Positions 1 to 56,327 of a stretch of 56,327 nt of DNA are shown here, in pieces. Source of the DNA: Fidelibacterota bacterium (GTDB lineage: Bacteria; Fidelibacterota; Fidelibacteria; Fidelibacterales; Fidelibacteraceae); assembly GCA_034723415.1 (NCBI GenBank), contig JAYEOX010000027.1:1-56327 (forward strand), given 5' to 3'. Positions within the stretch are counted from its first letter, which is position 1. Every line of letters begins with the position of its first letter. The notes under the pieces are model-generated. The model made no database searches. It saw only the letters and a program-made list of their open reading frames with translations, and was not told the origin of the DNA. Position numbers and translations under genes: made by a program.

Positions 1-2
1 AA

Positions 3-1064
3 GAAGATCCGGTTTATTTACAGGCAGTTCCTTCTCCAAGTGAATTAGTTGTTGGTAAATATGACATGAAAGATCCTCTTGCTGAAGATAAAGATTCACC
101 TGTACCACATTTAACTCATCGTTATCCTGATAGGGTTTTATTTAATGTAAGTAATACTTGTTCTATGTATTGCCGTCATTGTACAAGAAAACGAAAAGTT
201 GGTGATGCAAATAATATCCCAAACAAAAAAGAGATATTAAAAGGTGTGGAATATATTAAAAATCATCCTGAAGTTAGAGATGTTCTGTTATCAGGTGGAG
301 ATCCATTGATGCTTTCTAATGAATATCTTGACTGGATTTTATCTGAAGTTAGTGCAATTCCGCATGTAGAAATGATCAGAATTGGTTCGAGAATGCCGGT
401 TGTTTTGCCATATCGTATTACTGATGAACTTATTGATATGCTAAAAAAATATCAACCGTTGTATTTAAATACTCATTTCAATCATCCGCGTGAGATTACT
501 GCATCTTCAAAAAAAGCATTACAAATGTTAGCAGATGGCGGAATAGTATTAGGGAATCAGTCAGTATTACTTGCAGGAGTAAATGATTGTCCGAGAATTA
601 TTAAATCACTTTCTCATAAGTTATTACAAAATAGAGTTAGGCCTTATTATTTATATCAATGTGATTTGACAGAAGGACTTTCACATTTTCGCACACCGGT
701 AAGCAAAGGAATTGAAATAATTGAGAGTATGGTTGGCCATACATCAGGACTTGGTGTTCCAACTTATGTTATTGATGCACCCGGAGGTGGTGGAAAAATT
801 CCGATTTCACCAAATTATATAATTTCTTGGTCAACAAATAAAGTTATTTTAAGAAATTATGAAGGTGTAATAACATCTTATAAAGAACCGGATTCTTATG
901 AAAGCTTTTTCTGTGATAGAGATTGTGATAATTGTCATTTACAATTGAATTTAGAAGGTAAAGAAGAGACATCAAGTGTTGGAATTGTTAAAATATTAGA
1001 AAGTCAGGATGAAGGAATATCTTTAGTTCCTAAAGATAATGAAAGGATGACAAAAAGAGATTAA
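3..1064 (+). CDS. kamA: L-lysine 2,3-aminomutase (radical SAM), 5'-truncated by the window edge
   Basis: The frame is open from nt 3 ([15 protein letters not shown]... upstream of the first ATG at 66). [12 protein letters not shown] is a CxxxCxxC radical-SAM motif. [17 protein letters not shown] and SGGDPL are typical of KamA/AblA. Confidence 0.9.
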
Positions 1065-1118
1065 AAAGAAAATACTTTATTATATTTATTCAAAATAGTA
1101 AAAGTTATAGGTGAAATA

Positions 1119-1955
1119 ATGTTTGATGAAGTTATAAAATATGGTAATTCAAAAATTCAACATGGTAAGCATAGTGATAGAATATATTTGATGAAATTGG
1201 ATGATGCGGATGTCGGTTCTATTATTAATAAATTAGACAAATTAACTGAAGAGCATAAATATGGGAAAATATTTACAAAAATTCCTAAAAAGCACTTTGA
1301 GATATTTTTGAATGACGGATTTGAAAAAGAAGCGGAAATACCTAAATTTTATAATGGTGAAAACGACTGCGTATTCATGAGCAAGTTTCCTGTAGAAAAA
1401 AGAGGAGTTATCCAAGCAGATATTAAAAAGCGATTAAATGATGTTCTAACAGTATGTAAAGAGAAAGAGCAGTTGACTAAAGAGCCAAAAATTTCCGATG
1501 AATTTGAGTATAAAATATTGAAACATGAAGATGCTAAGCAATTAACTGAATTATATAAAGTTGTTTTTGCCAGTTATCCATTTCCAATTTATGATGAGAA
1601 TTATTTAAAGGAAACAATGGATGACAATATTATCTATTTTGGAATATTTTATAAAGGGAAATTGGTTAGTGCATCTTCTGCAGAAATGGATTTTGATGGA
1701 GAGAATGTAGAAATGACGGATTTTGCTACGCTGCCTGATTTTAGAGGAAATAATTTTGCCCAATTTTTGCTTTATCAAATGGAAAATGAAGTAATTAAAA
1801 AAGGGATAAAGACATTTTTCACGATTGCAAGGGGAGTTTCTTTCGGAATGAACATTACTTTTGCAAAGTTAGGATACAAATATGGCGGCACTTTGATTAA
1901 CAATACGAATATTTCCGGTAATATAGAAAATATGAATATTTGGTATAAAGAATAA
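1119..1955 (+). CDS. ablB: GNAT acetyltransferase, probable beta-lysine N6-acetyltransferase
   Basis: 278 aa with a C-terminal GNAT fold pattern (VEMTDFATLPDFRGNNFAQFLL). It lies directly downstream of kamA, as in ablA-ablB / yodO-yodP pairs. Confidence 0.7.
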   Translation: MFDEVIKYGNSKIQHGKHSDRIYLMKLDDADVGSIINKLDKLTEEHKYGKIFTKIPKKHFEIFLNDGFEKEAEIPKFYNGENDCVFMSKFPVEKRGVIQADIKKRLNDVLTVCKEKEQLTKEPKISDEFEYKILKHEDAKQLTELYKVVFASYPFPIYDENYLKETMDDNIIYFGIFYKGKLVSASSAEMDFDGENVEMTDFATLPDFRGNNFAQFLLYQMENEVIKKGIKTFFTIARGVSFGMNITFAKLGYKYGGTLINNTNISGNIENMNIWYKE

Positions 1956-2020
1956 AAATAATAGCAACTAACAAAAACTAACAATAACCAACAGCGTTAA
2001 TTGTGGATTGTGAATGGAGA

Positions 2021-2044
2021 CTGCTTGCCCACCACAGGCGGGGA
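2021..2044 (-). repeat. Inverted partial copy of the GC core of the 48-nt intergenic element
   Basis: The reverse complement tCCCCGCCtgtggtGGGCAaGcag matches tCCCCGCCatttcGGGCAGGaaat at 2125-2148. Confidence 0.8.
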
Positions 2045-2083
2045 GACAGGAAAACGGAAAAGGGAAACCGGAAGACTGAAAAT
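2042..2083 (+). repeat. Degenerate heptamer array A, (GGANNNN)x6
   Basis: ggagaca ggaaaac ggaaaag ggaaacc ggaagac tgaaaat, strict 7-nt register, about 83% purine. Lies in the ablB 3' intergenic region. Confidence 0.9.
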
Positions 2084-2118
2084 CTTATCAATTTATAAAA
2101 ATTTATTTTAAACTACAT

Positions 2119-2166
2119 TTAACATCCCCGCCATTTCGGGCAGGAAATATCCAACACGAAATATTC
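2119..2166 (+). repeat. 48-nt GC-cored intergenic element, copy 1
   Basis: ttaacatCCCCGCCATTTCGGGCAGGAAATATCCAACACGAAATATTC. Has a CCCG-N6-CGGG hairpin followed by an AATAT/ATATT AT-rich stem. Confidence 0.9.
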
Positions 2167-2202
2167 AATATTGAAGGTTAATACTACTTGATAATTGATA
2201 AA

Positions 2203-2290
2203 ATCTACGAAGTAGATAAATATTAATAACTATGGGTGTAACCCATAGAGGGAAGATAAACATCAACAACAAAGAACTACGAAGTAGTTC
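2203..2290 (+). other. Three perfect short hairpins (candidate structured RNA or DNA segment)
   Basis: 2203-2217 atctac-gaa-gtagat; 2230-2248 ctatggg-tgtaa-cccatag; 2274-2290 gaactac-gaa-gtagttc. Two share the ctacGAAgtag core. Confidence 0.8.
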
Positions 2291-2310
2291 AATAAGAAAC
2301 CAAATCTAAT

Positions 2311-2358
2311 TTAATATTCCCGTTATTGCGGGCAGGCAATATCCAATATGGAATATTC
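2311..2358 (+). repeat. 48-nt GC-cored intergenic element, copy 2
   Basis: ttaatatTCCCGTTATTGCGGGCAGGCAATATCCAATATGGAATATTC. Aligns without gaps to copy 1. The tail reads AATATCC AATATGG AATATTC, again with a 7-nt period. Confidence 0.9.
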
Positions 2359-2557
2359 ATTTGTTAATCTCTATCGTAAATAATAGGGCTAGCAGTGTGA
2401 AAATAAAATAGTTACCCACATCATTCACGATATGGATCAAAAAACACTACGCTACAACAACTCAAGGTTTTTACGCCTGCACACTTTTTTATCTTTTAAT
2501 TTCAAAAATTTAATTAATTGTTTTCAAATTCAAAAAAATATTGCTAATTTAAAATAT

Positions 2558-3403
2558 ATGCAGAATTTAGATAAAATATACGATTTTCATAATCACATTG
2601 TCTATGGTGTGGATGATGGCAGTGATTCATTAGAAAAATCAATAAAGATGCTTCGACAGGCGGCTGATCAAGGTGTTACAAATGTCGTTTGTACACCACA
2701 TCAATTTGAAACTGATGAACCAAGGATACTTTCTGAAAGGCAAAAAACAATAGTAGAAAGATTTAATATTCTCAAGGAAAAAGTTAAAGAGAAAAATATT
2801 CCAATTGAATTGTCACTTGGTTCTGAAATTATGTTTTTTAAGGATGTTAAGAAGTATTTAAAAAATCCGTATTTTACAATAAATAATAATAAATATGTAT
2901 TAATAGAATTCCATTTAATGGGACCGCCAATTGAGTTTGTAGATGTTTTTTATGACTTGATTGTTGCCGGATATGTTCCGATTTTGGCACATCCTGAAAG
3001 AATTGCCGGTCTATATGATGAAAGAAGAAGTTTAATTAAATTATTAAAAATGGGTGTCTTATTTCAGATTAATACAGGGAGTATTTTAGGATTATTGGGG
3101 AAAGGTGCACAAGAGAGTTCAAAAAAATATCTGGAGAATAATTGGATACATCTATTAGGCAGCGATGCTCATTCACTTAATTTTCGAAGAGGTTTTTCTA
3201 TGCAACAAGGTATAGAATATATTTCTAAAAATTATCCCCATATAAATTTAAAAGAAATTTTAGAAGTAAATCCCAAAGCTGTTATAAATGGTGAACATGT
3301 AGAAGTTGATATTTCTGATATTAAAATTAGAGTAAAATCACCAAAGAGTAATTTGAAAAAATTACTGAATAAAATTATCAAAAAAACTAAAAAAATAATA
3401 TAG
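2558..3403 (+). CDS. PHP-domain protein-tyrosine phosphatase (CpsB/CapC family)
   Basis: Motifs HNHIVYGVDDGS, CTPH, LAHPER and GSDAHS. I place the start at ATG 2558 (MQNLDKIYDFHNH), because the family starts just before the HxH motif. The tracked ORF start at 2432 adds 42 non-homologous residues. Confidence 0.8.
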   Translation: MQNLDKIYDFHNHIVYGVDDGSDSLEKSIKMLRQAADQGVTNVVCTPHQFETDEPRILSERQKTIVERFNILKEKVKEKNIPIELSLGSEIMFFKDVKKYLKNPYFTINNNKYVLIEFHLMGPPIEFVDVFYDLIVAGYVPILAHPERIAGLYDERRSLIKLLKMGVLFQINTGSILGLLGKGAQESSKKYLENNWIHLLGSDAHSLNFRRGFSMQQGIEYISKNYPHINLKEILEVNPKAVINGEHVEVDISDIKIRVKSPKSNLKKLLNKIIKKTKKII

Positions 3404-3408
3404 AATAT

Positions 3409-4029
3409 ATGTTTAAGGTAGAAAAGATCATAACCGGTGTTTTCCAAGAAAATACTTATTTAATTTATAATAATAAAGATGTAATTATTATTGATCCGGG
3501 TGATGATTTTGAAAAAATTGATCTGTTTATTAGGGAAAACGAATTATTACCAAAAGCAATTTTAGGAACACACGGTCATATCGATCATATTTCATCTGTT
3601 TATCCTTTAAAAGAAAAGTATAATATTCCGTTTTATTTAAATAGTAAAGAACAATCTAATCTTGATTATTTAGAATCAGTATCCGATAAGTATAATATTA
3701 AATATTGGGGGACCCCAAAAATTGATATAGATTTAGAAAATAAAAATGAGATTTCAATAGGTAAATTCAATTTTAAAATAATTCATTCTCCTGGTCATAC
3801 TTTAGGCGGTGTATTATTTAAAATAAATGATATTGTATTCTGTGGTGATACGATTTTTAAAAATTCAATTGGAAGAGTTGACCTTCCTGGTGGTGATATG
3901 AGAGTATTGAAGGATAGCATATTGAAAAATATTTACACATTACCTGAAGACACAAAGTTATACCCGGGACATCTTGGAATTACTACTGTAAAACATGAAA
4001 AATACAATAACCCTTATGTACATATTTGA
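3409..4029 (+). CDS. MBL-fold metallo-hydrolase (glyoxalase II / YcbL-like)
   Basis: HGHIDH (HxHxDH) motif, a later SPGHT motif and a terminal YPGH; about 206 aa. Confidence 0.85.
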   Translation: MFKVEKIITGVFQENTYLIYNNKDVIIIDPGDDFEKIDLFIRENELLPKAILGTHGHIDHISSVYPLKEKYNIPFYLNSKEQSNLDYLESVSDKYNIKYWGTPKIDIDLENKNEISIGKFNFKIIHSPGHTLGGVLFKINDIVFCGDTIFKNSIGRVDLPGGDMRVLKDSILKNIYTLPEDTKLYPGHLGITTVKHEKYNNPYVHI

Positions 4030-4050
4030 TAAACTAAATATTGAGGTATT

Positions 4051-4782
4051 ATGGAAACAATTTATAAAGCGTTAATTGGAGCAGGTATTGGCTGGGTAAT
4101 ATTAGGCCCGATGGGAGCAATAATAGGAGGAATGATCGGTGCTCAGTCTTCTAAACAAATTTCTAGAAAAAGACGATTTCATCCATATAGCCAAACACAA
4201 AAAGGTGATTTTTATGTAAGTTTAGTAGTTATTTTTGCTTATGTTGTGAAGGCAGATAAAAAAATCCGTAAAAGTGAAATTTCTTATGTTAAAAATTATT
4301 TGTTACAAAATGTAAGTAATCATAATTTAGTTCAAGATCTGATGAATATGTTAAAAAATGTGTTGGAAAAAGAGATAGAAATTCAAAAAATAACACAACA
4401 AATAGCGGATAATATGGATTATGCATCAAGATTACAACTTATACATTTGCTTTTTGGAATAGCTCTTGCTGATGGGGAATTACATTCATCTGAAAAAGAT
4501 GCAATTAGGCAAATAACAGTTCTTCTTAAACTTCCTATGCAAGATTATCAATCGATCTTTTCAATGTATCATCAAAAAAATAGAGATTCCGCATATAAAA
4601 TTTTAGAAATTTCTCCGGATGCTACTGTTGATGAGATCAAGAATGCATATAAAAAAATGGCTAATAAATATCACCCTGATAAGGTCTCACATCTTGGGGA
4701 AGATATGGTAAAAATGGCCGAAGAAAAATTTAAAGCTATTAATAATGCTTATAGTTCGATTCGCAAAAGAAAAGGTTTTTAG
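4051..4782 (+). CDS. djlA: DjlA-like co-chaperone (N-terminal TM, TerB-like domain, C-terminal J domain)
   Basis: N-terminal glycine-rich TM (GAGIGWVILGPMGAIIGGMIGA). C-terminal J domain: YKILEISPDATVDEIKNAYKKMANKYHPDK with the HPD motif. Confidence 0.75.
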   Translation: METIYKALIGAGIGWVILGPMGAIIGGMIGAQSSKQISRKRRFHPYSQTQKGDFYVSLVVIFAYVVKADKKIRKSEISYVKNYLLQNVSNHNLVQDLMNMLKNVLEKEIEIQKITQQIADNMDYASRLQLIHLLFGIALADGELHSSEKDAIRQITVLLKLPMQDYQSIFSMYHQKNRDSAYKILEISPDATVDEIKNAYKKMANKYHPDKVSHLGEDMVKMAEEKFKAINNAYSSIRKRKGF

Positions 4783-4824
4783 AATTTTATACTTGATTAA
4801 TTTTAATTTATTTTGGGGGGAATA

Positions 4825-6102
4825 ATGTCAATTAAATATGATGACAGCCATCTAATACCATCATTTAGACAAAAAGATTTAAATAAATTTAGACCCAAAA
4901 CGGTTGAATCATTAAATCTATTGAAAAATCGAAATGGATCCGGAAGTGAATTTCTCGGATGGTTAGATTTACCCAATCAAAATGTCGATGATTTAAAAGA
5001 ATTGATAGATGCAGGAAATGAGGTAAAGAATAGTAATGATTTGCTGGTTTGTATAGGAATTGGTGGAAGTTATTTGGGAGCAAAGGCAGTTATTTCATCA
5101 TTAATGCCTAAAAATAATATTCGGTTCATCGGTCATCATTTATCACCTTTAGGATTGTCACAATTACTTGAAGAATTAAAAGAAAAAGATTTTTATGTGA
5201 ATGTGATATCAAAATCCGGTACAACCACTGAGCCGGGAATCGCCTTTAGGATTATCAGAGAATTAGCCGAAAAGAAATATAGTAAAAGATCAAAAGATAG
5301 AATTATTGTTACAACAGATTCTGAAAAAGGTGCATTAAAACAATTAGCAGATCAGAAAGAATATAGAAAATTTGTTATTCCTAATGATGTTGGTGGAAGA
5401 TTTTCTGTTTTAACTCCGGTAGGATTATTACCGATCGTAGCCGCCGGTTTGGATATAAATTCTATATTAAATGGTGCAAAAATTGGATTAAAAAACTCAA
5501 TGATCCCTGATGATAAAAAAAATATTGCTATTAGATATGCACGCAACAGAAGTATTTTATATTCAAAAAAGAAAAAAATAGAAATATTGGCATCAATGGA
5601 TCCACAAATTCATTATATTGCAGAATGGTGGAAACAATTATACGGTGAAAGTGAAGGGAAAAATGGCAATGGAATTTTTCCGGCAAGTGTTGATTATACT
5701 ACCGATCTGCATAGTTTAGGTCAGTTAATTCAAGATGGTGAACGAAATATTTTTGAGACATTCTTAGTAATTGACAATTATTCAAATGACATTGAGATTC
5801 CTTATGATAATGGAAATTTAGATGGATTAAATTACTTGAGCGGGAAGAAATTAACTTTCGTAAATAGTAAAGCTTACGAGGGAACACTTAAAGCACATAT
5901 CAATGGGAATGTTCCCTGTTCAACTTTACATATTGAAAAATTAGATGAAGAAAATATAATGGAATTATTAGTAATTTTTGAAGTCGGGGTTGCACTTTCC
6001 GCATATAATTTAGGTGTAAATCCATTTGATCAACCCGGAGTTGAAACTTATAAAAATAACATGTTTGAATTGCTCGGTAAACCAAAATTTATTAATAATT
6101 GA
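4825..6102 (+). CDS. pgi: Glucose-6-phosphate isomerase (short bacterial/archaeal type)
   Basis: GIGGSYLG, SKSGTTTEP, GGRFSVL and YGESEGK motifs. I prefer the ATG at 4825, preceded by a GGGGGG SD-like run at 4815-4820; the tracked start at 4813 is TTG. Confidence 0.9.
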   Translation: MSIKYDDSHLIPSFRQKDLNKFRPKTVESLNLLKNRNGSGSEFLGWLDLPNQNVDDLKELIDAGNEVKNSNDLLVCIGIGGSYLGAKAVISSLMPKNNIRFIGHHLSPLGLSQLLEELKEKDFYVNVISKSGTTTEPGIAFRIIRELAEKKYSKRSKDRIIVTTDSEKGALKQLADQKEYRKFVIPNDVGGRFSVLTPVGLLPIVAAGLDINSILNGAKIGLKNSMIPDDKKNIAIRYARNRSILYSKKKKIEILASMDPQIHYIAEWWKQLYGESEGKNGNGIFPASVDYTTDLHSLGQLIQDGERNIFETFLVIDNYSNDIEIPYDNGNLDGLNYLSGKKLTFVNSKAYEGTLKAHINGNVPCSTLHIEKLDEENIMELLVIFEVGVALSAYNLGVNPFDQPGVETYKNNMFELLGKPKFINN

Positions 6103-6159
6103 AATAAGTAAAGAAGTGTAATTAGAAATAAGTAGAAAACATATTTGTTTGGAGGATAA

Positions 6160-7245
6160 ATGGATAAAATAGAAAAGATAAATTATAAAGACATTGTGTT
6201 AGTATTAGATGCAATGGGCGGGGATGATGCCCCAAAGATTACAGTAAAAGGGGCATGTAAAGCAAGTTTAAAAAATGAATTTAAAACAATTCTTGTTGGA
6301 GATGAAACAAAGATTACAACATATTTGAAAAAGTACAAGCACGATGAAAATAAAATTCAAATTGTACATGCAGCAGATGAAATAAAGATGGGTGATCATC
6401 CGAAAGATGTCTTACGAAATCCAAATACTTCTATTGGAATTGCCGCAAAAATAGTTGGAGATAATAAAGGTGATGCGTTGATTTCAGCTGGAAATACCGG
6501 AGCTGTTATTTTGGCAACAACAAAGAATATTGATAGAATTGTAGGTGTGCGAAGAACGGCATTAGCAACAATTTATCCGACACACAATTCTCAGAAAAGA
6601 GATGATATTTTTTCGTTGATATTAGATGTTGGGGCAAATGTTCATAATTTAGCTCACGAAATAATTCATTTTGCATTTATGGGAAGTGCTTATGTAAAAG
6701 CGATTAAAGGGATAGAATCACCTACAATTGGTTTGCTGAATATAGGTTCAGAAGAGTATAAAGGTGGTGAAGTATTGTCAAGAGCTTATACGATACTTAA
6801 ATCAATTCCGAGTTTAAATTTTTTTGGAAATGTAGAAGGAAACGATTTGATGAAAGGGCTTGTAGATGTTGTTGTAACCGAAGGAATAACCGGAAACATT
6901 GCAATAAAAACCATTGAAGGAATGGCGGGTTCGATGAAGGAAGTTGGGAAAATTGCATTTAAACATAATATGATTTGGAAAATGGGAATGGTAATGTTAG
7001 CGAGTGGAATTAAAAAATTGCAAGATATTACTGATTTTGAAACTTATGGTGGTGCTCCGGTATTTGGATTTGAAAAAACGGTCATAAAATGTCATGGACG
7101 TTCAACTGAAAAATCAATAAACAACGCACTTGTTTTGGCAGCAAAATCAGTTCATGAAAATATGAGTGGTACAATTTCAAGATCAATTGCACATTTTGAG
7201 CACCGTAATGGATTAGAAGAAATTGGAAGAGAAATTAATTATTAA
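6160..7245 (+). CDS. plsX: Phosphate acyltransferase PlsX
   Basis: LDAMGGDDAP, SAGNTGA and GGAPVFG motifs; about 360 aa. Confidence 0.9.
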   Translation: MDKIEKINYKDIVLVLDAMGGDDAPKITVKGACKASLKNEFKTILVGDETKITTYLKKYKHDENKIQIVHAADEIKMGDHPKDVLRNPNTSIGIAAKIVGDNKGDALISAGNTGAVILATTKNIDRIVGVRRTALATIYPTHNSQKRDDIFSLILDVGANVHNLAHEIIHFAFMGSAYVKAIKGIESPTIGLLNIGSEEYKGGEVLSRAYTILKSIPSLNFFGNVEGNDLMKGLVDVVVTEGITGNIAIKTIEGMAGSMKEVGKIAFKHNMIWKMGMVMLASGIKKLQDITDFETYGGAPVFGFEKTVIKCHGRSTEKSINNALVLAAKSVHENMSGTISRSIAHFEHRNGLEEIGREINY

Positions 7246-7277
7246 TATTTCACGTAAAGAAAGAGGCTCACACATAT

Positions 7278-7291
7278 CTGCTGCGGGCAGG
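7278..7291 (+). repeat. Partial copy of the element core (TGCGGGCAGG)
   Basis: In ctgcTGCGGGCAGG, 10/10 nt match 2327-2336 of copy 2. The flanks are not homologous. Confidence 0.6.
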
Positions 7292-7368
7292 TAAAGTTAT
7301 GAAGACGCAAAGAAGAAAAATAAGTTATAAAATTGTAAAAACTCAACAAAAGGATTTTTTTATTATAT

Positions 7369-7417
7369 GGAAAACGGAGGACGGAGATAGGAAACTGGAG
7401 GACGGTGAACGGAGAAA
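7369..7417 (+). repeat. Degenerate heptamer array B, (GGANNNN)x7
   Basis: ggaaaac ggaggac ggagata ggaaact ggaggac ggtgaac ggagaaa, strict 7-nt register. Lies in the plsX 3' intergenic region. Confidence 0.9.
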
Positions 7418-7444
7418 AATTTCTAATTTCTAACCAAATTACAC

Positions 7445-7491
7445 TTAATATTTCCGCCATTGTGGGCAGGCAATATTAACACGGAATATCT
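7445..7491 (+). repeat. GC-cored intergenic element, copy 3 (47 nt)
   Basis: ttaatatTTCCGCCATTGTGGGCAGGCAATATTAACACGGAATATCT. It has a 1-nt deletion in the tail relative to copies 1 and 2. The stem becomes TCCG/TGGG (two G-T wobbles). Confidence 0.9.
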
Positions 7492-7513
7492 AATTATAAA
7501 GTCGTGAAATTGT

Positions 7514-7548
7514 GTTAAAACTTTTGAAGTTTTAACTTATTTTATTAC
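7514..7548 (+). terminator. Putative intrinsic terminator (AU-rich stem plus T-rich tail)
   Basis: gttaaaact-tttga-agttttaac is a perfect 9-bp stem, followed by ttattttattac. The T-tract is present only on the + strand. Confidence 0.45.
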
Positions 7549-7673
7549 AATAATTTCAATTGTTTTATATTTTATTTGCTCAAAATTCGGAAGTTTTTTG
7601 TATAAGTTTTAAAAAACTAAAAAAAATGATTGGTTAAATAGAAAATAATTAATATATTTAAAGATAATGAGTA

Positions 7674-9602
7674 ATGTTGAAAATTAAGAAAAATATGAGT
7701 GAAAAAATTAAAATAAAATTACCTGACGGTACAGAGAAAAATTTCCCTAAAGGATCGACTTCCTATGATGTTGCTTTGTCAATAAGTAAAGGATTAGCGG
7801 AACACAGTTATCTTGCAAAAGTAAATGATAAATTAGTTGATTTAAATGCGAAATTAAAAAATGATTCTAATGTTGAATTAATTACAGATAAATCTCCTGA
7901 ATTAGAAGAAGTTTTACTTCACAGTGCAGCACATGTTATGGCCCAAGCAGTAAAGAGATTATATCCAAAAGTAAAAGTAGCAATAGGTCCGGCTATAGAG
8001 AATGGATTTTATTATGATTTCGATTTTGATGAACCTTTAACAGAAGCTGATTTACCGAAAATCGAAAAAGAGATGAAAAAGATCATAGACGAAGATTATT
8101 CTATAGAAAGAAAAGAGATCAGTAAAAAGGAAGCGATAGAATATTTTTCAAATCCAAAAGAGAATTATAAATTGGAAATAATTGATGAATTCCCTGATAA
8201 TGAACAAATATCTTTATATTCACAAGGTGATTTTACCGATCTATGTCGTGGACCTCATCTTCCTTCAACCGGAAAAATTAAGGCATTTAAATTACTTAGT
8301 GTTGCCGGTGCATATTGGCGTGGTGATGAAAAGAACAAAATGCTTTCGAGAATTTATGGAACTGCTTTCATTAGTAAGAAGAAATTAAATAAATATTTAA
8401 ATTTGCTTGAGGAAGCGAAGAAACGCGATCATCGAAAGTTAGGTAAACAGCTTGATCTTTTTGATATATCGGAACAGGTTGGGCAAGGTTTAGTTTTATG
8501 GTATCCAAAAGGAGCGACACTAAAAAAGATAATTGAAGATTTCTGGTTTAAAGAACATAAAAAAAATGATTATGAACTTGTTTTATCACCTCATATTGGA
8601 AAATCAGGTCTTTGGGAAACATCAGGTCATTTGGATTTTTACAGAGAATCTATGTATCCGCCAATGGATGTAGAGGGACAGGATTATTATATTAAACCGA
8701 TGAATTGTCCATTCCATATTATGATCTATCAACGAAGACAACAGAGTTATCGTGATCTTCCGGTAAGATATGCGGAATTGGGAACTGTCTATCGTTATGA
8801 ATTATCCGGAGCTTTACACGGTTTAATGAGAGTGAGAGGATTTACACAAGATGATGCTCACATTATTTGTACTCCGGATCAACTTGATGAAGAAATTGAA
8901 AAATTAATAGCATTTTCGTTTGAATTTTTAAAAGCTTTTGGATTCAAAAAATTTGAGGTCTTTTTATCAACTATACCGACGGATAAATATGTTGGTGAAC
9001 CCGCAAAATGGAAAAAAGCACAAGATTCATTAAGCCTATCATTGGAAAAAATGAAAGTTCCATATGAAATTGACGAAGGTGGAGGTGCTTTTTACGGGCC
9101 TAAAATAGACATAAAAATTAGAGACGCAATTGGCAGATTATGGCAATGCACAACAATTCAGTTCGATTTTAATTTACCGGAAAGATTTGATATGAATTTT
9201 ACAGCATCAGATGGAACCAATCAGAGACCATATATGATCCATAGGGCAATTATGGGTTCATTAGAAAGATTTATTGGAATTTTGTTAGAGGATACTGCCG
9301 GTAATTTACCTGTATGGTTGTCTCCTTATCAAGTATGTATTATTCCGATAACAGACAGACAAGTTGAATATGTTAAAAAAATAGATAAAAAGTTAAAAGA
9401 TAATTCAATAAGAAGTAAGATAAATGCTCATCAAGAAAAAGTAGGTGCCAAAATTCGCACAGCTGAATTAGAAAAAATTCCATATATGCTGATAATTGGT
9501 GATAAAGAGATGGAAAGTGGAAAAGTCAGTGTTAGAAAACATGGTTCGGGTGATCAAGGAAAAATGTTATTAGATGAATTTATAAAGAACATTAAAAATT
9601 AA
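7674..9602 (+). CDS. thrS: Threonine--tRNA ligase
   Basis: N-terminal TGS (IKIKLPDGT), editing-domain HSAAHV, and class II motifs (FRGFTQDDAH-like RVRGFTQDDAHI). An alternative start at ATG 7695 (MSEKIKIKLPDG) is possible. Confidence 0.95.
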   Translation: MLKIKKNMSEKIKIKLPDGTEKNFPKGSTSYDVALSISKGLAEHSYLAKVNDKLVDLNAKLKNDSNVELITDKSPELEEVLLHSAAHVMAQAVKRLYPKVKVAIGPAIENGFYYDFDFDEPLTEADLPKIEKEMKKIIDEDYSIERKEISKKEAIEYFSNPKENYKLEIIDEFPDNEQISLYSQGDFTDLCRGPHLPSTGKIKAFKLLSVAGAYWRGDEKNKMLSRIYGTAFISKKKLNKYLNLLEEAKKRDHRKLGKQLDLFDISEQVGQGLVLWYPKGATLKKIIEDFWFKEHKKNDYELVLSPHIGKSGLWETSGHLDFYRESMYPPMDVEGQDYYIKPMNCPFHIMIYQRRQQSYRDLPVRYAELGTVYRYELSGALHGLMRVRGFTQDDAHIICTPDQLDEEIEKLIAFSFEFLKAFGFKKFEVFLSTIPTDKYVGEPAKWKKAQDSLSLSLEKMKVPYEIDEGGGAFYGPKIDIKIRDAIGRLWQCTTIQFDFNLPERFDMNFTASDGTNQRPYMIHRAIMGSLERFIGILLEDTAGNLPVWLSPYQVCIIPITDRQVEYVKKIDKKLKDNSIRSKINAHQEKVGAKIRTAELEKIPYMLIIGDKEMESGKVSVRKHGSGDQGKMLLDEFIKNIKN

Positions 9603-9626
9603 ATAATAAATAAAAAAGGAGTAAAT

Positions 9627-10157
9627 ATTTCAACAAACAAGTCAAGTGGTTCTCTCAGAATTAATGGTGAGATCAGAGTTCAACAGGTAAGATTAATTAC
9701 GGATGAAGGGGACCAAATAGGTGTAGTAAACATACAAGAGGCGCAAGAAATAGCTGAAAAAAGAGATTTGGATTTGGTGGAAGTAGCGCCGGAAGCAAAT
9801 CCCCCTGTATGTAAAATAATGAATTATGGTAAATATATTTACCGTCAACAAAAACGAGAAAAAAAGAATAAGAAAAAACAAAGCTCATCTCCGTTAAAGG
9901 AAATGAGGTTTCGTCCTAGAATTGATGAACATGACATAATAACAAAAGTTAATAAGATAATTGGGTTTCTTGAAAATGGCTCAAAAGTAAAAATAACTGT
10001 AATGTTCAGAGGTCGTGAAATGGCTCATAAAGATTTGGGTGTTGAAACATTGGAAAATATATTAGATAAACTTTCTGATGTTGCTGAAATAGATAATGAA
10101 CCAAGTATGGTAGGAAGATTCTTATCCGTTTTTATCGTACCTAAAAAAGGAGATTAA
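9627..10157 (+). CDS. infC: Translation initiation factor IF-3, ATT start codon
   Basis: Conserved IF-3 N-terminus (INGEIRVQQVRLITDEGDQIGVV...LDLVEVAP) is in frame upstream of the tracked ATG at 9768. The frame opens after the thrS stop. ATT at 9627 lies 6 nt after GGAG (9618-9621). Confidence 0.85.
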   Translation: MSTNKSSGSLRINGEIRVQQVRLITDEGDQIGVVNIQEAQEIAEKRDLDLVEVAPEANPPVCKIMNYGKYIYRQQKREKKNKKKQSSSPLKEMRFRPRIDEHDIITKVNKIIGFLENGSKVKITVMFRGREMAHKDLGVETLENILDKLSDVAEIDNEPSMVGRFLSVFIVPKKGD

Positions 10158-10160
10158 TAA

Positions 10161-10349
10161 ATGCCAAAAGTAAAAACAAATCGTGGCGCAGCGAAGAGAA
10201 TTAAAACAACGAGCAGTGGAAAATTGAAAAGAAAAAAAGCATTTGCCGGTCATAAGTTCACTTCTAAAACTACTAAGCGTAAACGAGGTCTTCGTAAATC
10301 AACTTTAGTTTCAAAAAGTGATGAAAAACGAATGAAAGATCTGTTATAA
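10161..10349 (+). CDS. rpmI: 50S ribosomal protein L35
   Basis: [13 protein letters not shown]... basic 62-aa protein in the canonical infC-rpmI-rplT order. Confidence 0.95.
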
Positions 10350-10401
10350 TTGTTAGTAATATTTTAAATTAGGAAACTAAAGAAAGTAAAAAGGAGAGAA
10401 A

Positions 10402-10764
10402 ATGCCAAGAGCAAATAGTTCTGTGTCAAGACACAGAAGACATAGAAAAATAGTAAAAGCCGCAAAGGGTCAATGGGGCGCTCGTCATAGATTATTTAAA
10501 ACAGCTAAAGAGGCAGTTGAGCGTGGTTGGAAATATGCTTATAGAGATAGAAGACAGAAAAAAAGAGATTTTCGTAAATTATGGATAACAAGAATTAATG
10601 CTGCAGTAAGACAACATGGAATGACTTATTCTTCATTTATTAATGCTTTGAAAGATAAAGATGTTCAATTAAATAGAAAGCAATTAAGTGAATTAGCTAT
10701 TCGTGAACCTGAAGCATTTGCAGAATTAGTAAAATCAGTAAAACCCAAAAAATCAACAAAGTAA
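10402..10764 (+). CDS. rplT: 50S ribosomal protein L20
   Basis: MPRANSSVSRHRRHRKIVKAAKG..., RDRRQKKRDFRKLWITRINAA. SD GGAG lies upstream. Confidence 0.95.
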   Translation: MPRANSSVSRHRRHRKIVKAAKGQWGARHRLFKTAKEAVERGWKYAYRDRRQKKRDFRKLWITRINAAVRQHGMTYSSFINALKDKDVQLNRKQLSELAIREPEAFAELVKSVKPKKSTK

Positions 10765-10800
10765 TTAATTATAAATTAAATTTGTAATAGGAATTTTTGT

Positions 10801-11814
10801 ATGTCAATCTTTGATGAAATAGGAAGTGTTGCAGAAAATTTTCATGATGAACTTGATATAATTTCTAATCAAGAACAAGTTGTTGATTTAAAAAATAAAT
10901 ATTTGGGAAGAAAGGGAATCATTTCAAATTTATTTTCTCAAATAGGTAAAGTTGCTGCAGAAGATAGAAAAAAAGTTGGTAAATCATTAAATTCATTAAA
11001 AAATGAATTTACAGAAAAAATTAATAAAAAAGATCAACAATTTTCTGTATCTGAGAAAAAATCAAATAAAATGGATTACTCTTTACCGGGATATTCATTC
11101 AATAGAGGTTCTCAACATCCAATCACACAAGCAATTGATGAAATGTTGGATATTTTTAATCACTTGGGATTTGATATTGCTTATGGACCTGAGGTTGAAA
11201 CAGATTGGTATAATTTCGGATCATTGAATTTTCCCAAAAATCATCCAGCAAGAGATATGCAAGATACTTTTTACACAGAAGGAAATGGAATATTAAGGAC
11301 ACATACTTCTCCGGTTCAAACTCGCTTTATGAAAAAAAACAAACCTCCAGTTCGAATTGTCGCTCCGGGTCGTGTCTATAGAAATGAGGCAATAAGCCCG
11401 AGAAGTTATTGTCTGTTCAATCAGATAGAGGGATTGTATGTAGACGAGGATGTAACTTTTTCAGATTTACGAGGAACTTTAGATATGTTTTGTAAAATGT
11501 ATTTCGGTTCCAATGTAAAATTAAAATTTCGTACAAGTTATTTCCCATTTACAGAACCGTCAGCTGAAGTTGATGTTTCTTGTTTCCTTTGTGGAGGAAA
11601 AGGTTGTAGAGTTTGTAAAAATACAGGTTGGTTGGAAATATTGGGCTGCGGAATGGTTGATCCTAACGTTTTTAAATCTGTTGGATATGATACTGAAAAA
11701 TATAATGGGTTCGCATTTGGTTTGGGTGTAGAAAGAATGGCAATGTTGAAATTAGGAATTAATGATATACGAATTTTATATGAAAATGATACTGAATTTT
11801 TAAAGCAATTTTAA
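10801..11814 (+). CDS. pheS: Phenylalanine--tRNA ligase alpha subunit
   Basis: HPARDMQDTFY, RTHTSPVQ, FPFTEPSAEVD and GFAFGLGVERMAML motifs. Confidence 0.95.
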   Translation: MSIFDEIGSVAENFHDELDIISNQEQVVDLKNKYLGRKGIISNLFSQIGKVAAEDRKKVGKSLNSLKNEFTEKINKKDQQFSVSEKKSNKMDYSLPGYSFNRGSQHPITQAIDEMLDIFNHLGFDIAYGPEVETDWYNFGSLNFPKNHPARDMQDTFYTEGNGILRTHTSPVQTRFMKKNKPPVRIVAPGRVYRNEAISPRSYCLFNQIEGLYVDEDVTFSDLRGTLDMFCKMYFGSNVKLKFRTSYFPFTEPSAEVDVSCFLCGGKGCRVCKNTGWLEILGCGMVDPNVFKSVGYDTEKYNGFAFGLGVERMAMLKLGINDIRILYENDTEFLKQF

Positions 11815-11850
11815 TGTTATTAATAATTTATGATATATAAAGGAAAATAA

Positions 11851-14244
11851 TTGAAAGTATCGTTAAATTGGTTAAAACAATACATAACAATAGAAGATGA
11901 TCCAGAAATATTAGCTGAAAAATTAACTTTAGCCGGTTTGGAGACTACCATAGAAATTGTTGGAGAATCTGTGCCGGATAAGGTTGTTATTGGGCAAGTA
12001 TTAAGTGTTGAAAAGCATCCTAATGCTGATAGATTATCTGTATGTAAAGTAAATGTCGGCAGTAATAAAGAATTAACAATTGTATGTGGAGCTCCAAATG
12101 TTGCTACTGATCAAAAAGTGCCGGTTGCTTTAGTTGGTGCAAAACTTACACCCGATTTTAAGATAAAAAATACAAAATTACGAGGGATCGAATCTCGTGG
12201 AATGATCTGTGCAGAAGATGAATTGGGACTTGGTGATATGCATGATGGTATTATGGTATTAGATGATAGTTATGAAATCGGCAAAAATTATAATGATTAT
12301 TTAGAAAAAGAGATCATTTTTGATATAGATCTAACCCCAAATCGTCCTGATTGTATGTCGCATTTTGGAGTAGTGAGAGATATTGCTGCTATTACGAATT
12401 CGCAATATCAGTTTAATAAGGTAAAGATTAAAGAATCGGGAAAGCAAATTAAGGATCTGACGAAAATTAATATTGAAGATAATGAAGCTTGTCCGAGATA
12501 TACTGCCAGGATCATTCAAAATGTTGAGGTAAAAAAATCACCAAAATGGTTAAAAGAACGAGTTGAATCAGTTGGATTACGATCAATTAATAATATAGTT
12601 GACGCTTCAAATTATGTAATGATGGAAACAGGGAGTCCACTTCATACATTTGATTTTGACAAATTAGCTGGTCATGAAATTAATGTACGATTTGCTAAAA
12701 CCGGTGAAAAATTTGAGACAATAGATCATATTAAAAGAAAATTATCACCGGAGATATTATTAATTTGTGATTCTAAAAAACCTGTTGCTATAGCAGGAAT
12801 AATGGGTGGATTATTTTCAGAAGTTGATGAAAATACAAAAAATATTTTAGTTGAAGGTGCATATTTTAATCCTGCTGTGATTAGAAAAGGTTCGAAATTG
12901 CAACAATTATCAACAGATTCTTCTAAACGATTTGAAAGAGGAACAGATCCTAATGAAACACTGATTTATTCTCAAAATAGATTGACAGGATTAATTAATG
13001 AAGTCGCAGGTGGGCAAATTGCAAATGGAATGATAGACATTTATCCGAAAAAGATCGAAGAAAAAGTTGTAAAACTAAGATTTTCTAAGATTAAAAATAT
13101 TACCGGATTGCAAATAGAAAGGCAAGAAATAAAGAGAATATTTATTGCATTAGGTTTTGAAATTATTGAATTTAATAATGATGACATTTTGGTGAAAATT
13201 CCTACATTCAGACCTGATGTTGAAAGAGAGATAGATCTGGTTGAAGAAGTGATACGGATAAACAGTATGGATAAAATTCCTACTTTGAGGACAATGCGCA
13301 TATCTGTTTCGGAAAATGTTGATGAGTTACATCCATTTTTAAGAAGCATAAGAAATTTGTTTGTTGGAATGGGATTTAATGAAACATTAAGTAATTCACT
13401 TGTAAGTGAAAAAATAGCTGATTCCGGAATATGGGATTATAAACCATTAAAAATTAAAAATCCACTATCGAAAGAGATGGATACATTAAGAACTGATATT
13501 ATTCAATCTTTATTAGTCAATTTGAATGTAAACGCAGTAAGAAAAAGAGAAAATATCAGATTATTTGAAATAGGAAAAGTGATCGAAAAAGAATCAAGAA
13601 GTGAAACAGGTGCTAAAGAATATTTGAATTTAGGAATACTTGTTTCCGGACCTGTTTGGGGATTAAATTGGAATGAAAAACCAAAACCTGTAAATATTTA
13701 TTATTTTAAGGGTATTTTCAATCTACTTTGTGAAAAATATGGGATTGATAATGTAAAATACAAAGCGACTGAAAATTGTGAAAATAATTCTGAGTGTATT
13801 TCTATTTTTTTACGGAAAAAAGAAATTGGGAAAATAATCAAATATGGAACTTCTAAGTTTGATAAATTACAATTGAATTATCCTGTAATTGTAATGGAAG
13901 TAAATTTAGATAAAATATTCAAAAGCAGGCAAAGAATCAAAAAATACAAAGAGATATCGCTTTATCCATCTATAACGAGAGATATTTCAGTTGTAATTGA
14001 CAAGAATAAAATGGTAAAAGATCTATTAGATGAAATAAAGACGAATGGTGGAGAAAATTTAATAGATGTAATAATTTATGATCGTTTTATTGATGATGAA
14101 AAATTAGGAAAGGATAAAATTTCTCTATCTTTTAGATTAGAATTCAGAAATAAAAAAAGAACTTTAAAAGATAATGAAATTGATAAAGTAATGGAGAAAA
14201 TATTTAATAAATTATTAAAAAATTATGGAGCACAATTAAGGTGA
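11851..14244 (+). CDS. pheT: Phenylalanine--tRNA ligase beta subunit (TTG start)
   Basis: MKVSLNWLKQY N-terminus, tRNA-binding domain (HPNADRLSVCKV), and B3/4, B5 and FDX-ACB regions; 797 aa. Confidence 0.95.
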   Translation: MKVSLNWLKQYITIEDDPEILAEKLTLAGLETTIEIVGESVPDKVVIGQVLSVEKHPNADRLSVCKVNVGSNKELTIVCGAPNVATDQKVPVALVGAKLTPDFKIKNTKLRGIESRGMICAEDELGLGDMHDGIMVLDDSYEIGKNYNDYLEKEIIFDIDLTPNRPDCMSHFGVVRDIAAITNSQYQFNKVKIKESGKQIKDLTKINIEDNEACPRYTARIIQNVEVKKSPKWLKERVESVGLRSINNIVDASNYVMMETGSPLHTFDFDKLAGHEINVRFAKTGEKFETIDHIKRKLSPEILLICDSKKPVAIAGIMGGLFSEVDENTKNILVEGAYFNPAVIRKGSKLQQLSTDSSKRFERGTDPNETLIYSQNRLTGLINEVAGGQIANGMIDIYPKKIEEKVVKLRFSKIKNITGLQIERQEIKRIFIALGFEIIEFNNDDILVKIPTFRPDVEREIDLVEEVIRINSMDKIPTLRTMRISVSENVDELHPFLRSIRNLFVGMGFNETLSNSLVSEKIADSGIWDYKPLKIKNPLSKEMDTLRTDIIQSLLVNLNVNAVRKRENIRLFEIGKVIEKESRSETGAKEYLNLGILVSGPVWGLNWNEKPKPVNIYYFKGIFNLLCEKYGIDNVKYKATENCENNSECISIFLRKKEIGKIIKYGTSKFDKLQLNYPVIVMEVNLDKIFKSRQRIKKYKEISLYPSITRDISVVIDKNKMVKDLLDEIKTNGGENLIDVIIYDRFIDDEKLGKDKISLSFRLEFRNKKRTLKDNEIDKVMEKIFNKLLKNYGAQLR

Positions 14245-14438
14245 TGCAAACAGAATCACTTACAAATTTAGAAAAAAAAATAGTAGAATCATTAGATGTG
14301 ATAGACAAATTAAGAGAAGAAAACGAAATTCTTAAGAAAAATCAAAATCCGAATATTCCCAATGAAAAGATAAAAAGAGTAAAAGATAAGCTTACTGAAA
14401 TTGTTCGTGACATTAGTGATTTTAGAAATTTAAAATGA
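14241..14438 (+). CDS. Small coiled-coil protein (possibly ZapB-like), overlapping the pheT stop
   Basis: 65 aa with a heptad-like charged sequence. The GTGATG start overlaps the pheT TGA. It sits immediately upstream of zapA. Confidence 0.5.
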   Translation: MMQTESLTNLEKKIVESLDVIDKLREENEILKKNQNPNIPNEKIKRVKDKLTEIVRDISDFRNLK

Positions 14439-14450
14439 TTTGGTGTAAAA

Positions 14451-14762
14451 ATGACACAAATTGATGAAAAACAAAATGAAAAGACAATGACTGTTGAAAT
14501 ATACGGTCAGGACTATCCCATAAAGGGTAAAGTGGACCCAAAATTTATGGAACAAGTTGCTGAATATGTTGATGAAAGTATGAAAGAAATTGGTGCAAAT
14601 ATGTCGTCAACTTTTGCAATACATAAAATAGCAGTAATTGCTGCTATGAATATTGCAGCTGAATATTTAAAATTATCTGATGATGAAAAGAAAACTCACA
14701 TTGAAATTAATAATAAATCACAACAACTTATTAGATTAATAGATAGTAAAATTAGTTCATAA
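14451..14762 (+). CDS. zapA: Cell division protein ZapA
   Basis: VEIYGQDYPIKG ... IAVIAAMNIAAEYLKL is the typical ZapA pattern; 103 aa. Confidence 0.85.
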   Translation: MTQIDEKQNEKTMTVEIYGQDYPIKGKVDPKFMEQVAEYVDESMKEIGANMSSTFAIHKIAVIAAMNIAAEYLKLSDDEKKTHIEINNKSQQLIRLIDSKISS

Positions 14763-14823
14763 AATTCATTTTTATATTTCATTTAATTGTCTCTATAGTT
14801 TAAAATTTTATTGAGGAGGAAAA

Positions 14824-16365
14824 ATGGAGTGGATTATTGGAATCGTTGGAGGATTGATATTAGGTGGATTATTAGTAATTTTATATTATCGTATAAAATT
14901 AAGTAATGCTAATGTTCATGTAACTGAAATGCTTGAAAAAGCCAGAAAAGAAAGCGAGACGATAAAGAAAGAGAAAATATTAGAGGGTAAAGATGAGGCA
15001 ATAAGATTAAGACAAAGAGTAGAAGACGACTACAAAGAAAGAACGATTGAGTTAAGAACAAATGAAAAAGAACAAAAAAAACGGGAACAAAATTTAGATC
15101 GTAAAGCAGAATTAATAGACAGACGGAATGAAAATATTCAATCAAGAGAAGACAAAAATAAAGAAATAGAAAGGTCTGTATCACTAAAAGAAAAAGAAAT
15201 TGAAAAAATACGGGTTGAAGAACAAAATAAATTGGAACGAATATCCGGTATAAGTCGTCAACAAGCCAAAAAAACATTAATGGATGAACTGTATGATAAA
15301 GCTCGTACAGATGCTCAAGTGAAGGTCAAAGAAATAAAAGAAACAGCGATATTGAATGCAAATAAAGAGGCGAAGAAAGTAATTATTGAAGCAATTCAAC
15401 GGTCAGCAGCAGATCATACTGCGGAAACAACTGTAACAACTGTTAGCTTACCAAATGATCAAATGAAAGGTAGAGTTATTGGAAGAGAAGGGCGAAACAT
15501 CAGACACTTTGAATCGATGACCGGAATTGAATTGATTATTGATGATACTCCGGAGGCAGTAGTTCTTTCCGGGTTCGATCCGGTTAGGCGTGAAACAGCA
15601 AGGATAGCTTTAGAAAAACTGATTAAGGATGGACGTATTCATCCGGCAAGAATTGAAGAAATGGTAAAAAAGGCGAAAGAAGAAGTAGAAGAATCAATGA
15701 AAGAAGCAGCAGAAGATGCATTAATGGAAGTAAAATTACCGCCGTTACCAAAAGAATTATTGATTAATTTAGGTAGGTTAAAATATAGAACAAGTTATGG
15801 GCAAAATGTATTAAAACATTCAGTAGAAGTTGCTTGGCTATCAGGATTGATGGCTGCTGAATTGAATTTAGATGGCAATATTGCAAAAAGAGCAGGATTA
15901 TTACACGATATTGGCAAGGCAATTGATAGAAATATTGAAGGGACTCATGCTTTAATAGGAGCTGAATTAGCTCGTAAAAATAAAGAAAAAGAAATAATTG
16001 TTAATGCTATCGAGAGTCATCATGAAGAAGTAGAAATGACAAATCCAATTTCTGCAATTGTCCAAGCAGCAGATGCTATCAGTGGAGCAAGAAGAGGTGC
16101 GAGAGGTCAGACATTAGAAAGTTATATTCAACGAATGGAAAAATTAGAAAACATTTCAAATGGCTTTAAAGGTGTTAATAAAACATATGCAATTCAAGCA
16201 GGAAGAGAAGTTAGGGTAATAGTTGAACAAAAAAGTGTCTCTGATAAGAATGCCGATTTATTAGCTGAAGATATTGCAGGAAATATTCAAAAAGAGATGA
16301 CTTATCCCGGACAAATTAAAGTTACTGTGATAAGAGAACATCGATCTGTTGGATATGCAAAATAA
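14824..16365 (+). CDS. rny: Ribonuclease Y
   Basis: N-terminal TM, K/E-rich coiled coil, KH domain (GRVIGREGRNIRHFE) and HD domain (LLHDIGKA). Confidence 0.95.
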   Translation: MEWIIGIVGGLILGGLLVILYYRIKLSNANVHVTEMLEKARKESETIKKEKILEGKDEAIRLRQRVEDDYKERTIELRTNEKEQKKREQNLDRKAELIDRRNENIQSREDKNKEIERSVSLKEKEIEKIRVEEQNKLERISGISRQQAKKTLMDELYDKARTDAQVKVKEIKETAILNANKEAKKVIIEAIQRSAADHTAETTVTTVSLPNDQMKGRVIGREGRNIRHFESMTGIELIIDDTPEAVVLSGFDPVRRETARIALEKLIKDGRIHPARIEEMVKKAKEEVEESMKEAAEDALMEVKLPPLPKELLINLGRLKYRTSYGQNVLKHSVEVAWLSGLMAAELNLDGNIAKRAGLLHDIGKAIDRNIEGTHALIGAELARKNKEKEIIVNAIESHHEEVEMTNPISAIVQAADAISGARRGARGQTLESYIQRMEKLENISNGFKGVNKTYAIQAGREVRVIVEQKSVSDKNADLLAEDIAGNIQKEMTYPGQIKVTVIREHRSVGYAK

Positions 16366-16379
16366 ATAACAGGAAAAAT

Positions 16380-17258
16380 ATGGAAACTAAAGAGTTGAGT
16401 GGTAAGGAAGTTGCGAAATTTTATAAAAATAGGATAAAAGAAAAAGTATTAAATTTAAAAAAGGAAGGTATAACTCCAGGATTAGCAGTTGTTTTAGTTG
16501 GAGATGACCCGGCTTCAAAAATTTATGTTAATAGCAAATCGCGTACCTGTTCAAAATTGGGGATATTTTCAAAAACATTAACCTATTCAAATAAAATTAC
16601 TCAAGCTGAATTAATTACTGTAATAGATAAATTAAATAAAGATAAACAAATTAATGGAATATTGGTTCAAATGCCATTGCCGTCTCATATAGATGAATTT
16701 GAAATAATCAACCGTATTTTACCTGAAAAGGATGTTGATGGTTTTCATCCGGTAAATATTGGAAAATTAGTTATTGGAAAAGAATCTTTTGTCTCATGTA
16801 CTCCTGCAGGTATATTAGCAATATTAAAATATTATAATATTTCAGTTGAAGGTAAACATGTAGTAATAATTAGTCGCTCTAATATTGTTGGGAAACCTTT
16901 ATTGAATTTACTTTATCAAAAAAGCGACTTTGGAAACGCAACAGTAACTATTTGTCATTCAAGAACGAAGAATTTATCTAAAATCACAAATCAAGCTGAT
17001 GTATTAATTGTTGCAACAGGTAGTCCAAATATGATCACAGACGATATGGTAAAAGAAGGAAGTGTTATTATTGATGTAGGTATTAATCGTATTAAAGATA
17101 AATCTAAGAAAAAAGGTTATAGATTAGTTGGCGATGTTGATTTTGAGAGTGTGAAGAATAAAGTTTATGCGATTACTCCCGTACCCGGTGGAGTAGGACC
17201 AATGACAATAACGATGTTAATGCAAAATACATTAGAAGCTGCACAGAGAGCAAGGTAA
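16380..17258 (+). CDS. folD: Bifunctional methylenetetrahydrofolate dehydrogenase/cyclohydrolase
   Basis: PGLAVVLVGDDPAS.IYV, CTPAGI, GKPL and PVPGGVGPMT motifs. Confidence 0.95.
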   Translation: METKELSGKEVAKFYKNRIKEKVLNLKKEGITPGLAVVLVGDDPASKIYVNSKSRTCSKLGIFSKTLTYSNKITQAELITVIDKLNKDKQINGILVQMPLPSHIDEFEIINRILPEKDVDGFHPVNIGKLVIGKESFVSCTPAGILAILKYYNISVEGKHVVIISRSNIVGKPLLNLLYQKSDFGNATVTICHSRTKNLSKITNQADVLIVATGSPNMITDDMVKEGSVIIDVGINRIKDKSKKKGYRLVGDVDFESVKNKVYAITPVPGGVGPMTITMLMQNTLEAAQRAR

Positions 17259-17437
17259 AATTTGTTAAATATATGATTTTAATAACGAATATCAATTAAC
17301 AAATAAAGATTTACCAAATAAATGTTTGTATATAAAATTAAAAGAGAATGTAAATAATGAAAATAGTAGCAATTTGAAACAGAAATGCTATAAAACCCCT
17401 TACAGGGCGTAGCAAAATCATTTGAAGGAATTTATTT

Positions 17438-20400
17438 TTGGTATCACATAAAAAAGTAAAATTTTTTATTTTTGTATATATTTTTGGCATTAGTTTATTA
17501 ATAATGTCACATTTTAATTTTGGAATAAATTATGGATTCCATTATTTGCAAGATTTTTTAATAAAAAAAATGGGATATAATATTAATTTAGGAGAATTTA
17601 ATTCTAACATTAATTCCTATTTAAATGCTAATAGAGTTTCATTTTCAAACAAAGATTCAACATTTATTATTGATGTAGATTCATTAAATATAAAATATAA
17701 TGGAGTAGCTAAACTACTTGGGAGAAAACACATTGATTATTTAAAATTAAAATCTCCCATAATCACAATTAATATGAGTGATTTAAAAGAAAACAATGAA
17801 ATTGTATTCCCAAAGATTAATTTTGGAAAAATAATAATTGATAATGCCCAAATAAATATTATAAAAAATGAAAAAGATTCAATTAAGTTTGAAGATTTTT
17901 CGGGGAAGATTTCTCTGTTTAGCAGTAAAAAATCAGTTGCAATTACTGTGAAAGATCTATCTTTTTTTCAACGTAATATTGATAAAAATATTAAAAAATT
18001 AAGTGCAAAATTATTGATAAAAAATGGTATAATTAAATTTAAGGATCTATTGTGTGAAAGCAATAATTTAAATATTGAATCCGAAGGTAAGGTAAAAATT
18101 GAATCACCGAATCAATTTAAAATTGAAGTAGCTATAGACAGATTAAATCCAGATTCATTGTTTAAAAAATCAGATTCGCTATTTTTTGAAAATGATGTTG
18201 TTGATATTTTTGCAAATTTGTCAGGCAACAAGGAAAAAGTAAATGCTACTATGAGAATTGTGGGTATTTTTCGTGGCAAGATTATTGATAATTTAGAGAC
18301 AGAAGTTAGATATTCAAATAAAGAAATTAGAATATACTCTTTGTCATTTATTAATTCATTAGTTAATATGAACTTATCAGGAAATTATAGCTTTGATAAT
18401 AATTATAATTTGAAAATTAATTTAAAAAATAGTTATCCCAGCTTTATGGGAATTTCAACTGGTTCTTTAAATGTTTCAGGAGATGTAGATATAAATGGGA
18501 ATTTAAAAGGAAACAATTTTGTTAATTATGATATTAGTTGTAAAAATGTAATGGATGGATATATTCCTCGAATGTATGGGAAGATCAATATTAGTAAAAA
18601 TAAAATAAAGTTACTTGATACTAATAAAGTGTTTTTTGAAGATGGACATGCAGAAATTCATGGTGAGATAACTAAAGGGAAAACGATCAATTTATTTACT
18701 GAAATGCATTTAAATTCTTTTAAAAATATACCCTATCTCAGTAAGTATGATCTCTTTGCAAAAAATATTATTCATAGAAACCATATTTTTGGTAATTTAA
18801 AAAGTCCAAATATTGTGGGAAGAATTTACTCAGACGATATAAATTATAAAGATTACGGTTTTGGGAGTATTAATTGTACATTTAATCTAAAAGATGTTAT
18901 TGATCAAAGAAGTGGAGAAGCATATTTAAATATTTCTAATATGATAAAAGGTAAAGTTAAAATTAAGTCAGCTGAATCTTTAATTGAGTTATCAAAGGAT
19001 ACAATAAATTTTAACTTTATAGAATTACGTGGTGATAAAGGTTATATGGAATTGTCGGGTAAGTTAAATAATTATTCCATTTTTAATATCACAAATATTT
19101 ATGTTGAACATTCAGGAAATGAAATAAAACTGCAAAATCCATTTCAAATAAATTATAGCGATGACATCTTGAAAATAGCACCATTTGAATTTAATATAAA
19201 TGAAGGTAAGCTTTATGGTAAGCTGAATTTAATGCAAAATAATGACATTCAATCTAATGTAATATTTAAAAATATTAACATTGGAGAAATTTTTGAAAAA
19301 AGTAAAATAAATATGCCAATATCAGGTAAATTAAGTGGAGCAGTAAATGTAGAAGGAAATTTAAATTCACCTAAGATAACAACAATAATTAATTCAGAGA
19401 ATGGAAAGATCAATAAATTAGATTATAATAGATTAATCGGAAATATAAGCTATAGTGATTCTACTATTTTTGTGAATAATTTTAAATTGGAAGATGCTGA
19501 TGAAAAAACAATATCAATATTTGGGGAATTACCATTTTATTTAAATATTAATGATAAAATATATGATTTCTATGATTCTCAACCAATAAATTTAAACATT
19601 GTATTTAATGATATTGAATTAATGAAATATAACCAATTTTTTCCGAAAAGATTGAAAATCGGTGGAATGTTGACCAGTATTTTAACTGTTAATGGTTCTT
19701 ATAGTGATCCAACAATTAGTTTCCCTATCAAAATAATAGGCCCTATTATAAATAAAATTAATCTTGAATCAGCAAAAATAAATATTCAATATTCAGACAA
19801 AAAATTATATTTAAATGATATAAATTTTATTTCCAAAAATGGCGAATATAATGGATACGGATATTTTCCTATGGATCTGTCTTTAGTCAAAAATAATAAT
19901 ATTTTAGATAAAAATGATTCGATATATTTTACGATAACATCTGAAGATAATAATTTAACCTATTTAACTCCTTTTCTTAGAAGTGTAGAACAAGTAAATG
20001 GGAATATATTTACTACTTTAACTTTAAATGGAACTTATAACAATCCAATTCGTAATGGTAAAATAAAAATAAAAGATTCTGACATGACCATTGATAAATT
20101 AAAAAATGATATAAAAAATATTGATGGTAACTTTATCTTAAAAGATAATATAATGGATGTAGATTTAGAGGGTTCTTTATTCAAATCAGTAAGTTCCATA
20201 ATGAATATACTTGGAATAGAAAAAGATGAATACAGCGTAGACAGTTCTAATATTGATATTAGTGGAAAGATGGATATGAGTAAATTTTTTAGGCCAAGTT
20301 ATGATTTGAAAATAAAAGGAAAAGATGTGAATATTTTGACACTTTCAGATGATGTAGATATAAGTGGAGATATGAAATTAAATGTTAGTGGTAAAGATAC

Positions 20401-21208
20401 GATTACTGTCGATGGTGTTTTCCAAACTAATGAAGGAGTTTTAAGGATACCATTCGGAAGTAAAACAAAATGGCTATTAGAGGAAAGAAAAAACAGAAAA
20501 GTTAAATTTGAATATGAAATTAATGTGCCAATGGAACAAAATATTTACTTAAAGAACAATTTTGTTGATGTTGAATTAGATGGAGAAGTAATCTTAAAAA
20601 GAGATATAGATGGAAATAAAACGATAGGTGGAGAATTGAACATTATAGATGGTTTCTTTTACTATTATAGTGTAATATTCGATGTTGAATATGGGAAAAT
20701 AATATTTGATCCAATTGATGGAAATCATTCCTTAAATTTTCGTGCTATTAAAAAAATAGATGATAATAATCAAATAATTGCAATGCTAACTGGTGAAGTA
20801 GAAAGCCCGGAAATAAGGCTCTATGATGAAAACAATATGTATACACAATCAGAATTAATTCAAATATTAACAATTGGTAATACAGCCGGATCTGTTAAGG
20901 AAATATCAGGAAATTTATTGACAAATATTGCAGAAGTAGGGATTGAGCAACAGATGAATAATTTAGATATTATACAAAAAATTGATTTAAGAACAGGAAC
21001 AAGTTTAACCGATATCGATAGTACTTCAGTAAAAATTGGTAGTCGTTTGGGAAAGAATATTTATTTTACTATTGAGAGTGCACCCTTAAGTGATGAAGCA
21101 TTAAAGTCCTTGGAATTAGAATATAGAATAAACAAAAACCTATCAATTGTTGGAACGGCAGATGAAAAAAGTGCATCCGGCTCAGTTAGATTAAGATTTC
21201 AATACTAA
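17438..21208 (+). CDS. tamB: Translocation and assembly module protein TamB-like (AsmA-like/DUF490), TTG start
   Basis: 1256 aa with an N-terminal TM anchor and a long beta-rich repetitive body. The C-terminus is DUF490-like (LELEYRINKNLSIVGT...VRLRFQY). It is followed by an Omp85 gene. Confidence 0.75.
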   Translation: MVSHKKVKFFIFVYIFGISLLIMSHFNFGINYGFHYLQDFLIKKMGYNINLGEFNSNINSYLNANRVSFSNKDSTFIIDVDSLNIKYNGVAKLLGRKHIDYLKLKSPIITINMSDLKENNEIVFPKINFGKIIIDNAQINIIKNEKDSIKFEDFSGKISLFSSKKSVAITVKDLSFFQRNIDKNIKKLSAKLLIKNGIIKFKDLLCESNNLNIESEGKVKIESPNQFKIEVAIDRLNPDSLFKKSDSLFFENDVVDIFANLSGNKEKVNATMRIVGIFRGKIIDNLETEVRYSNKEIRIYSLSFINSLVNMNLSGNYSFDNNYNLKINLKNSYPSFMGISTGSLNVSGDVDINGNLKGNNFVNYDISCKNVMDGYIPRMYGKINISKNKIKLLDTNKVFFEDGHAEIHGEITKGKTINLFTEMHLNSFKNIPYLSKYDLFAKNIIHRNHIFGNLKSPNIVGRIYSDDINYKDYGFGSINCTFNLKDVIDQRSGEAYLNISNMIKGKVKIKSAESLIELSKDTINFNFIELRGDKGYMELSGKLNNYSIFNITNIYVEHSGNEIKLQNPFQINYSDDILKIAPFEFNINEGKLYGKLNLMQNNDIQSNVIFKNINIGEIFEKSKINMPISGKLSGAVNVEGNLNSPKITTIINSENGKINKLDYNRLIGNISYSDSTIFVNNFKLEDADEKTISIFGELPFYLNINDKIYDFYDSQPINLNIVFNDIELMKYNQFFPKRLKIGGMLTSILTVNGSYSDPTISFPIKIIGPIINKINLESAKINIQYSDKKLYLNDINFISKNGEYNGYGYFPMDLSLVKNNNILDKNDSIYFTITSEDNNLTYLTPFLRSVEQVNGNIFTTLTLNGTYNNPIRNGKIKIKDSDMTIDKLKNDIKNIDGNFILKDNIMDVDLEGSLFKSVSSIMNILGIEKDEYSVDSSNIDISGKMDMSKFFRPSYDLKIKGKDVNILTLSDDVDISGDMKLNVSGKDTITVDGVFQTNEGVLRIPFGSKTKWLLEERKNRKVKFEYEINVPMEQNIYLKNNFVDVELDGEVILKRDIDGNKTIGGELNIIDGFFYYYSVIFDVEYGKIIFDPIDGNHSLNFRAIKKIDDNNQIIAMLTGEVESPEIRLYDENNMYTQSELIQILTIGNTAGSVKEISGNLLTNIAEVGIEQQMNNLDIIQKIDLRTGTSLTDIDSTSVKIGSRLGKNIYFTIESAPLSDEALKSLELEYRINKNLSIVGTADEKSASGSVRLRFQY

Positions 21209-21221
21209 TATTTTATTTAAA

Positions 21222-23102
21222 ATGAAGTTATTAAAATACATACATAAATTTAAATTTTTCATGGTTTTTACCATAATAATTATATCCTGTCATCTATTTG
21301 CAACGACAAACGAAAATGAGATAGAAACTGAAATTGTAAAAATTAATTACATTGGTAACAACAATATAAATGCTAAAAAGATTAACAAAATTTTAAATGT
21401 GAGAATCGATAATACTAAAAAATATAAAGATGGATTCAATAAACGACTAATTAAGTTAGAAGAAGAGAGAATTAAATACCTGTATATTTCTAAAGGTTAT
21501 ATGAATTGTCAAGTATCTGATTCTTTATTTGTTAATTCGCACAATCAACTTAATATTATTTATAAAATTAGAGAAGGGGAAAAATATTTATTAAATAAAC
21601 TTCCAATAATTGGAAATAAAGTTTTAGAAAAAGAAGATATTCTAAAAATATTAGATTTACAATTCAATAAATATTTTAATATTTTCAGTTTTAAGGATAA
21701 GTTGAAATTATTAAAAAACAAATATGGTCAATTAGGTTATGCATATGCTGAGATAAATTATGAAATGAATAATGATCCGGATTTAGAAATAACAATAAAA
21801 ATTGATGAAAATGAAAAATATTTCATAAAAGATATAAATATTAGCGGGTTAAAAAAAATAAAAGATAGTGCAATAAAGAAACAATTAAATATTAAATCCG
21901 AAGATAGATATGATCTTGGTAAAATAAAACAAAGTCGAAGGCGAATAATTGAATTGGGAATGTGCAATAGTGTAAATATAGTTCCAGAAAATAGAAATAT
22001 TGATAGTCAATATGTTGATTTGCATATTAAAATTTCTGAAGCATTAGAACACAGATGGGATGCTAATTTTGGTTTTAGACAAGGGAGAGTTGAATTTGTC
22101 AATCATTCTTATTTATTTTCACAAATTGATTGGACACATAAAAATATCTTTAGTAGGGCACATCGGCTCAGTATTAGTAGTTCGATAAATTTATTAATGA
22201 ACCAAATTTTTGATCTTAAAAATACTCAATTTTCTTATGATGTTCAATTGAGTTATCGTGTTCCTATTATTTGGAAATATCATTTACCAACAACAATTTC
22301 ATTATATCAAAAAAAGGATGTCTATTCTCCGTTTAATAAGATTAAAATCGATAAAAATGATGAATTAATTACAAAAGGTTTATCTGTATTATCGAATTAT
22401 AAACCTGATCGGAAATTCCAGATATCTATGGGTTATACTTTAAGAGAAATAGAAAGTATTTTATCACAAGAAAGATCTGAATTACAGAATAGGGTTTCAA
22501 TTATCTCAAAATATGATAATCGTGATAATTTTTTATATCCTCATAACGGATTTAATATTAGATTATCTACTGATTTTGTAAATAGTTTTGAAGGAAATTT
22601 TTCTCAATATATTCGGTGGGAAATGTCTGTGGCAAAATATTTTTCAATATTTAAAAATACGGTTTTGGCAAGTAGAATAGCGATTGGTGAGATATATAAT
22701 TTTTCTGAATATGATCCTTTAACCGCATTGTTTAGAATGGGTACAGAAACATCAGTTAGAGGTTGGACACAATCAATTGGTGATGAATATTTAACTACAG
22801 ATAGTTTAACTGTTTATGCCGGTTATAATGAAGTATTAGCAAATTTAGAATATCGTATTCCACTATTTTGGATATTTGGAGCAGAATTTTTTATTGATGC
22901 AGGACAACTAAAAAACAATTTTAAAGATGTTTTTCAATTGAATGAATATTATATTAGTGCTGGTGGAGGTATTAGAATAGAATCACCGGTCGGTCCTATT
23001 CGATTTGAAGTGCCATTTGTAATTAATGATCCTTCCGGAAAAAAGAAATTTGGAGACCAAACTGAGATAAAAATAATAATTGCTATTTTATTTGCTTATT
23101 AA
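21222..23102 (+). CDS. Omp85-family outer-membrane protein (BamA/TamA-like)
   Basis: Signal sequence, POTRA-like repeats (I.I.GN..I....I), and a C-terminal beta-barrel ending in aromatic ...ILFAY. Confidence 0.8.
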   Translation: MKLLKYIHKFKFFMVFTIIIISCHLFATTNENEIETEIVKINYIGNNNINAKKINKILNVRIDNTKKYKDGFNKRLIKLEEERIKYLYISKGYMNCQVSDSLFVNSHNQLNIIYKIREGEKYLLNKLPIIGNKVLEKEDILKILDLQFNKYFNIFSFKDKLKLLKNKYGQLGYAYAEINYEMNNDPDLEITIKIDENEKYFIKDINISGLKKIKDSAIKKQLNIKSEDRYDLGKIKQSRRRIIELGMCNSVNIVPENRNIDSQYVDLHIKISEALEHRWDANFGFRQGRVEFVNHSYLFSQIDWTHKNIFSRAHRLSISSSINLLMNQIFDLKNTQFSYDVQLSYRVPIIWKYHLPTTISLYQKKDVYSPFNKIKIDKNDELITKGLSVLSNYKPDRKFQISMGYTLREIESILSQERSELQNRVSIISKYDNRDNFLYPHNGFNIRLSTDFVNSFEGNFSQYIRWEMSVAKYFSIFKNTVLASRIAIGEIYNFSEYDPLTALFRMGTETSVRGWTQSIGDEYLTTDSLTVYAGYNEVLANLEYRIPLFWIFGAEFFIDAGQLKNNFKDVFQLNEYYISAGGGIRIESPVGPIRFEVPFVINDPSGKKKFGDQTEIKIIIAILFAY

Positions 23103-23167
23103 TTTTATTAAATTAGGAACAAAATTATGAGAAGTTCATAGTAAAAATAAAAAAGAAGGAGAAAGAA

Positions 23168-23680
23168 ATGAAAAAAGTGTTTGCATTGGTTTTTGTAACA
23201 TTATTATTGTTAACAAGTTGTGCTGATAATAGAACAGCTGATGAAATTTTTAGTGATGTTAAAAAAATGGTCAAAGAAAAAGAGTATGAAAAAGCAGTTG
23301 ATGATTTAAAATTAATTCCAAAAAGGTTTCCCGAAGATTCTTTAGTAGTAGAAAGTATATATAAAATTGCTGAAATTAATATGCAGAACATGCATGATTT
23401 TGAGAAAGCAGCACAAAATTATAGTAAACTTGCAGATAATTATCCATCTTCAGAATATGCAACTAAATCAAGATTTATGGCAGGTTTTTTATTCGCAAAC
23501 AAGATAAAAGATTTAGAAAAAGCAAAAGAAGAATATAGTAAATTTTTACAAGAATATCCCAGTCATGAATTAATACAATCGGTTGAATTTGAATTAAGAA
23601 ACTTAGGTGTTCCCGTTGAAAAAATTGATGAATTGAAAGATATTGTTGGAAAAAAAGATTCTGTAGAAGTAAAAAAATAG
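23168..23680 (+). CDS. TPR-like lipoprotein (YbgF/BamD-like)
   Basis: Lipobox LLLTSC. Helical repeats with the ...YP.S.YA..A.F pattern. Lies 10 nt upstream of moxR. Confidence 0.6.
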   Translation: MKKVFALVFVTLLLLTSCADNRTADEIFSDVKKMVKEKEYEKAVDDLKLIPKRFPEDSLVVESIYKIAEINMQNMHDFEKAAQNYSKLADNYPSSEYATKSRFMAGFLFANKIKDLEKAKEEYSKFLQEYPSHELIQSVEFELRNLGVPVEKIDELKDIVGKKDSVEVKK

Positions 23681-23690
23681 AGGTAAATAG

Positions 23691-24683
23691 ATGAAATTTG
23701 ATCTTCAATTGCTGAATGAACAAATTAAAAGTGAAAGTAAATTCATTCAGCAAATCCAAACTGAGTTAAGCAAAGTATTGATCGGACAAAAAAATATGGT
23801 TCGTCGTTTATTGATCGGATTATTATCAGACGGACATATCTTATTGGAAGGTGTTCCGGGATTAGCAAAGACATTAGCTGTGAAGTCATTAGCTCAAGCT
23901 ATTAATACAGAATTCCACAGATTACAGTTTACACCTGATTTATTACCATCTGATTTAATTGGAACTCTTGTGTATAATCAAAAGGAATCAACCTTTGATG
24001 TAAAAAAAGGTCCGATTTTTGCAAATATTATTCTTGCAGATGAAATAAATCGTTCACCTGCAAAAGTACAATCTGCATTATTGGAAGCGATGCAAGAACG
24101 ACAAGTTACTATCGGAGACAAAACATATAAATTAGATGAGCCATTTTTAGTATTGGCAACTCAAAATCCGATAGAGCAAGAGGGAACATATCCGCTACCT
24201 GAAGCTCAAGTAGATCGTTTTATGTTAAAAGTTAAGATCGATTATCCTTCGCAGGAAGAAGAATTACAAATTTTGGATCTTATGACTGGAAATAAACTTC
24301 CGGATGAAATAGAAAATATAGTTAAAACTGATGTAATATTAAAAGCAAAAAAGGTAGTAAGGAATATTTATGTTGATGAAAAAATACATAAATATGTTAC
24401 AGATCTGGTATTTGCAACTCGTTATCCTAAAAAATATGGTTTAGAAAATATTAGTGAACTTATTGATTATGGGGCATCGCCAAGAGCTTCTATTAATTTG
24501 ATCAATGCAGCAAAAGCGAATGCATTTTTAAATAAAAGAGGATATGTAACACCGGAAGATATTCGAGAATTGGGTCACGATGTATTGCGTCATAGGTTAA
24601 TTTTATCATTCGAAGCTGAGGCAGAAGAGATAACAGTAGAAGATATAATAAAGACGATATTTGATACGATTCCAGTTCCATAA
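23691..24683 (+). CDS. MoxR-family AAA+ ATPase
   Basis: Walker A GVPGLAKT, Walker B ILADEINR, and the MoxR signature ATQNPIEQEGTYPLPEAQVDRF. Confidence 0.95.
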   Translation: MKFDLQLLNEQIKSESKFIQQIQTELSKVLIGQKNMVRRLLIGLLSDGHILLEGVPGLAKTLAVKSLAQAINTEFHRLQFTPDLLPSDLIGTLVYNQKESTFDVKKGPIFANIILADEINRSPAKVQSALLEAMQERQVTIGDKTYKLDEPFLVLATQNPIEQEGTYPLPEAQVDRFMLKVKIDYPSQEEELQILDLMTGNKLPDEIENIVKTDVILKAKKVVRNIYVDEKIHKYVTDLVFATRYPKKYGLENISELIDYGASPRASINLINAAKANAFLNKRGYVTPEDIRELGHDVLRHRLILSFEAEAEEITVEDIIKTIFDTIPVP

Positions 24684-24840
24684 TTGAAAAATAATTCGTT
24701 ATTAAAAGTTTTCATAAGGTGTGAATCTTACAGAATAAAACAGTTTTATGATAAATACGAAGATTGTGAAATCATGTCTGCGCTGTCGTCAAAAAATAGC
24801 AAGTGTTAATTATTATCGTGAATGAAAGTAAAAAATTAAT

Positions 24841-25719
24841 ATGATCCCAAAAGAAATATTAAAAAAAGTAAAACGAATAGAAATTCAAACTCGAAAAATG
24901 GTAAATGATGTTTTTTCAGGTGAATATCATTCAATATTTAAGGGAAGAGGAATGTCATTTTCCGAAGTTAGAGAATATCAACGTGGTGATGATGTACGTT
25001 TAATCGATTGGAATGTTACTGCTCGACAGAATCATCCTTATATTAAAGTTATGGAAGAAGAGAGAGAACTGACAGTTTATTTTGCCGTAGATATTTCACA
25101 TTCCGGTCATTTTGGGTCTGTCCAACAATATAAAAGTGAAATAGCTGCAGAAATTTGCAGCGTATTATCATTTAGTGCAATTAGAAATAATGATAAAGTC
25201 GGAATGTTAAGTTTTTCAGATGACATTGAAAAGTATATTTCACCTCGTAAAGGAAAATCAAATGGTTTAAGAGTGATAAGGGAAATTTTATATGGGAAAT
25301 CTAAATCTGGTTCAACAGACATAGGAAATGCATTAGGATATTTATCAAAACTTATTACTAAAAAAAGTGTAGTTTTTGTAGTTAGTGATTTTTATGATCT
25401 GAATTTTGAAAAGTCATTAAAAGTGTTGTCAAATAAACATGATGTAATACTAATTCAAATAATAGATCCGATGGATCGTGTACTGCCAAATATGGGTTTA
25501 ATGGCATTTCGTGATGCAGAAACCGGTGATAAAAGAATAATTGATACACTTGATAAAAAGAAACAATCGGAATATACTGTTCATTTTTTAAAACGCCAAA
25601 ATAATTTAGAAAGAATCGTAAAAAAAAGTAATGTTGATCTAATAAATATTGAGACAGATAAATCCTATATTCTCCCATTAACAAAATTTTTCAAAAAAAG
25701 AGGGAAAATGTTCCATTGA
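24841..25719 (+). CDS. DUF58 (vWA-like) protein, MoxR partner
   Basis: N-terminus KRIEIQTRKMVNDVFSGEYHSIFKGRGMSFSEVREYQRGDDVRLIDWN is the DUF58 hallmark. Confidence 0.9.
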   Translation: MIPKEILKKVKRIEIQTRKMVNDVFSGEYHSIFKGRGMSFSEVREYQRGDDVRLIDWNVTARQNHPYIKVMEEERELTVYFAVDISHSGHFGSVQQYKSEIAAEICSVLSFSAIRNNDKVGMLSFSDDIEKYISPRKGKSNGLRVIREILYGKSKSGSTDIGNALGYLSKLITKKSVVFVVSDFYDLNFEKSLKVLSNKHDVILIQIIDPMDRVLPNMGLMAFRDAETGDKRIIDTLDKKKQSEYTVHFLKRQNNLERIVKKSNVDLINIETDKSYILPLTKFFKKRGKMFH

Positions 25720-26603
25720 AAAAAATTATCATTCTTTTAATATTTTATTTTTCAGTCGCATTTGGTCAAATTACGATTAATAGCGATATTACACCGACAA
25801 AGGGATATATTGGAAATATTTTTAAATATGAAATTGAAGTTATTTTTTCTTCAAAATATAAAGTTGAAATTCCTAAATTTTCTGATGAAAAAATTGGTAA
25901 TTTTGAAATATTGTCTAAAGATATTTCAACAAAAAGAGATGATAAAGAAAATTTTGTAAATAAATTATCATTTGAAATTGTAACATTTGATACAGGTTGG
26001 CAAGAAATTTCCCCTGTACAAATTGGATTTCAAGATACGGTAAATAAATCAAAAGCCGAATATAAATATTCAGATGCCAAAAATGTTTTTATTTTTTCAG
26101 CAATGGATTCTGTAAAGAATGTTGTCGATGTAAAACCTCCATTTTCATTAAGAATATTTTCTGTTTGGGATTGGATTATAATTGTTATTCTTTTATCTGT
26201 ATTAGCTGGTTTGATTTGGTACGGAATAATTAAAAAACGAAAAAAAATAATAAAGAAAGAACCAAAATATGAATTAACACCAATGGAAACTACAATCAAA
26301 GAATTAGAAATACTAAAGAGTAAAGATTATTTAGAAAATAAACTATGGAAAGAATTTTATATTGAATTAACATTTATAATAAAGAAATTTTATGAAGAAT
26401 ATTATTTTATTCATTTAAAAGAGTCCACTACAGAAGAAATATTACCTACGATGAAGGAAGCAATCCCAAAGAAAGAATATGAATTTTTTAAAAAGCTATT
26501 TACATCATCAGATTTTGTTAAATTTGCAAAACAAGAGAGTAATTTAAAAAGATGTGAAGATGATTTTGATCGAGTTAAAGAAATAATTATATCATATAAG
26601 TAA
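25716..26603 (+). CDS. Membrane protein of unknown function (BatD/DUF4381-like position in a Bat-type operon)
   Basis: Signal peptide, one central TM (WDWIIIVILLSVLAGLIWYGII) and a helical C-terminus. TTGA overlap with the DUF58 stop suggests translational coupling. Confidence 0.55.
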   Translation: MKKIIILLIFYFSVAFGQITINSDITPTKGYIGNIFKYEIEVIFSSKYKVEIPKFSDEKIGNFEILSKDISTKRDDKENFVNKLSFEIVTFDTGWQEISPVQIGFQDTVNKSKAEYKYSDAKNVFIFSAMDSVKNVVDVKPPFSLRIFSVWDWIIIVILLSVLAGLIWYGIIKKRKKIIKKEPKYELTPMETTIKELEILKSKDYLENKLWKEFYIELTFIIKKFYEEYYFIHLKESTTEEILPTMKEAIPKKEYEFFKKLFTSSDFVKFAKQESNLKRCEDDFDRVKEIIISYK

Positions 26604-26796
26604 ATTTATTAATTGGGATAGAAAGAAACATGGTGTCCATTCATAAAATATATTTCTCATTAATAAAATAATAAATTATTAACTGGATATCATGTAGTTT
26701 TAATTTACAAATTTGGTGTAAAATATTAGTTGACTATTAGATAATAAATAATTAAATTATAATCTTTAAAATACTTGAAAAATATTAAGGTGAAAC

Positions 26797-28293
26797 ATTA
26801 ATACAATATATTCGACATTCTTCAAGCAATCAAAAGCAAAGCCAAATGACATATTCATTTATGATAAGAAAAATATGGAAGAACTTACTTTTCAGAAAGT
26901 ATTGGAAAATTCTTTAAGGGTAGCAAGTTTGTTAAAAAACACCGGCGTTGGTAAAGGGATGAGAGTTGCAGTGATGTTAGAAAATTCCAGTGAATTTATC
27001 TATACTTATTTAGCATTAATACGTTTAGAGGCAATAGTGATCCCAATTAATACAAAATTCAAGTCATTGGCACTTCGTCAGATATTAAGTGATAGTGAAG
27101 CGAAATGTTTGATATTTTCCGTAAAATATGAAAATGATATTATTACTGCAACAGACATATTGGATAATGTTGAAATTTTCATTTCATTGGAAGATGACAG
27201 CTCTTTTACTAACAATTATTTGTGTAAATTTAATGATTATGCTTTATTTGGTGGGCCCTATAATCTTAAGAATGATTCTCAGTCAGTTATTTTTTATAGT
27301 GAGGGATCTACAGGTCCGTCTAAAGGTGTCATTTATAATCAACAAGCACTTATTGATAATGCGAATGCTTTTCAGAGTGCATTATTAATAAAAGGAAATT
27401 ATAAAATATTTGCTCAATTCCCATTTTCCCACTATTTCTCGATGACATCAATCATTAATAATTCTCTTATAACGGGAATTCCTATTATTATTTCAGATAA
27501 TTTAAGTAACATTGATAGTGTATCTAATGGGAAGGATATAATTCTCATTGCGACTCCTAATTTTTATGAAAATATTTCTAAAGCTGATTCATTAAATAAT
27601 ACCGATCACATTCAGTTTTGTATTAGTGGTGGCGGAAGATTGAAACCTGAAGTTACAGAATATTTCTTAAAAAATTATAATTTACCCATTTATAAAAGTT
27701 ATGGAATGATCGAAGCAGGACCAATAATTTTAGTAAATACAAATGAAAAAAAGATAAATTCTATTGGAATACCTCTACATGATATTTCTGTAGCAATAAT
27801 GAAAGATGAAGAATTTTTAAGATCGAAAGAAATAGGGGAAATCTGTATTAGAGATACAAATATAGTTAAAAAATATTGCTCAAAAAATGTCAAGATTGAC
27901 AGTTGTATTTTAGTAGGTTGGTATCAATCAGGAGATCTTGGTTATCAAGATATAGATGGATATTTTTATTTTGTCGATAGAAAAATAAACAGAATTAATA
28001 AAAATGGATTTGACGTCTATCCAGAGATTATTGAAAATGAGCTTCATAAACACGATTTAATAAAGGAAGTTGCTGTAGTTGGAGCACCTATTAGTAAAAC
28101 GACACAAAAAATAGTAGCAAATATTGTTACAACTAACAAAAGAGCAATAAACTCAAAAGAACTTGTTTCGTTTTTAGAAAATAAAATACCAAAATATCAA
28201 ATTCCAGATGAATTTGCATTTTTAGATCACTTGCCCAAAAATGCAACCGGAAAAATAGCAAGACAATCACTAAGAAGAAAAAACACAACATAG
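26797..28293 (+). CDS. AMP-dependent synthetase/ligase (acyl-CoA ligase-like); proposed non-ATG start
   Basis: Adenylation motifs YSEGSTGPSKGV, YGMIEAGP, GDLGYQDIDGYFYFVDRK and PKNATGKIAR. The family-typical N-terminus (TIYSTFFKQSKAKPNDIFIYDKKN) is in frame upstream of the first ATG (26875). The only candidate starts there are ATT 26797 (AAGG SD at 26787-26790) and ATA 26806. Confidence 0.7.
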   Translation: MNTIYSTFFKQSKAKPNDIFIYDKKNMEELTFQKVLENSLRVASLLKNTGVGKGMRVAVMLENSSEFIYTYLALIRLEAIVIPINTKFKSLALRQILSDSEAKCLIFSVKYENDIITATDILDNVEIFISLEDDSSFTNNYLCKFNDYALFGGPYNLKNDSQSVIFYSEGSTGPSKGVIYNQQALIDNANAFQSALLIKGNYKIFAQFPFSHYFSMTSIINNSLITGIPIIISDNLSNIDSVSNGKDIILIATPNFYENISKADSLNNTDHIQFCISGGGRLKPEVTEYFLKNYNLPIYKSYGMIEAGPIILVNTNEKKINSIGIPLHDISVAIMKDEEFLRSKEIGEICIRDTNIVKKYCSKNVKIDSCILVGWYQSGDLGYQDIDGYFYFVDRKINRINKNGFDVYPEIIENELHKHDLIKEVAVVGAPISKTTQKIVANIVTTNKRAINSKELVSFLENKIPKYQIPDEFAFLDHLPKNATGKIARQSLRRKNTT

Positions 28294-28307
28294 ATTGGAG
28301 GAAAATA

Positions 28308-30392
28308 ATGAAGAACTATTCACCAAATGAAATGAGAAATATTGTAATTGTAGGACATTCTACAAGTGGAAAAACTATTTTAGCCGATGCAATATTATAT
28401 TCTCAGGGGGTAATCAATAGAATTGGGTCAATTAGAGAAGGTACGACTATTTCTGATTATTCAAAGATTGAAATTGAGAAACAAATATCAATATCATCTT
28501 CTTTAATGCATTTTGAAACCAATGATTTAAAATTTAATATAACAGATACACCGGGATATATGGATTTTGCCGGAGAGGTTATTAGTTCTGTTCATGTTTC
28601 TGATATTGGAATATTGAGTATTAGTGCAACTGCAGGAATTGAAGTTGGTACAGAATTTTCTTGGAATTATTTGAAAGAAGCCGGTGTAATTCCTTTAATT
28701 TCAGTAAATATGTTAGATAAAGAACACACGCATTTTGATGAAATTGTTGAAAAAGCAAAGGAACGATTTAGTGATCGTATTTTTCCTATTCAAATTCCTG
28801 TAAAAGCAGGACCCGGAATAAATTCTGTAATAGATCTGATATCAAATAAAATGCTAGTATTTGACAATAAGGGTAAATATAAAAAAGAAGATATCCCGGA
28901 AGAATATAAGGAAAAAACAGATGATTTATACCAGCAAATGATTGAAATGATCGCCGAATCAGATGATGAATTATTAGAAAAATACTTTGACAAGGGTGAA
29001 TTGTCGGCTGATGAAATAAAAACCGGTTTAAAAAATGCAATTATTAATAAAGAATTTATTCCATTGATGGCAACAGCTGCAGAATCCAATGTTGGTGTAT
29101 CAAGAATAATTGAGATTATTTCTGATTTTTATCCATCACCTGTGGATATGAACAAATTGGATACAAAAGATTTTGATGAGGAAGGAATAACTAAGAAGAT
29201 CACAGAAAATGGAAGCACAAACATTTTTATTTATAAAACAACAAATGATTCCAGTGTTGGTGATCTCTCTTATTTTAAAGTATTTTCAGGAGTATTGAAA
29301 CCGGGTTCAGAATTAAAGAATAGTGAAACAAATCAATCCGAAAGGTTTGGCACTGTTTATACATTAAATGGCAAGAAGAGGAAAGAAGTCAATGAGTTAC
29401 ATGCCGGTGACTTTGGTGTTGCTGTTAAATTGAAAGATAGTCATACTAATAATACTTTATCTGATGAAAAAGATCCGATTTTGTATAAAAAAATTGAATT
29501 TCCAAATCCGGTAATAAGAGTAGCCGTTGTTGCTACATCAAAAGGTGATGAAGAGAAAATTGGAGCAGGATTATCACAAATAAGTGAACAAGATCCGACT
29601 TTTCATTATGAAGTAGATTCTGAATTAAAACAGACATTGGTATCAGGTCTAGGAGAGATTCATCTTCAAGCTTCAATTAATAAAATAATGGAAAGATTTC
29701 ATATTGAAATTCAGCAATTGGAACCAAAAATTCCATATAGAGAAACAATTAGAAAACAAGCAGGTGGAAGATATAGACATAAAAAACAAAGTGGTGGTGC
29801 AGGACAATTTGGTGAGGTAGAGTTGCAAATAGAACCAAATGAAAGAGGAAAAGGAATTGAATTTGAAAGTAAATTAGTAGGGCAAAATGTCGATAGAGTA
29901 TTTGTTCCGTCAATTGAAAAAGGTATAAAACAAGCATGTATAAATGGTCCTCTTTCCGGAAATATTGTAATTGATGTAAAAGCAGCTGTTGTGGATGGAA
30001 AGCAACATCCGGTTGATTCAAAAGATATTGCCTTTCAAATTGCTGGTAGAGAATCATTTAAAAAAGCTTTTCTTAATGGCAATCCGGTATTATTAGAACC
30101 AATTTACGAAATACAGATCACTGTTCCTGAAGAGCATATGGGTGATGTTATGGGAGATATCTCATCTCGCAGAGGAAAGGTTAAGGGAGTGGATTCTGAT
30201 GGGCATTTTCAAGTTATTAATGCAACTGTTCCATTAGCGAATTTGTATAAATATTCAAATATTTTAAGATCATTGACACAAGGGCGTGCATATTATAAAA
30301 GAAAATTTTCTAATTACGAAATTGTTCCAAAAGAAATTCAAGATAAAATAATTGAAAATTATCAAAGAGAGAGAGAAGAAGGTAATAAATAA
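28308..30392 (+). CDS. Elongation factor G-like translational GTPase paralogue (divergent G motifs)
   Basis: G1 GHSTSGKT; G3 DTPGYMDF; G4-equivalent NMLD. EF-G domains II-V are recognisable (HRKQSGGAGQFGEV, HPVDS, MGDVMGDISSRRG). Confidence 0.85.
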   Translation: MKNYSPNEMRNIVIVGHSTSGKTILADAILYSQGVINRIGSIREGTTISDYSKIEIEKQISISSSLMHFETNDLKFNITDTPGYMDFAGEVISSVHVSDIGILSISATAGIEVGTEFSWNYLKEAGVIPLISVNMLDKEHTHFDEIVEKAKERFSDRIFPIQIPVKAGPGINSVIDLISNKMLVFDNKGKYKKEDIPEEYKEKTDDLYQQMIEMIAESDDELLEKYFDKGELSADEIKTGLKNAIINKEFIPLMATAAESNVGVSRIIEIISDFYPSPVDMNKLDTKDFDEEGITKKITENGSTNIFIYKTTNDSSVGDLSYFKVFSGVLKPGSELKNSETNQSERFGTVYTLNGKKRKEVNELHAGDFGVAVKLKDSHTNNTLSDEKDPILYKKIEFPNPVIRVAVVATSKGDEEKIGAGLSQISEQDPTFHYEVDSELKQTLVSGLGEIHLQASINKIMERFHIEIQQLEPKIPYRETIRKQAGGRYRHKKQSGGAGQFGEVELQIEPNERGKGIEFESKLVGQNVDRVFVPSIEKGIKQACINGPLSGNIVIDVKAAVVDGKQHPVDSKDIAFQIAGRESFKKAFLNGNPVLLEPIYEIQITVPEEHMGDVMGDISSRRGKVKGVDSDGHFQVINATVPLANLYKYSNILRSLTQGRAYYKRKFSNYEIVPKEIQDKIIENYQREREEGNK

Positions 30393-30419
30393 ACTTTATC
30401 AAAATTTTTTATTATAATT

Positions 30420-30917
30420 ATGAAAAATAAAATTAAATTATTGTGGTCTCCATGGCGTATGGAATATGTGAAAAGAGAAAAAGAGAAAGGATGCGTATTC
30501 TGTAAGAGAATTAAGCAAAGTAATGATAAAAAGAATCTGATCTTAATTCGACAAAAGTATTCCTTTGTAATAATGAATCTTTATCCTTACAATAACGGTC
30601 ATTTAATGGTGGTTCCATACAGACATATTGCAGATTATGGATCGTTAAAAGAAGTTGAGAGGAATGAAATTGCTGAATTGACAAATTTATCGATCAAGGT
30701 TATGAAAAATGTGTTAAATCCGGGTGGATTCAATATTGGAATGAACATTGGAAAAATTGGTGGAGCGGGAATTGCTGATCATTTGCATCAACATATTGTC
30801 CCGCGTTGGGAAGGCGATACAAATTTTATGCCAATAATTGGTCATACAAAAGTTATTGTAGATAGTTTAAATGAGACATATAATGATTTGAAAATTGGCT
30901 TTTCTGAATTATCTTAA
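30420..30917 (+). CDS. HIT-family nucleotide hydrolase/transferase
   Basis: Histidine triad HLHQHIVPRW and N-terminal PWRMEYV. Confidence 0.85.
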   Translation: MKNKIKLLWSPWRMEYVKREKEKGCVFCKRIKQSNDKKNLILIRQKYSFVIMNLYPYNNGHLMVVPYRHIADYGSLKEVERNEIAELTNLSIKVMKNVLNPGGFNIGMNIGKIGGAGIADHLHQHIVPRWEGDTNFMPIIGHTKVIVDSLNETYNDLKIGFSELS

Positions 30918-30955
30918 TTATACAGTGAAATATAAAAATATTGTAGGAGGAAAAA

Positions 30956-31300
30956 ATGAAATATTGTCCAATTTGTAAAAGTGAGTTTAATGATGAAGTT
31001 AAAGTGTGTCCTGATCATCATGTTAAATTAGTTAATTCATTGAAACATATAGAACATGAAGATAATGTGCATTGGGTTTTATTATATCAATTTATCAATA
31101 AAACATATTTTGAAATGGTTTCGCAAGTATTAGAGAAAAATGATATTCCTTATTTCCAAAAAAATGATTTTTTTGAAGGAGCATATTTAGTTAAAAGCGG
31201 ATCTCCGATCGGTACATCAATTAAATTATATATTCCGGCAAAATATCTACAAAAAGCAAAGGATTTAACAGGAGGAATGATTGATTTAGATGAAGAATAA
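30956..31300 (+). CDS. Zinc-ribbon plus DUF2007-like small protein
   Basis: CPICKSEF...CPDHH zinc ribbon at the N-terminus. SD GGAGG lies upstream. Overlaps the hisS start by 11 nt. Confidence 0.55.
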   Translation: MKYCPICKSEFNDEVKVCPDHHVKLVNSLKHIEHEDNVHWVLLYQFINKTYFEMVSQVLEKNDIPYFQKNDFFEGAYLVKSGSPIGTSIKLYIPAKYLQKAKDLTGGMIDLDEE

Positions 31301-32552
31301 AATTAAATCAGTTAAAGGGACTTATGATCTATTACCTTCTGAAATTTATAAATGGCAAGAAGTAGAAAATAAGTTAAGATCAATATTTTCATTATATAAT
31401 TTTTTAGAGATAAGAACTCCCATATTTGAAAAATCTAAATTATTTAGTAGAAGTGTTGGCGAATTTACAGACATTGTAAATAAAGAAATGTATTCTTTTC
31501 TAGATAAAGGAAAAGAAAGTTTAACTTTGAGACCTGAATTAACTGCATCTGTAGTTCGATCTTACATTGAACATAATTTTCAACAAATTTCATCAATACA
31601 TAAGATTTGGTATTATGGGCCATTATTTCGCCAAGAAAAACCTCAATCGGGTAGATATCGTCAATTTGTTCAGTTTGGTGCTGAAATTTTTGGTTCTGCA
31701 TATCCCGAATCCGATGTAGAATTAATTGATCTGGCTTATACGATATATACACAATTGGGACTTAAAAAATGGACTTTGTATATCAATACTTTGGGTAAAA
31801 AGAAGAATAGAAAAAAATATATAGATATTTTGAAAGAATCTTTGTTGCCATATAAAGATAAATTATGTAAAAATTGTAAAAATCGTTTTGATAAAAATAT
31901 TTTAAGATTATTTGATTGTAAAAATAGACAATGTAAAAAGATAATGAATGAGCATGCACCATTAATTATTGATCATTTATCAACAGAGGAAAAAGATTAT
32001 TTTGAAGAAGTTAAATCTTTACTTGATAAATTAAACATTAAATACGAAGTTGATCCGACCATGGTTAGAGGATTAGATTATTATACAAATACGATTTTTG
32101 AAATACGAAGTGAAAATTTAGGTTCACAAGATGCATTATGTGGTGGTGGTCGTTATGATAATTTAGTTGAAGATCTTGGCGGCAGTTCTACTCCTGCAGT
32201 TGGATTTGCTGCCGGTATGGAAAGATTATTGATTGCAATGGAGAAGGAAAAACTTTTTAAAAATGAATCAAACAAATTAGATATTTTCATCGCTCCGATG
32301 AACGAAAATGTTAGGGAAAGAGCAATTCAAATTGTAAAAGAAATTAGAAATAATAGGTATTCTGTTGACATGGACTTTCAAAGACGAAGTGTAAAAGCAA
32401 TGATGCGAGAAGCAAATAGAAAGAATGCAAAATATTCTATTGTCATTGGTGAAAATGAATTGCAATCGGGAGAAGTAAATATAAAAAATATGGATAGTGG
32501 AAAAGAAAAAACTGTGAAAATAGATAGAATAAATGATTTTTTGTCGAAATAA
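31290..32552 (+). CDS. hisS: Histidine--tRNA ligase
   Basis: GTYDLLP, LRPELTA, YYGPLFRQEKPQSGRYRQF and GGGRYD motifs. Confidence 0.95.
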   Translation: MKNKIKSVKGTYDLLPSEIYKWQEVENKLRSIFSLYNFLEIRTPIFEKSKLFSRSVGEFTDIVNKEMYSFLDKGKESLTLRPELTASVVRSYIEHNFQQISSIHKIWYYGPLFRQEKPQSGRYRQFVQFGAEIFGSAYPESDVELIDLAYTIYTQLGLKKWTLYINTLGKKKNRKKYIDILKESLLPYKDKLCKNCKNRFDKNILRLFDCKNRQCKKIMNEHAPLIIDHLSTEEKDYFEEVKSLLDKLNIKYEVDPTMVRGLDYYTNTIFEIRSENLGSQDALCGGGRYDNLVEDLGGSSTPAVGFAAGMERLLIAMEKEKLFKNESNKLDIFIAPMNENVRERAIQIVKEIRNNRYSVDMDFQRRSVKAMMREANRKNAKYSIVIGENELQSGEVNIKNMDSGKEKTVKIDRINDFLSK

Positions 32553-32645
32553 TTTTAAAAATAATTGCTTTAGATAAATGATGTTAAATAAACTTATAAC
32601 TTAAGTTAGAATTGAATTATTAATGTAATGAGTGAAATATAATTT

Positions 32646-33563
32646 ATGAAATTATCCTATTGGTTAGAATTTATTTTAATAAAACTATTTGAATATTTCT
32701 TTTCAATTTTTCCATCGCGAGTAGTGGAATGGATGGGGTTTAAATTGGGGACATTTATTTGGATATTTTTCCCTTATAGATTGAATATTGCATTTAATAA
32801 TTTAAGCATTGCATTTCCCGATAAATCAAGAGAAGAAAAATTAAGAATACTTCATAGCACTTATAAATATTATGGGTATATGATCGCGACTTATTTTATT
32901 GCAAATAGAAAATATATGAGAAAAAAAATATTAAACACTGATACAAATGCTGAAGAATTATTTAATAAAGAATTATTAAACAAAAAAGGAATAATATTAT
33001 CAGGTTTGCATTTCGGCCTTTGGGAAACATATATAAATTATTTAAATATCAAACAGTTCAAATTTAGTGGACTTTATAAACCGATGAAAAATAAACTAAC
33101 CGATAAATATTTTATAAATCATAGATTAAAATTTGGTGATAATTTAAGACATATTAATATCAAAGATAATAATAATTACGAAAAAGAATTAAAAGAAAAT
33201 AGAATATTAGCGATTGCAGTTGATCAAAATGCACATAAAAAAGGGACGAAGGTATTTTTTTTAGGAAAAGAAGCATCCATTCCCAAAGGTGTTGCTGTTT
33301 TTTATATAAGAACGAATTCTCCAATATATCTTGGCGCATATATAATGAAAAATCTGAAATATCACTTGATCATAAAGAAAATAAATGTTCCGGAATACAG
33401 CGAAATAAATGAAAAATCCATAAATTCCATTATGAGTAAAGTATTAAAAGAATACGAAGAGATTGTAAAAACATATCCTGAACAATATCTGTGGTTTCAT
33501 AAGTTATGGGGAAAACCAAAATCAAAAATTAAACGAACAATGAGAGAAATATTTAAATATTAG
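32646..33563 (+). CDS. Lipid A biosynthesis (LpxL/HtrB-type) lysophospholipid acyltransferase
   Basis: N-terminal TM, HFGLWE (HX4E/D) catalytic motif, and a C-terminal YPEQYLWFHKLW signature. Confidence 0.75.
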   Translation: MKLSYWLEFILIKLFEYFFSIFPSRVVEWMGFKLGTFIWIFFPYRLNIAFNNLSIAFPDKSREEKLRILHSTYKYYGYMIATYFIANRKYMRKKILNTDTNAEELFNKELLNKKGIILSGLHFGLWETYINYLNIKQFKFSGLYKPMKNKLTDKYFINHRLKFGDNLRHINIKDNNNYEKELKENRILAIAVDQNAHKKGTKVFFLGKEASIPKGVAVFYIRTNSPIYLGAYIMKNLKYHLIIKKINVPEYSEINEKSINSIMSKVLKEYEEIVKTYPEQYLWFHKLWGKPKSKIKRTMREIFKY

Positions 33564-33573
33564 GAAAATTAAT

Positions 33574-33951
33574 ATGAATGAAAATCAAAATGCTCAGTTA
33601 GATGAAGAACTGAAAAGATTTAAAGAAGAAAAAGAAAAAATTAGATCACTTGTTGGTCAGATTGGTGGAAAAAATACACAAAAAAGAGATAAAATTATTT
33701 CAATAGTTTTTATTAGTGCTATTACTATATTATTTACTGTTGATGTTTTAAGACATATTTTGCATATTAATATTCCATTACCACCGCTATTTTCAATTGA
33801 AATTGGTGTTTTATTTGTTTCAGTAAAGATAATATGGATGATGCATCAGCAAGCAAAAGTTAATCATTTTGAATTTTGGATATTAAATTCAATAGAATTC
33901 AGATTAAATGATATTTCTAACAGAATAACAAAAATTTTAAATAAAAAATGA
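33574..33951 (+). CDS. Small two-TM membrane protein, unknown function
   Basis: Charged coiled N-terminus followed by two hydrophobic segments. ATGA overlap with tsaC. Confidence 0.55.
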   Translation: MNENQNAQLDEELKRFKEEKEKIRSLVGQIGGKNTQKRDKIISIVFISAITILFTVDVLRHILHINIPLPPLFSIEIGVLFVSVKIIWMMHQQAKVNHFEFWILNSIEFRLNDISNRITKILNKK

Positions 33952-34583
33952 AATTTCATAATTCAAGAATTGGCATTAAAAAAACAATTTCAACGACAAT
34001 TAATGTTTTAGAAAATGATGGAATAATTGTATATCCGACCGATACAATCTATGGATTTGGTGCAGATGTTTTTTCTGAAATTGCAATAAATAAAATCATA
34101 AATTTAAAAAATCGTAACAAAAAAACTCCATTCAGCATAATCGTTCCTTCAAAAGAATATTTATTTGAAAAAGTTATTATAAATGATAGAATAAAAAAAA
34201 TCGTTAATAAATTTATGCCCGGTGCAGTAACATTTATTTTACCGACAAAAAAAAATGTTTTCCCAAAAATATTTTATAGCGAAAATAAGTTTGTGGGTTA
34301 TCGTATTCCTAACAATGACTTTTGCTTAAAATTGACTTCTAAATATGACAAACCTATTATCACAACAAGCATAAATTTAAGCGGTGAATTACCATTGAAT
34401 AAAATTGACAATATAATAAACAATTATCATGATAAAATTGAAGTTTATATCAAAGATGATGAATTGGAAAAAAAATCAAATCCAATCGGAAGTACGATAA
34501 TCAAAATTACTGAAGATAATAATGTTATTTTAATACGAAGTGGAAAAATTTCATTTTCTGATATTATTAAAATTATCGAATAA
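33948..34583 (+). CDS. tsaC: L-threonylcarbamoyladenylate synthase (YrdC/Sua5 family)
   Basis: GIIVYPTDTIYGFGAD, PGAVTFIL and TSINLSGE motifs. Confidence 0.85.
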   Translation: MKFHNSRIGIKKTISTTINVLENDGIIVYPTDTIYGFGADVFSEIAINKIINLKNRNKKTPFSIIVPSKEYLFEKVIINDRIKKIVNKFMPGAVTFILPTKKNVFPKIFYSENKFVGYRIPNNDFCLKLTSKYDKPIITTSINLSGELPLNKIDNIINNYHDKIEVYIKDDELEKKSNPIGSTIIKITEDNNVILIRSGKISFSDIIKIIE

Positions 34584-34592
34584 ATAAGTTAA

Positions 34593-36449
34593 CTAAATTT
34601 TATCTTTTCTAATTCTATCTGTTAATAAGATCAAATTTTTCAAGTCCTCAATATCCTTTGCTTTTTCCCAATTATCTATGAAATTTTTATTTTGAATGAT
34701 TTGAGCAATTGACATTAGTGCTTGCAAATGAAAACTTCTTTCATCTATAGAGCCAACCAGAGCAAATAAGATATGGACTGGAGGGATATCATTACCAAAA
34801 TCAATTCCTTTTTGTGAGCGAATTACAATAATATCAAATATTTTTTCGCCTTCAATTATTATATGTGGAATTGCAAGTCCTTTGTATATGACCGTACTAC
34901 TTACATTTTCTCTTTCTTCTAATAAATTATAAATTGTTTTTGGATTTATATTCATTTTTTTTGAAAATGCATTGGAAATGATTTCAAATATTTGATTTTT
35001 ATTCATTTTTTTGTCAACATCAATGAATTTAGCTTGTTTAATAAGACGATCAAATTTATCTTCTATAATATCATCTCTTTTAATTAAAATATCTTTAAGT
35101 TCATCTGTTAAAGTAGAAGTTTTTAATTTTTTCGCACTAATTCGTTCGACAATATGGATTAGAGCTGATTGTTTTGAATTTCTTTTTTTTGAATATAAAA
35201 AATACCATAAAATAGAAAGAATTAAAAATCCAAGTGTGATTAATAATGGAATATTTCCCATTTCAATGATTAGAATTAAATAAACAATTATTCCAATAAT
35301 TTGCAAATATGGATAAAAAGGAGATTTAAAAGATGGTCTATAAGTTATTATTTTACTTTCTCTCATTAAGATCACAGAAAAATTTACAAATAGAAAAAGT
35401 ATCAACATCATCGTAGAGGCGACTTTTACTAAATTTTCAAGTTCAAGAAAAAGTATAACAGAAACCATAAAAACTGAAGTCATCAAAATTGATATTATTG
35501 GCGTTTTTAGTTTTAGATTTACCTTAGATAGTACTGATGGTAAAAGATTGTCTTTCGACATTGCCAATGGAATTCTTGATGATGATAATAGGCCGGCATT
35601 TCCTGTTGTTATAAATGCTAACATCGCAGCTACGGAAAGTATTAAATATCCAAAATTTCCATAATGTTTTGAGGCAGCTAGTGAAATTGGATTAAATGTT
35701 TGTTGAAAATCTATTTTTCCTAATAAACCAACAGTTACGAAAATAGTCAATATATAAATTAAAGTTACAATAACAAATGCAACAAACATACCCTTTGGTA
35801 TATTTTTTTTAGGATTTTTTATTTCTTCAGAAAGTGTTACAATTTTTGTGAGTCCTCCAAATGAGATAAAAATCATGCCCGTTGCAGTGAAAATAGATTT
35901 CCACCCATAAGAATTAAAGGGGATATAGTTTTGTGCATTTATGTGATTAATATTCGAAAAAAAATAAAATGTTAGAATACTAATTAATCCAATAACTAAA
36001 ACAATTTGGAATCTTCCACTTTCTTTTGCTCCAATTATATTTAAAATAGCAAAAAATATAGCAAAACTTACAGCGATTATTTTTACCATTTCTACAGAAG
36101 TTTCCGGAAAAAGAGGTTGTAAAAATAAACCTATTCCAAGAAGAGCAAAGGCACTTTTTAAACTTAATGAAAACCAAGAAGCTAAACCAGCAAAAGTCCC
36201 GAAAAAAGCACCCAAACTTCTGTGTATAAAAAAATAAGTTCCACCAGATTTGGGCATTGCAGTTGCTAATTCTGTTTTTGAAAACATTGCAGGTATCATC
36301 AGCAAAGAAGCGAAGATGTAAGCGATAATTATTGAAGGACCAACTTTTAAATATACAATTGCTGGAAGCACAAATAATCCTGAACTTATCATTGATCCGG
36401 AAGCGATACAAAAAATATCCCAAAACCCTAATTCTTTCTTTAATTTCAT
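34593..36449 (-). CDS. APC-family amino-acid permease fused to a C-terminal PTS EIIA(type 2)-like domain
   Basis: About 12 TM segments with an APC-like N-terminus (GSMISSGLFVLP). The C-terminal ~150 aa carry GLAIPHIIIEG, the EIIA-2 phosphorylatable-His motif. Confidence 0.8.
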   Translation of the reverse strand: MKLKKELGFWDIFCIASGSMISSGLFVLPAIVYLKVGPSIIIAYIFASLLMIPAMFSKTELATAMPKSGGTYFFIHRSLGAFFGTFAGLASWFSLSLKSAFALLGIGLFLQPLFPETSVEMVKIIAVSFAIFFAILNIIGAKESGRFQIVLVIGLISILTFYFFSNINHINAQNYIPFNSYGWKSIFTATGMIFISFGGLTKIVTLSEEIKNPKKNIPKGMFVAFVIVTLIYILTIFVTVGLLGKIDFQQTFNPISLAASKHYGNFGYLILSVAAMLAFITTGNAGLLSSSRIPLAMSKDNLLPSVLSKVNLKLKTPIISILMTSVFMVSVILFLELENLVKVASTMMLILFLFVNFSVILMRESKIITYRPSFKSPFYPYLQIIGIIVYLILIIEMGNIPLLITLGFLILSILWYFLYSKKRNSKQSALIHIVERISAKKLKTSTLTDELKDILIKRDDIIEDKFDRLIKQAKFIDVDKKMNKNQIFEIISNAFSKKMNINPKTIYNLLEERENVSSTVIYKGLAIPHIIIEGEKIFDIIVIRSQKGIDFGNDIPPVHILFALVGSIDERSFHLQALMSIAQIIQNKNFIDNWEKAKDIEDLKNLILLTDRIRKDKI

Positions 36450-36615
36450 TAATTATACTCCATAATATCTTTAAAAAGATATAAAATAAAAACTAAAACA
36501 ATAATACAGAAAATTATTAATAATTCCAACTGATATTTATTTCATAAAGTGATTATAAATGAAAATCTTTCCTTGATCAGACAAGGCGAAATACTATTTT
36601 CGGATATTTTCAAAT

Positions 36616-37476
36616 CTATTTATTAAAATTATTAGAAATTTCATTAAAATAATTTTCATGCTCTGGTGATATTTCTCTCAATTTTGGTAGGAAAAATGTA
36701 TCTTGTAATGACTCAATGAAAAAATCTGCTTCTTTATAATGATGTTCAATAAAAATTCGTGTATATTTATCCTTTTTCTGCAATGTAATTATTTGTTTAA
36801 TAAAATCAAATGCTTTGTTTAAATTTTCCTTTGCTGAATTCAATTTACCATCTTCTGCATCCCATATAGCTAGGGTATAATAATATCGAGCTTTTCTCAA
36901 TCGATAATTTTCAGTTAATTCTTCTAACTTTTTAATTCTTGTGTTACAACCTTGTGGCCATTGACTTATTTTACCCATTTCAACCGATTCTCTTGCCTTC
37001 TCATAAATCGAGTTCCCACCCATCAATGATATTGCATCTAATTCGGTACCAATGATCATATATCCATAAAAATCAATTACACTCGTGATAGGGTTATACA
37101 TACCGGTTCGCATAATTGGAGTACCTGTATTATAAGGGAAAATCCATCCCTGTTCAAAAAATCTTTGATCGTATTCATTAGTTATAATCGCCTTACATAC
37201 ATATTTAATTTCATTACCGGATTCGTCAATATTATCAATAAATAATTTAATAGTGAATGGAATGTTCATTTTATAGATATTGTTGCTAAATGAATTCGAT
37301 TTAATATATTGTTCTAATGAATATCTTAAATTTTCAATATCTTTCAAATATGATTGTTTTATCGATTTGGTTTGAGTTGTTACTTTCGGTATTAATGTTT
37401 GTGAAAATAGTATAGAAGAACTTAATAAAACGACAACATAGATTATTAATAATTTTTTCATATTTTTCCTCATCAT
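36616..37476 (-). CDS. DUF4835-like secreted protein/lipoprotein (FCB-group family)
   Basis: Has a signal peptide. ITSVIDFYGYMIIGTELDAISLMGG resembles the DUF4835 central motif as I recall it; not verified by search. Confidence 0.6.
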   Translation of the reverse strand: MMRKNMKKLLIIYVVVLLSSSILFSQTLIPKVTTQTKSIKQSYLKDIENLRYSLEQYIKSNSFSNNIYKMNIPFTIKLFIDNIDESGNEIKYVCKAIITNEYDQRFFEQGWIFPYNTGTPIMRTGMYNPITSVIDFYGYMIIGTELDAISLMGGNSIYEKARESVEMGKISQWPQGCNTRIKKLEELTENYRLRKARYYYTLAIWDAEDGKLNSAKENLNKAFDFIKQIITLQKKDKYTRIFIEHHYKEADFFIESLQDTFFLPKLREISPEHENYFNEISNNFNK

Positions 37477-37669
37477 TTATTTATCTCTAATTAAAGTTTA
37501 AGATATTATAATGACAATAACAATTAAATAATTAGTATTTATTTGATCACTAAAAAGACATGGTATTCACCTGCAAATTTATTATATTATAAAAAAGAAA
37601 AATTGTAATTCACCTAAATATTTAGTATTATTCAACGTTGGAAATTGAAATAAATTTAAGGAATTCTAA

Positions 37670-38335
37670 TTGAAAAAAAATAATAAAAAAGCAATTTTAT
37701 TTGATTTTGACGGTGTGGTAGTTAATAGTGAACCGTCTTATGAAAAAGTTATTAAAAAAATGTTCAAAAAACATAATGTATCTTTAAGGCAAAGTGATTG
37801 GGCATCATTTAGAGGTTTATCTCGAGATGGATTCTTTGAACTTGTTTTGGAAAAATATATTTTTAATACAAGTAGAGAATTATTAGAGGAAGAATTCCAT
37901 CAAGAATTATTAGTAGAAATGAAAGAAACGATTATTTATATTCCTGGCTTTTTGGAATTTTATAAATTAGTTAGTAAAAAATATTTTACAGCATTGGTTA
38001 CTTCCACTTCATTTGAATTAATGGATTGGATCTTTAAAAATACTAAGATCGCCAATAATTTTTCACCTGTAATAACTGCTGATGATGTAAAAAATACAAA
38101 ACCACATCCTGAACCATTTACAAAAGCAGCTAAAATTTTAAATATTCCAATTTCTGATTGTATTGTAATTGAAGATTCTCTCAATGGTATAGAAAGTGCA
38201 AAGAAATCAGGAGCGAAAGTTATAGGAATTACTACCGGATTTAGTTCATCTGAATTGCAAGATGCCGATCTGGTTATAGATTCTTATGAAGAATTAAATT
38301 TGGAAAGATTAAATGTTTTATTATCTAAATGTTAG
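37670..38335 (+). CDS. HAD-IA family hydrolase (beta-phosphoglucomutase-like), TTG start
   Basis: Motif I LFDFDGVV, motif II TS, and motif III/IV K...EDSLNGIESAKKSG. Confidence 0.85.
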   Translation: MKKNNKKAILFDFDGVVVNSEPSYEKVIKKMFKKHNVSLRQSDWASFRGLSRDGFFELVLEKYIFNTSRELLEEEFHQELLVEMKETIIYIPGFLEFYKLVSKKYFTALVTSTSFELMDWIFKNTKIANNFSPVITADDVKNTKPHPEPFTKAAKILNIPISDCIVIEDSLNGIESAKKSGAKVIGITTGFSSSELQDADLVIDSYEELNLERLNVLLSKC

Positions 38336-39537
38336 AAATATTTAAAAAATACGATAAAAAATTGTGGGTGTTGATGGGTGGCTTGTCAATAACTGCTATG
38401 GGATTTGGAGCTATTGTTCCATTTCTAAGCATTTATTTTCACTCGACTAAAGGTATTTCTATGAGTGCCGTTGGAACATTTTTCCTTTTTGCATCGGTTG
38501 CAAGAGCTTTTTCACAGATGATTGGTGGAGAATTATCAGATCATATTGGCAGGAAGAAAATACTTTTATGGTCACAATTTAGCCGTGTAATAATCATGGC
38601 TTCAACCGGTTATGCAGTATTTCTTGATATGAATTATTGGGTTATCGCCGGAATAATTTTTCTAAATTACCTTTTAGCTTCATCGTTTTTTCCTGTATCA
38701 AGTGCAATGATAGTTGATCTGTTTCCTGAAGAGGATAGAGTGGAAGGTTTTTCAATAATGAGAACAGCAATTAATTTTGGTTGGGGAATGGGACCGGCTA
38801 TTGGTGGATTTTTATCGATATTTGGTTTTGAATATTTGTTCTATTTTACAGCTTTTAGTTCATTAATTTCCGGGGTGCTAATTCTATTTAATATTAAAGA
38901 GACGAATGTGTTAATAAAAAAAGGAAGCAAAAAATTATCTTATTTATTTACAAATATTAAATTTAATAAATATTTGATAATATTTCTAATTTCAACAATA
39001 TTTTTGTATCTCACTTGGGGACAATTCGTATCCACACTTTCTGTTTTTATGAATGATAATATACAATTGACGCACAAGAATATTGGTTATATTTACACTT
39101 ATAATGGACTTCTTGTAATATTATTTCAAATTTATATTAGCAGAAAAGTTAAAAAATTTAATATGTTCAAGATCATTATTGCCGGATCGTTACTATTTTT
39201 TATAGGATATTCTCTATTAGGATTTGCCGATAGCTTTTTGGGAATAATGCTGTTTGTAACTATCTTTACTTTTGGTGAAATGTTAGCCGGTCCGACCGGT
39301 AATACGATCATAAGCAATATGTCACCAAAGGGACAATATGGAAGATATCAGGGATTATATGGATTAGTTACAACAACCGGTTGGTCTTTAGGACCTTTTA
39401 TTGGCGGAATATGTATTGATTTAATACCAAATGTAAAAATTCTTTGGTTGTTTTTAGCATCTTTTGCTCTGATTGCTTCAATTGGATTTTTATTATTATA
39501 CAGAGATAAAAGTAAAATTAAATATGAAAAATTATAG
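38329..39537 (+). CDS. MFS transporter
   Basis: 12 predicted TM segments and a GELSDHIGRKK loop (MFS motif A). Confidence 0.85.
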   Translation: MLEIFKKYDKKLWVLMGGLSITAMGFGAIVPFLSIYFHSTKGISMSAVGTFFLFASVARAFSQMIGGELSDHIGRKKILLWSQFSRVIIMASTGYAVFLDMNYWVIAGIIFLNYLLASSFFPVSSAMIVDLFPEEDRVEGFSIMRTAINFGWGMGPAIGGFLSIFGFEYLFYFTAFSSLISGVLILFNIKETNVLIKKGSKKLSYLFTNIKFNKYLIIFLISTIFLYLTWGQFVSTLSVFMNDNIQLTHKNIGYIYTYNGLLVILFQIYISRKVKKFNMFKIIIAGSLLFFIGYSLLGFADSFLGIMLFVTIFTFGEMLAGPTGNTIISNMSPKGQYGRYQGLYGLVTTTGWSLGPFIGGICIDLIPNVKILWLFLASFALIASIGFLLLYRDKSKIKYEKL

Positions 39538-39554
39538 ATGAATGGATTTGAAAA

Positions 39555-40004
39555 ATGAAGAAATTAATTACAACAGTAAAAGTTCGAAGTTATGAATTAG
39601 ATTCTTTCAAACATATAAATAACGGTGTTTATGCTCATTATCTTGAAAAAGCTCGTGGTGACTATCTTCAACAAATTGGTCTTACTTTTACAAGTTTTGA
39701 TGAATTAAAAGCTTGGCCGGTAATTGCACATTTGGAAATTGATTATAAATATCCGGCTTTTTTTGGTGAAGAACTTTCAATCGAAGCTGTGGTATCAGCA
39801 TTAGGAAAATCCTCAATTACATTAAATTATAAAATGTATAATCAGGATAGAAAGTTAATAATTACAGCATCTACGAGGATGGTATTTGTTGGAGAAAATG
39901 GAAAACCAACACAAATGCCGGAAGTATTTAGAAAGGGGTTTGTTAAATACGGAGACAGGAAACTGGAAACCGGAGACCGGAAACGGCAAAATAAAAGGAG
40001 TTAA
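39555..40004 (+). CDS. Acyl-CoA thioesterase (4HBT/YbgC family) with a repeat-encoded C-terminal tail
   Basis: VRSYELDSFKHINNGVYAHYLEKAR hot-dog motif. The last ~18 aa (YGDRKLETGDRKRQNKRS) are translated from heptamer array C. Confidence 0.8.
   Translation: MKKLITTVKVRSYELDSFKHINNGVYAHYLEKARGDYLQQIGLTFTSFDELKAWPVIAHLEIDYKYPAFFGEELSIEAVVSALGKSSITLNYKMYNQDRKLIITASTRMVFVGENGKPTQMPEVFRKGFVKYGDRKLETGDRKRQNKRS
39951..39992 (+). repeat. Degenerate heptamer array C, (GGANNNN)x6, overlapping the thioesterase 3' end
   Basis: ggagaca ggaaact ggaaacc ggagacc ggaaacg gcaaaat. It starts (GGAGACAGGAAA) and ends (AAAAT) like array A. Confidence 0.9.
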
Positions 40005-40090
40005 CCAAAAGGAGTAATAAAAATTAGAAAAAGGAGGTTTTAGATAGAGGAAGAAGAACGGAGAGTGAAAGCCTAAAAATAATAAATAAG

Positions 40091-40125
40091 TTTTTCTTTT
40101 CTCCTGTTTCTGTTTTCCGGTTTCT
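40091..40125 (-). repeat. Heptamer array D (inverted orientation)
   Basis: The reverse complement reads agaaacc ggaaaac agaaaca ggagaaa agaaaaa. tccggtttc (40116-40124) is the exact complement of gaaaccgga (39966-39974). Confidence 0.85.
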
Positions 40126-40137
40126 GAAAAAATAACA

Positions 40138-41457
40138 ATGAAAAATATATTTAAAATAAAAAATTTAATTAAAAAAATAATATCCGTTTTTCGTTCTTCG
40201 TTTTTCGTTCTTCGTTATTTTATCCTAATAATTTTTATTGTTACTAATATATTCGGAAAAATCTTGATTCCAATGGATGAAAGTCAAAATAATCATTTAA
40301 AAAGTTACGGAATTGCTTTTTGGGTATTGCAGAATGGTGAAAATGTTGATTGGCTATTAAATTACAGAGGTGGTTCTTTTGCGGTTGAAAATTACAGTAA
40401 CATCAAAAAGGAATGTCTGATCAGAGGAGTTACATTTGAAGAAGTAAGTGCATCTGAATATAATGCCATTTTAAGCACAATTGAAAATAATAATATGGAT
40501 GTAATGGTTTTAGAAAAAGAGCCGAAAATTGCCGTATATACACCTCCAAATAAGATGCCTTGGGATGATGCGGTTACATTGGCATTGACTTATGCTGAAA
40601 TTCCATATGAAACAATTTATGATAGAGAAATACTCCAAGGAAAGCTAAAAGAGTATGATTGGTTACATTTACATCACGAGGATTTTACAGGACAATACGG
40701 TAAATTTTATAGAAATTATAGAAATACAAGTTGGTATAAAAATGATAAAAGAACTCAGGAGGCACTAGCATCTTCTCTTGGATTTGAAAAAGTATCAAAA
40801 TTAAAACGATCTATTGCTTTTTATATAAAAAAATATGTAGCTCAAGGTGGGTTTATGTTTGCGATGTGTGCAGCAACTGATTCTTATGAAATTGCTTTAG
40901 CTTCTAAAAATATAGATATAGTTGCTTCGGTTTTTGATGGTGATGGAGTTGATAATAATATACAAAGCAAATTGGATTTTAGTCAAACATTTGCTTTTGA
41001 GAATTTTAAATTAATTACGAATCCATTGATCTATGAATTTTCAAATATTGATATTCCACCGAGTAATAAGCCATTTCTAACAAATCCAAGCAAAGATTAT
41101 TTTTCACTTTTTGAATTTTCTGCCAAATTTGATCCGGTTCCAACAATGCTTACACAAGATCACCGTTCGATCATTAAGGGATTTATGGGACAAACTACCG
41201 GATTTAATAGAAAGGTTATAAAGAAACATGTATTAATAATGGGTGAAGTTAAAAATACAGATATGGTAAAATATATTCATGGAAATTACGGAAAAGGAAC
41301 ATTTACATACTATGGTGGGCACGATCCGGCTGATTATAAACATTTTGTTGGTGATCCGCCTACAAATTTAGATCTACATAAAAACAGTCCGGGTTACAGG
41401 TTAATATTAAATAATGTTTTGTTTCCGGCAGCTAAAAAGCAGAAGAGGAAGACATAA
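40138..41457 (+). CDS. Conserved secreted/membrane-anchored protein of unknown function
   Basis: 439 aa with an N-terminal hydrophobic anchor. Strongly conserved-looking blocks: LLNYRGGSF, LTYAEIPYE, HLHHEDFTGQYGKF, PGYRLILNNVLFPAA. From memory this matches an FCB-group family often mislabelled 'asparagine synthetase B'; unverified. Confidence 0.7.
   Translation: MKNIFKIKNLIKKIISVFRSSFFVLRYFILIIFIVTNIFGKILIPMDESQNNHLKSYGIAFWVLQNGENVDWLLNYRGGSFAVENYSNIKKECLIRGVTFEEVSASEYNAILSTIENNNMDVMVLEKEPKIAVYTPPNKMPWDDAVTLALTYAEIPYETIYDREILQGKLKEYDWLHLHHEDFTGQYGKFYRNYRNTSWYKNDKRTQEALASSLGFEKVSKLKRSIAFYIKKYVAQGGFMFAMCAATDSYEIALASKNIDIVASVFDGDGVDNNIQSKLDFSQTFAFENFKLITNPLIYEFSNIDIPPSNKPFLTNPSKDYFSLFEFSAKFDPVPTMLTQDHRSIIKGFMGQTTGFNRKVIKKHVLIMGEVKNTDMVKYIHGNYGKGTFTYYGGHDPADYKHFVGDPPTNLDLHKNSPGYRLILNNVLFPAAKKQKRKT
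40184..40218 (-). repeat. Heptamer array E (inverted orientation), inside the first codons of the 40138 CDS; contains a perfect 14-bp tandem duplication
   Basis: ccgtttt tcgttct tcgtttt tcgttct tcgttat. gtttttcgttcttc occurs at 40186-40199 and again at 40200-40213. Confidence 0.9.
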
Positions 41458-41504
41458 TTGGTGAGTGGGTGACTTTGTGAAAGAGAGACAAGGAGATAGG
41501 GAGG

Positions 41505-41544
41505 CTTTGTGACTTTGAGATTTTGTGACTTTGAGACTTTGAGA
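41505..41544 (+). repeat. Octamer tandem array F (CTTTGWGA x5)
   Basis: ctttgtga ctttgaga ttttgtga ctttgaga ctttgaga, plus an orphan unit at 41473-41480. Preceded by a GGA-type purine patch aagagagacaaggagatagggagg (41481-41504). Confidence 0.9.
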
Positions 41545-41768
41545 TTAGGTAACAATGGATTTAAAATATATTTGGTTGTGGAATTTAAAAATCTCAATTT
41601 CAAAATGATTATTTATTAAATTATTAGTATTCTTGTGGTTCTCTTTGTGTTTTTTGCGAAGACGGCGTTAAAATTAAAATTCTAAAAATGAAACTTGATT
41701 AATTAAAAATAATTCTTTAATTTATGACTAAAATAAGGGAGAAGTAAAATAATAAAAGAGAGGATAAA

Positions 41769-43628
41769 ATGACAAAAAAAGTAGAATCTTATGAATATCA
41801 GGCAGAAATAAAAAAAGTATTAGATGTAGTAATACATTCATTATATACAAATAAGGATATCTTTATTCGAGAATTAATTTCAAATGCTGCCGATGCTTTG
41901 GAAAAATTTAGGCATGTTTCATTAACTGAGGAAGATATTATTGAAAAAGACCTGCCTTTGAATATTAAAATTGAATTGAATGAGAAGTCGAGAACTTTTA
42001 CTATTTCAGATACCGGAATTGGAATGACAAAAGATGAATTGATCCAAAATTTAGGAACTGTAGCTCATTCAGGTTCAAAAGAATTTTTAGAAAAGTTAGC
42101 TAAGAACAAAGAAAATGCAGCTAAATTAATCGGTCAATTTGGTCTTGGGTTTTATTCGGTCTTTATGGTTTCTCAAAAAGTAAGAGTGATCACAAGATCC
42201 TATAAAAAGGGTTCTAAAGGTTATATTTGGACTTCTGATGGTGTAAATAATTATTCTATTACACAAGAAGAAGGCATTAAACGAGGAACAAGAATTGTAG
42301 TGGATCTAAATAAAGAGTATAAAAAATATGCTGAAGAAGACAATGTAAAAAATATAATTAAAGAATATTCTAATTTTGTCTCTTCACCAATTTTTATAGA
42401 TGATAAAAAAATCAACACAGTTCAAGCGATTTGGGTGAAAAATTCAAATGAAGTAAAAGATAAGGAATATGATGAATTCTATAAATTTTTAACAAATTCA
42501 CCATCCGAACCGTTTTTCCATTTGCATACTTCATCAGATGCACCAATTCAATTAAAGACATTATTGTTCTTTCCAAAAGAGAACATGGAAATGTTTGGAT
42601 TTAACAGAATGGAACCCGGAGTAAATCTTTACTGTAATAAAATTTTAATTGAGTCAAAAGTAAAGGAAATATTGCCTGATTATTTACGATTTGTAAAAGG
42701 TGTGGTAGATTCTGAAGATCTGCCTTTGAATATTTCAAGAGAGACATTACAAGATAATTTAATTGTTTCAAAAATAAAGAAATTCTTGACAAAAAGAGTT
42801 ATTTCTTTTTTAATCGATCAGGCTAAAAAAGACGAAAAAAAATATCTCGAGTTCTGGAAAACTTTCGCACCATTTATTAAAGAGGGAATTAATAGCGATT
42901 TTGACAATAGACATAAACTTGCAAAATTATTAAGATTTGAAACAAGTAAGACGAAAGAGAGTGAATTAACTTCTTTTGATGAATATCTTAAAAGAGCAAA
43001 AAAGGATCAAAAAGAAATTTATTTTCTGAATGGCAAAACTCGTCACGAGATTGAAAACAGTCCATATTTGGAGACATTTAAAGCGTCAGATATTGAGGTA
43101 ATTTATCTTTATGAAGCAATTGATGACTTTACGATGTCAGCATTAGAAAACTACGACAAGAAAAAAATTGTATCCGCTGACAAATCAGATATTAAAATTC
43201 CTAAGAAGGAAGAAGACAAAAAGGATGATAAAAAATCAACTGAAAATATTGAAAAATTGACAAAGTGGATGGAAAAATTATTTGAAAAGAAGCTTGAAAA
43301 AGTTACTTTATCGGATAGATTGGTAAATTCTCCTGCAATAATTGTAAATCCTGATGACAAAATGACACAAAATATGCAGAAGATTTTGAAAGATGCAAAA
43401 GGTGATATGTTTCCAGCAGGGAAGAAGATATTAGAAATTAATCCAAAACACAAACTGATCAAAAAATTATCAAAATTGGTTGATAGTAAAAAAGATGAAA
43501 AGTTAATTACACAAATTGCCGAACAGATTTATGACAATGCTTTGTTTAATGCCGGAATGGATTTAGATAAATCGAAAATGGTTAACAGAATGAATGATAT
43601 TTTGGAACAAACTTTAAAATCTAAATAG
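41769..43628 (+). CDS. htpG: Molecular chaperone HtpG (Hsp90)
   Basis: IFIRELISNAADA, GTVAHSGSKEF, IGQFGLGFYS and LPLNISRE motifs. Confidence 0.95.
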   Translation: MTKKVESYEYQAEIKKVLDVVIHSLYTNKDIFIRELISNAADALEKFRHVSLTEEDIIEKDLPLNIKIELNEKSRTFTISDTGIGMTKDELIQNLGTVAHSGSKEFLEKLAKNKENAAKLIGQFGLGFYSVFMVSQKVRVITRSYKKGSKGYIWTSDGVNNYSITQEEGIKRGTRIVVDLNKEYKKYAEEDNVKNIIKEYSNFVSSPIFIDDKKINTVQAIWVKNSNEVKDKEYDEFYKFLTNSPSEPFFHLHTSSDAPIQLKTLLFFPKENMEMFGFNRMEPGVNLYCNKILIESKVKEILPDYLRFVKGVVDSEDLPLNISRETLQDNLIVSKIKKFLTKRVISFLIDQAKKDEKKYLEFWKTFAPFIKEGINSDFDNRHKLAKLLRFETSKTKESELTSFDEYLKRAKKDQKEIYFLNGKTRHEIENSPYLETFKASDIEVIYLYEAIDDFTMSALENYDKKKIVSADKSDIKIPKKEEDKKDDKKSTENIEKLTKWMEKLFEKKLEKVTLSDRLVNSPAIIVNPDDKMTQNMQKILKDAKGDMFPAGKKILEINPKHKLIKKLSKLVDSKKDEKLITQIAEQIYDNALFNAGMDLDKSKMVNRMNDILEQTLKSK

Positions 43629-43735
43629 TACAGTTTACAATCTGTTGTGTTTTATTATTACTTGAATTTTACTTTAGTAATACAAAGATAACTAAATGCA
43701 ATAGTGTTAGTTAACATACCATTCGTAAAGGTTAT

Positions 43736-45040
43736 ATGAAAAAATATTACATAGAAACTTACGGTTGTCAGATGAACGAAGCAGATAGTGAAGTCGTTCA
43801 AGGAATATTAGAAAATGAAGAATTAACCAGAACAAATTCATTAGAAGAAGCGGATGTAATTTTATTGAATACTTGTAGTGTTAGGGAAAAACCAGAACAG
43901 AAAATTTACTCTCGACTTGGAAGAATTAATAAAATTCTACCTAAAGAAAATAATCCTAAAATTGGTGTAATTGGCTGTATGGCACAAAATTTAAAAGGTG
44001 AAATTTTCAAGAAAAATAATCAAGTTAATTTTGTACTTGGACCTGATTCATATAGAAAATTACCGGAAATAATAAAAACTCACAAAAAGCATATTGCATA
44101 TACTGATTTATCAGAGACAGAAGTATATGATGATCTGTTTCCTTCAAGGGAATCTGGAATGAATGCTTGGATTACAATTATGCGCGGTTGTAATAAATTT
44201 TGTACTTATTGCATTGTACCGTACACTCGTGGAAGAGAGAGAAGTAAATCATTAAAAAGTGTTCTAAAAGAGATTGAAAATGCTGCAAACAATGGTTTTA
44301 TTGAAGTAACACTATTAGGACAAAATGTTAATTCATATAATTATAAAGGTAAAAATTTTACAGATTTACTTAGTGAAGTTGTAAAAATTGAGAAAATAAA
44401 AAGAATTAGATATGTTTCTCCGCATCCGTCAGATATTACCGAAGAATTATTAAAATTACATAAAGATCATTTTCCAAAATTAGCCGATCATATTCATTTA
44501 CCCTTACAATCCGGATCAGATAATATTTTAAAAGCGATGAATAGAAATTATACACAAGAACATTTTTTATTATTAGCAAGGAAAATAAAAGAATATGTTC
44601 CAGATATGTCAATTACGACTGATATGATAGTTGGTTTTCCCGGTGAGACAGAAGAGGATTTTCAAGAAACTTTAAAAGTCATGAATGAAATTAAGTTCGA
44701 TTCTTCATTTATGTTTAAATATTCTCCACGACCACATAGTAAAGCTTATAAAATGAAAGACAATGTTAGTGAAGAGGATAAATCAAGGCGTCTTTCAGAA
44801 ATGATAGAATTACAAAAAAAACATACGCTTTTTAGGAATGAAGAATTAGTTGGAAAGGAAGTTAAAATAATTGTTGAGGGATTCAGCAAGAAATCAAAAT
44901 CAGAAATGATGGGAAGAACTTCAGGCAATAAAATAGTAATATTTCCGGCTATTGATAATTCAGGAGAAAAAATTAAGGTTAAATCAATTTTAAATAAAAC
45001 AATTATAGGTACAAAAGGTGTTACACTTTTTGCAAAATGA
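43736..45040 (+). CDS. miaB: tRNA-i6A37 methylthiotransferase MiaB
   Basis: N-terminal YIETYGCQMNEADSE, radical-SAM CNKFCTYC, and a C-terminal TRAM domain. Confidence 0.9.
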   Translation: MKKYYIETYGCQMNEADSEVVQGILENEELTRTNSLEEADVILLNTCSVREKPEQKIYSRLGRINKILPKENNPKIGVIGCMAQNLKGEIFKKNNQVNFVLGPDSYRKLPEIIKTHKKHIAYTDLSETEVYDDLFPSRESGMNAWITIMRGCNKFCTYCIVPYTRGRERSKSLKSVLKEIENAANNGFIEVTLLGQNVNSYNYKGKNFTDLLSEVVKIEKIKRIRYVSPHPSDITEELLKLHKDHFPKLADHIHLPLQSGSDNILKAMNRNYTQEHFLLLARKIKEYVPDMSITTDMIVGFPGETEEDFQETLKVMNEIKFDSSFMFKYSPRPHSKAYKMKDNVSEEDKSRRLSEMIELQKKHTLFRNEELVGKEVKIIVEGFSKKSKSEMMGRTSGNKIVIFPAIDNSGEKIKVKSILNKTIIGTKGVTLFAK

Positions 45041-45044
45041 TAAT

Positions 45045-45656
45045 ATGAAAAAGAAAGTATTATTGGTCTTAAATGGCAAAATAGAAGAAGAATCTCTTTT
45101 AAAAACACTTGTCAAGTCAAATGACATAATCATTACTACTGACGGCAGTTACGATAGTCTATTTAAATTGAATATTGTTCCTGATATTGTTATTGGAGAT
45201 TTAGATTCTATTAAATCAATTCCCAAAAACGTTAAGATAATTAAAGAAACTGATCAAGAGAGAAGCGATTTTGAAAAAGCACTAATTTGGCTTAAAAAAA
45301 ATGATTATTCTGAAATATCAGTAATAGGAATTACGGGTGGAAGAGTCGATCATTTATTAATTAATTTTGCTATTGTTTATAAATATTTTGAAGAACTTGA
45401 TTTGACAATTTATACAAATAATGAAATAATGAAAATATTAACTCCCGAAAAACATATTATCAATGGACATAAAGATGATCTATTTTCAATTATTGCATTA
45501 CCGAAAGTAAAGGATCTTATCATTAAAGGCGCAAAATATTCAATAAATGAAAAAGAATTTGATATTGGCAGTCAAGGATTAAGCAATCAATTTGTTTCAG
45601 AAAGTATTGAAATTTCATTCACAAGTGGTATTATTGTTTTTATTAGATCAATTTAA
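45045..45656 (+). CDS. Thiamine pyrophosphokinase
   Basis: GDLDS motif and GITGGRVDH. I prefer the ATG at 45045 (MKKKVLLVLNG), which lies after the miaB stop, over the tracked GTG at 45018. Confidence 0.75.
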   Translation: MKKKVLLVLNGKIEEESLLKTLVKSNDIIITTDGSYDSLFKLNIVPDIVIGDLDSIKSIPKNVKIIKETDQERSDFEKALIWLKKNDYSEISVIGITGGRVDHLLINFAIVYKYFEELDLTIYTNNEIMKILTPEKHIINGHKDDLFSIIALPKVKDLIIKGAKYSINEKEFDIGSQGLSNQFVSESIEISFTSGIIVFIRSI

Positions 45657-45668
45657 AAAAACTCCATT

Positions 45669-47063
45669 ATGAAAATAGAACTCTCAAATATTGATATATT
45701 TATAATAATTGCATATTTAGTTATTCTTTTTCTGATAGGATTTATAAGGAAATCGAATGATAAAAGTTCTGATAATTACTTTTTATCAGGACGTAGAATA
45801 ACAACACCAATTTTTATTATGACCTTAGTATCTACTTGGTATGGTGGGATTCTCGGTATTGGAGAATTTACATATCAATATGGGATCAGTAATTGGTTAG
45901 TATTCGCATTCCCATACTATATTTTTGCATTTATTTTTGCAATTTTTCTCGCTAAAAAAATACAGAAAAACAAAAATTATACAATTCCCGAATTAATTGA
46001 AAAGAAATATGGATATTTACCATCAATTGTTTCTTCATTTTTTGTATTTTTTTTGATTTCACCTGCTCCATATTTGTTGATTGTGGGAGTAATATTTTCG
46101 CTAATATTTCCTGGTAGTAATATTTTTTGGGCAATTATTATCTTTATTATTTCCTCATTTTATCTTTATAAAAAAGGATTTAAAAGTGTAGTTCAGACAG
46201 ATATTTTACAATTTTCATTAATGTTTATTGGTTTCATTGTTTTATTTATTATGTTAATGGCAAAATATCCAATCATTAATCAATTTAAACTTCATTTGCC
46301 ACAATCGCACTTATCATTAACCGGTGGTTTGCCAATTACATATTTAATTTCTTGGTTTTTTATTGCATTGTGGACAATAGTTGATCCGGGATTTCATCAA
46401 AGATGTTCAGCGGCAAAATCTCCCAAAGTTGCCAGAAATGGAATTTTACTTAGCATTATTTTTTGGGCAATTTTTGATATGTTGACACTTACAATTGGGT
46501 TATATGCGAAAACACTTTTACCAAATATTGAACCAATTTACACATATCCTTTAATTGCTGCGAAAATGCTGCCAATTGGAATGTTGGGTCTGTTTTTTAC
46601 AGGTTTGATCGCCACTGTAATGTCAACTTTAGATTCATATCTTTTTATTTCGGCACAAACGGTCGGGTATGATATTTTGTATAAATCAGGTATGAAAATT
46701 AGTAAAAATAACTCTGTAAAAATCGGATATTTAATAACTGGAATTACAGCAATTATTCTGTTATTTCTTTTTCCATCTGTAATAAAATTATGGTATTTGA
46801 TCGGTTCAATAATTATTCCAACTATTTTATTACCCGTGATTTTTGCTTTTACAAAAAAACAATTTCCCTCTAAAGTTATAATTTTATCGATGATCGGTTC
46901 ATTTAGCATTTCATTAATTTGGCTTTTATATGGAATCGTGAATAAAAATATTTCCGGTAATCAGTATTTATTTTCGATAGAACCATTTTATCCCGGAATG
47001 TTGTTTAGTTTGGTTGTTATTTTTGGGTGGATTTTATTTAAAGATAATAAAATTAAAAACTAA
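45669..47063 (+). CDS. Sodium:solute symporter family transporter
   Basis: About 13 TM segments and SSS-like loops (GRRITTP, STWYGGILG). It is adjacent to panD, so a pantothenate/beta-alanine-related substrate is conceivable but unsupported. Confidence 0.8.
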   Translation: MKIELSNIDIFIIIAYLVILFLIGFIRKSNDKSSDNYFLSGRRITTPIFIMTLVSTWYGGILGIGEFTYQYGISNWLVFAFPYYIFAFIFAIFLAKKIQKNKNYTIPELIEKKYGYLPSIVSSFFVFFLISPAPYLLIVGVIFSLIFPGSNIFWAIIIFIISSFYLYKKGFKSVVQTDILQFSLMFIGFIVLFIMLMAKYPIINQFKLHLPQSHLSLTGGLPITYLISWFFIALWTIVDPGFHQRCSAAKSPKVARNGILLSIIFWAIFDMLTLTIGLYAKTLLPNIEPIYTYPLIAAKMLPIGMLGLFFTGLIATVMSTLDSYLFISAQTVGYDILYKSGMKISKNNSVKIGYLITGITAIILLFLFPSVIKLWYLIGSIIIPTILLPVIFAFTKKQFPSKVIILSMIGSFSISLIWLLYGIVNKNISGNQYLFSIEPFYPGMLFSLVVIFGWILFKDNKIKN

Positions 47064-47149
47064 AAATTATTTACATTTATACTTTTATTTTTGAATAATA
47101 TTTTTATATATTATAACAAGTGTAAAGTGAATATAAATGAAGAGATATT

Positions 47150-47506
47150 ATGTTTAAAGAATATTTAAAATCGAAAATACACGAAGCTACAATTAATGAA
47201 GCTAATTTGAATTATACCGGAAGTATTGAAATTGACGAGGAATTAATGAAAGCTTCAAATATAAGAGAATTTGAAAAAGTTTTGGTAGCAAATATAGATA
47301 ATGGTAATAGGTTTGAAACCTATGTAATAAAAGGCAAATGGGGAGAGAAAAAAATCGGATTAAACGGGGCTGCTGCCAGATTAGGTGAAGTTGGTGATAG
47401 AATTATTATTATGTCTTTTGCCTTTTTAGATGAAAAAGAAGAAGCAAATTTTAAGCCCAAAATTGTAATATTAGATGAAAAAAATAATATAATACAAAAA
47501 TTATAA
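47150..47506 (+). CDS. panD: Aspartate 1-decarboxylase (pyruvoyl-dependent)
   Basis: LKSKIHEATINEANLNYTGSIEID contains the Gly-Ser self-cleavage site. Confidence 0.9.
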   Translation: MFKEYLKSKIHEATINEANLNYTGSIEIDEELMKASNIREFEKVLVANIDNGNRFETYVIKGKWGEKKIGLNGAAARLGEVGDRIIIMSFAFLDEKEEANFKPKIVILDEKNNIIQKL

Positions 47507-47509
47507 TTT

Positions 47510-48262
47510 ATGAAAAATAATACTAATAACAAATTAGGTGTAATTATTTTAGCAGCAGGTAAAGGCACTCGTATGAAATCTTCACTCCCTAAAGTAATTC
47601 ATAAGGTATTAAATGAAACAATGATATCTAGAGTTGTCTCGCAAGCAAAAAGCGTTGGTGCTGAAAAGATCATAGTTGTAGTTGGATATAAAAAAGAATT
47701 AGTTATTGATGCATTAAAGAATAAAGATGTAGAATTTGCTATTCAGTCAGAACAATTAGGAACAGGACATGCAATAAAAATGACAAAAGATAATTTTAAT
47801 TCTTGGAATGGTGATATATTAATTTTATCAGGAGATGTCCCATTACTTACTACAGCTACAATTGAAAAATTGATCAAGAAACATAATGAAGAAAAAGCCG
47901 ATGCAACTGTTTTATCTGCGATTTTTGAAGATCCTACCGGGTATGGAAGAATAATTAGGAAAGATGATGATACTTACTCATATTCGGTGGAAGAGAAAGA
48001 TGCGAATGATAAAGAGAAAAAGATTAAGGAAATAAATTCCGGAATATATATTTTTAAATCGAAACATTTATTCCACTATCTGCGTTTCATAAATAATGAT
48101 AATGCTCAAAGTGAGTATTATTTGACAGATGTTGTGCCAATGATGGTGGCAGAAAATAAAAAAGTATTTTTACAAGTTGCAAATGATCCAAATGAAATAC
48201 AAGGAGTTAATACAGTTCAGCAACTTAAAGATGCGGAAAATAAATTAAGGAGGAGAAGATGA
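47510..48262 (+). CDS. Nucleotidyltransferase homologous to the GlmU N-terminal (uridyltransferase) domain only
   Basis: ILAAGKGTRMKSSLPKV.H, GTGHA and LSGDVPL motifs. The protein stops at 250 aa, at the start of the GlmU linker helix. No left-handed beta-helix acetyltransferase domain follows. Confidence 0.8.
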   Translation: MKNNTNNKLGVIILAAGKGTRMKSSLPKVIHKVLNETMISRVVSQAKSVGAEKIIVVVGYKKELVIDALKNKDVEFAIQSEQLGTGHAIKMTKDNFNSWNGDILILSGDVPLLTTATIEKLIKKHNEEKADATVLSAIFEDPTGYGRIIRKDDDTYSYSVEEKDANDKEKKIKEINSGIYIFKSKHLFHYLRFINNDNAQSEYYLTDVVPMMVAENKKVFLQVANDPNEIQGVNTVQQLKDAENKLRRRR

Positions 48263-48744
48263 AAAAAATTATTTTGATATTAGTTATTTTTAGCTCCATT
48301 GCTCTCTATGGCCAATTTAATGATGATAATTCTGAGTTTTCAACCGGTGATTTAGGATTAAAAATTAACAATAATAATGATATGGCTTCCTTTTTGAATA
48401 TTTCTAATCTGCAAATGCAACATTCTATTTCAATGTCGATGGGGAATTCATCATTAGGAAGCGAGTCGTATGTTTCATATCACAACAGATTTTTTATTCC
48501 ATTTTCTGATAAATTAAATCTAAGTGGTGATGTTATTCTTAGACAGCAAGCATTTTCTTCAAATCCAATGATGCAAGCATTAGGTGAACAAAACAACGGG
48601 ATATATTTCAATACAAATTTAGAATATCAATTATCAGAGGATTCTAAGATTTCAATTGGATTTAGTAATATTCCGAGATATAATTATAATCATTATTATT
48701 ATGGAGTTAATTCATTATGGAATACAAGAATTCAAGAAAGATAA
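48259..48744 (+). CDS. Secreted protein of unknown function (possible small beta-barrel)
   Basis: Has a signal peptide (ILILVIFSSIALYG), alternating beta-like segments, and an ATGA overlap with the preceding gene. Confidence 0.55.
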   Translation: MKKIILILVIFSSIALYGQFNDDNSEFSTGDLGLKINNNNDMASFLNISNLQMQHSISMSMGNSSLGSESYVSYHNRFFIPFSDKLNLSGDVILRQQAFSSNPMMQALGEQNNGIYFNTNLEYQLSEDSKISIGFSNIPRYNYNHYYYGVNSLWNTRIQER

Positions 48745-49250
48745 AGAAAACAAAAAAGAGTTCATTATTTTTAAACATCATTGCCGGTGCTATGGTTGTT
48801 ATTGTCTTTATTTTTTTATATTCATCTATAATTGATAATAAAGCAAGAGAAGAAAAAAATAAAGATCTGTTTTCTAGAGGATTGGAAAATATTCCTGTTG
48901 CCAAATTAAATACTCAGGAAAAAATGAAAAAAGAAGTGGATGTTGTAATAGAATTGATCAATGGAAATGGTGTGAGTGGAATATGTGAAAAATATAAAGA
49001 TTATTTTGTGAGAAAAGGTATTGATGTAATAAACATTGGTAATGCGGATAATTTTAATTATGATAAAACGGTAATGTATTTACATACAGATAGTTATAAA
49101 AAAGCAAGAAAGATATCTAAAATACTAGGAGTGGAAGTTAATACTGTTCTAAAAGAAACTACACGAGCATTTAATTGTGACATGTCTATAGTTTTGGGAA
49201 AGGACTATAAAGAATTAAAGCCATATAAGTTCCTGCGAATGACAGAATAG
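48717..49250 (+). CDS. LytR_C-domain membrane protein
   Basis: N-terminal TM. VVIELINGNGVSGICEKYKDYFVRKGIDVINIGNADNFNYDKTVMY matches the LytR C-terminal domain pattern. Confidence 0.7.
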   Translation: MEYKNSRKIKKTKKSSLFLNIIAGAMVVIVFIFLYSSIIDNKAREEKNKDLFSRGLENIPVAKLNTQEKMKKEVDVVIELINGNGVSGICEKYKDYFVRKGIDVINIGNADNFNYDKTVMYLHTDSYKKARKISKILGVEVNTVLKETTRAFNCDMSIVLGKDYKELKPYKFLRMTE

Positions 49251-49322
49251 AAGAAGATAAAAAATATAATAATATGACAATATAATAAAATTAATAAATA
49301 TATTTAAAAAATAAAGGGTTAT

Positions 49323-49700
49323 TTGAATAAAATAAATAAAAAAAGCAAAAATTATTCTCAACAATTGACAGAAATGGTTGCCAATACGGCTTTGTCTATG
49401 AATGCAGAAAATATTATCATTCTTGATATGAAAAAGGAAGTTGATTTTACAGATTATTTTATTATTTGTCAAGGTGATAATAAAATGCAGATAAAAGCAA
49501 TCGCCGATGAAATTATAGGAAAATTGGAAAAAGCAGATATAAAAGATTTTAATATCGAAGGTTATGACAATAAAGAGTGGATATTAATTGATGCATTTGA
49601 TGTGATTTGTCATATTTTTGATGAAGAAAAGAGAAATTATTATAATATTGAAAATTTATGGGGCGATGTCCCACAAAAAACAATTGATGATACTAAATGA
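49323..49700 (+). CDS. rsfS: Ribosome silencing factor RsfS (TTG start)
   Basis: The DYFIICQGDNKMQIKAIADEI and WILIDAFDVICHIF patterns are typical of RsfS/iojap. Confidence 0.85.
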   Translation: MNKINKKSKNYSQQLTEMVANTALSMNAENIIILDMKKEVDFTDYFIICQGDNKMQIKAIADEIIGKLEKADIKDFNIEGYDNKEWILIDAFDVICHIFDEEKRNYYNIENLWGDVPQKTIDDTK

Positions 49701-51340
49701 TAAACAATATTAAACAATTATTAGAAAATATAATAGATAAAATATATTCGGATATCATTGATGGTCATCAAGTAAACTTTACTGTTGAAAGACCAAATAA
49801 TGATAAGCATGGGGACTTAAGTACTAATATTGCTTTAAAATTGGCTTCTGTATTAAAGGAAAATCCGATTCTTATTGCTGAAACTATTGTAAAAGAGATT
49901 AAAGATAAAAATGAAATTATTGAGAAAATTGAAATTGTAAAACCTGGGTTTATAAACTTTTTTATTAAAGATAATTATTTTCAAAATATTGTTGAAGATG
50001 TTTTATCAGAAAATCGAAACTATAAAAAATCAAATTTCGGAAAAAATAAAAAAGTTCAAGTTGAATTTGTTAGTGCTAACCCAACAGGCCCATTAACTAT
50101 AGGACATGGAAGACAGGCGGTTTTAGGAGATACAATTTCTCGTATTTTAGAGTGGAATGGATATGAAGTTACAAGAGAATATTACTTTAATGATGCCGGA
50201 AGACAGATGCGGCTTCTTGGTGAATCTGTATATGCTCGCTATATGGAATTGTTAGGGGAAAAATTAAAACTTCCCCAAGATGGTTACGAAGGTGAATACA
50301 TAAAAGATATTGCTAGGTTGTTTCTAGAAAAATATGGAGAAAAATATAGTAACAATCAAAGTGAAAAGATTTTCATTGATTTTTCTACGGAATATATGCT
50401 TAAATCAATTAAAAATACATTAAAAAAGTTGAATATTATTCACGATGTATTTTTTAATGAGAAGACACTCTATGAAAACGGTAAAATTGATGAAGTGCTA
50501 AAGAAAATGGAACAGAAAGGGAGTACCTATAAATCAGATGGAGCGATATGGTTTAAAGCGACAGAATTTGGAGCAGAAAAAGATAGAGTACTTGTTAAAA
50601 ATTCAGGTGAACCAACTTATCGCTTACCTGATATTGCTTATCATGCACAGAAATTAGAGCAAAATTATGATCAGATAATTGATATTTTTGGAGCTGATCA
50701 CCATGCAACATATCCTGATGTCGTTTCTGCATTGAAAGTAATGGGTTATGATACTTCAAAAATAAAAGTTTTGTTACATCAGTTCGTAACACTTGTCAGG
50801 AAAAATGAAAAAATAAAAATGTCCACAAGAAAAGGTAATTTTATTACTTTAGATGAATTAATTGATATCGCCGGTAGTGATGTTGTAAGGTATTTTTTCA
50901 TCATGAGAAATATGGATTCACATTTGAATTTTGATATTGAATTAGCTCAAAAGGAAACAGATGAGAATCCGGTTTATTATTTACAATATGCTCATGCTAG
51001 AATTTCAAATGTCATTAAACATAGTAAATTGAAGGGAATAAGATCATTTGAAGATGGCAATATTGAATTATTGAAAGAAAAAGAAGAAATTGATATATTA
51101 AAGGTAATATCAGAATTTGAAGAAACAATGGAATTATGTCGTACTACTTTAGAACCGATGTATTTAGCAAATTATTTACATAAATTAGCAACATATTTCC
51201 ACAAATTCTATCAAAAACATAGAGTAGTAACAGAAAATAAGGAGTTAACAAAGTCTCGATTAAAATTAATAAAAAGCATAAAGATTATTTTTTCAAATTG
51301 TTTGTATATATTGGGAATAGAAGCACCGGATAACATGTGA
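49697..51340 (+). CDS. argS: Arginine--tRNA ligase
   Basis: SANPTGPLTIGHGR (HIGH region), the KMSTRKG loop, and a C-terminal DALR anticodon-binding domain (YLQYAHARI). Confidence 0.95.
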   Translation: MINNIKQLLENIIDKIYSDIIDGHQVNFTVERPNNDKHGDLSTNIALKLASVLKENPILIAETIVKEIKDKNEIIEKIEIVKPGFINFFIKDNYFQNIVEDVLSENRNYKKSNFGKNKKVQVEFVSANPTGPLTIGHGRQAVLGDTISRILEWNGYEVTREYYFNDAGRQMRLLGESVYARYMELLGEKLKLPQDGYEGEYIKDIARLFLEKYGEKYSNNQSEKIFIDFSTEYMLKSIKNTLKKLNIIHDVFFNEKTLYENGKIDEVLKKMEQKGSTYKSDGAIWFKATEFGAEKDRVLVKNSGEPTYRLPDIAYHAQKLEQNYDQIIDIFGADHHATYPDVVSALKVMGYDTSKIKVLLHQFVTLVRKNEKIKMSTRKGNFITLDELIDIAGSDVVRYFFIMRNMDSHLNFDIELAQKETDENPVYYLQYAHARISNVIKHSKLKGIRSFEDGNIELLKEKEEIDILKVISEFEETMELCRTTLEPMYLANYLHKLATYFHKFYQKHRVVTENKELTKSRLKLIKSIKIIFSNCLYILGIEAPDNM

Positions 51341-51459
51341 GAAAGTAATATTTATTAGTTAGATATTAATCAATAAAAAAATATAGAATTAATTTATGCT
51401 AATTTAATTGACTTTTATAATTCAATAAATTAAATTTCAGTGATAAAAGGAGTAAAATA

Positions 51460-53469
51460 TTGTTAAAAATAAAAATAGTAATAATAGTGATCGCTTTCTT
51501 TACATTTGGGTGTTCAAGTACATCAAAAAGTATTGAGAAAAATGATAAAGTTAATACTGATAGTTCAATTGTAAATAATGTAGAAAGTGAAAATTTTGAA
51601 AATAAATCAGTAGAAGATAGTAATGCTGTAATAGAATCAGCTTTTGAAAGTGATCGTTTCCAGGTTTTATTTAATGAAGCAAAAATTCATTTTGCTGATG
51701 CTTTAATTGCACAGTATGAAAAAGATACTGTTGAAGTTGAATTACAATTGAGATTGACATTTGAGTCGTTATCGGATATTGAGGTTTTTAATAACTTGGG
51801 TGAAATTGAGTATAACGAATTAATGCGTTTTACTAATCGTCTGATTCACGATTTTAGGAAATACGTTCCGGATAAGGCTAAATTAAATGAACAATTTTCT
51901 GTAAGTGATATGCGTGAATCAATGGAATATTTGGCTGAAGATTATATTGTTCCCGATACTAAAGAAAAAATTAAAATAATTGAAGATAGAGAAGGTCATA
52001 TTCCGATAATATTAAATAATAGAGTTGAAAGAATAATTAATTATTTCCAATCAAAAGGAAAAAATATATTCCAAATATGGTTAAATAGTAAGTCAAAATA
52101 TGAAGTTTTATTTAATAAAATATTAGATGAAAAAGAAATGCCAAAAGAACTTATATATCTTGCTATGATAGAGAGTGGTTTTAAGCCAACAGCATATTCT
52201 TATGCTTATGCTGTGGGACAATGGCAATTTATTTATGCTACTGGTAAACGATATGGATTAAATCGAGATTATTGGGTGGATGAGAGGAGAGATCCCGTGA
52301 AATCTACTTATGCAGCAGCTAATTATTTAAAAGATCTATATGATTATTATGGCGACTGGTATCTATCTATGGCCGCCTATAATGCCGGCAGGGGAAGAAT
52401 TAATAGGGCAATTAGATATAATGATACAAGAGATTTCTGGAAAATGCATTCGCTTCCAAGGCAGACAAGAAATTATGTTCCTACAGTTTTGGCAGCAACA
52501 ATAATAAGCATGGATCCGGAAAAGTATGGTTTTCAACTTCCAAAGATAGCTACTGATAAGTATGAATATGATACTCTGCGTATTAAAAATAGTATAGAAT
52601 TAAGAAGTATTGCTAAAATATGTAATACTAAATATTCAACAATAAAGGAATTAAATCCGGAGTTGAGAAGATATTCAACTCCAAATTATGACTATGTTTT
52701 AAAAATACCAAAAGGACAAAGGAATAAAGTTAAAGGTTCAATTTCTAAAAAAATTAATGATAAAGTTAAAGAAGTTGAATATTCTGTCTATAAGGTAAAA
52801 AGAGGTGACTCATTGATCAGAATCAGTAGGATATTTGGTGTATCTGTTAGTGATATAATGTCTGTTAATCATTTAAGGAATCGTCAGCCAATATTAATTG
52901 GACAAAAACTTATAATACCTAAATCCGGATCTGTTAGAAGTACGACAAAAAGAGCATATGGAAATTATTCATCAACTCATAATAAAGTTATTTATAAAGT
53001 TAAAAAAGGTGATAATTTAGGAGCAATTGCTGAAAATTTTGGTATAAGAGCTTCAAATATTAGGAGTTGGAACAACTTAAGATATAGAGAATATATATAT
53101 CCGGGACAAAAATTAACTATTTGGACAAAGAGATCAAATTATTCTACGTCATCAAATCATAAAGTAATTTATACAATTAAAAAAGGTGATAATTTAGGTG
53201 GTATTGCTGAAATATACAATACTAGAGCAGCAGAAATTCGTAAATGGAATAATTTTTCTTATGGTAAAACAATTTATCCCGGACAAAAAATAGTTATTTG
53301 GATACCTGATAATAGTAATTCATCAAGTAATTATTATACAGTTCGTCGTGGAGATAGTTTAAAGTTAATTTCTAAAAGAATAAATGTATCAGTTCAAAAG
53401 TTGAAGCGTTTAAACCCTAATATAACACCTTCAAAAATTTATCCCGGTGATAAAATAAGGATTAATTAA
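51460..53469 (+). CDS. Lytic transglycosylase (SLT domain) with multiple C-terminal LysM repeats (MltD-like), TTG start
   Basis: Lipobox-like FTFGCSS and an SLT catalytic block MIESGFKP...GQWQF...AAYNAG. Four to five LysM repeats of the form Y.VKKGD.L..IA......I..WN. Confidence 0.85.
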   Translation: MLKIKIVIIVIAFFTFGCSSTSKSIEKNDKVNTDSSIVNNVESENFENKSVEDSNAVIESAFESDRFQVLFNEAKIHFADALIAQYEKDTVEVELQLRLTFESLSDIEVFNNLGEIEYNELMRFTNRLIHDFRKYVPDKAKLNEQFSVSDMRESMEYLAEDYIVPDTKEKIKIIEDREGHIPIILNNRVERIINYFQSKGKNIFQIWLNSKSKYEVLFNKILDEKEMPKELIYLAMIESGFKPTAYSYAYAVGQWQFIYATGKRYGLNRDYWVDERRDPVKSTYAAANYLKDLYDYYGDWYLSMAAYNAGRGRINRAIRYNDTRDFWKMHSLPRQTRNYVPTVLAATIISMDPEKYGFQLPKIATDKYEYDTLRIKNSIELRSIAKICNTKYSTIKELNPELRRYSTPNYDYVLKIPKGQRNKVKGSISKKINDKVKEVEYSVYKVKRGDSLIRISRIFGVSVSDIMSVNHLRNRQPILIGQKLIIPKSGSVRSTTKRAYGNYSSTHNKVIYKVKKGDNLGAIAENFGIRASNIRSWNNLRYREYIYPGQKLTIWTKRSNYSTSSNHKVIYTIKKGDNLGGIAEIYNTRAAEIRKWNNFSYGKTIYPGQKIVIWIPDNSNSSSNYYTVRRGDSLKLISKRINVSVQKLKRLNPNITPSKIYPGDKIRIN

Positions 53470-54332
53470 TGAGAAAAGGTAACATTATTGCTCTAATAAT
53501 TATAGGAATTATTGTAATTATATCAATAATTAAAATCAGCGTTCAAAAGAATGAATTTAATATCTCTCATTCTGGTGATATTGGAATTCTATCGTTAGAA
53601 GGTGTGATCATTAAATCGGATAAATTTATTTCTCAATTAAAAAAATATGGGAAAAGTAATTCTATTAAGGGCATTATTATTGAAATAAACAGTCCGGGCG
53701 GAAGTTCAGCAACTTCTCAAGAAATATTTGAAATGATCAAATGGATTAAAAATAAATATAAAAAACCAATTTTTATAGCAATGAAATCAGTTGCAGCAAG
53801 TGGCGGCTATTATGTTGCTATTGCAGCAGATAGCATTTTCGCATTACCATCGACATTAACAGGTAGCATCGGTGTAATAATGGATTTTCCACAGTGGGAA
53901 AAAGCATTGAATAAAATTGGGGTAGAGATGAATGTAATAAAAAGTGGAAAATTAAAAGATTCCGGATCGCCCTATAGAGATTTTACAGAAAGTGATAAAA
54001 AATATTTTCAATCTTTGGTGAATGATGTGTATGAACAATTTATAGAGGATGTCTCAGAAAGTAGGAATATTCCATTAGAAGAAGTTAGAAAATTGGCGAA
54101 TGGACAAGTATTTACTGGTAAACAGGCATATAATAATAAATTGATTGACAAAATTGGCACAACTCAAAATGCGATTGACTTAATGGCTCAAAAATTAAAA
54201 TTAGGTAAAGAACCAAAAATTGTAAAGCCGAAAAAAGAAAAGATGACACTAATTGACATATTATTTGGCGATATAAAGAATTTAGTGAAAATATTTAATA
54301 TTTATCCAACACTTCAGACAATTTATAATTAA
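53469..54332 (+). CDS. sppA: Signal peptide peptidase SppA (36K type, S49)
   Basis: INSPGGS, AASGGYY and GSIGV motifs, plus an N-terminal TM. Confidence 0.9.
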   Translation: MRKGNIIALIIIGIIVIISIIKISVQKNEFNISHSGDIGILSLEGVIIKSDKFISQLKKYGKSNSIKGIIIEINSPGGSSATSQEIFEMIKWIKNKYKKPIFIAMKSVAASGGYYVAIAADSIFALPSTLTGSIGVIMDFPQWEKALNKIGVEMNVIKSGKLKDSGSPYRDFTESDKKYFQSLVNDVYEQFIEDVSESRNIPLEEVRKLANGQVFTGKQAYNNKLIDKIGTTQNAIDLMAQKLKLGKEPKIVKPKKEKMTLIDILFGDIKNLVKIFNIYPTLQTIYN

Positions 54333-54348
54333 CAAAAGGGGGAAAGTT

Positions 54349-54636
54349 ATGACAAAAGCAGAAATTATTGGAAAAATTTCAGAAATTACCGGTTTAACAA
54401 AAGTTGAAGCGGAAACAGTTGTAAATGGTTTTTTTGCTACGGTAAGTGAGGCATTGGAAAATGGTGAAACAATTAATTTTCGCGGATTTGGAAATTTTAT
54501 TGTCAAACACCAAAAAGCAAGAAATGGTTTTAATCCAAGTACCAAGGAAAAAATTTGGATAGGTGAAAAATACAAACCAGTATTTAAACCATCAAAAATA
54601 TTAAAAGAAAAAGTAAATAACAGTTTAAAAAAATAA
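54349..54636 (+). CDS. hup: HU/IHF-family DNA-binding protein
   Basis: MTKAEIIGKISE...FRGFGNF.VKHQKARNGFNPSTKE.I.I contains the HU arm motif. Confidence 0.9.
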   Translation: MTKAEIIGKISEITGLTKVEAETVVNGFFATVSEALENGETINFRGFGNFIVKHQKARNGFNPSTKEKIWIGEKYKPVFKPSKILKEKVNNSLKK

Positions 54637-54649
54637 TGGGGGATTTAAT

Positions 54650-54742
54650 TTGTCAGGTGGAAAAAAACGAAAAAAAAGAAAAATAAAAAATCATAAGAGA
54701 AAAAAAAGATTAAGAAAAAATCGTCATAAGAAAAAAAAGTAA
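54650..54742 (+). CDS. 30-aa lysine/arginine-rich mini-protein, bS22-like (AURKAIP1/COX24-type) candidate ribosomal protein; TTG start; absent from the ORF track
   Basis: ttg tca ggt gga aaa aaa cga ... aag taa gives (M)SGGKKRKKRKIKNHKRKKRLRKNRHKKKK. SD GGGGGA at 54638-54643 lies 6 nt upstream. The KRKKR..K.HK.KKRLR..RHK pattern resembles mycobacterial/Bacteroidota bS22. Confidence 0.6.
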   Translation: MSGGKKRKKRKIKNHKRKKRLRKNRHKKKK

Positions 54743-54854
54743 TTTAGCAATTCTATTTTTCAAGATAATAAAGATTAATATTTAATATAATTATTTGTGT
54801 TTATTAATGAATAAATTAAATATTAAATAGTTATTTTCATTATATTATATAAAA

Positions 54855-56051
54855 ATGAATAAAATATTTTCGGTTAGTGATGTAACATCATTGATTAAAA
54901 ACAAATTGGAAAACGAAATTCCTTCGATGTATATTGAAGGTGAAATATCCGAGTTTAAATCGCACGGAAGCGGTCACCAATATTTTACAATAAAAGATAA
55001 TAAATCGATATTGAATTGTATTATTTGGCGTTTTACTGCAAAAAAATTGAAGATAACTCCCAAAGTGGGAATGAATGTCATCTTATTTGGTCGGTTAAAT
55101 GTCTACTCTCCACAAGGTAGGTATAGTTTTATTGTTAATTCTATTAATGAGAAAGGAGTTGGTGAATTATATAAGAAATATGAAGAATTGAAAAATAAAT
55201 TGCAAAATGAGGGTTTGTTTAATGATTCAAATAAGAAAGAAATACCAAAATACCCTTTAAATATCGGTGTGATCACCAGTAGTTCCGGAAGCGCTTTACA
55301 AGATATGTTAAAAATATTCAAACAATACGCACCTCATATTAATATTATTCTACATCCGGCAAAAGTACAAGGAAAAAATGGGGCAGAAACGATAATAAAA
55401 GCCATAAAGGAATTAGAAAAACAATCTGAATTGGAATTAATTATTATCTCTCGTGGCGGTGGTTCAATTGAAGATCTATGGGAATTTAATAAGGAAAACT
55501 TAGCAAGAGCTGTTTACAAGTCAAATATCCCAATTATTTCGGGAGTTGGACACGAAACCGATAATACGATAATTGATTTTGTTTCTGATCATAGATGCAC
55601 TACACCAACAAATGCAGCCGAATATTCAGTTCGTTATTGGCAAGATCTGGGTATAAAACTCAATCAATACGAAAGTCAATTATTTCAAAAAATTGACAGA
55701 AGATTATCTTATGATAAATTGCGTTATGATCAATTAATTAATAGTTATGGTTTTAAAAGACCTAAAGATATTATTATTAAATGGAAAGAATATTTGAATA
55801 ATGAAACTAAAAAATTACAAAGGCATGTACTTGATAAAATTGAAAATACAACCACTAAATTAAATTATGGAATTAAACAATTAAATGCATACAATCCTGA
55901 TAATATTATTAAAAAAGGATATTCAATTGTATATAATATAGATGGAAAAGTAATAAAATCTATTAAAACAGTTAAGAAAAATGATGAAATAAATGTAAAA
56001 ATAAATGATGGAACAATTAAAAGTATCATTAATGAATTAAAATCTAATTAG
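54855..56051 (+). CDS. xseA: Exodeoxyribonuclease VII large subunit
   Basis: N-terminal OB fold (YIEGEISEFKSHGSGHQYFTIKD) and a catalytic core with GVITSSSGSALQD, SRGGGS.EDLW and GHETD. Confidence 0.9.
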   Translation: MNKIFSVSDVTSLIKNKLENEIPSMYIEGEISEFKSHGSGHQYFTIKDNKSILNCIIWRFTAKKLKITPKVGMNVILFGRLNVYSPQGRYSFIVNSINEKGVGELYKKYEELKNKLQNEGLFNDSNKKEIPKYPLNIGVITSSSGSALQDMLKIFKQYAPHINIILHPAKVQGKNGAETIIKAIKELEKQSELELIIISRGGGSIEDLWEFNKENLARAVYKSNIPIISGVGHETDNTIIDFVSDHRCTTPTNAAEYSVRYWQDLGIKLNQYESQLFQKIDRRLSYDKLRYDQLINSYGFKRPKDIIIKWKEYLNNETKKLQRHVLDKIENTTTKLNYGIKQLNAYNPDNIIKKGYSIVYNIDGKVIKSIKTVKKNDEINVKINDGTIKSIINELKSN

Positions 56052-56093
56052 GAAGTTTCAGTATTGTGTGAACAAATTAAATTAGGATTAAAT

Positions 56094-56303
56094 ATGACAA
56101 AAAAAAGCAATAAATCATTTGAAAAATCAATTCAACGATTGGATGAAATAGTTCAATTATTAGAATCGGATAATATCCCATTAGAAGAGATTATTACTTA
56201 TTATAAAGAGGGAGTGGAAATAAGTAAGTATTGTAAAAAGATATTATCTGATACTGAAAAAAATATGAAAGTTATTACCGACAAAATGAATGATAATATT
56301 TAA
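56094..56303 (+). CDS. xseB: Exodeoxyribonuclease VII small subunit
   Basis: SFEKSIQRLDEIVQLLESDNIPLEE pattern. I prefer the ATG at 56094 to the tracked TTG at 56064. Confidence 0.85.
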   Translation: MTKKSNKSFEKSIQRLDEIVQLLESDNIPLEEIITYYKEGVEISKYCKKILSDTEKNMKVITDKMNDNI

Positions 56304-56327
56304 AAATTTAGAAATAAAAGAAATAAT

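Follow-up and report, generated by a model that had tools for sequence, protein, structure and literature searches.

The window, a stretch of 56,327 nucleotides from a 28% GC genome of Fidelibacterota (Marinimicrobia) related to TCS52, contains arrays of a purine-rich heptamer, GGARAMN, next to genes that share no function. Array A lies between a GNAT gene and cpsB, array B between plsX and thrS, and array C at the junction of a thioesterase gene and a gene of unknown function, ORF 40138, which is itself associated with 2 degenerate inverted arrays, C2 and N (Table 1). In total, there are 3 strict and 2 degenerate arrays within 56 kb, and 4 related lineages have arrays of the same unit profile. 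A first-pass annotation of this DNA had placed the 3 strict arrays at 2042–2083, 7369–7417, and 39951–39992, and both their positions and their sequences are exactly as it described. Array A reads GGAGACA GGAAAAC GGAAAAG GGAAACC GGAAGAC TGAAAAT; array B reads GGAAAAC GGAGGAC GGAGATA GGAAACT GGAGGAC GGTGAAC GGAGAAA; and array C reads GGAGACA GGAAACT GGAAACC GGAGACC GGAAACG GCAAAAT. A fourth site, the GGA patch at 41481–41504, had been regarded as related; about 2 units there do keep the register, but the patch merges into a period-8 array (41501–41552), which is a different repeat family from the heptamers. The region homologous to 41481–41552 differs in length by 26 nt between the related loci L170 and L171.

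Table 1. Heptamer arrays, D3 repeat copies, and associated features of the window.
Feature	Position	Strand	Description
Left arm	2024..2044	+	Inverted partial D3 core, CTTGCCC...GGCGGGGA; pairs with 2125–2144
Array A	2042..2083	+	Heptamer array of 6 units, GGA present in 5; starts about 86 nt past the stop of the GNAT (ablB-like) gene
D3a	2108..2169	+	Copy of the roughly 60-nt dispersed repeat, core CCGNNATTNNGGGCAGGNAATAT; starts about 24 nt after array A
D3b	2299..2361	+	Second D3 copy in the intergenic block of array A; no array ahead of it
Array B	7369..7417	+	7 units, 6 with GGA; about 123 nt past the plsX stop, upstream of thrS-infC-rpmI-rplT
D3c	7433..7494	+	D3 copy starting about 15 nt after array B
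Array C	39951..39992	+	6 units, GGA present in 5; within the final 54 nt of the thioesterase ORF
Array C2	40091..40126 (about)	-	Degenerate inverted array, about 12 nt ahead of the start of ORF 40138
Array N	40185..40216	-	Inverted heptamer array, codons 16–27 of ORF 40138
GGA patch and period-8 array	41481..41552	+	About 2 GGA units, then (TGAGACTT/TGTGACTT)n at 41501–41552, just past the ORF 40138 stop

The arrays are real and occur far beyond chance. Allowing at most 1 mismatch, the pattern (GGAN4)x3+GGA has 10 matches in the window, all on the + strand and all within arrays A, B, and C, as against 0.10 ± 0.33 matches (maximum 2) in dinucleotide shuffles, so that the shuffled-sequence control proposed in the first-pass annotation gives no indication of a compositional artefact. 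Elsewhere in the window, a scan of both strands for (GGAN4)x2GGA yielded no matches. GGA at a period of 7 ranks first among all 64 triplets at periods 5 to 10, apart from which only the period-7 array at 40185 and the period-8 array at 41506 (TTG) contribute non-A/T periodic triplets, and a motif-blind period-7 autocorrelation picks up arrays A and C as well as positions 40178–40226. Arrays A, B, and C are identical across independent Logan assemblies from several sequencing runs and are therefore not assembly artefacts.

All 3 strict arrays consist of 5 to 7 units arranged head to tail in a strictly 7-nt register. Across 48 units from 5 lineages, GGA (1.6 to 1.9 bits) and position 5 (1.4 bits) are far better kept than positions 4, 6, and 7 (<0.8 bits), which speaks against neutral decay, although detection of the units through a GGA pattern biases this count. 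The similar starts and ends of arrays A and C had been taken as a sign of common descent rather than chance. The arrays are indeed not chance low complexity and form one family, but the shared start of 12 nt is only marginally unusual for so limited a vocabulary of units (P about 0.03, post hoc, unit-profile model), and long in-register matches between arrays are expected under this model (P about 0.24). The DNA covered comprised about 62 kb of the window species and about 90 kb of close relatives. No further arrays were found in the sequence of the species past the window (about 4.4 kb to the right and about 1.2 kb to the left, reached via exact-protein look-ups), and an all-against-all comparison of the intergenic regions revealed no other repeat family common to the arrays. 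Rfam 15 covariance models produced 0 matches at gathering score over the whole window and chance-level matches only at E values up to 10 in region 1900–7800.

None of the 5 arrays is in a gene interior or more than about 125 nt from a gene end, these representing only 3 independent loci. Each is associated with its 5′ neighbour: array A is 86 nt from the ORF on this side versus 348 nt from that on the other, array B is 123 nt versus 256 nt away, array C covers the stop region, C2 lies 12 nt from a start with its purine-rich strand on the non-coding strand, and N covers a start region. According to the first-pass annotation, the purine strand was always the sense strand, at or just past the stop of a + strand gene. 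This holds for A, B, and C, and the location at gene boundaries stands, but the inverted C2 and N, which had been overlooked, lie at a gene 5′ end, so that there is no strict 3′-end rule; inverted arrays at a gene 5′ end occur in the window and in all 4 array-bearing lineages. On the minus strand, C2 reads AGAAACC GGAAAAC AGAAACA GGAGAAA AGAAAAA (TRF period 14), whereas N is a (GAARAAC)n array in which GAA replaces GGA in all 4 repeated units, with a perfect 14-nt unit present in 2.3 copies.

It had rightly been pointed out that a 7-nt period is not a coding periodicity; this does not prevent arrays from lying inside ORFs, where the lineages differ in length by multiples of 3 nt. Two arrays are translated as protein tails that are not conserved. 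Array C becomes the tail GDRKLETGDRKRQN of the thioesterase, the 4HBT domain of which ends near residue 127–129, and thioesterase homologues measure 131–135 aa in distant relatives versus 141–156 aa in close ones. In the ORF 40138 protein, which has a signal-anchor-like N-terminus, array N separates the charged N-terminal part from the hydrophobic segment, and across this region the lineages differ by 21, 9, and 0 nt, so that the frame is kept. For annotation purposes, the C-terminal tail of the thioesterase, the N-terminal insert of the ORF 40138 protein, and the start of ORF 2432 are repeat or insertion artefacts rather than conserved protein features.

Comparison of orthologous loci in related genomes, which had been suggested as a check, showed that an array may be missing from a given site or have fewer or more units there, as is characteristic of heptameric simple-sequence repeats (SSRs) and STRR-type repeats. 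At the site of array B, 7 units in the window correspond to 3 in L004 and to none in L005, L006, and L007. For array C, the window shows 6 units, L175 shows 4, L176 about 4 followed by loss of register, and L170, L171, and L177 none. The 5 units of array N in the window compare with 8 in L170, 6 in both L175 and L176, and none in L177. The 3-unit orthologue of B, from TCS52 (L004, 11131–11151), has the same start, ATGGAAAACGGAG, and likewise follows plsX, beginning about 56 nt past its stop. The orthologues of N carry GGA units (L170, 2660–2715; L175, 1866–1907; L176, 1901–1942), and C2 is absent from L176, where the thioesterase gene and the ORF 40138 orthologue overlap. Array A is part of a roughly 400-nt lineage-specific intergenic block that is absent from L004 and L005; a second short motif of this block reappears at a non-syntenic site in L175. 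Adjacent identical units differ from lineage to lineage (GGAAAAC x2 in L170, GGAAAAT x2 in L175, and GGAGAAC x2 in L176) and, together with the 14-nt duplication in the window, the copies of which are 100% identical, indicate probable slippage. Within the species, no array length polymorphism was detected among 3 to 5 independent assemblies per array (8 runs of 1 study), and the arrays are therefore not hypermutable on short time scales. At the site of array N, an array has been kept across 4 lineages with neighbouring thioesterase proteins only about 80% identical, and this persistence suggests continual regeneration or selection.

Tandem heptanucleotides of several kinds are known from other bacteria. 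The cyanobacterial STRR (short tandemly repeated repetitive) heptanucleotides are said to have been described by Mazel et al. in 1990, and the units of STRR1 to STRR3 are CCCCAGT, TTGGTCA, and CAACAGT. The likeness to these repeats that had been noted in the first-pass annotation is supported by our analysis: like the window arrays, STRRs are tandem heptanucleotides with several arrays scattered over a genome, are lineage-specific and located mostly between genes, and have no established function, whereas their units differ in sequence, their arrays are nearer to perfect and more numerous, and the phylum is another one. Rehm et al. 2015, who cite STRRs as 3 tandem heptanucleotides of Calothrix PCC 7601, described G-rich heptameric SSRs with the units GGGAATC in Xanthomonas and GGGGA(C/T)T in Nostoc (PMC4692102). 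These are arranged singly or as inverted pairs, and sister species carry them at identical loci, although length and sequence vary; no function is known for the repeats, and their neighbouring genes have none in common (PMC4692102).

The window arrays resemble the Xanthomonas and Nostoc heptamers in their 7-nt units with a conserved G-tract and a variable remainder, in their dispersal and over-representation between co-directional ORFs (for the window arrays, a strong enrichment within the window), in the occurrence of single arrays and inverted pairs, in recurring at shared loci of sister species while differing in length and sequence, and in the functionally unrelated flanking genes. In both cases, the G-rich strand follows a stop (coding strand) or precedes or covers a start (non-coding strand) and is nearer to the 5′ neighbour; the same placement rule in different phyla provides a modest hint that a common mechanism or constraint shapes the repeats. 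The differences are that the window tracts consist of only 2 Gs, with no predicted G-quadruplex (G4), that the window genome has 28% GC and belongs to another phylum, that a preference for 4 units is not visible, and that the window arrays intrude into ORF ends and are translated. Their conservation in sister genomes is apparently below the 83% recorded between Xcc and Xac (PMC4692102), as judged from a small sample. A third kind, the TAACTGA direct repeats of Beggiatoaceae, Cyanobacteria, and some Bacteroidetes (MacGregor 2015, PMC4679880), shares the heptameric unit, with 2 to 6 copies per set and many intergenic sets. These repeats are perfect, are based on 1 heptamer, and lie mostly a few nt upstream of starts on the sense strand, whereas the units of the window arrays are degenerate and the arrays lie mostly after stop codons.

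Overall, the arrays probably represent a lineage-specific family of imperfect heptanucleotide SSRs that are remodelled by slippage and tolerated at gene boundaries. By analogy, they are likely to belong to an already known kind, together with the STRRs of cyanobacteria and the G-rich Xanthomonas and Nostoc heptamers. Such arrays would originate and be remodelled through slipped-strand gain or loss of 7- or 14-nt blocks, with occasional copying to new sites as a possible extra source, and their persistence at gene boundaries would reflect tolerance at such places. Arrays overlapping an ORF end are read through as unconserved C- or N-terminal tails, and the purine-rich strand is found just 3′ of the neighbouring ORF, in single arrays or inverted pairs. 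Where an inverted partner is present, as for C with C2 or the D3 arms around A, a long stem-loop would form at the 3′ end of the upstream message, and such stem-loops might conceivably terminate transcription or stabilise the mRNA. The non-randomness of the arrays, their belonging to one family, their turnover from lineage to lineage, their translation, and their placement are direct results, whereas we infer slippage as the generating mechanism and, likewise, an absence of sequence-specific function. The arrays then add a new case of heptameric repeats, with a different unit, in an uncultured low-GC phylum, and offer a single-locus view of how arrays expand, contract, lose their core motif, and turn into translated protein tails.

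The first-pass annotation had also overlooked D3, a 60-nt dispersed repeat that follows arrays A and B and has 3 copies, all in the window species. The conserved D3 core begins 45 nt after array A and 37 nt after array B, the last ~20 nt of the 2 spacers are similar, and D3c carries 1 population SNP, at 7453. All 21 matches to the core in a metagenome scan were chance matches in GC-rich contigs without flank similarity, and viral contigs contained 0 matches. A short inverted match to D3 on the other side of array A (the left arm, a weak minus-strand nhmmer match) pairs with the D3a core as the right arm of a stem, placing the array in the loop of an about 120-nt stem-loop (−32 kcal/mol, z = −3.07), which 0 of 200 shuffles equalled or surpassed.

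Both the shared 12-nt start of A and C and the presence of a D3 copy after both A and B hint at dispersal within a larger element rather than purely local slippage. Accordingly, the arrays could be parts of a small composite dispersed element of the MITE, REP, or BIME type, in which an array, an AT-rich spacer, the 60-nt D3, and sometimes inverted arms spread together to new intergenic sites; we consider this unlikely, albeit conceivable. The similar spacer ends, the significant stem formed by the inverted D3-core arms that enclose A, the confinement of A, D3a, and D3b to a block missing from sister genomes, the non-syntenic recurrence of the second block motif, the likeness of A and C at start and end, and the position of array B at a synteny breakpoint all agree with such an element, and the C/C2 pair and the D3 arms around A resemble the stem-loops that REP-like elements form after genes at dispersed intergenic sites. 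However, D3b is not accompanied by an array, and C, C2, N, and all arrays of the relatives, including the TCS52 orthologue of B, lack D3, which was found in the window species only. Furthermore, the core here is a tandem heptamer array and not a palindrome, neither terminal inverted repeats with a target-site duplication nor clear boundaries were identified, and the window contains no transposase or RAYT gene, the last being uninformative for the whole genome.

The first-pass annotation had instead entertained an RNA element recognised by a ring-shaped or CsrA-type protein. A HutP site contains UAG triplets spaced by 4 nt, in 2 groups of three, and precedes a terminator in the hut leader; a TRAP site has about 11 (G/U)AG triplets with 2–3-nt spacers. 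CsrA recognises GGA in hairpin loops, and the CsrA/RsmA sponges (CsrB, RsmY/Z) present such loops at an irregular spacing of 10 to 30 nt and are encoded by separate sRNA genes, each having a promoter and a terminator of its own. The window arrays share with HutP and TRAP sites a conserved triplet at fixed short spacing, with the HutP triplet and its 4-nt spacer adding up to a 7-nt register, and with the sponges a large number of GGA motifs in a short stretch. Nevertheless, a HutP-type site is at odds with the GGA triplet, the lack of hut genes, and the lack of a + strand terminator downstream, and a TRAP site with the 4-nt spacing, the GGA triplet, and the 5 to 7 units. A sponge sRNA is not supported either, given that the arrays are predicted to be unstructured and have no flanking terminator, convincing promoter, or Rfam match. 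Scans for sigma-70 promoters and intrinsic terminators detected no + strand terminator at any array; 3 minus-strand terminator-like hairpins are present in 1955–2437.

In a more general form, the arrays would be single-stranded RNA platforms in 3′ or 5′ untranslated regions, on which a multimeric protein, HutP-like or sequestered as by a CsrA-type sponge, reads one GGA per 7 nt and regulates the flanking genes. Such a role would account for the retention of GGA while N4 varies, the nearly unstructured predicted fold of the arrays alone (−4 to −8 kcal/mol), and the transcribed-looking positions between co-directional genes, and it would parallel the proposal of MacGregor that S1, Csp, or CsrA binds the TAACTGA heptamers, which was put forward but not shown (PMC4679880). 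Yet, we regard it as quite unlikely, and a conserved element of this kind is not borne out: arrays are lost, shortened, or expanded at orthologous sites, they occur in both orientations relative to genes and are embedded in coding sequence with translated tails, the GAA-only array N persists in the window, the register is broken in the L176 orthologue of C, and there is no Rfam match. In addition, the flanking genes share no function and CsrA sites are not 7-nt tandem units. The absence of CsrA, HutP, TRAP, and Hfq homologues from the window and the loci of the relatives is weak evidence, given that the tblastn search, which covered the fetched DNA only, is uninformative for the whole genome.

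It is equally improbable that the arrays serve as gene-boundary elements by virtue of their nucleic-acid structure, either as hairpins that terminate transcription or protect the mRNA 3′ end or as two-tetrad G4s. Array C pairs with C2 in a predicted hairpin of −41.3 kcal/mol (z = −2.36; 1 of 200 shuffles as good or better), the stem around A is similarly significant, and orientation and placement, including inverted pairs, are those of the G4-forming Xanthomonas and Nostoc heptamers. By contrast, the region around B folds no better than shuffled sequences (z = −0.98), the + strand lacks T-run terminators after the arrays, and partner arrays are missing in several lineages. The G4-forming class of heptamers requires at least 4 tracts of at least 3 Gs, whereas the window tracts are GG, and folding in ViennaRNA with G-quadruplex energies included yields weak hairpins of the ordinary type but no G4.

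Very doubtful is a broader variant, whereby (GGA-N4)n arrays and the Xanthomonas and Nostoc heptamers alike would be orientation-specific gene-boundary signals read by a multimeric RNA- or single-stranded DNA-binding protein with a 7-nt footprint per subunit, which would single out transcripts as they leave an ORF, to be terminated, protected, or degraded. If so, arrays should be sense at 3′ ends and antisense at 5′ ends, and turnover should be tolerated as long as several in-register GGA units remain. Least of all do we expect array N, in the 5′ coding region of ORF 40138, to be a contingency locus at which gain or loss of a single 7-nt unit switches a putative secreted or membrane protein: its position next to the hydrophobic segment, in a protein with a signal-anchor-like N-terminus, and the variation of unit number by lineage would suit such a switch, but 4 of 4 lineages are in frame, the units are imperfect, 5 independent assemblies of the window species show no length variation, and only 1 array would be explained.

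Returning to heptameric SSRs as the preferred reading, repeats of this size are known to be over-represented in bacterial genomes. GGARR-type heptamer repeats are common outside the window genome, a scan of viral contigs with (GGARRNN)x5 having returned at least 120 loci on at least 120 contigs. Among the matches listed, most are perfect heptamer microsatellites of many unrelated unit types, and the pattern is thus too unspecific for a metagenome scan. Also among the viral matches listed, 20 of the 31 intergenic arrays are nearer to their 5′ neighbour, a weak trend that relies on crude ORF calls, unreliable in GC-rich contigs.

The three GGA-N4 heptamer arrays of the first-pass annotation (A, B, and C) were borne out at their positions when the sequence was read at each site. 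A scan of the window for (GGAN4)x3+GGA with ≤1 mismatch returned 10 overlapping matches, all within A, B, and C, versus 0.10 ± 0.33 expected from dinucleotide-preserving shuffles, so that the shuffled-sequence control suggested earlier places the arrays far above chance. Outside them, no run of ≥3 GGA at 7-nt spacing was present on either strand of the window. When all 64 triplets were tested at periods 5 to 10, GGA at period 7 scored highest in the window, and nearly all other periodic-triplet matches were A/T-only; motif-blind period-7 autocorrelation recovered A and C, together with a further array at 40178-40226. Several sequencing runs of a single study, assembled independently in Logan, gave identical sequences for A, B, and C, which are therefore not assembly artefacts. 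In total, ~62 kb of DNA from the window species and ~90 kb from close relatives were covered. Two inverted, degenerate arrays (C2 and N) and a separate dispersed repeat of ~60 nt (D3, core CCGNNATTNNGGGCAGGNAATAT) had gone unlisted.

Repeat arrays and D3 copies in the window
Feature	Position	Strand	Sequence or arrangement	Neighbouring genes
Array A	2042-2083	+	GGAGACA GGAAAAC GGAAAAG GGAAACC GGAAGAC TGAAAAT	lysine-2,3-aminomutase/GNAT pair upstream; CpsB/CapC-like gene downstream
Array B	7369-7417	+	GGAAAAC GGAGGAC GGAGATA GGAAACT GGAGGAC GGTGAAC GGAGAAA	plsX upstream; thrS-infC-rpmI-rplT-pheST downstream
Array C	39951-39992	+	GGAGACA GGAAACT GGAAACC GGAGACC GGAAACG GCAAAAT	end of 4HBT thioesterase; then 439-aa protein, then htpG
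Array C2	~40091-40126	-	minus strand AGAAACC GGAAAAC AGAAACA GGAGAAA AGAAAAA; degenerate	~12 nt upstream of ORF 40138 start
Array N	40185-40216	-	minus strand (GAAGAAC GAAAAAC)x2; degenerate	within codons 16-27 of ORF 40138
Period-8 array	41501-41552		(TGAGACTT/TGTGACTT)n	directly after ORF 40138 stop
D3a	2108-2169	+		
D3b	2299-2361	+		
D3c	7433-7494	+		
Partial D3	7274-7294		direct	
Partial D3	2024-2044		inverted	

The window has a GC content of 28%, with nearly all genes on the + strand, and its PlsX shares 92% identity with the homologue in "Marinimicrobia bacterium TCS52" and 85-88% with those in three Candidatus Neomarinimicrobiota MAGs. The current name of the phylum is Fidelibacterota, with TCS52 representing a GTDB lineage near Fidelibacter (PMC11652737). 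All long ORFs except two lie on the + strand, which carries an excess of purines; across the window the GC skew is strong and positive, at ~+0.2 to +0.3, and approaches zero only at 34-38 kb, the site of the two minus-strand genes.

Comparison with related genomes, as proposed in the first-pass annotation, revealed differences in unit number at the orthologous B, C, and N sites. After plsX, TCS52 carries a 3-unit array with a start identical to that of B (ATGGAAAACGGAGACTGGATGCG) and a downstream gene different from that of the window, and no orthologue of B was found in the plsX loci of three further relatives (L005, L006, and L007). Synteny is lost directly after plsX (7245-7674), where the window proceeds to thrS-infC-rpmI-rplT-pheS-pheT, and the region of B and D3c coincides with this breakpoint. 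By eye, plsX is followed by a putative UDP-glucose dehydrogenase gene in TCS52, CSMAG_502, and the GMC6 MAG, and by a different gene in MAG206. The two genes flanking array A are only ~110-170 nt apart in TCS52 and CSMAG_502, with neither array nor D3 in the AT-rich orthologous spacer; the window spacer between the ablB-like and cpsB-like genes (1956-2512) measures ~480-560 nt, and a ~400-nt block is therefore lineage-specific. This inserted block supplies the first 27 codons of called ORF 2432-3403, the homologues of which align from residue 28 only; the true start probably lies downstream of the called one.

The GMC6 MAG (L175) orthologue of C (GGAGACG GGAGACA GGAAACG GAAAAAT) begins and ends as C does but is two units shorter, that in L176 loses register after approximately four units, and none was found in L170, L171, or L177. 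Thioesterase homologues are 131-135 aa long in distant relatives and 141-156 aa in close ones, the extra tails being purine-encoded and unrelated to each other. Array N is a 14-nt duplication with 100% identical copies, in which GAA stands where GGA was; its orthologues in L170, L175, and L176 comprise 6-8 inverted GGA units at the same 5'-end site of the ORF 40138 homologue. The units vary by lineage, yet neighbouring units are identical in each (GGAAAAC x2, GGAAAAT x2, or GGAGAAC x2), which would be a signature of recent slippage. The N regions (96, 117, 108, and 117 nt) differ in length by multiples of three; hence, the array is translated. In the more distant MAG206 (L177), N is absent and the charged N-terminus abuts the hydrophobic segment. 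The 439-aa ORF 40138 protein has no Pfam or NCBIfam match and a signal-anchor-like N-terminus; in this protein (window 40138-40233) and its homologues, the heptamer array separates the lysine-rich start from the hydrophobic segment by an insert of 13-20 residues.

The arrays match what is expected of a family of simple-sequence repeats with imperfect heptanucleotide units, because they share one degenerate unit, GGARAMN, the number and sequence of which turn over at fixed loci; the core triplet is swapped throughout one array and the register is lost in another; both orientations occur; arrays are tolerated in ORF ends as junk tails; and they accompany insertions and a break in synteny. These features are at odds with a conserved cis-regulatory RNA. 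The STRR-like part of the earlier interpretation thus stands. The arrays behave as do the G-rich heptamer repeats of Xanthomonas and Nostoc, which are over-represented between co-directional ORFs, lie ≤50 bp after the stop (coding strand) or before the start (non-coding strand), always closer to the 5' neighbour, form single arrays or inverted pairs, recur at shared loci in sister species and vary extensively in length and sequence there, and have neither a functional theme among adjacent genes nor a known function (PMC4692102). This placement rule is obeyed by A, B, C, C2, N, and the TCS52 counterpart of B, and the genes flanking A, B, and C have no functional theme in common. According to earlier work relayed by the same source, heptamers are the over-represented SSR class in many bacteria, an excess that may reflect the polymerase footprint, which would favour 7-nt slippage (PMC4692102). 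Another analogue is provided by the TAACTGA heptamer repeats of Beggiatoaceae, Cyanobacteria, and Bacteroidetes (PMC4679880), and GGARR-type heptamer repeats abound in IMG/VR contigs whatever their GC content (≥120 loci). Among the viral matches listed, some arrays have imperfect, window-type units (L093, (GGAAACT/GGAAACC)n; L029; L061), and in a crude ORF analysis the ORF 5' of the G-rich strand was the closer neighbour for 20 of 31 intergenic arrays.

Three rivals, origin as part of a composite element, a platform for protein binding, and a structural element at gene boundaries, retain a low to moderate probability, being kept alive by five points. GGA and position 5 are conserved far more strongly than positions 4, 6, and 7 (48 units), a contrast inflated by GGA-pattern detection; N persists across lineages whose neighbouring thioesterases are only ~80% identical; A and C have their first 12 nt in common (P ~0.03, unit-profile model); D3 follows both A and B, its conserved core starting 45 and 37 nt, respectively, past the array end; and within the population sampled the arrays proved stable, as no array of the window species varied in length across 3-5 assemblies per array and flank SNPs alone were detected. 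In contrast, the period-8 array is polymorphic within a species, the homologous spacer differing by 26 nt between two samples of the L170 species (L170 3959-4289 versus L171 2461-2765). The GGA patch described earlier at 41481-41504 contains no more than approximately two GGA units, which merge into this different array.

The proposed analogies to HutP, TRAP, and CsrA sponges have nothing in their favour, each failing the defining features of its system: HutP involves UAG triplets and the hut leader terminator, and TRAP 11 triplets with 2-3 nt spacers, whereas the arrays present GGA and N4; CsrA sponges are discrete sRNAs whose hairpin loops carry GGA. The window arrays matched no Rfam family, the window scan found no + strand terminators 3' of them, no G4 was predicted from their sequences, and neither the window nor the relatives' loci examined contained CsrA, HutP, TRAP, or Hfq genes.

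The long hairpin formed by pairing of array C with C2 folds at -41.3 kcal/mol (z = -2.36 against shuffles). The inverted partial D3 core pairs with D3a (-32 kcal/mol, z = -3.07, matched or bettered by 0 of 200 shuffles), thereby placing array A in the loop of a ~120-nt stem-loop; the region around B folds no better than shuffles. D3 was detected in the window species only: neither the loci of relatives nor viral contigs or JGI metagenomes contained it, the metagenome scan with the D3 core returning chance matches only. D3 may form a small hairpin (YCCG-N6-YGGG, wobble changes only), and the minus strand of its core has a promoter-like arrangement (TTGCCT-17 nt-TATTAA). Three minus-strand terminator-like hairpins lie in 1955-2437, versus 0.3 expected.

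The 26-nt motif AATATTAATAACTATGGGTGTAACCC (window 2204-2290) has 24/26 matches at a non-syntenic intergenic site of the GMC6 MAG (L175 3320-3440), flanked by small hairpins in both (CTAC-GAA-GTAG x2 in the window, ACTCC-GTA-GGAGT x2 in L175), an arrangement suggestive of another small dispersed element, or of an ncRNA, common to the clade. An A-rich tract detected by TRF (54652-54744), between an HU-like gene and xseA, could encode a very basic 30-aa peptide with a TTG start (MSGGKKRKKRKIKNHKRKKRLRKNRHKKKK), which had no NCBIfam match and was not called by gene callers on Logan contigs. Finally, a 162-nt direct repeat with 72% identity (52964-53125 and 53141-53302) within the 669-aa ORF 51460-53469 presumably represents a duplicated domain within the protein.

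Follow-up and report, generated by a model that had tools for sequence, protein, structure and literature searches.

A composite intergenic hairpin element in a Marinimicrobia bacterium, best filed with species-specific hairpin repeats

Two long spacers and the copies of the element

The analysed DNA, a stretch of 56,327 nt referred to here as the window, belongs to a Marinimicrobia (SAR406) bacterium, and the homologues of its ThrRS and PlsX bear Marinimicrobia, Neomarinimicrobiota or Fidelibacterota names. Its GC content is about 29%, its GC skew is strongly positive, and nearly all of its genes lie on the + strand. These are ordinary housekeeping genes: an ablA-like aminomutase gene, a GNAT gene, cpsB, the gene of an MBL-fold protein, terB/dnaJ, pgi and plsX, and further along thrS, infC, rpmI, rplT, pheST, zapA and rny. 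No transposase, RAYT or integrase (intI) was found among the window ORFs of at least 100 aa, and no tRNA or tmRNA gene in the 56 kb. Despite the presence of thrS, infC-rpmI-rplT, pheST, hisS and argS, the window is also without any Rfam family at gathering threshold, T-box or L20 leader.

Spacers in Marinimicrobia have a mean length of 40-80 nt (PMC6143742). The longest true spacers of the window lie between the GNAT gene and cpsB and between plsX and thrS, and GC-rich 12-mers in spacers are almost confined to these two, with a single other one in the spacer at 41458-41768. A 522-nt gap among the listed ORFs of at least 100 aa (54333-54854) is no long spacer, as it holds a small HU/IHF-like ORF (54350-54637); a tiny Lys/Arg-rich ORF of about 29 aa (54652-54741) lies in the same gap. 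The features of the two long spacers are as follows.

1956-2560, + strand: expanded GNAT-cpsB spacer of 605 nt, its counterpart between the same genes of relatives being 88-166 nt; holds copies 1 and 2
2026-2042, - strand: inverted copy of the GC core only, CCCGCCTGTGGTGGGCA, from a pattern match and predicted pairing
2042-2090, + strand: GGA-rich, T/C-poor tract about 28 nt 5' of copy 1, part of the composite
2119-2166, + strand: copy 1 of the 48-nt element, with extended similarity over 2106-2175
2203-2217, no strand: perfect hairpin A, ATCTAC-GAA-GTAGAT, between copies 1 and 2
2230-2248, no strand: perfect hairpin B, CTATGGGT-GTA-ACCCATAG, between copies 1 and 2
2274-2290, no strand: perfect hairpin C, GAACTAC-GAA-GTAGTTC, between copies 1 and 2
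2311-2358, + strand: copy 2 of the 48-nt element, with extended similarity over 2298-2367 and weaker likeness to the copy 3 unit from 2274
7246-7673: plsX-thrS spacer of 428 nt; holds copy 3
7266-7505, + strand: lineage-specific filler at the plsX/thrS synteny junction, in which the partial core, a GGA tract and copy 3 lie, with no counterpart 3' of plsX in relative L057 or 5' of thrS in relative L031
7278-7291, + strand: partial core CTGCTGCGGGCAGG, carrying one of the four GGGCAGG heptamers of the window
7369-7417, + strand: GGA-rich tract about 27 nt 5' of copy 3, part of the composite, which aligns to 2049-2176
7445-7491, + strand: copy 3 of the element, with extended similarity over 7432-7500

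A sequence-only reading of this DNA had described three same-sense copies of a 48-nt element, about 75-85% identical by eye and differing in length by a single 1-nt indel. All three copies lie where they had been placed (2119-2166, 2311-2358 and 7445-7491) and on the + strand, their pairwise identity across the 48-nt core was measured as 77-81%, and the indel is in copy 3. The copies are thus real, but their length of 48 nt does not hold, as the similarity goes further. It spans about 60-70 nt among all three copies (nhmmer), and a weaker similarity spans 95-136 nt, with the upstream GGA-rich tract included (blastn). In the blastn alignments, 2049-2176 matches 7369-7501 (68% over 136 nt, E 9e-10) and 2274-2367 matches 7407-7500 (70.5% over 95 nt).

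The core pattern CCGYYATTKYGGGCAGG occurs three times, versus 0.10 times expected from shuffles. GGGCAGG is found only four times in the window, at 2138, 2330, 7285 and 7464, always within the two long spacers, and since the heptamer at 7285 belongs to this set, the partial copy that had been proposed at 7278-7291 is real. So is the inverted copy: CCCGCC-N5-8-GGGCA occurs twice in the 56 kb, at 2127-2142 (+) and at 2026-2042 (-), with none expected from shuffles. The three full copies, the inverted core and the truncated core all lie within 5.5 kb, and the other 50 kb of the window gave no further copies (nhmmer; covariance model R1 with filters off). These counts cover the 56-kb window and the same-species contigs that overlap it. 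Each element also carries AATAT(T) four times, three of them at 7-nt phase in copy 2. All full copies are intergenic and co-oriented with the genes, each lying 164-200 nt past the upstream stop codon and 183-203 nt ahead of the next start codon. Judged from the alignments, the 48-mer appears to be the best-kept module of a longer composite of about 130-230 nt in total, made of a GC-core fragment, a GGA-rich tract, an AT spacer and the 48-nt element.

Because independent Logan assemblies reproduce both spacers, neither the repeats nor the plsX-thrS junction are assembly artefacts. The contigs come from independent runs on the same organism (L001-L004, L069-L071) and differ by two SNPs only, one of which makes the first stem base of copy 3 T/C polymorphic (contig L004). 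The species is present in the read sets SRR26901924-32. Two of the same-species contigs, L070 and L071, stop inside the GNAT-cpsB spacer (at about 2231 and 2185), which suggests that this repeat- and hairpin-rich spacer breaks short-read assemblies.

The element contains no convincing ORF. Coding potential was also rejected for the - strand frames: copies 1 and 2 give similar peptides of 21-23 aa, copy 3 is frameshifted, and about 2 of the 10 codon differences are synonymous (by eye). A hydrophobic - strand ORF of 32-35 aa at 2165-2272 (MFIFPLWVTPIVINIYLLRRFYQ...), with a shape like a type I toxin, overlaps hairpins A and B and is probably a by-product of the AT-rich hairpin palindromes.

Relatives and the break in gene order

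The element is absent from both loci in the relatives. Upstream of thrS it was not found in relatives with 95%, 88% and 83% identical ThrRS, in which dnaX and not plsX precedes thrS, with a dnaX-thrS spacer of 140-280 nt. The closest of them, at 95%, comes from the assemblies SRR13694685/86. It was likewise not found upstream of cpsB in relatives with 77-78% identical CpsB. These keep the order ablA-GNAT-cpsB-MBL-terB/dnaJ-pgi-(endonuclease)-plsX, with 88-166 nt between the GNAT gene and cpsB, the endonuclease being an extra endonuclease-I/Por-tail gene between pgi and plsX. A covariance-model search, proposed in the sequence-only reading for a wider set, was run with model R1 on the window and on the Marinimicrobia loci; neither it nor nhmmer found a copy in the about 130 kb of related loci.

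The gene 3' of plsX differs in every relative examined (ugd, proC or lacI), and it is thrS here, as seen when 7246-7673 of the window was compared with L031, L033, L035, L057, L059, L061 and L062. The block cpsB-MBL-terB/dnaJ-pgi-plsX is conserved while the gene that follows it varies, which makes this place a rearrangement hot spot. Homology to a relative with 92% identical PlsX ends about 20 nt past the plsX stop codon, and homology to the relative with 95% identical ThrRS resumes at 7506, with 83% identity over 171 nt. Therefore, copy 3 sits where synteny breaks, within novel filler of about 240 nt. A plsX-side breakpoint at about 7382, where a 13-mer is shared, is ruled out, as the alignment homology stops about 20 nt past the stop codon. 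Since the relatives' spacers do not align, the insertion points cannot be placed to the exact base. The sequence just 5' of thrS (about 7610-7673, including TTGGTT-17-TATATT) is strongly conserved and common to the relatives.

The whole window had no match in Rfam 15 at gathering threshold, and region 1900-7700 searched at E<=10 gave only four chance snoRNA/sRNA matches, none of them on the element; the view that it belongs to no known RNA family was thereby borne out. An 18-base core pattern had 26 matches in GTDB species-representative genomes (596 Gb), 21 in JGI metagenomes and none in IMG/VR. The GTDB and JGI matches are all singletons from unrelated, mostly GC-rich taxa with dissimilar flanks, and their number is about that expected by chance. 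Furthermore, blastn of 1990-2400 against phage and plasmid collections returned one 38-nt chance match in the GGA tract and nothing more. The absence from relatives, the chance nature of the core matches in genomes and metagenomes and the lack of matches in IMG/VR suggest that the element is young and, as far as visible, confined to one species-level lineage.

Pairing, wobble changes and folding

The core had been described as a 4-bp hairpin with a variable loop, its stem reading CCCG/CGGG in the first two copies and TCCG/TGGG in the third. These bases are as described, and 16 of 16 cells are standard pairs. The hairpin is thus always paired, but no pair is changed on both sides and it appears in no copy's minimum-free-energy fold. 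The variable loop did not hold up, as the supposed loop bases can pair in alternative registers, and the covariation test came out negative, with one-sided variation only and no measure beating shuffles.

Three registers are mutually exclusive and fit equally well. The 4-bp hairpin joins columns 16-19 with 26-29 of alignment A4. A second register, the hairpin ATTKY-GGGCAG-RMAAT (columns 22-26 with 33-37), pairs at 100% and shows a single true compensatory change (U-A in copy 1, G-C in copies 2 and 3); this compensatory signal was matched by 119 of 500 shuffles (best of all registers; four distinct sequences). The RNAalifold consensus, CCGYY/GG-C(A)GG at columns 17-21 with 28-33 and an outer AATAT/ATATT stem, is 95% paired and shows wobble changes only.

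Folded singly as + strand RNA, the copies do no better than shuffles (z -0.5, -0.7 and -1.9). Folded as DNA, they reach z -3.1, -1.5 and -2.6 for the + strand and -1.2, -1.7 and -2.7 for the - strand. Taken whole, the plsX-thrS spacer is unstructured (z +0.4), and the GNAT-cpsB spacer greatly exceeds shuffles in its degree of structure (z -5.0 for the + strand, -3.6 for the - strand), because the inverted core and that of copy 1 pair with each other and because three perfect hairpins lie between copies 1 and 2. Predicted pairing joins 2023-2029 with 2138-2144 and 2036-2043 with 2124-2131. REPINs are inverted REP doublets that form hairpins in single-stranded DNA or mRNA, with decaying singlets (PMC3116915), and in the predicted fold the inverted core and the copy 1 core would make a REPIN-like doublet around the GGA tract.

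As DNA, hairpins A-C have z values of -6.5 and -6.8, folding as well on one strand as on the other. Their triloops (GAA, GTA and GAA) are of the GNA type, which is unusually stable in DNA mini-hairpins. The motif CTACGAAGTAG is common to hairpins A and C and is found nowhere else in the window or the relatives. All three hairpins look terminator-like on the - strand only.

The stem changes had further been taken as strand-specific and as favouring an RNA of the + strand. The strand-specific pattern is real: all changes opposite an invariant G stay wobble-compatible on the + strand only. The 48-nt cores differ by 12 transitions (11 C<->T and 1 A<->G), 2 transversions and 1 indel, and the only two transversions are the compensatory pair T-A to G-C in ATTKY/RMAAT. 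C<->T changes are found in 11 of 16 C-containing columns, versus G<->A changes in 1 of 9 G-containing columns (Fisher p=0.011), and the C<->T:A<->G ratio is 11:1 in the core versus 31:41 when the third codon positions of thrS are compared with those of relative L031 (Fisher p=0.003). This thrS control shows no leading-strand mutation bias at equilibrium, and such a bias alone was rejected as the cause of the C<->T excess. On its + strand, the element has about twice as many C sites as G sites. Given this C-rich make-up, GC-to-AT decay and an about 2-fold leading-strand C->T excess, the value implied by the GC skew, at least 11 of 12 changes would be C<->T with P=0.22; without the excess, P=0.037.

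The C<->T bias stands as part of the earlier argument, but it does not tell a + strand RNA from a single-stranded DNA hairpin or from decay of a C-rich strand. G.T pairs are tolerated also in single-stranded DNA hairpins. RNA is not singled out over DNA because C-rich decay, this G.T tolerance and compensation by template switching are all possible; the last can give compensatory changes in quasi-palindromes during replication without selection (PMC8794818). Three paralogues are too few to decide between selection on RNA, a single-stranded DNA hairpin and strand decay.

We consider it unlikely that the element is a + strand cis-acting RNA module in the 3' UTR of the preceding operon or in a long 5' leader, with the small GC hairpin, perhaps register-switching, as a signal for processing, stability or termination. 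Such a module would be consistent with the orientation that all copies share with the genes, with their similar distances from the stop (164-200 nt after) and start codons (183-203 nt before), with C<->T changes opposite invariant G that keep G-U on the + strand only, with the one compensatory T-A to G-C change in ATTKY-GGGCAG-RMAAT, and with the 11:1 versus 31:41 ratio (p=0.003). However, the single-copy folds (z -0.5 to -1.9) are no better than shuffles, the plsX-thrS spacer is unstructured (z +0.4), and the three exclusive registers tie, none of them beating shuffles (best 119/500). The hairpin has no U-tract after it, and one core copy is inverted. Moreover, an RNA that the operons need is not expected to be so young as to be absent 5' of thrS and cpsB in relatives with 83-95% and 77-78% identical proteins, and template switching can make compensatory changes unselected (PMC8794818).

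Known signals were tried as well. An intrinsic (Rho-independent) terminator was rejected, since neither spacer has a + strand terminator-like site and the element is followed by CAGGMAATAT, not by Ts. A sigma-70 promoter (-35/-10 with 16-18 nt spacing) was rejected too, as the scan places none on the + strand inside any copy and the indel of copy 3 would shift the spacing. More broadly, sigma-70, sigma-54 and Bacteroidetes -33/-7 promoters gave no consistent match, by scan and by eye.

A proposed hairpin repeat at the DNA level

Direct observations are the copies with their fragments, the lack of any in relatives, the expansion of the two spacers, the break in synteny and the missing coding potential. 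Tentatively, and with slightly more doubt than confidence, we regard the 48-mer as the best-conserved module of a young, lineage-specific, non-coding composite hairpin repeat, REP/REPIN- or MITE-like and of DNA-level origin. The inverted core, the absence in close relatives and the filler at the synteny break argue for a DNA-level repeat and not a conserved RNA gene. A repeat of REP/REPIN, BIME or MITE kind is suggested by the presence/absence among relatives, the expanded spacers, the inverted and truncated cores, the modularity, the lack of coding and the lack of database relatives, which are not the marks of a gene-specific regulator. The composite would have been inserted or duplicated as DNA into two neighbouring intergenic spacers of one Marinimicrobia species, and its C-rich and G-rich half-sites could fold back in single-stranded DNA or in any read-through RNA. 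It may have spread by hairpin-dependent transposition, or by template switching or recombination during local rearrangement. A dedicated cellular function is probably lacking, and effects as a 3'-UTR or spacer hairpin would be incidental.

Several observations count against such a repeat. No more than three full copies are known, all close together, and a genome-wide family is hypothetical; the clustering within 5.5 kb may come purely from duplication in place and not from the dispersal of a family. The full copies all run in the same direction as the genes, the 56-kb window has no transposase, RAYT or integrase, and the unit of 48-70 nt has neither definable terminal inverted repeats nor a definable target-site duplication. 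The conservation of G over C and the compensatory T-A to G-C pair would also fit a selected fold of the + strand.

Like REP and REPIN sequences, the element is short, extragenic and species-specific, and is a GC-rich imperfect palindrome in an AT-rich spacer; its core YCCGYYATTKYGGGCAGG pairs in three registers at 95-100%, with all copies intergenic. One core pair is inverted about 85 nt apart, with a predicted long hairpin (copies 2 and 3 are without an inverted partner), and truncated 'singlet' cores lie nearby, with clusters or tandem arrays in one spacer. In contrast to REP/REPIN, of which there are tens to hundreds per genome, three full copies were seen in 56 kb. No RAYT (IS200/IS605-like Y1 transposase) gene was seen among the window ORFs of at least 100 aa, the element has no GTAG-type head next to its core, its conserved unit is longer (about 60 nt) with a non-palindromic AATAT-repeat tail, and its full copies are direct, not inverted, repeats. 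Membership in REP/REPIN proper is thus tentative.

The element also resembles E. coli BIMEs and pneumococcal BOX elements in its separable modules (GC core, GGA tract, 48-mer and small perfect hairpins), which are combined differently in each spacer and co-oriented with transcription. It has no sequence similarity to them, however, and BIME and BOX elements are genome-wide and common to related strains or species, whereas the element is absent from relatives with 95% identical ThrRS. With MITEs such as the Correia elements it shares a small size, a non-coding nature, its place in spacers and its presence or absence among close relatives, but it lacks terminal inverted repeats and a recognisable target-site duplication. 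A MITE so defined was rejected, as the two ends of the 60-70 nt unit do not complement each other and the flanks show no duplication.

A last resemblance is that to integron attC sites, which act as folded single strands: the copies are same-sense imperfect palindromic repeats between co-oriented genes. Unlike attC, the element has no GTTRRRY partner at a fixed distance and its ends are not complementary; it is flanked by housekeeping genes syntenic with those of relatives, and no intI lies in the window. By eye, RYYYAAC is found only in copy 1 (ATTTAAC) and GTTAA follows the copies at 5, 11 and 22 nt, which is not fixed; attC was rejected on these grounds and on the missing integrase in the window.

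A double-stranded DNA site or site cluster, read at its invariant GGGCAGG and phased AATAT by a putative regulator, nucleoid protein or recombinase, is rather improbable. GGGCAGG does not vary among the copies, persists in the truncated one and is found nowhere else in the 56 kb; AATAT(T) comes four times per element, three of these in copy 2 being at 7-nt phase; conservation is the same outside the stem as within it; and the conserved G-arm beside a drifting C-arm is what recognition of one half only would give. On the other hand, no candidate gene for a binding protein or recombinase lies nearby, and thrS and cpsB appear to own proximal promoter-like sequences that are kept without the element in relatives, for example TTGGTT-17-TATATT at 7630-7658 (by eye). 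The copies are young, so that conservation need not equal constraint, and a compensatory change in the dyad is unexpected for a fixed specificity.

Many genes of this genome and of related Marinimicrobia are followed directly at their 3' side, on the coding strand, by C-poor G/A-rich or G/T-rich tracts. These tracts are found in the window at 2042-2090, 7369-7417, 39951-39996, 40184-40216 and 41470-41550, and in relatives at 1768-1790 of L031, at about 1950-1990 of L057 and at 6205-6260 of L059, as GGA repeats, GTGACTTTGAGA repeats or GGTTGAGG repeats. The tract at 39951-39996 pairs with an inverted partner at 40090-40126 into a long hairpin. Such low-complexity tracts might have a role in termination, antisense suppression or protein binding. 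That the composite is a new + strand regulatory RNA module, with an unpaired GGA-rich tract (5-8 GGA motifs) and a register-switching small hairpin, is very unlikely; examples would be a paralogous sRNA/3'-UTR family that titrates a GGA-binding protein, or a control of read-through between operons.

Least credible is transcription of the - strand from a weak promoter TTGCCT-17-TATTAA (copies 2 and 3), giving short antisense RNAs that end at T-tailed hairpins or opposite the GGA tract, where the - strand is rich in C: hairpins B and C come up as terminator-like for the - strand alone, the complement of the GGA tract is C-rich and G-poor, and the fold of copy 1 is slightly more stable on the - strand, but the -10-like hexamer lacks its key final T and fails the promoter scan, copy 1 is a poorer promoter match, the two stem changes of copy 3 become A-C mismatches on the - strand, and no - strand genes lie nearby.

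The original observation was thus confirmed, its interpretation as RNA is partly supported, and the element is best filed as a new case of species-specific intergenic hairpin repeats. A new RNA class would follow only if many more copies covary or give discrete transcripts. The case also holds a caution, as strand-specific, wobble-only 'support' for a hairpin from three young paralogues can come from a C-rich strand with asymmetric C->T decay. By a literature search, repeats are hardly described in Marinimicrobia, and the two mentions of 'repeat' in one such study are not on repetitive DNA (PMC6143742). If the reading as a DNA-level hairpin repeat is true, the element would be one more species-specific hairpin repeat, and its main value would be practical. 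It probably makes contigs of MAGs break, and it marks spacers that expanded recently and a rearrangement junction, in an uncultured marine lineage that is supposed to be streamlined.
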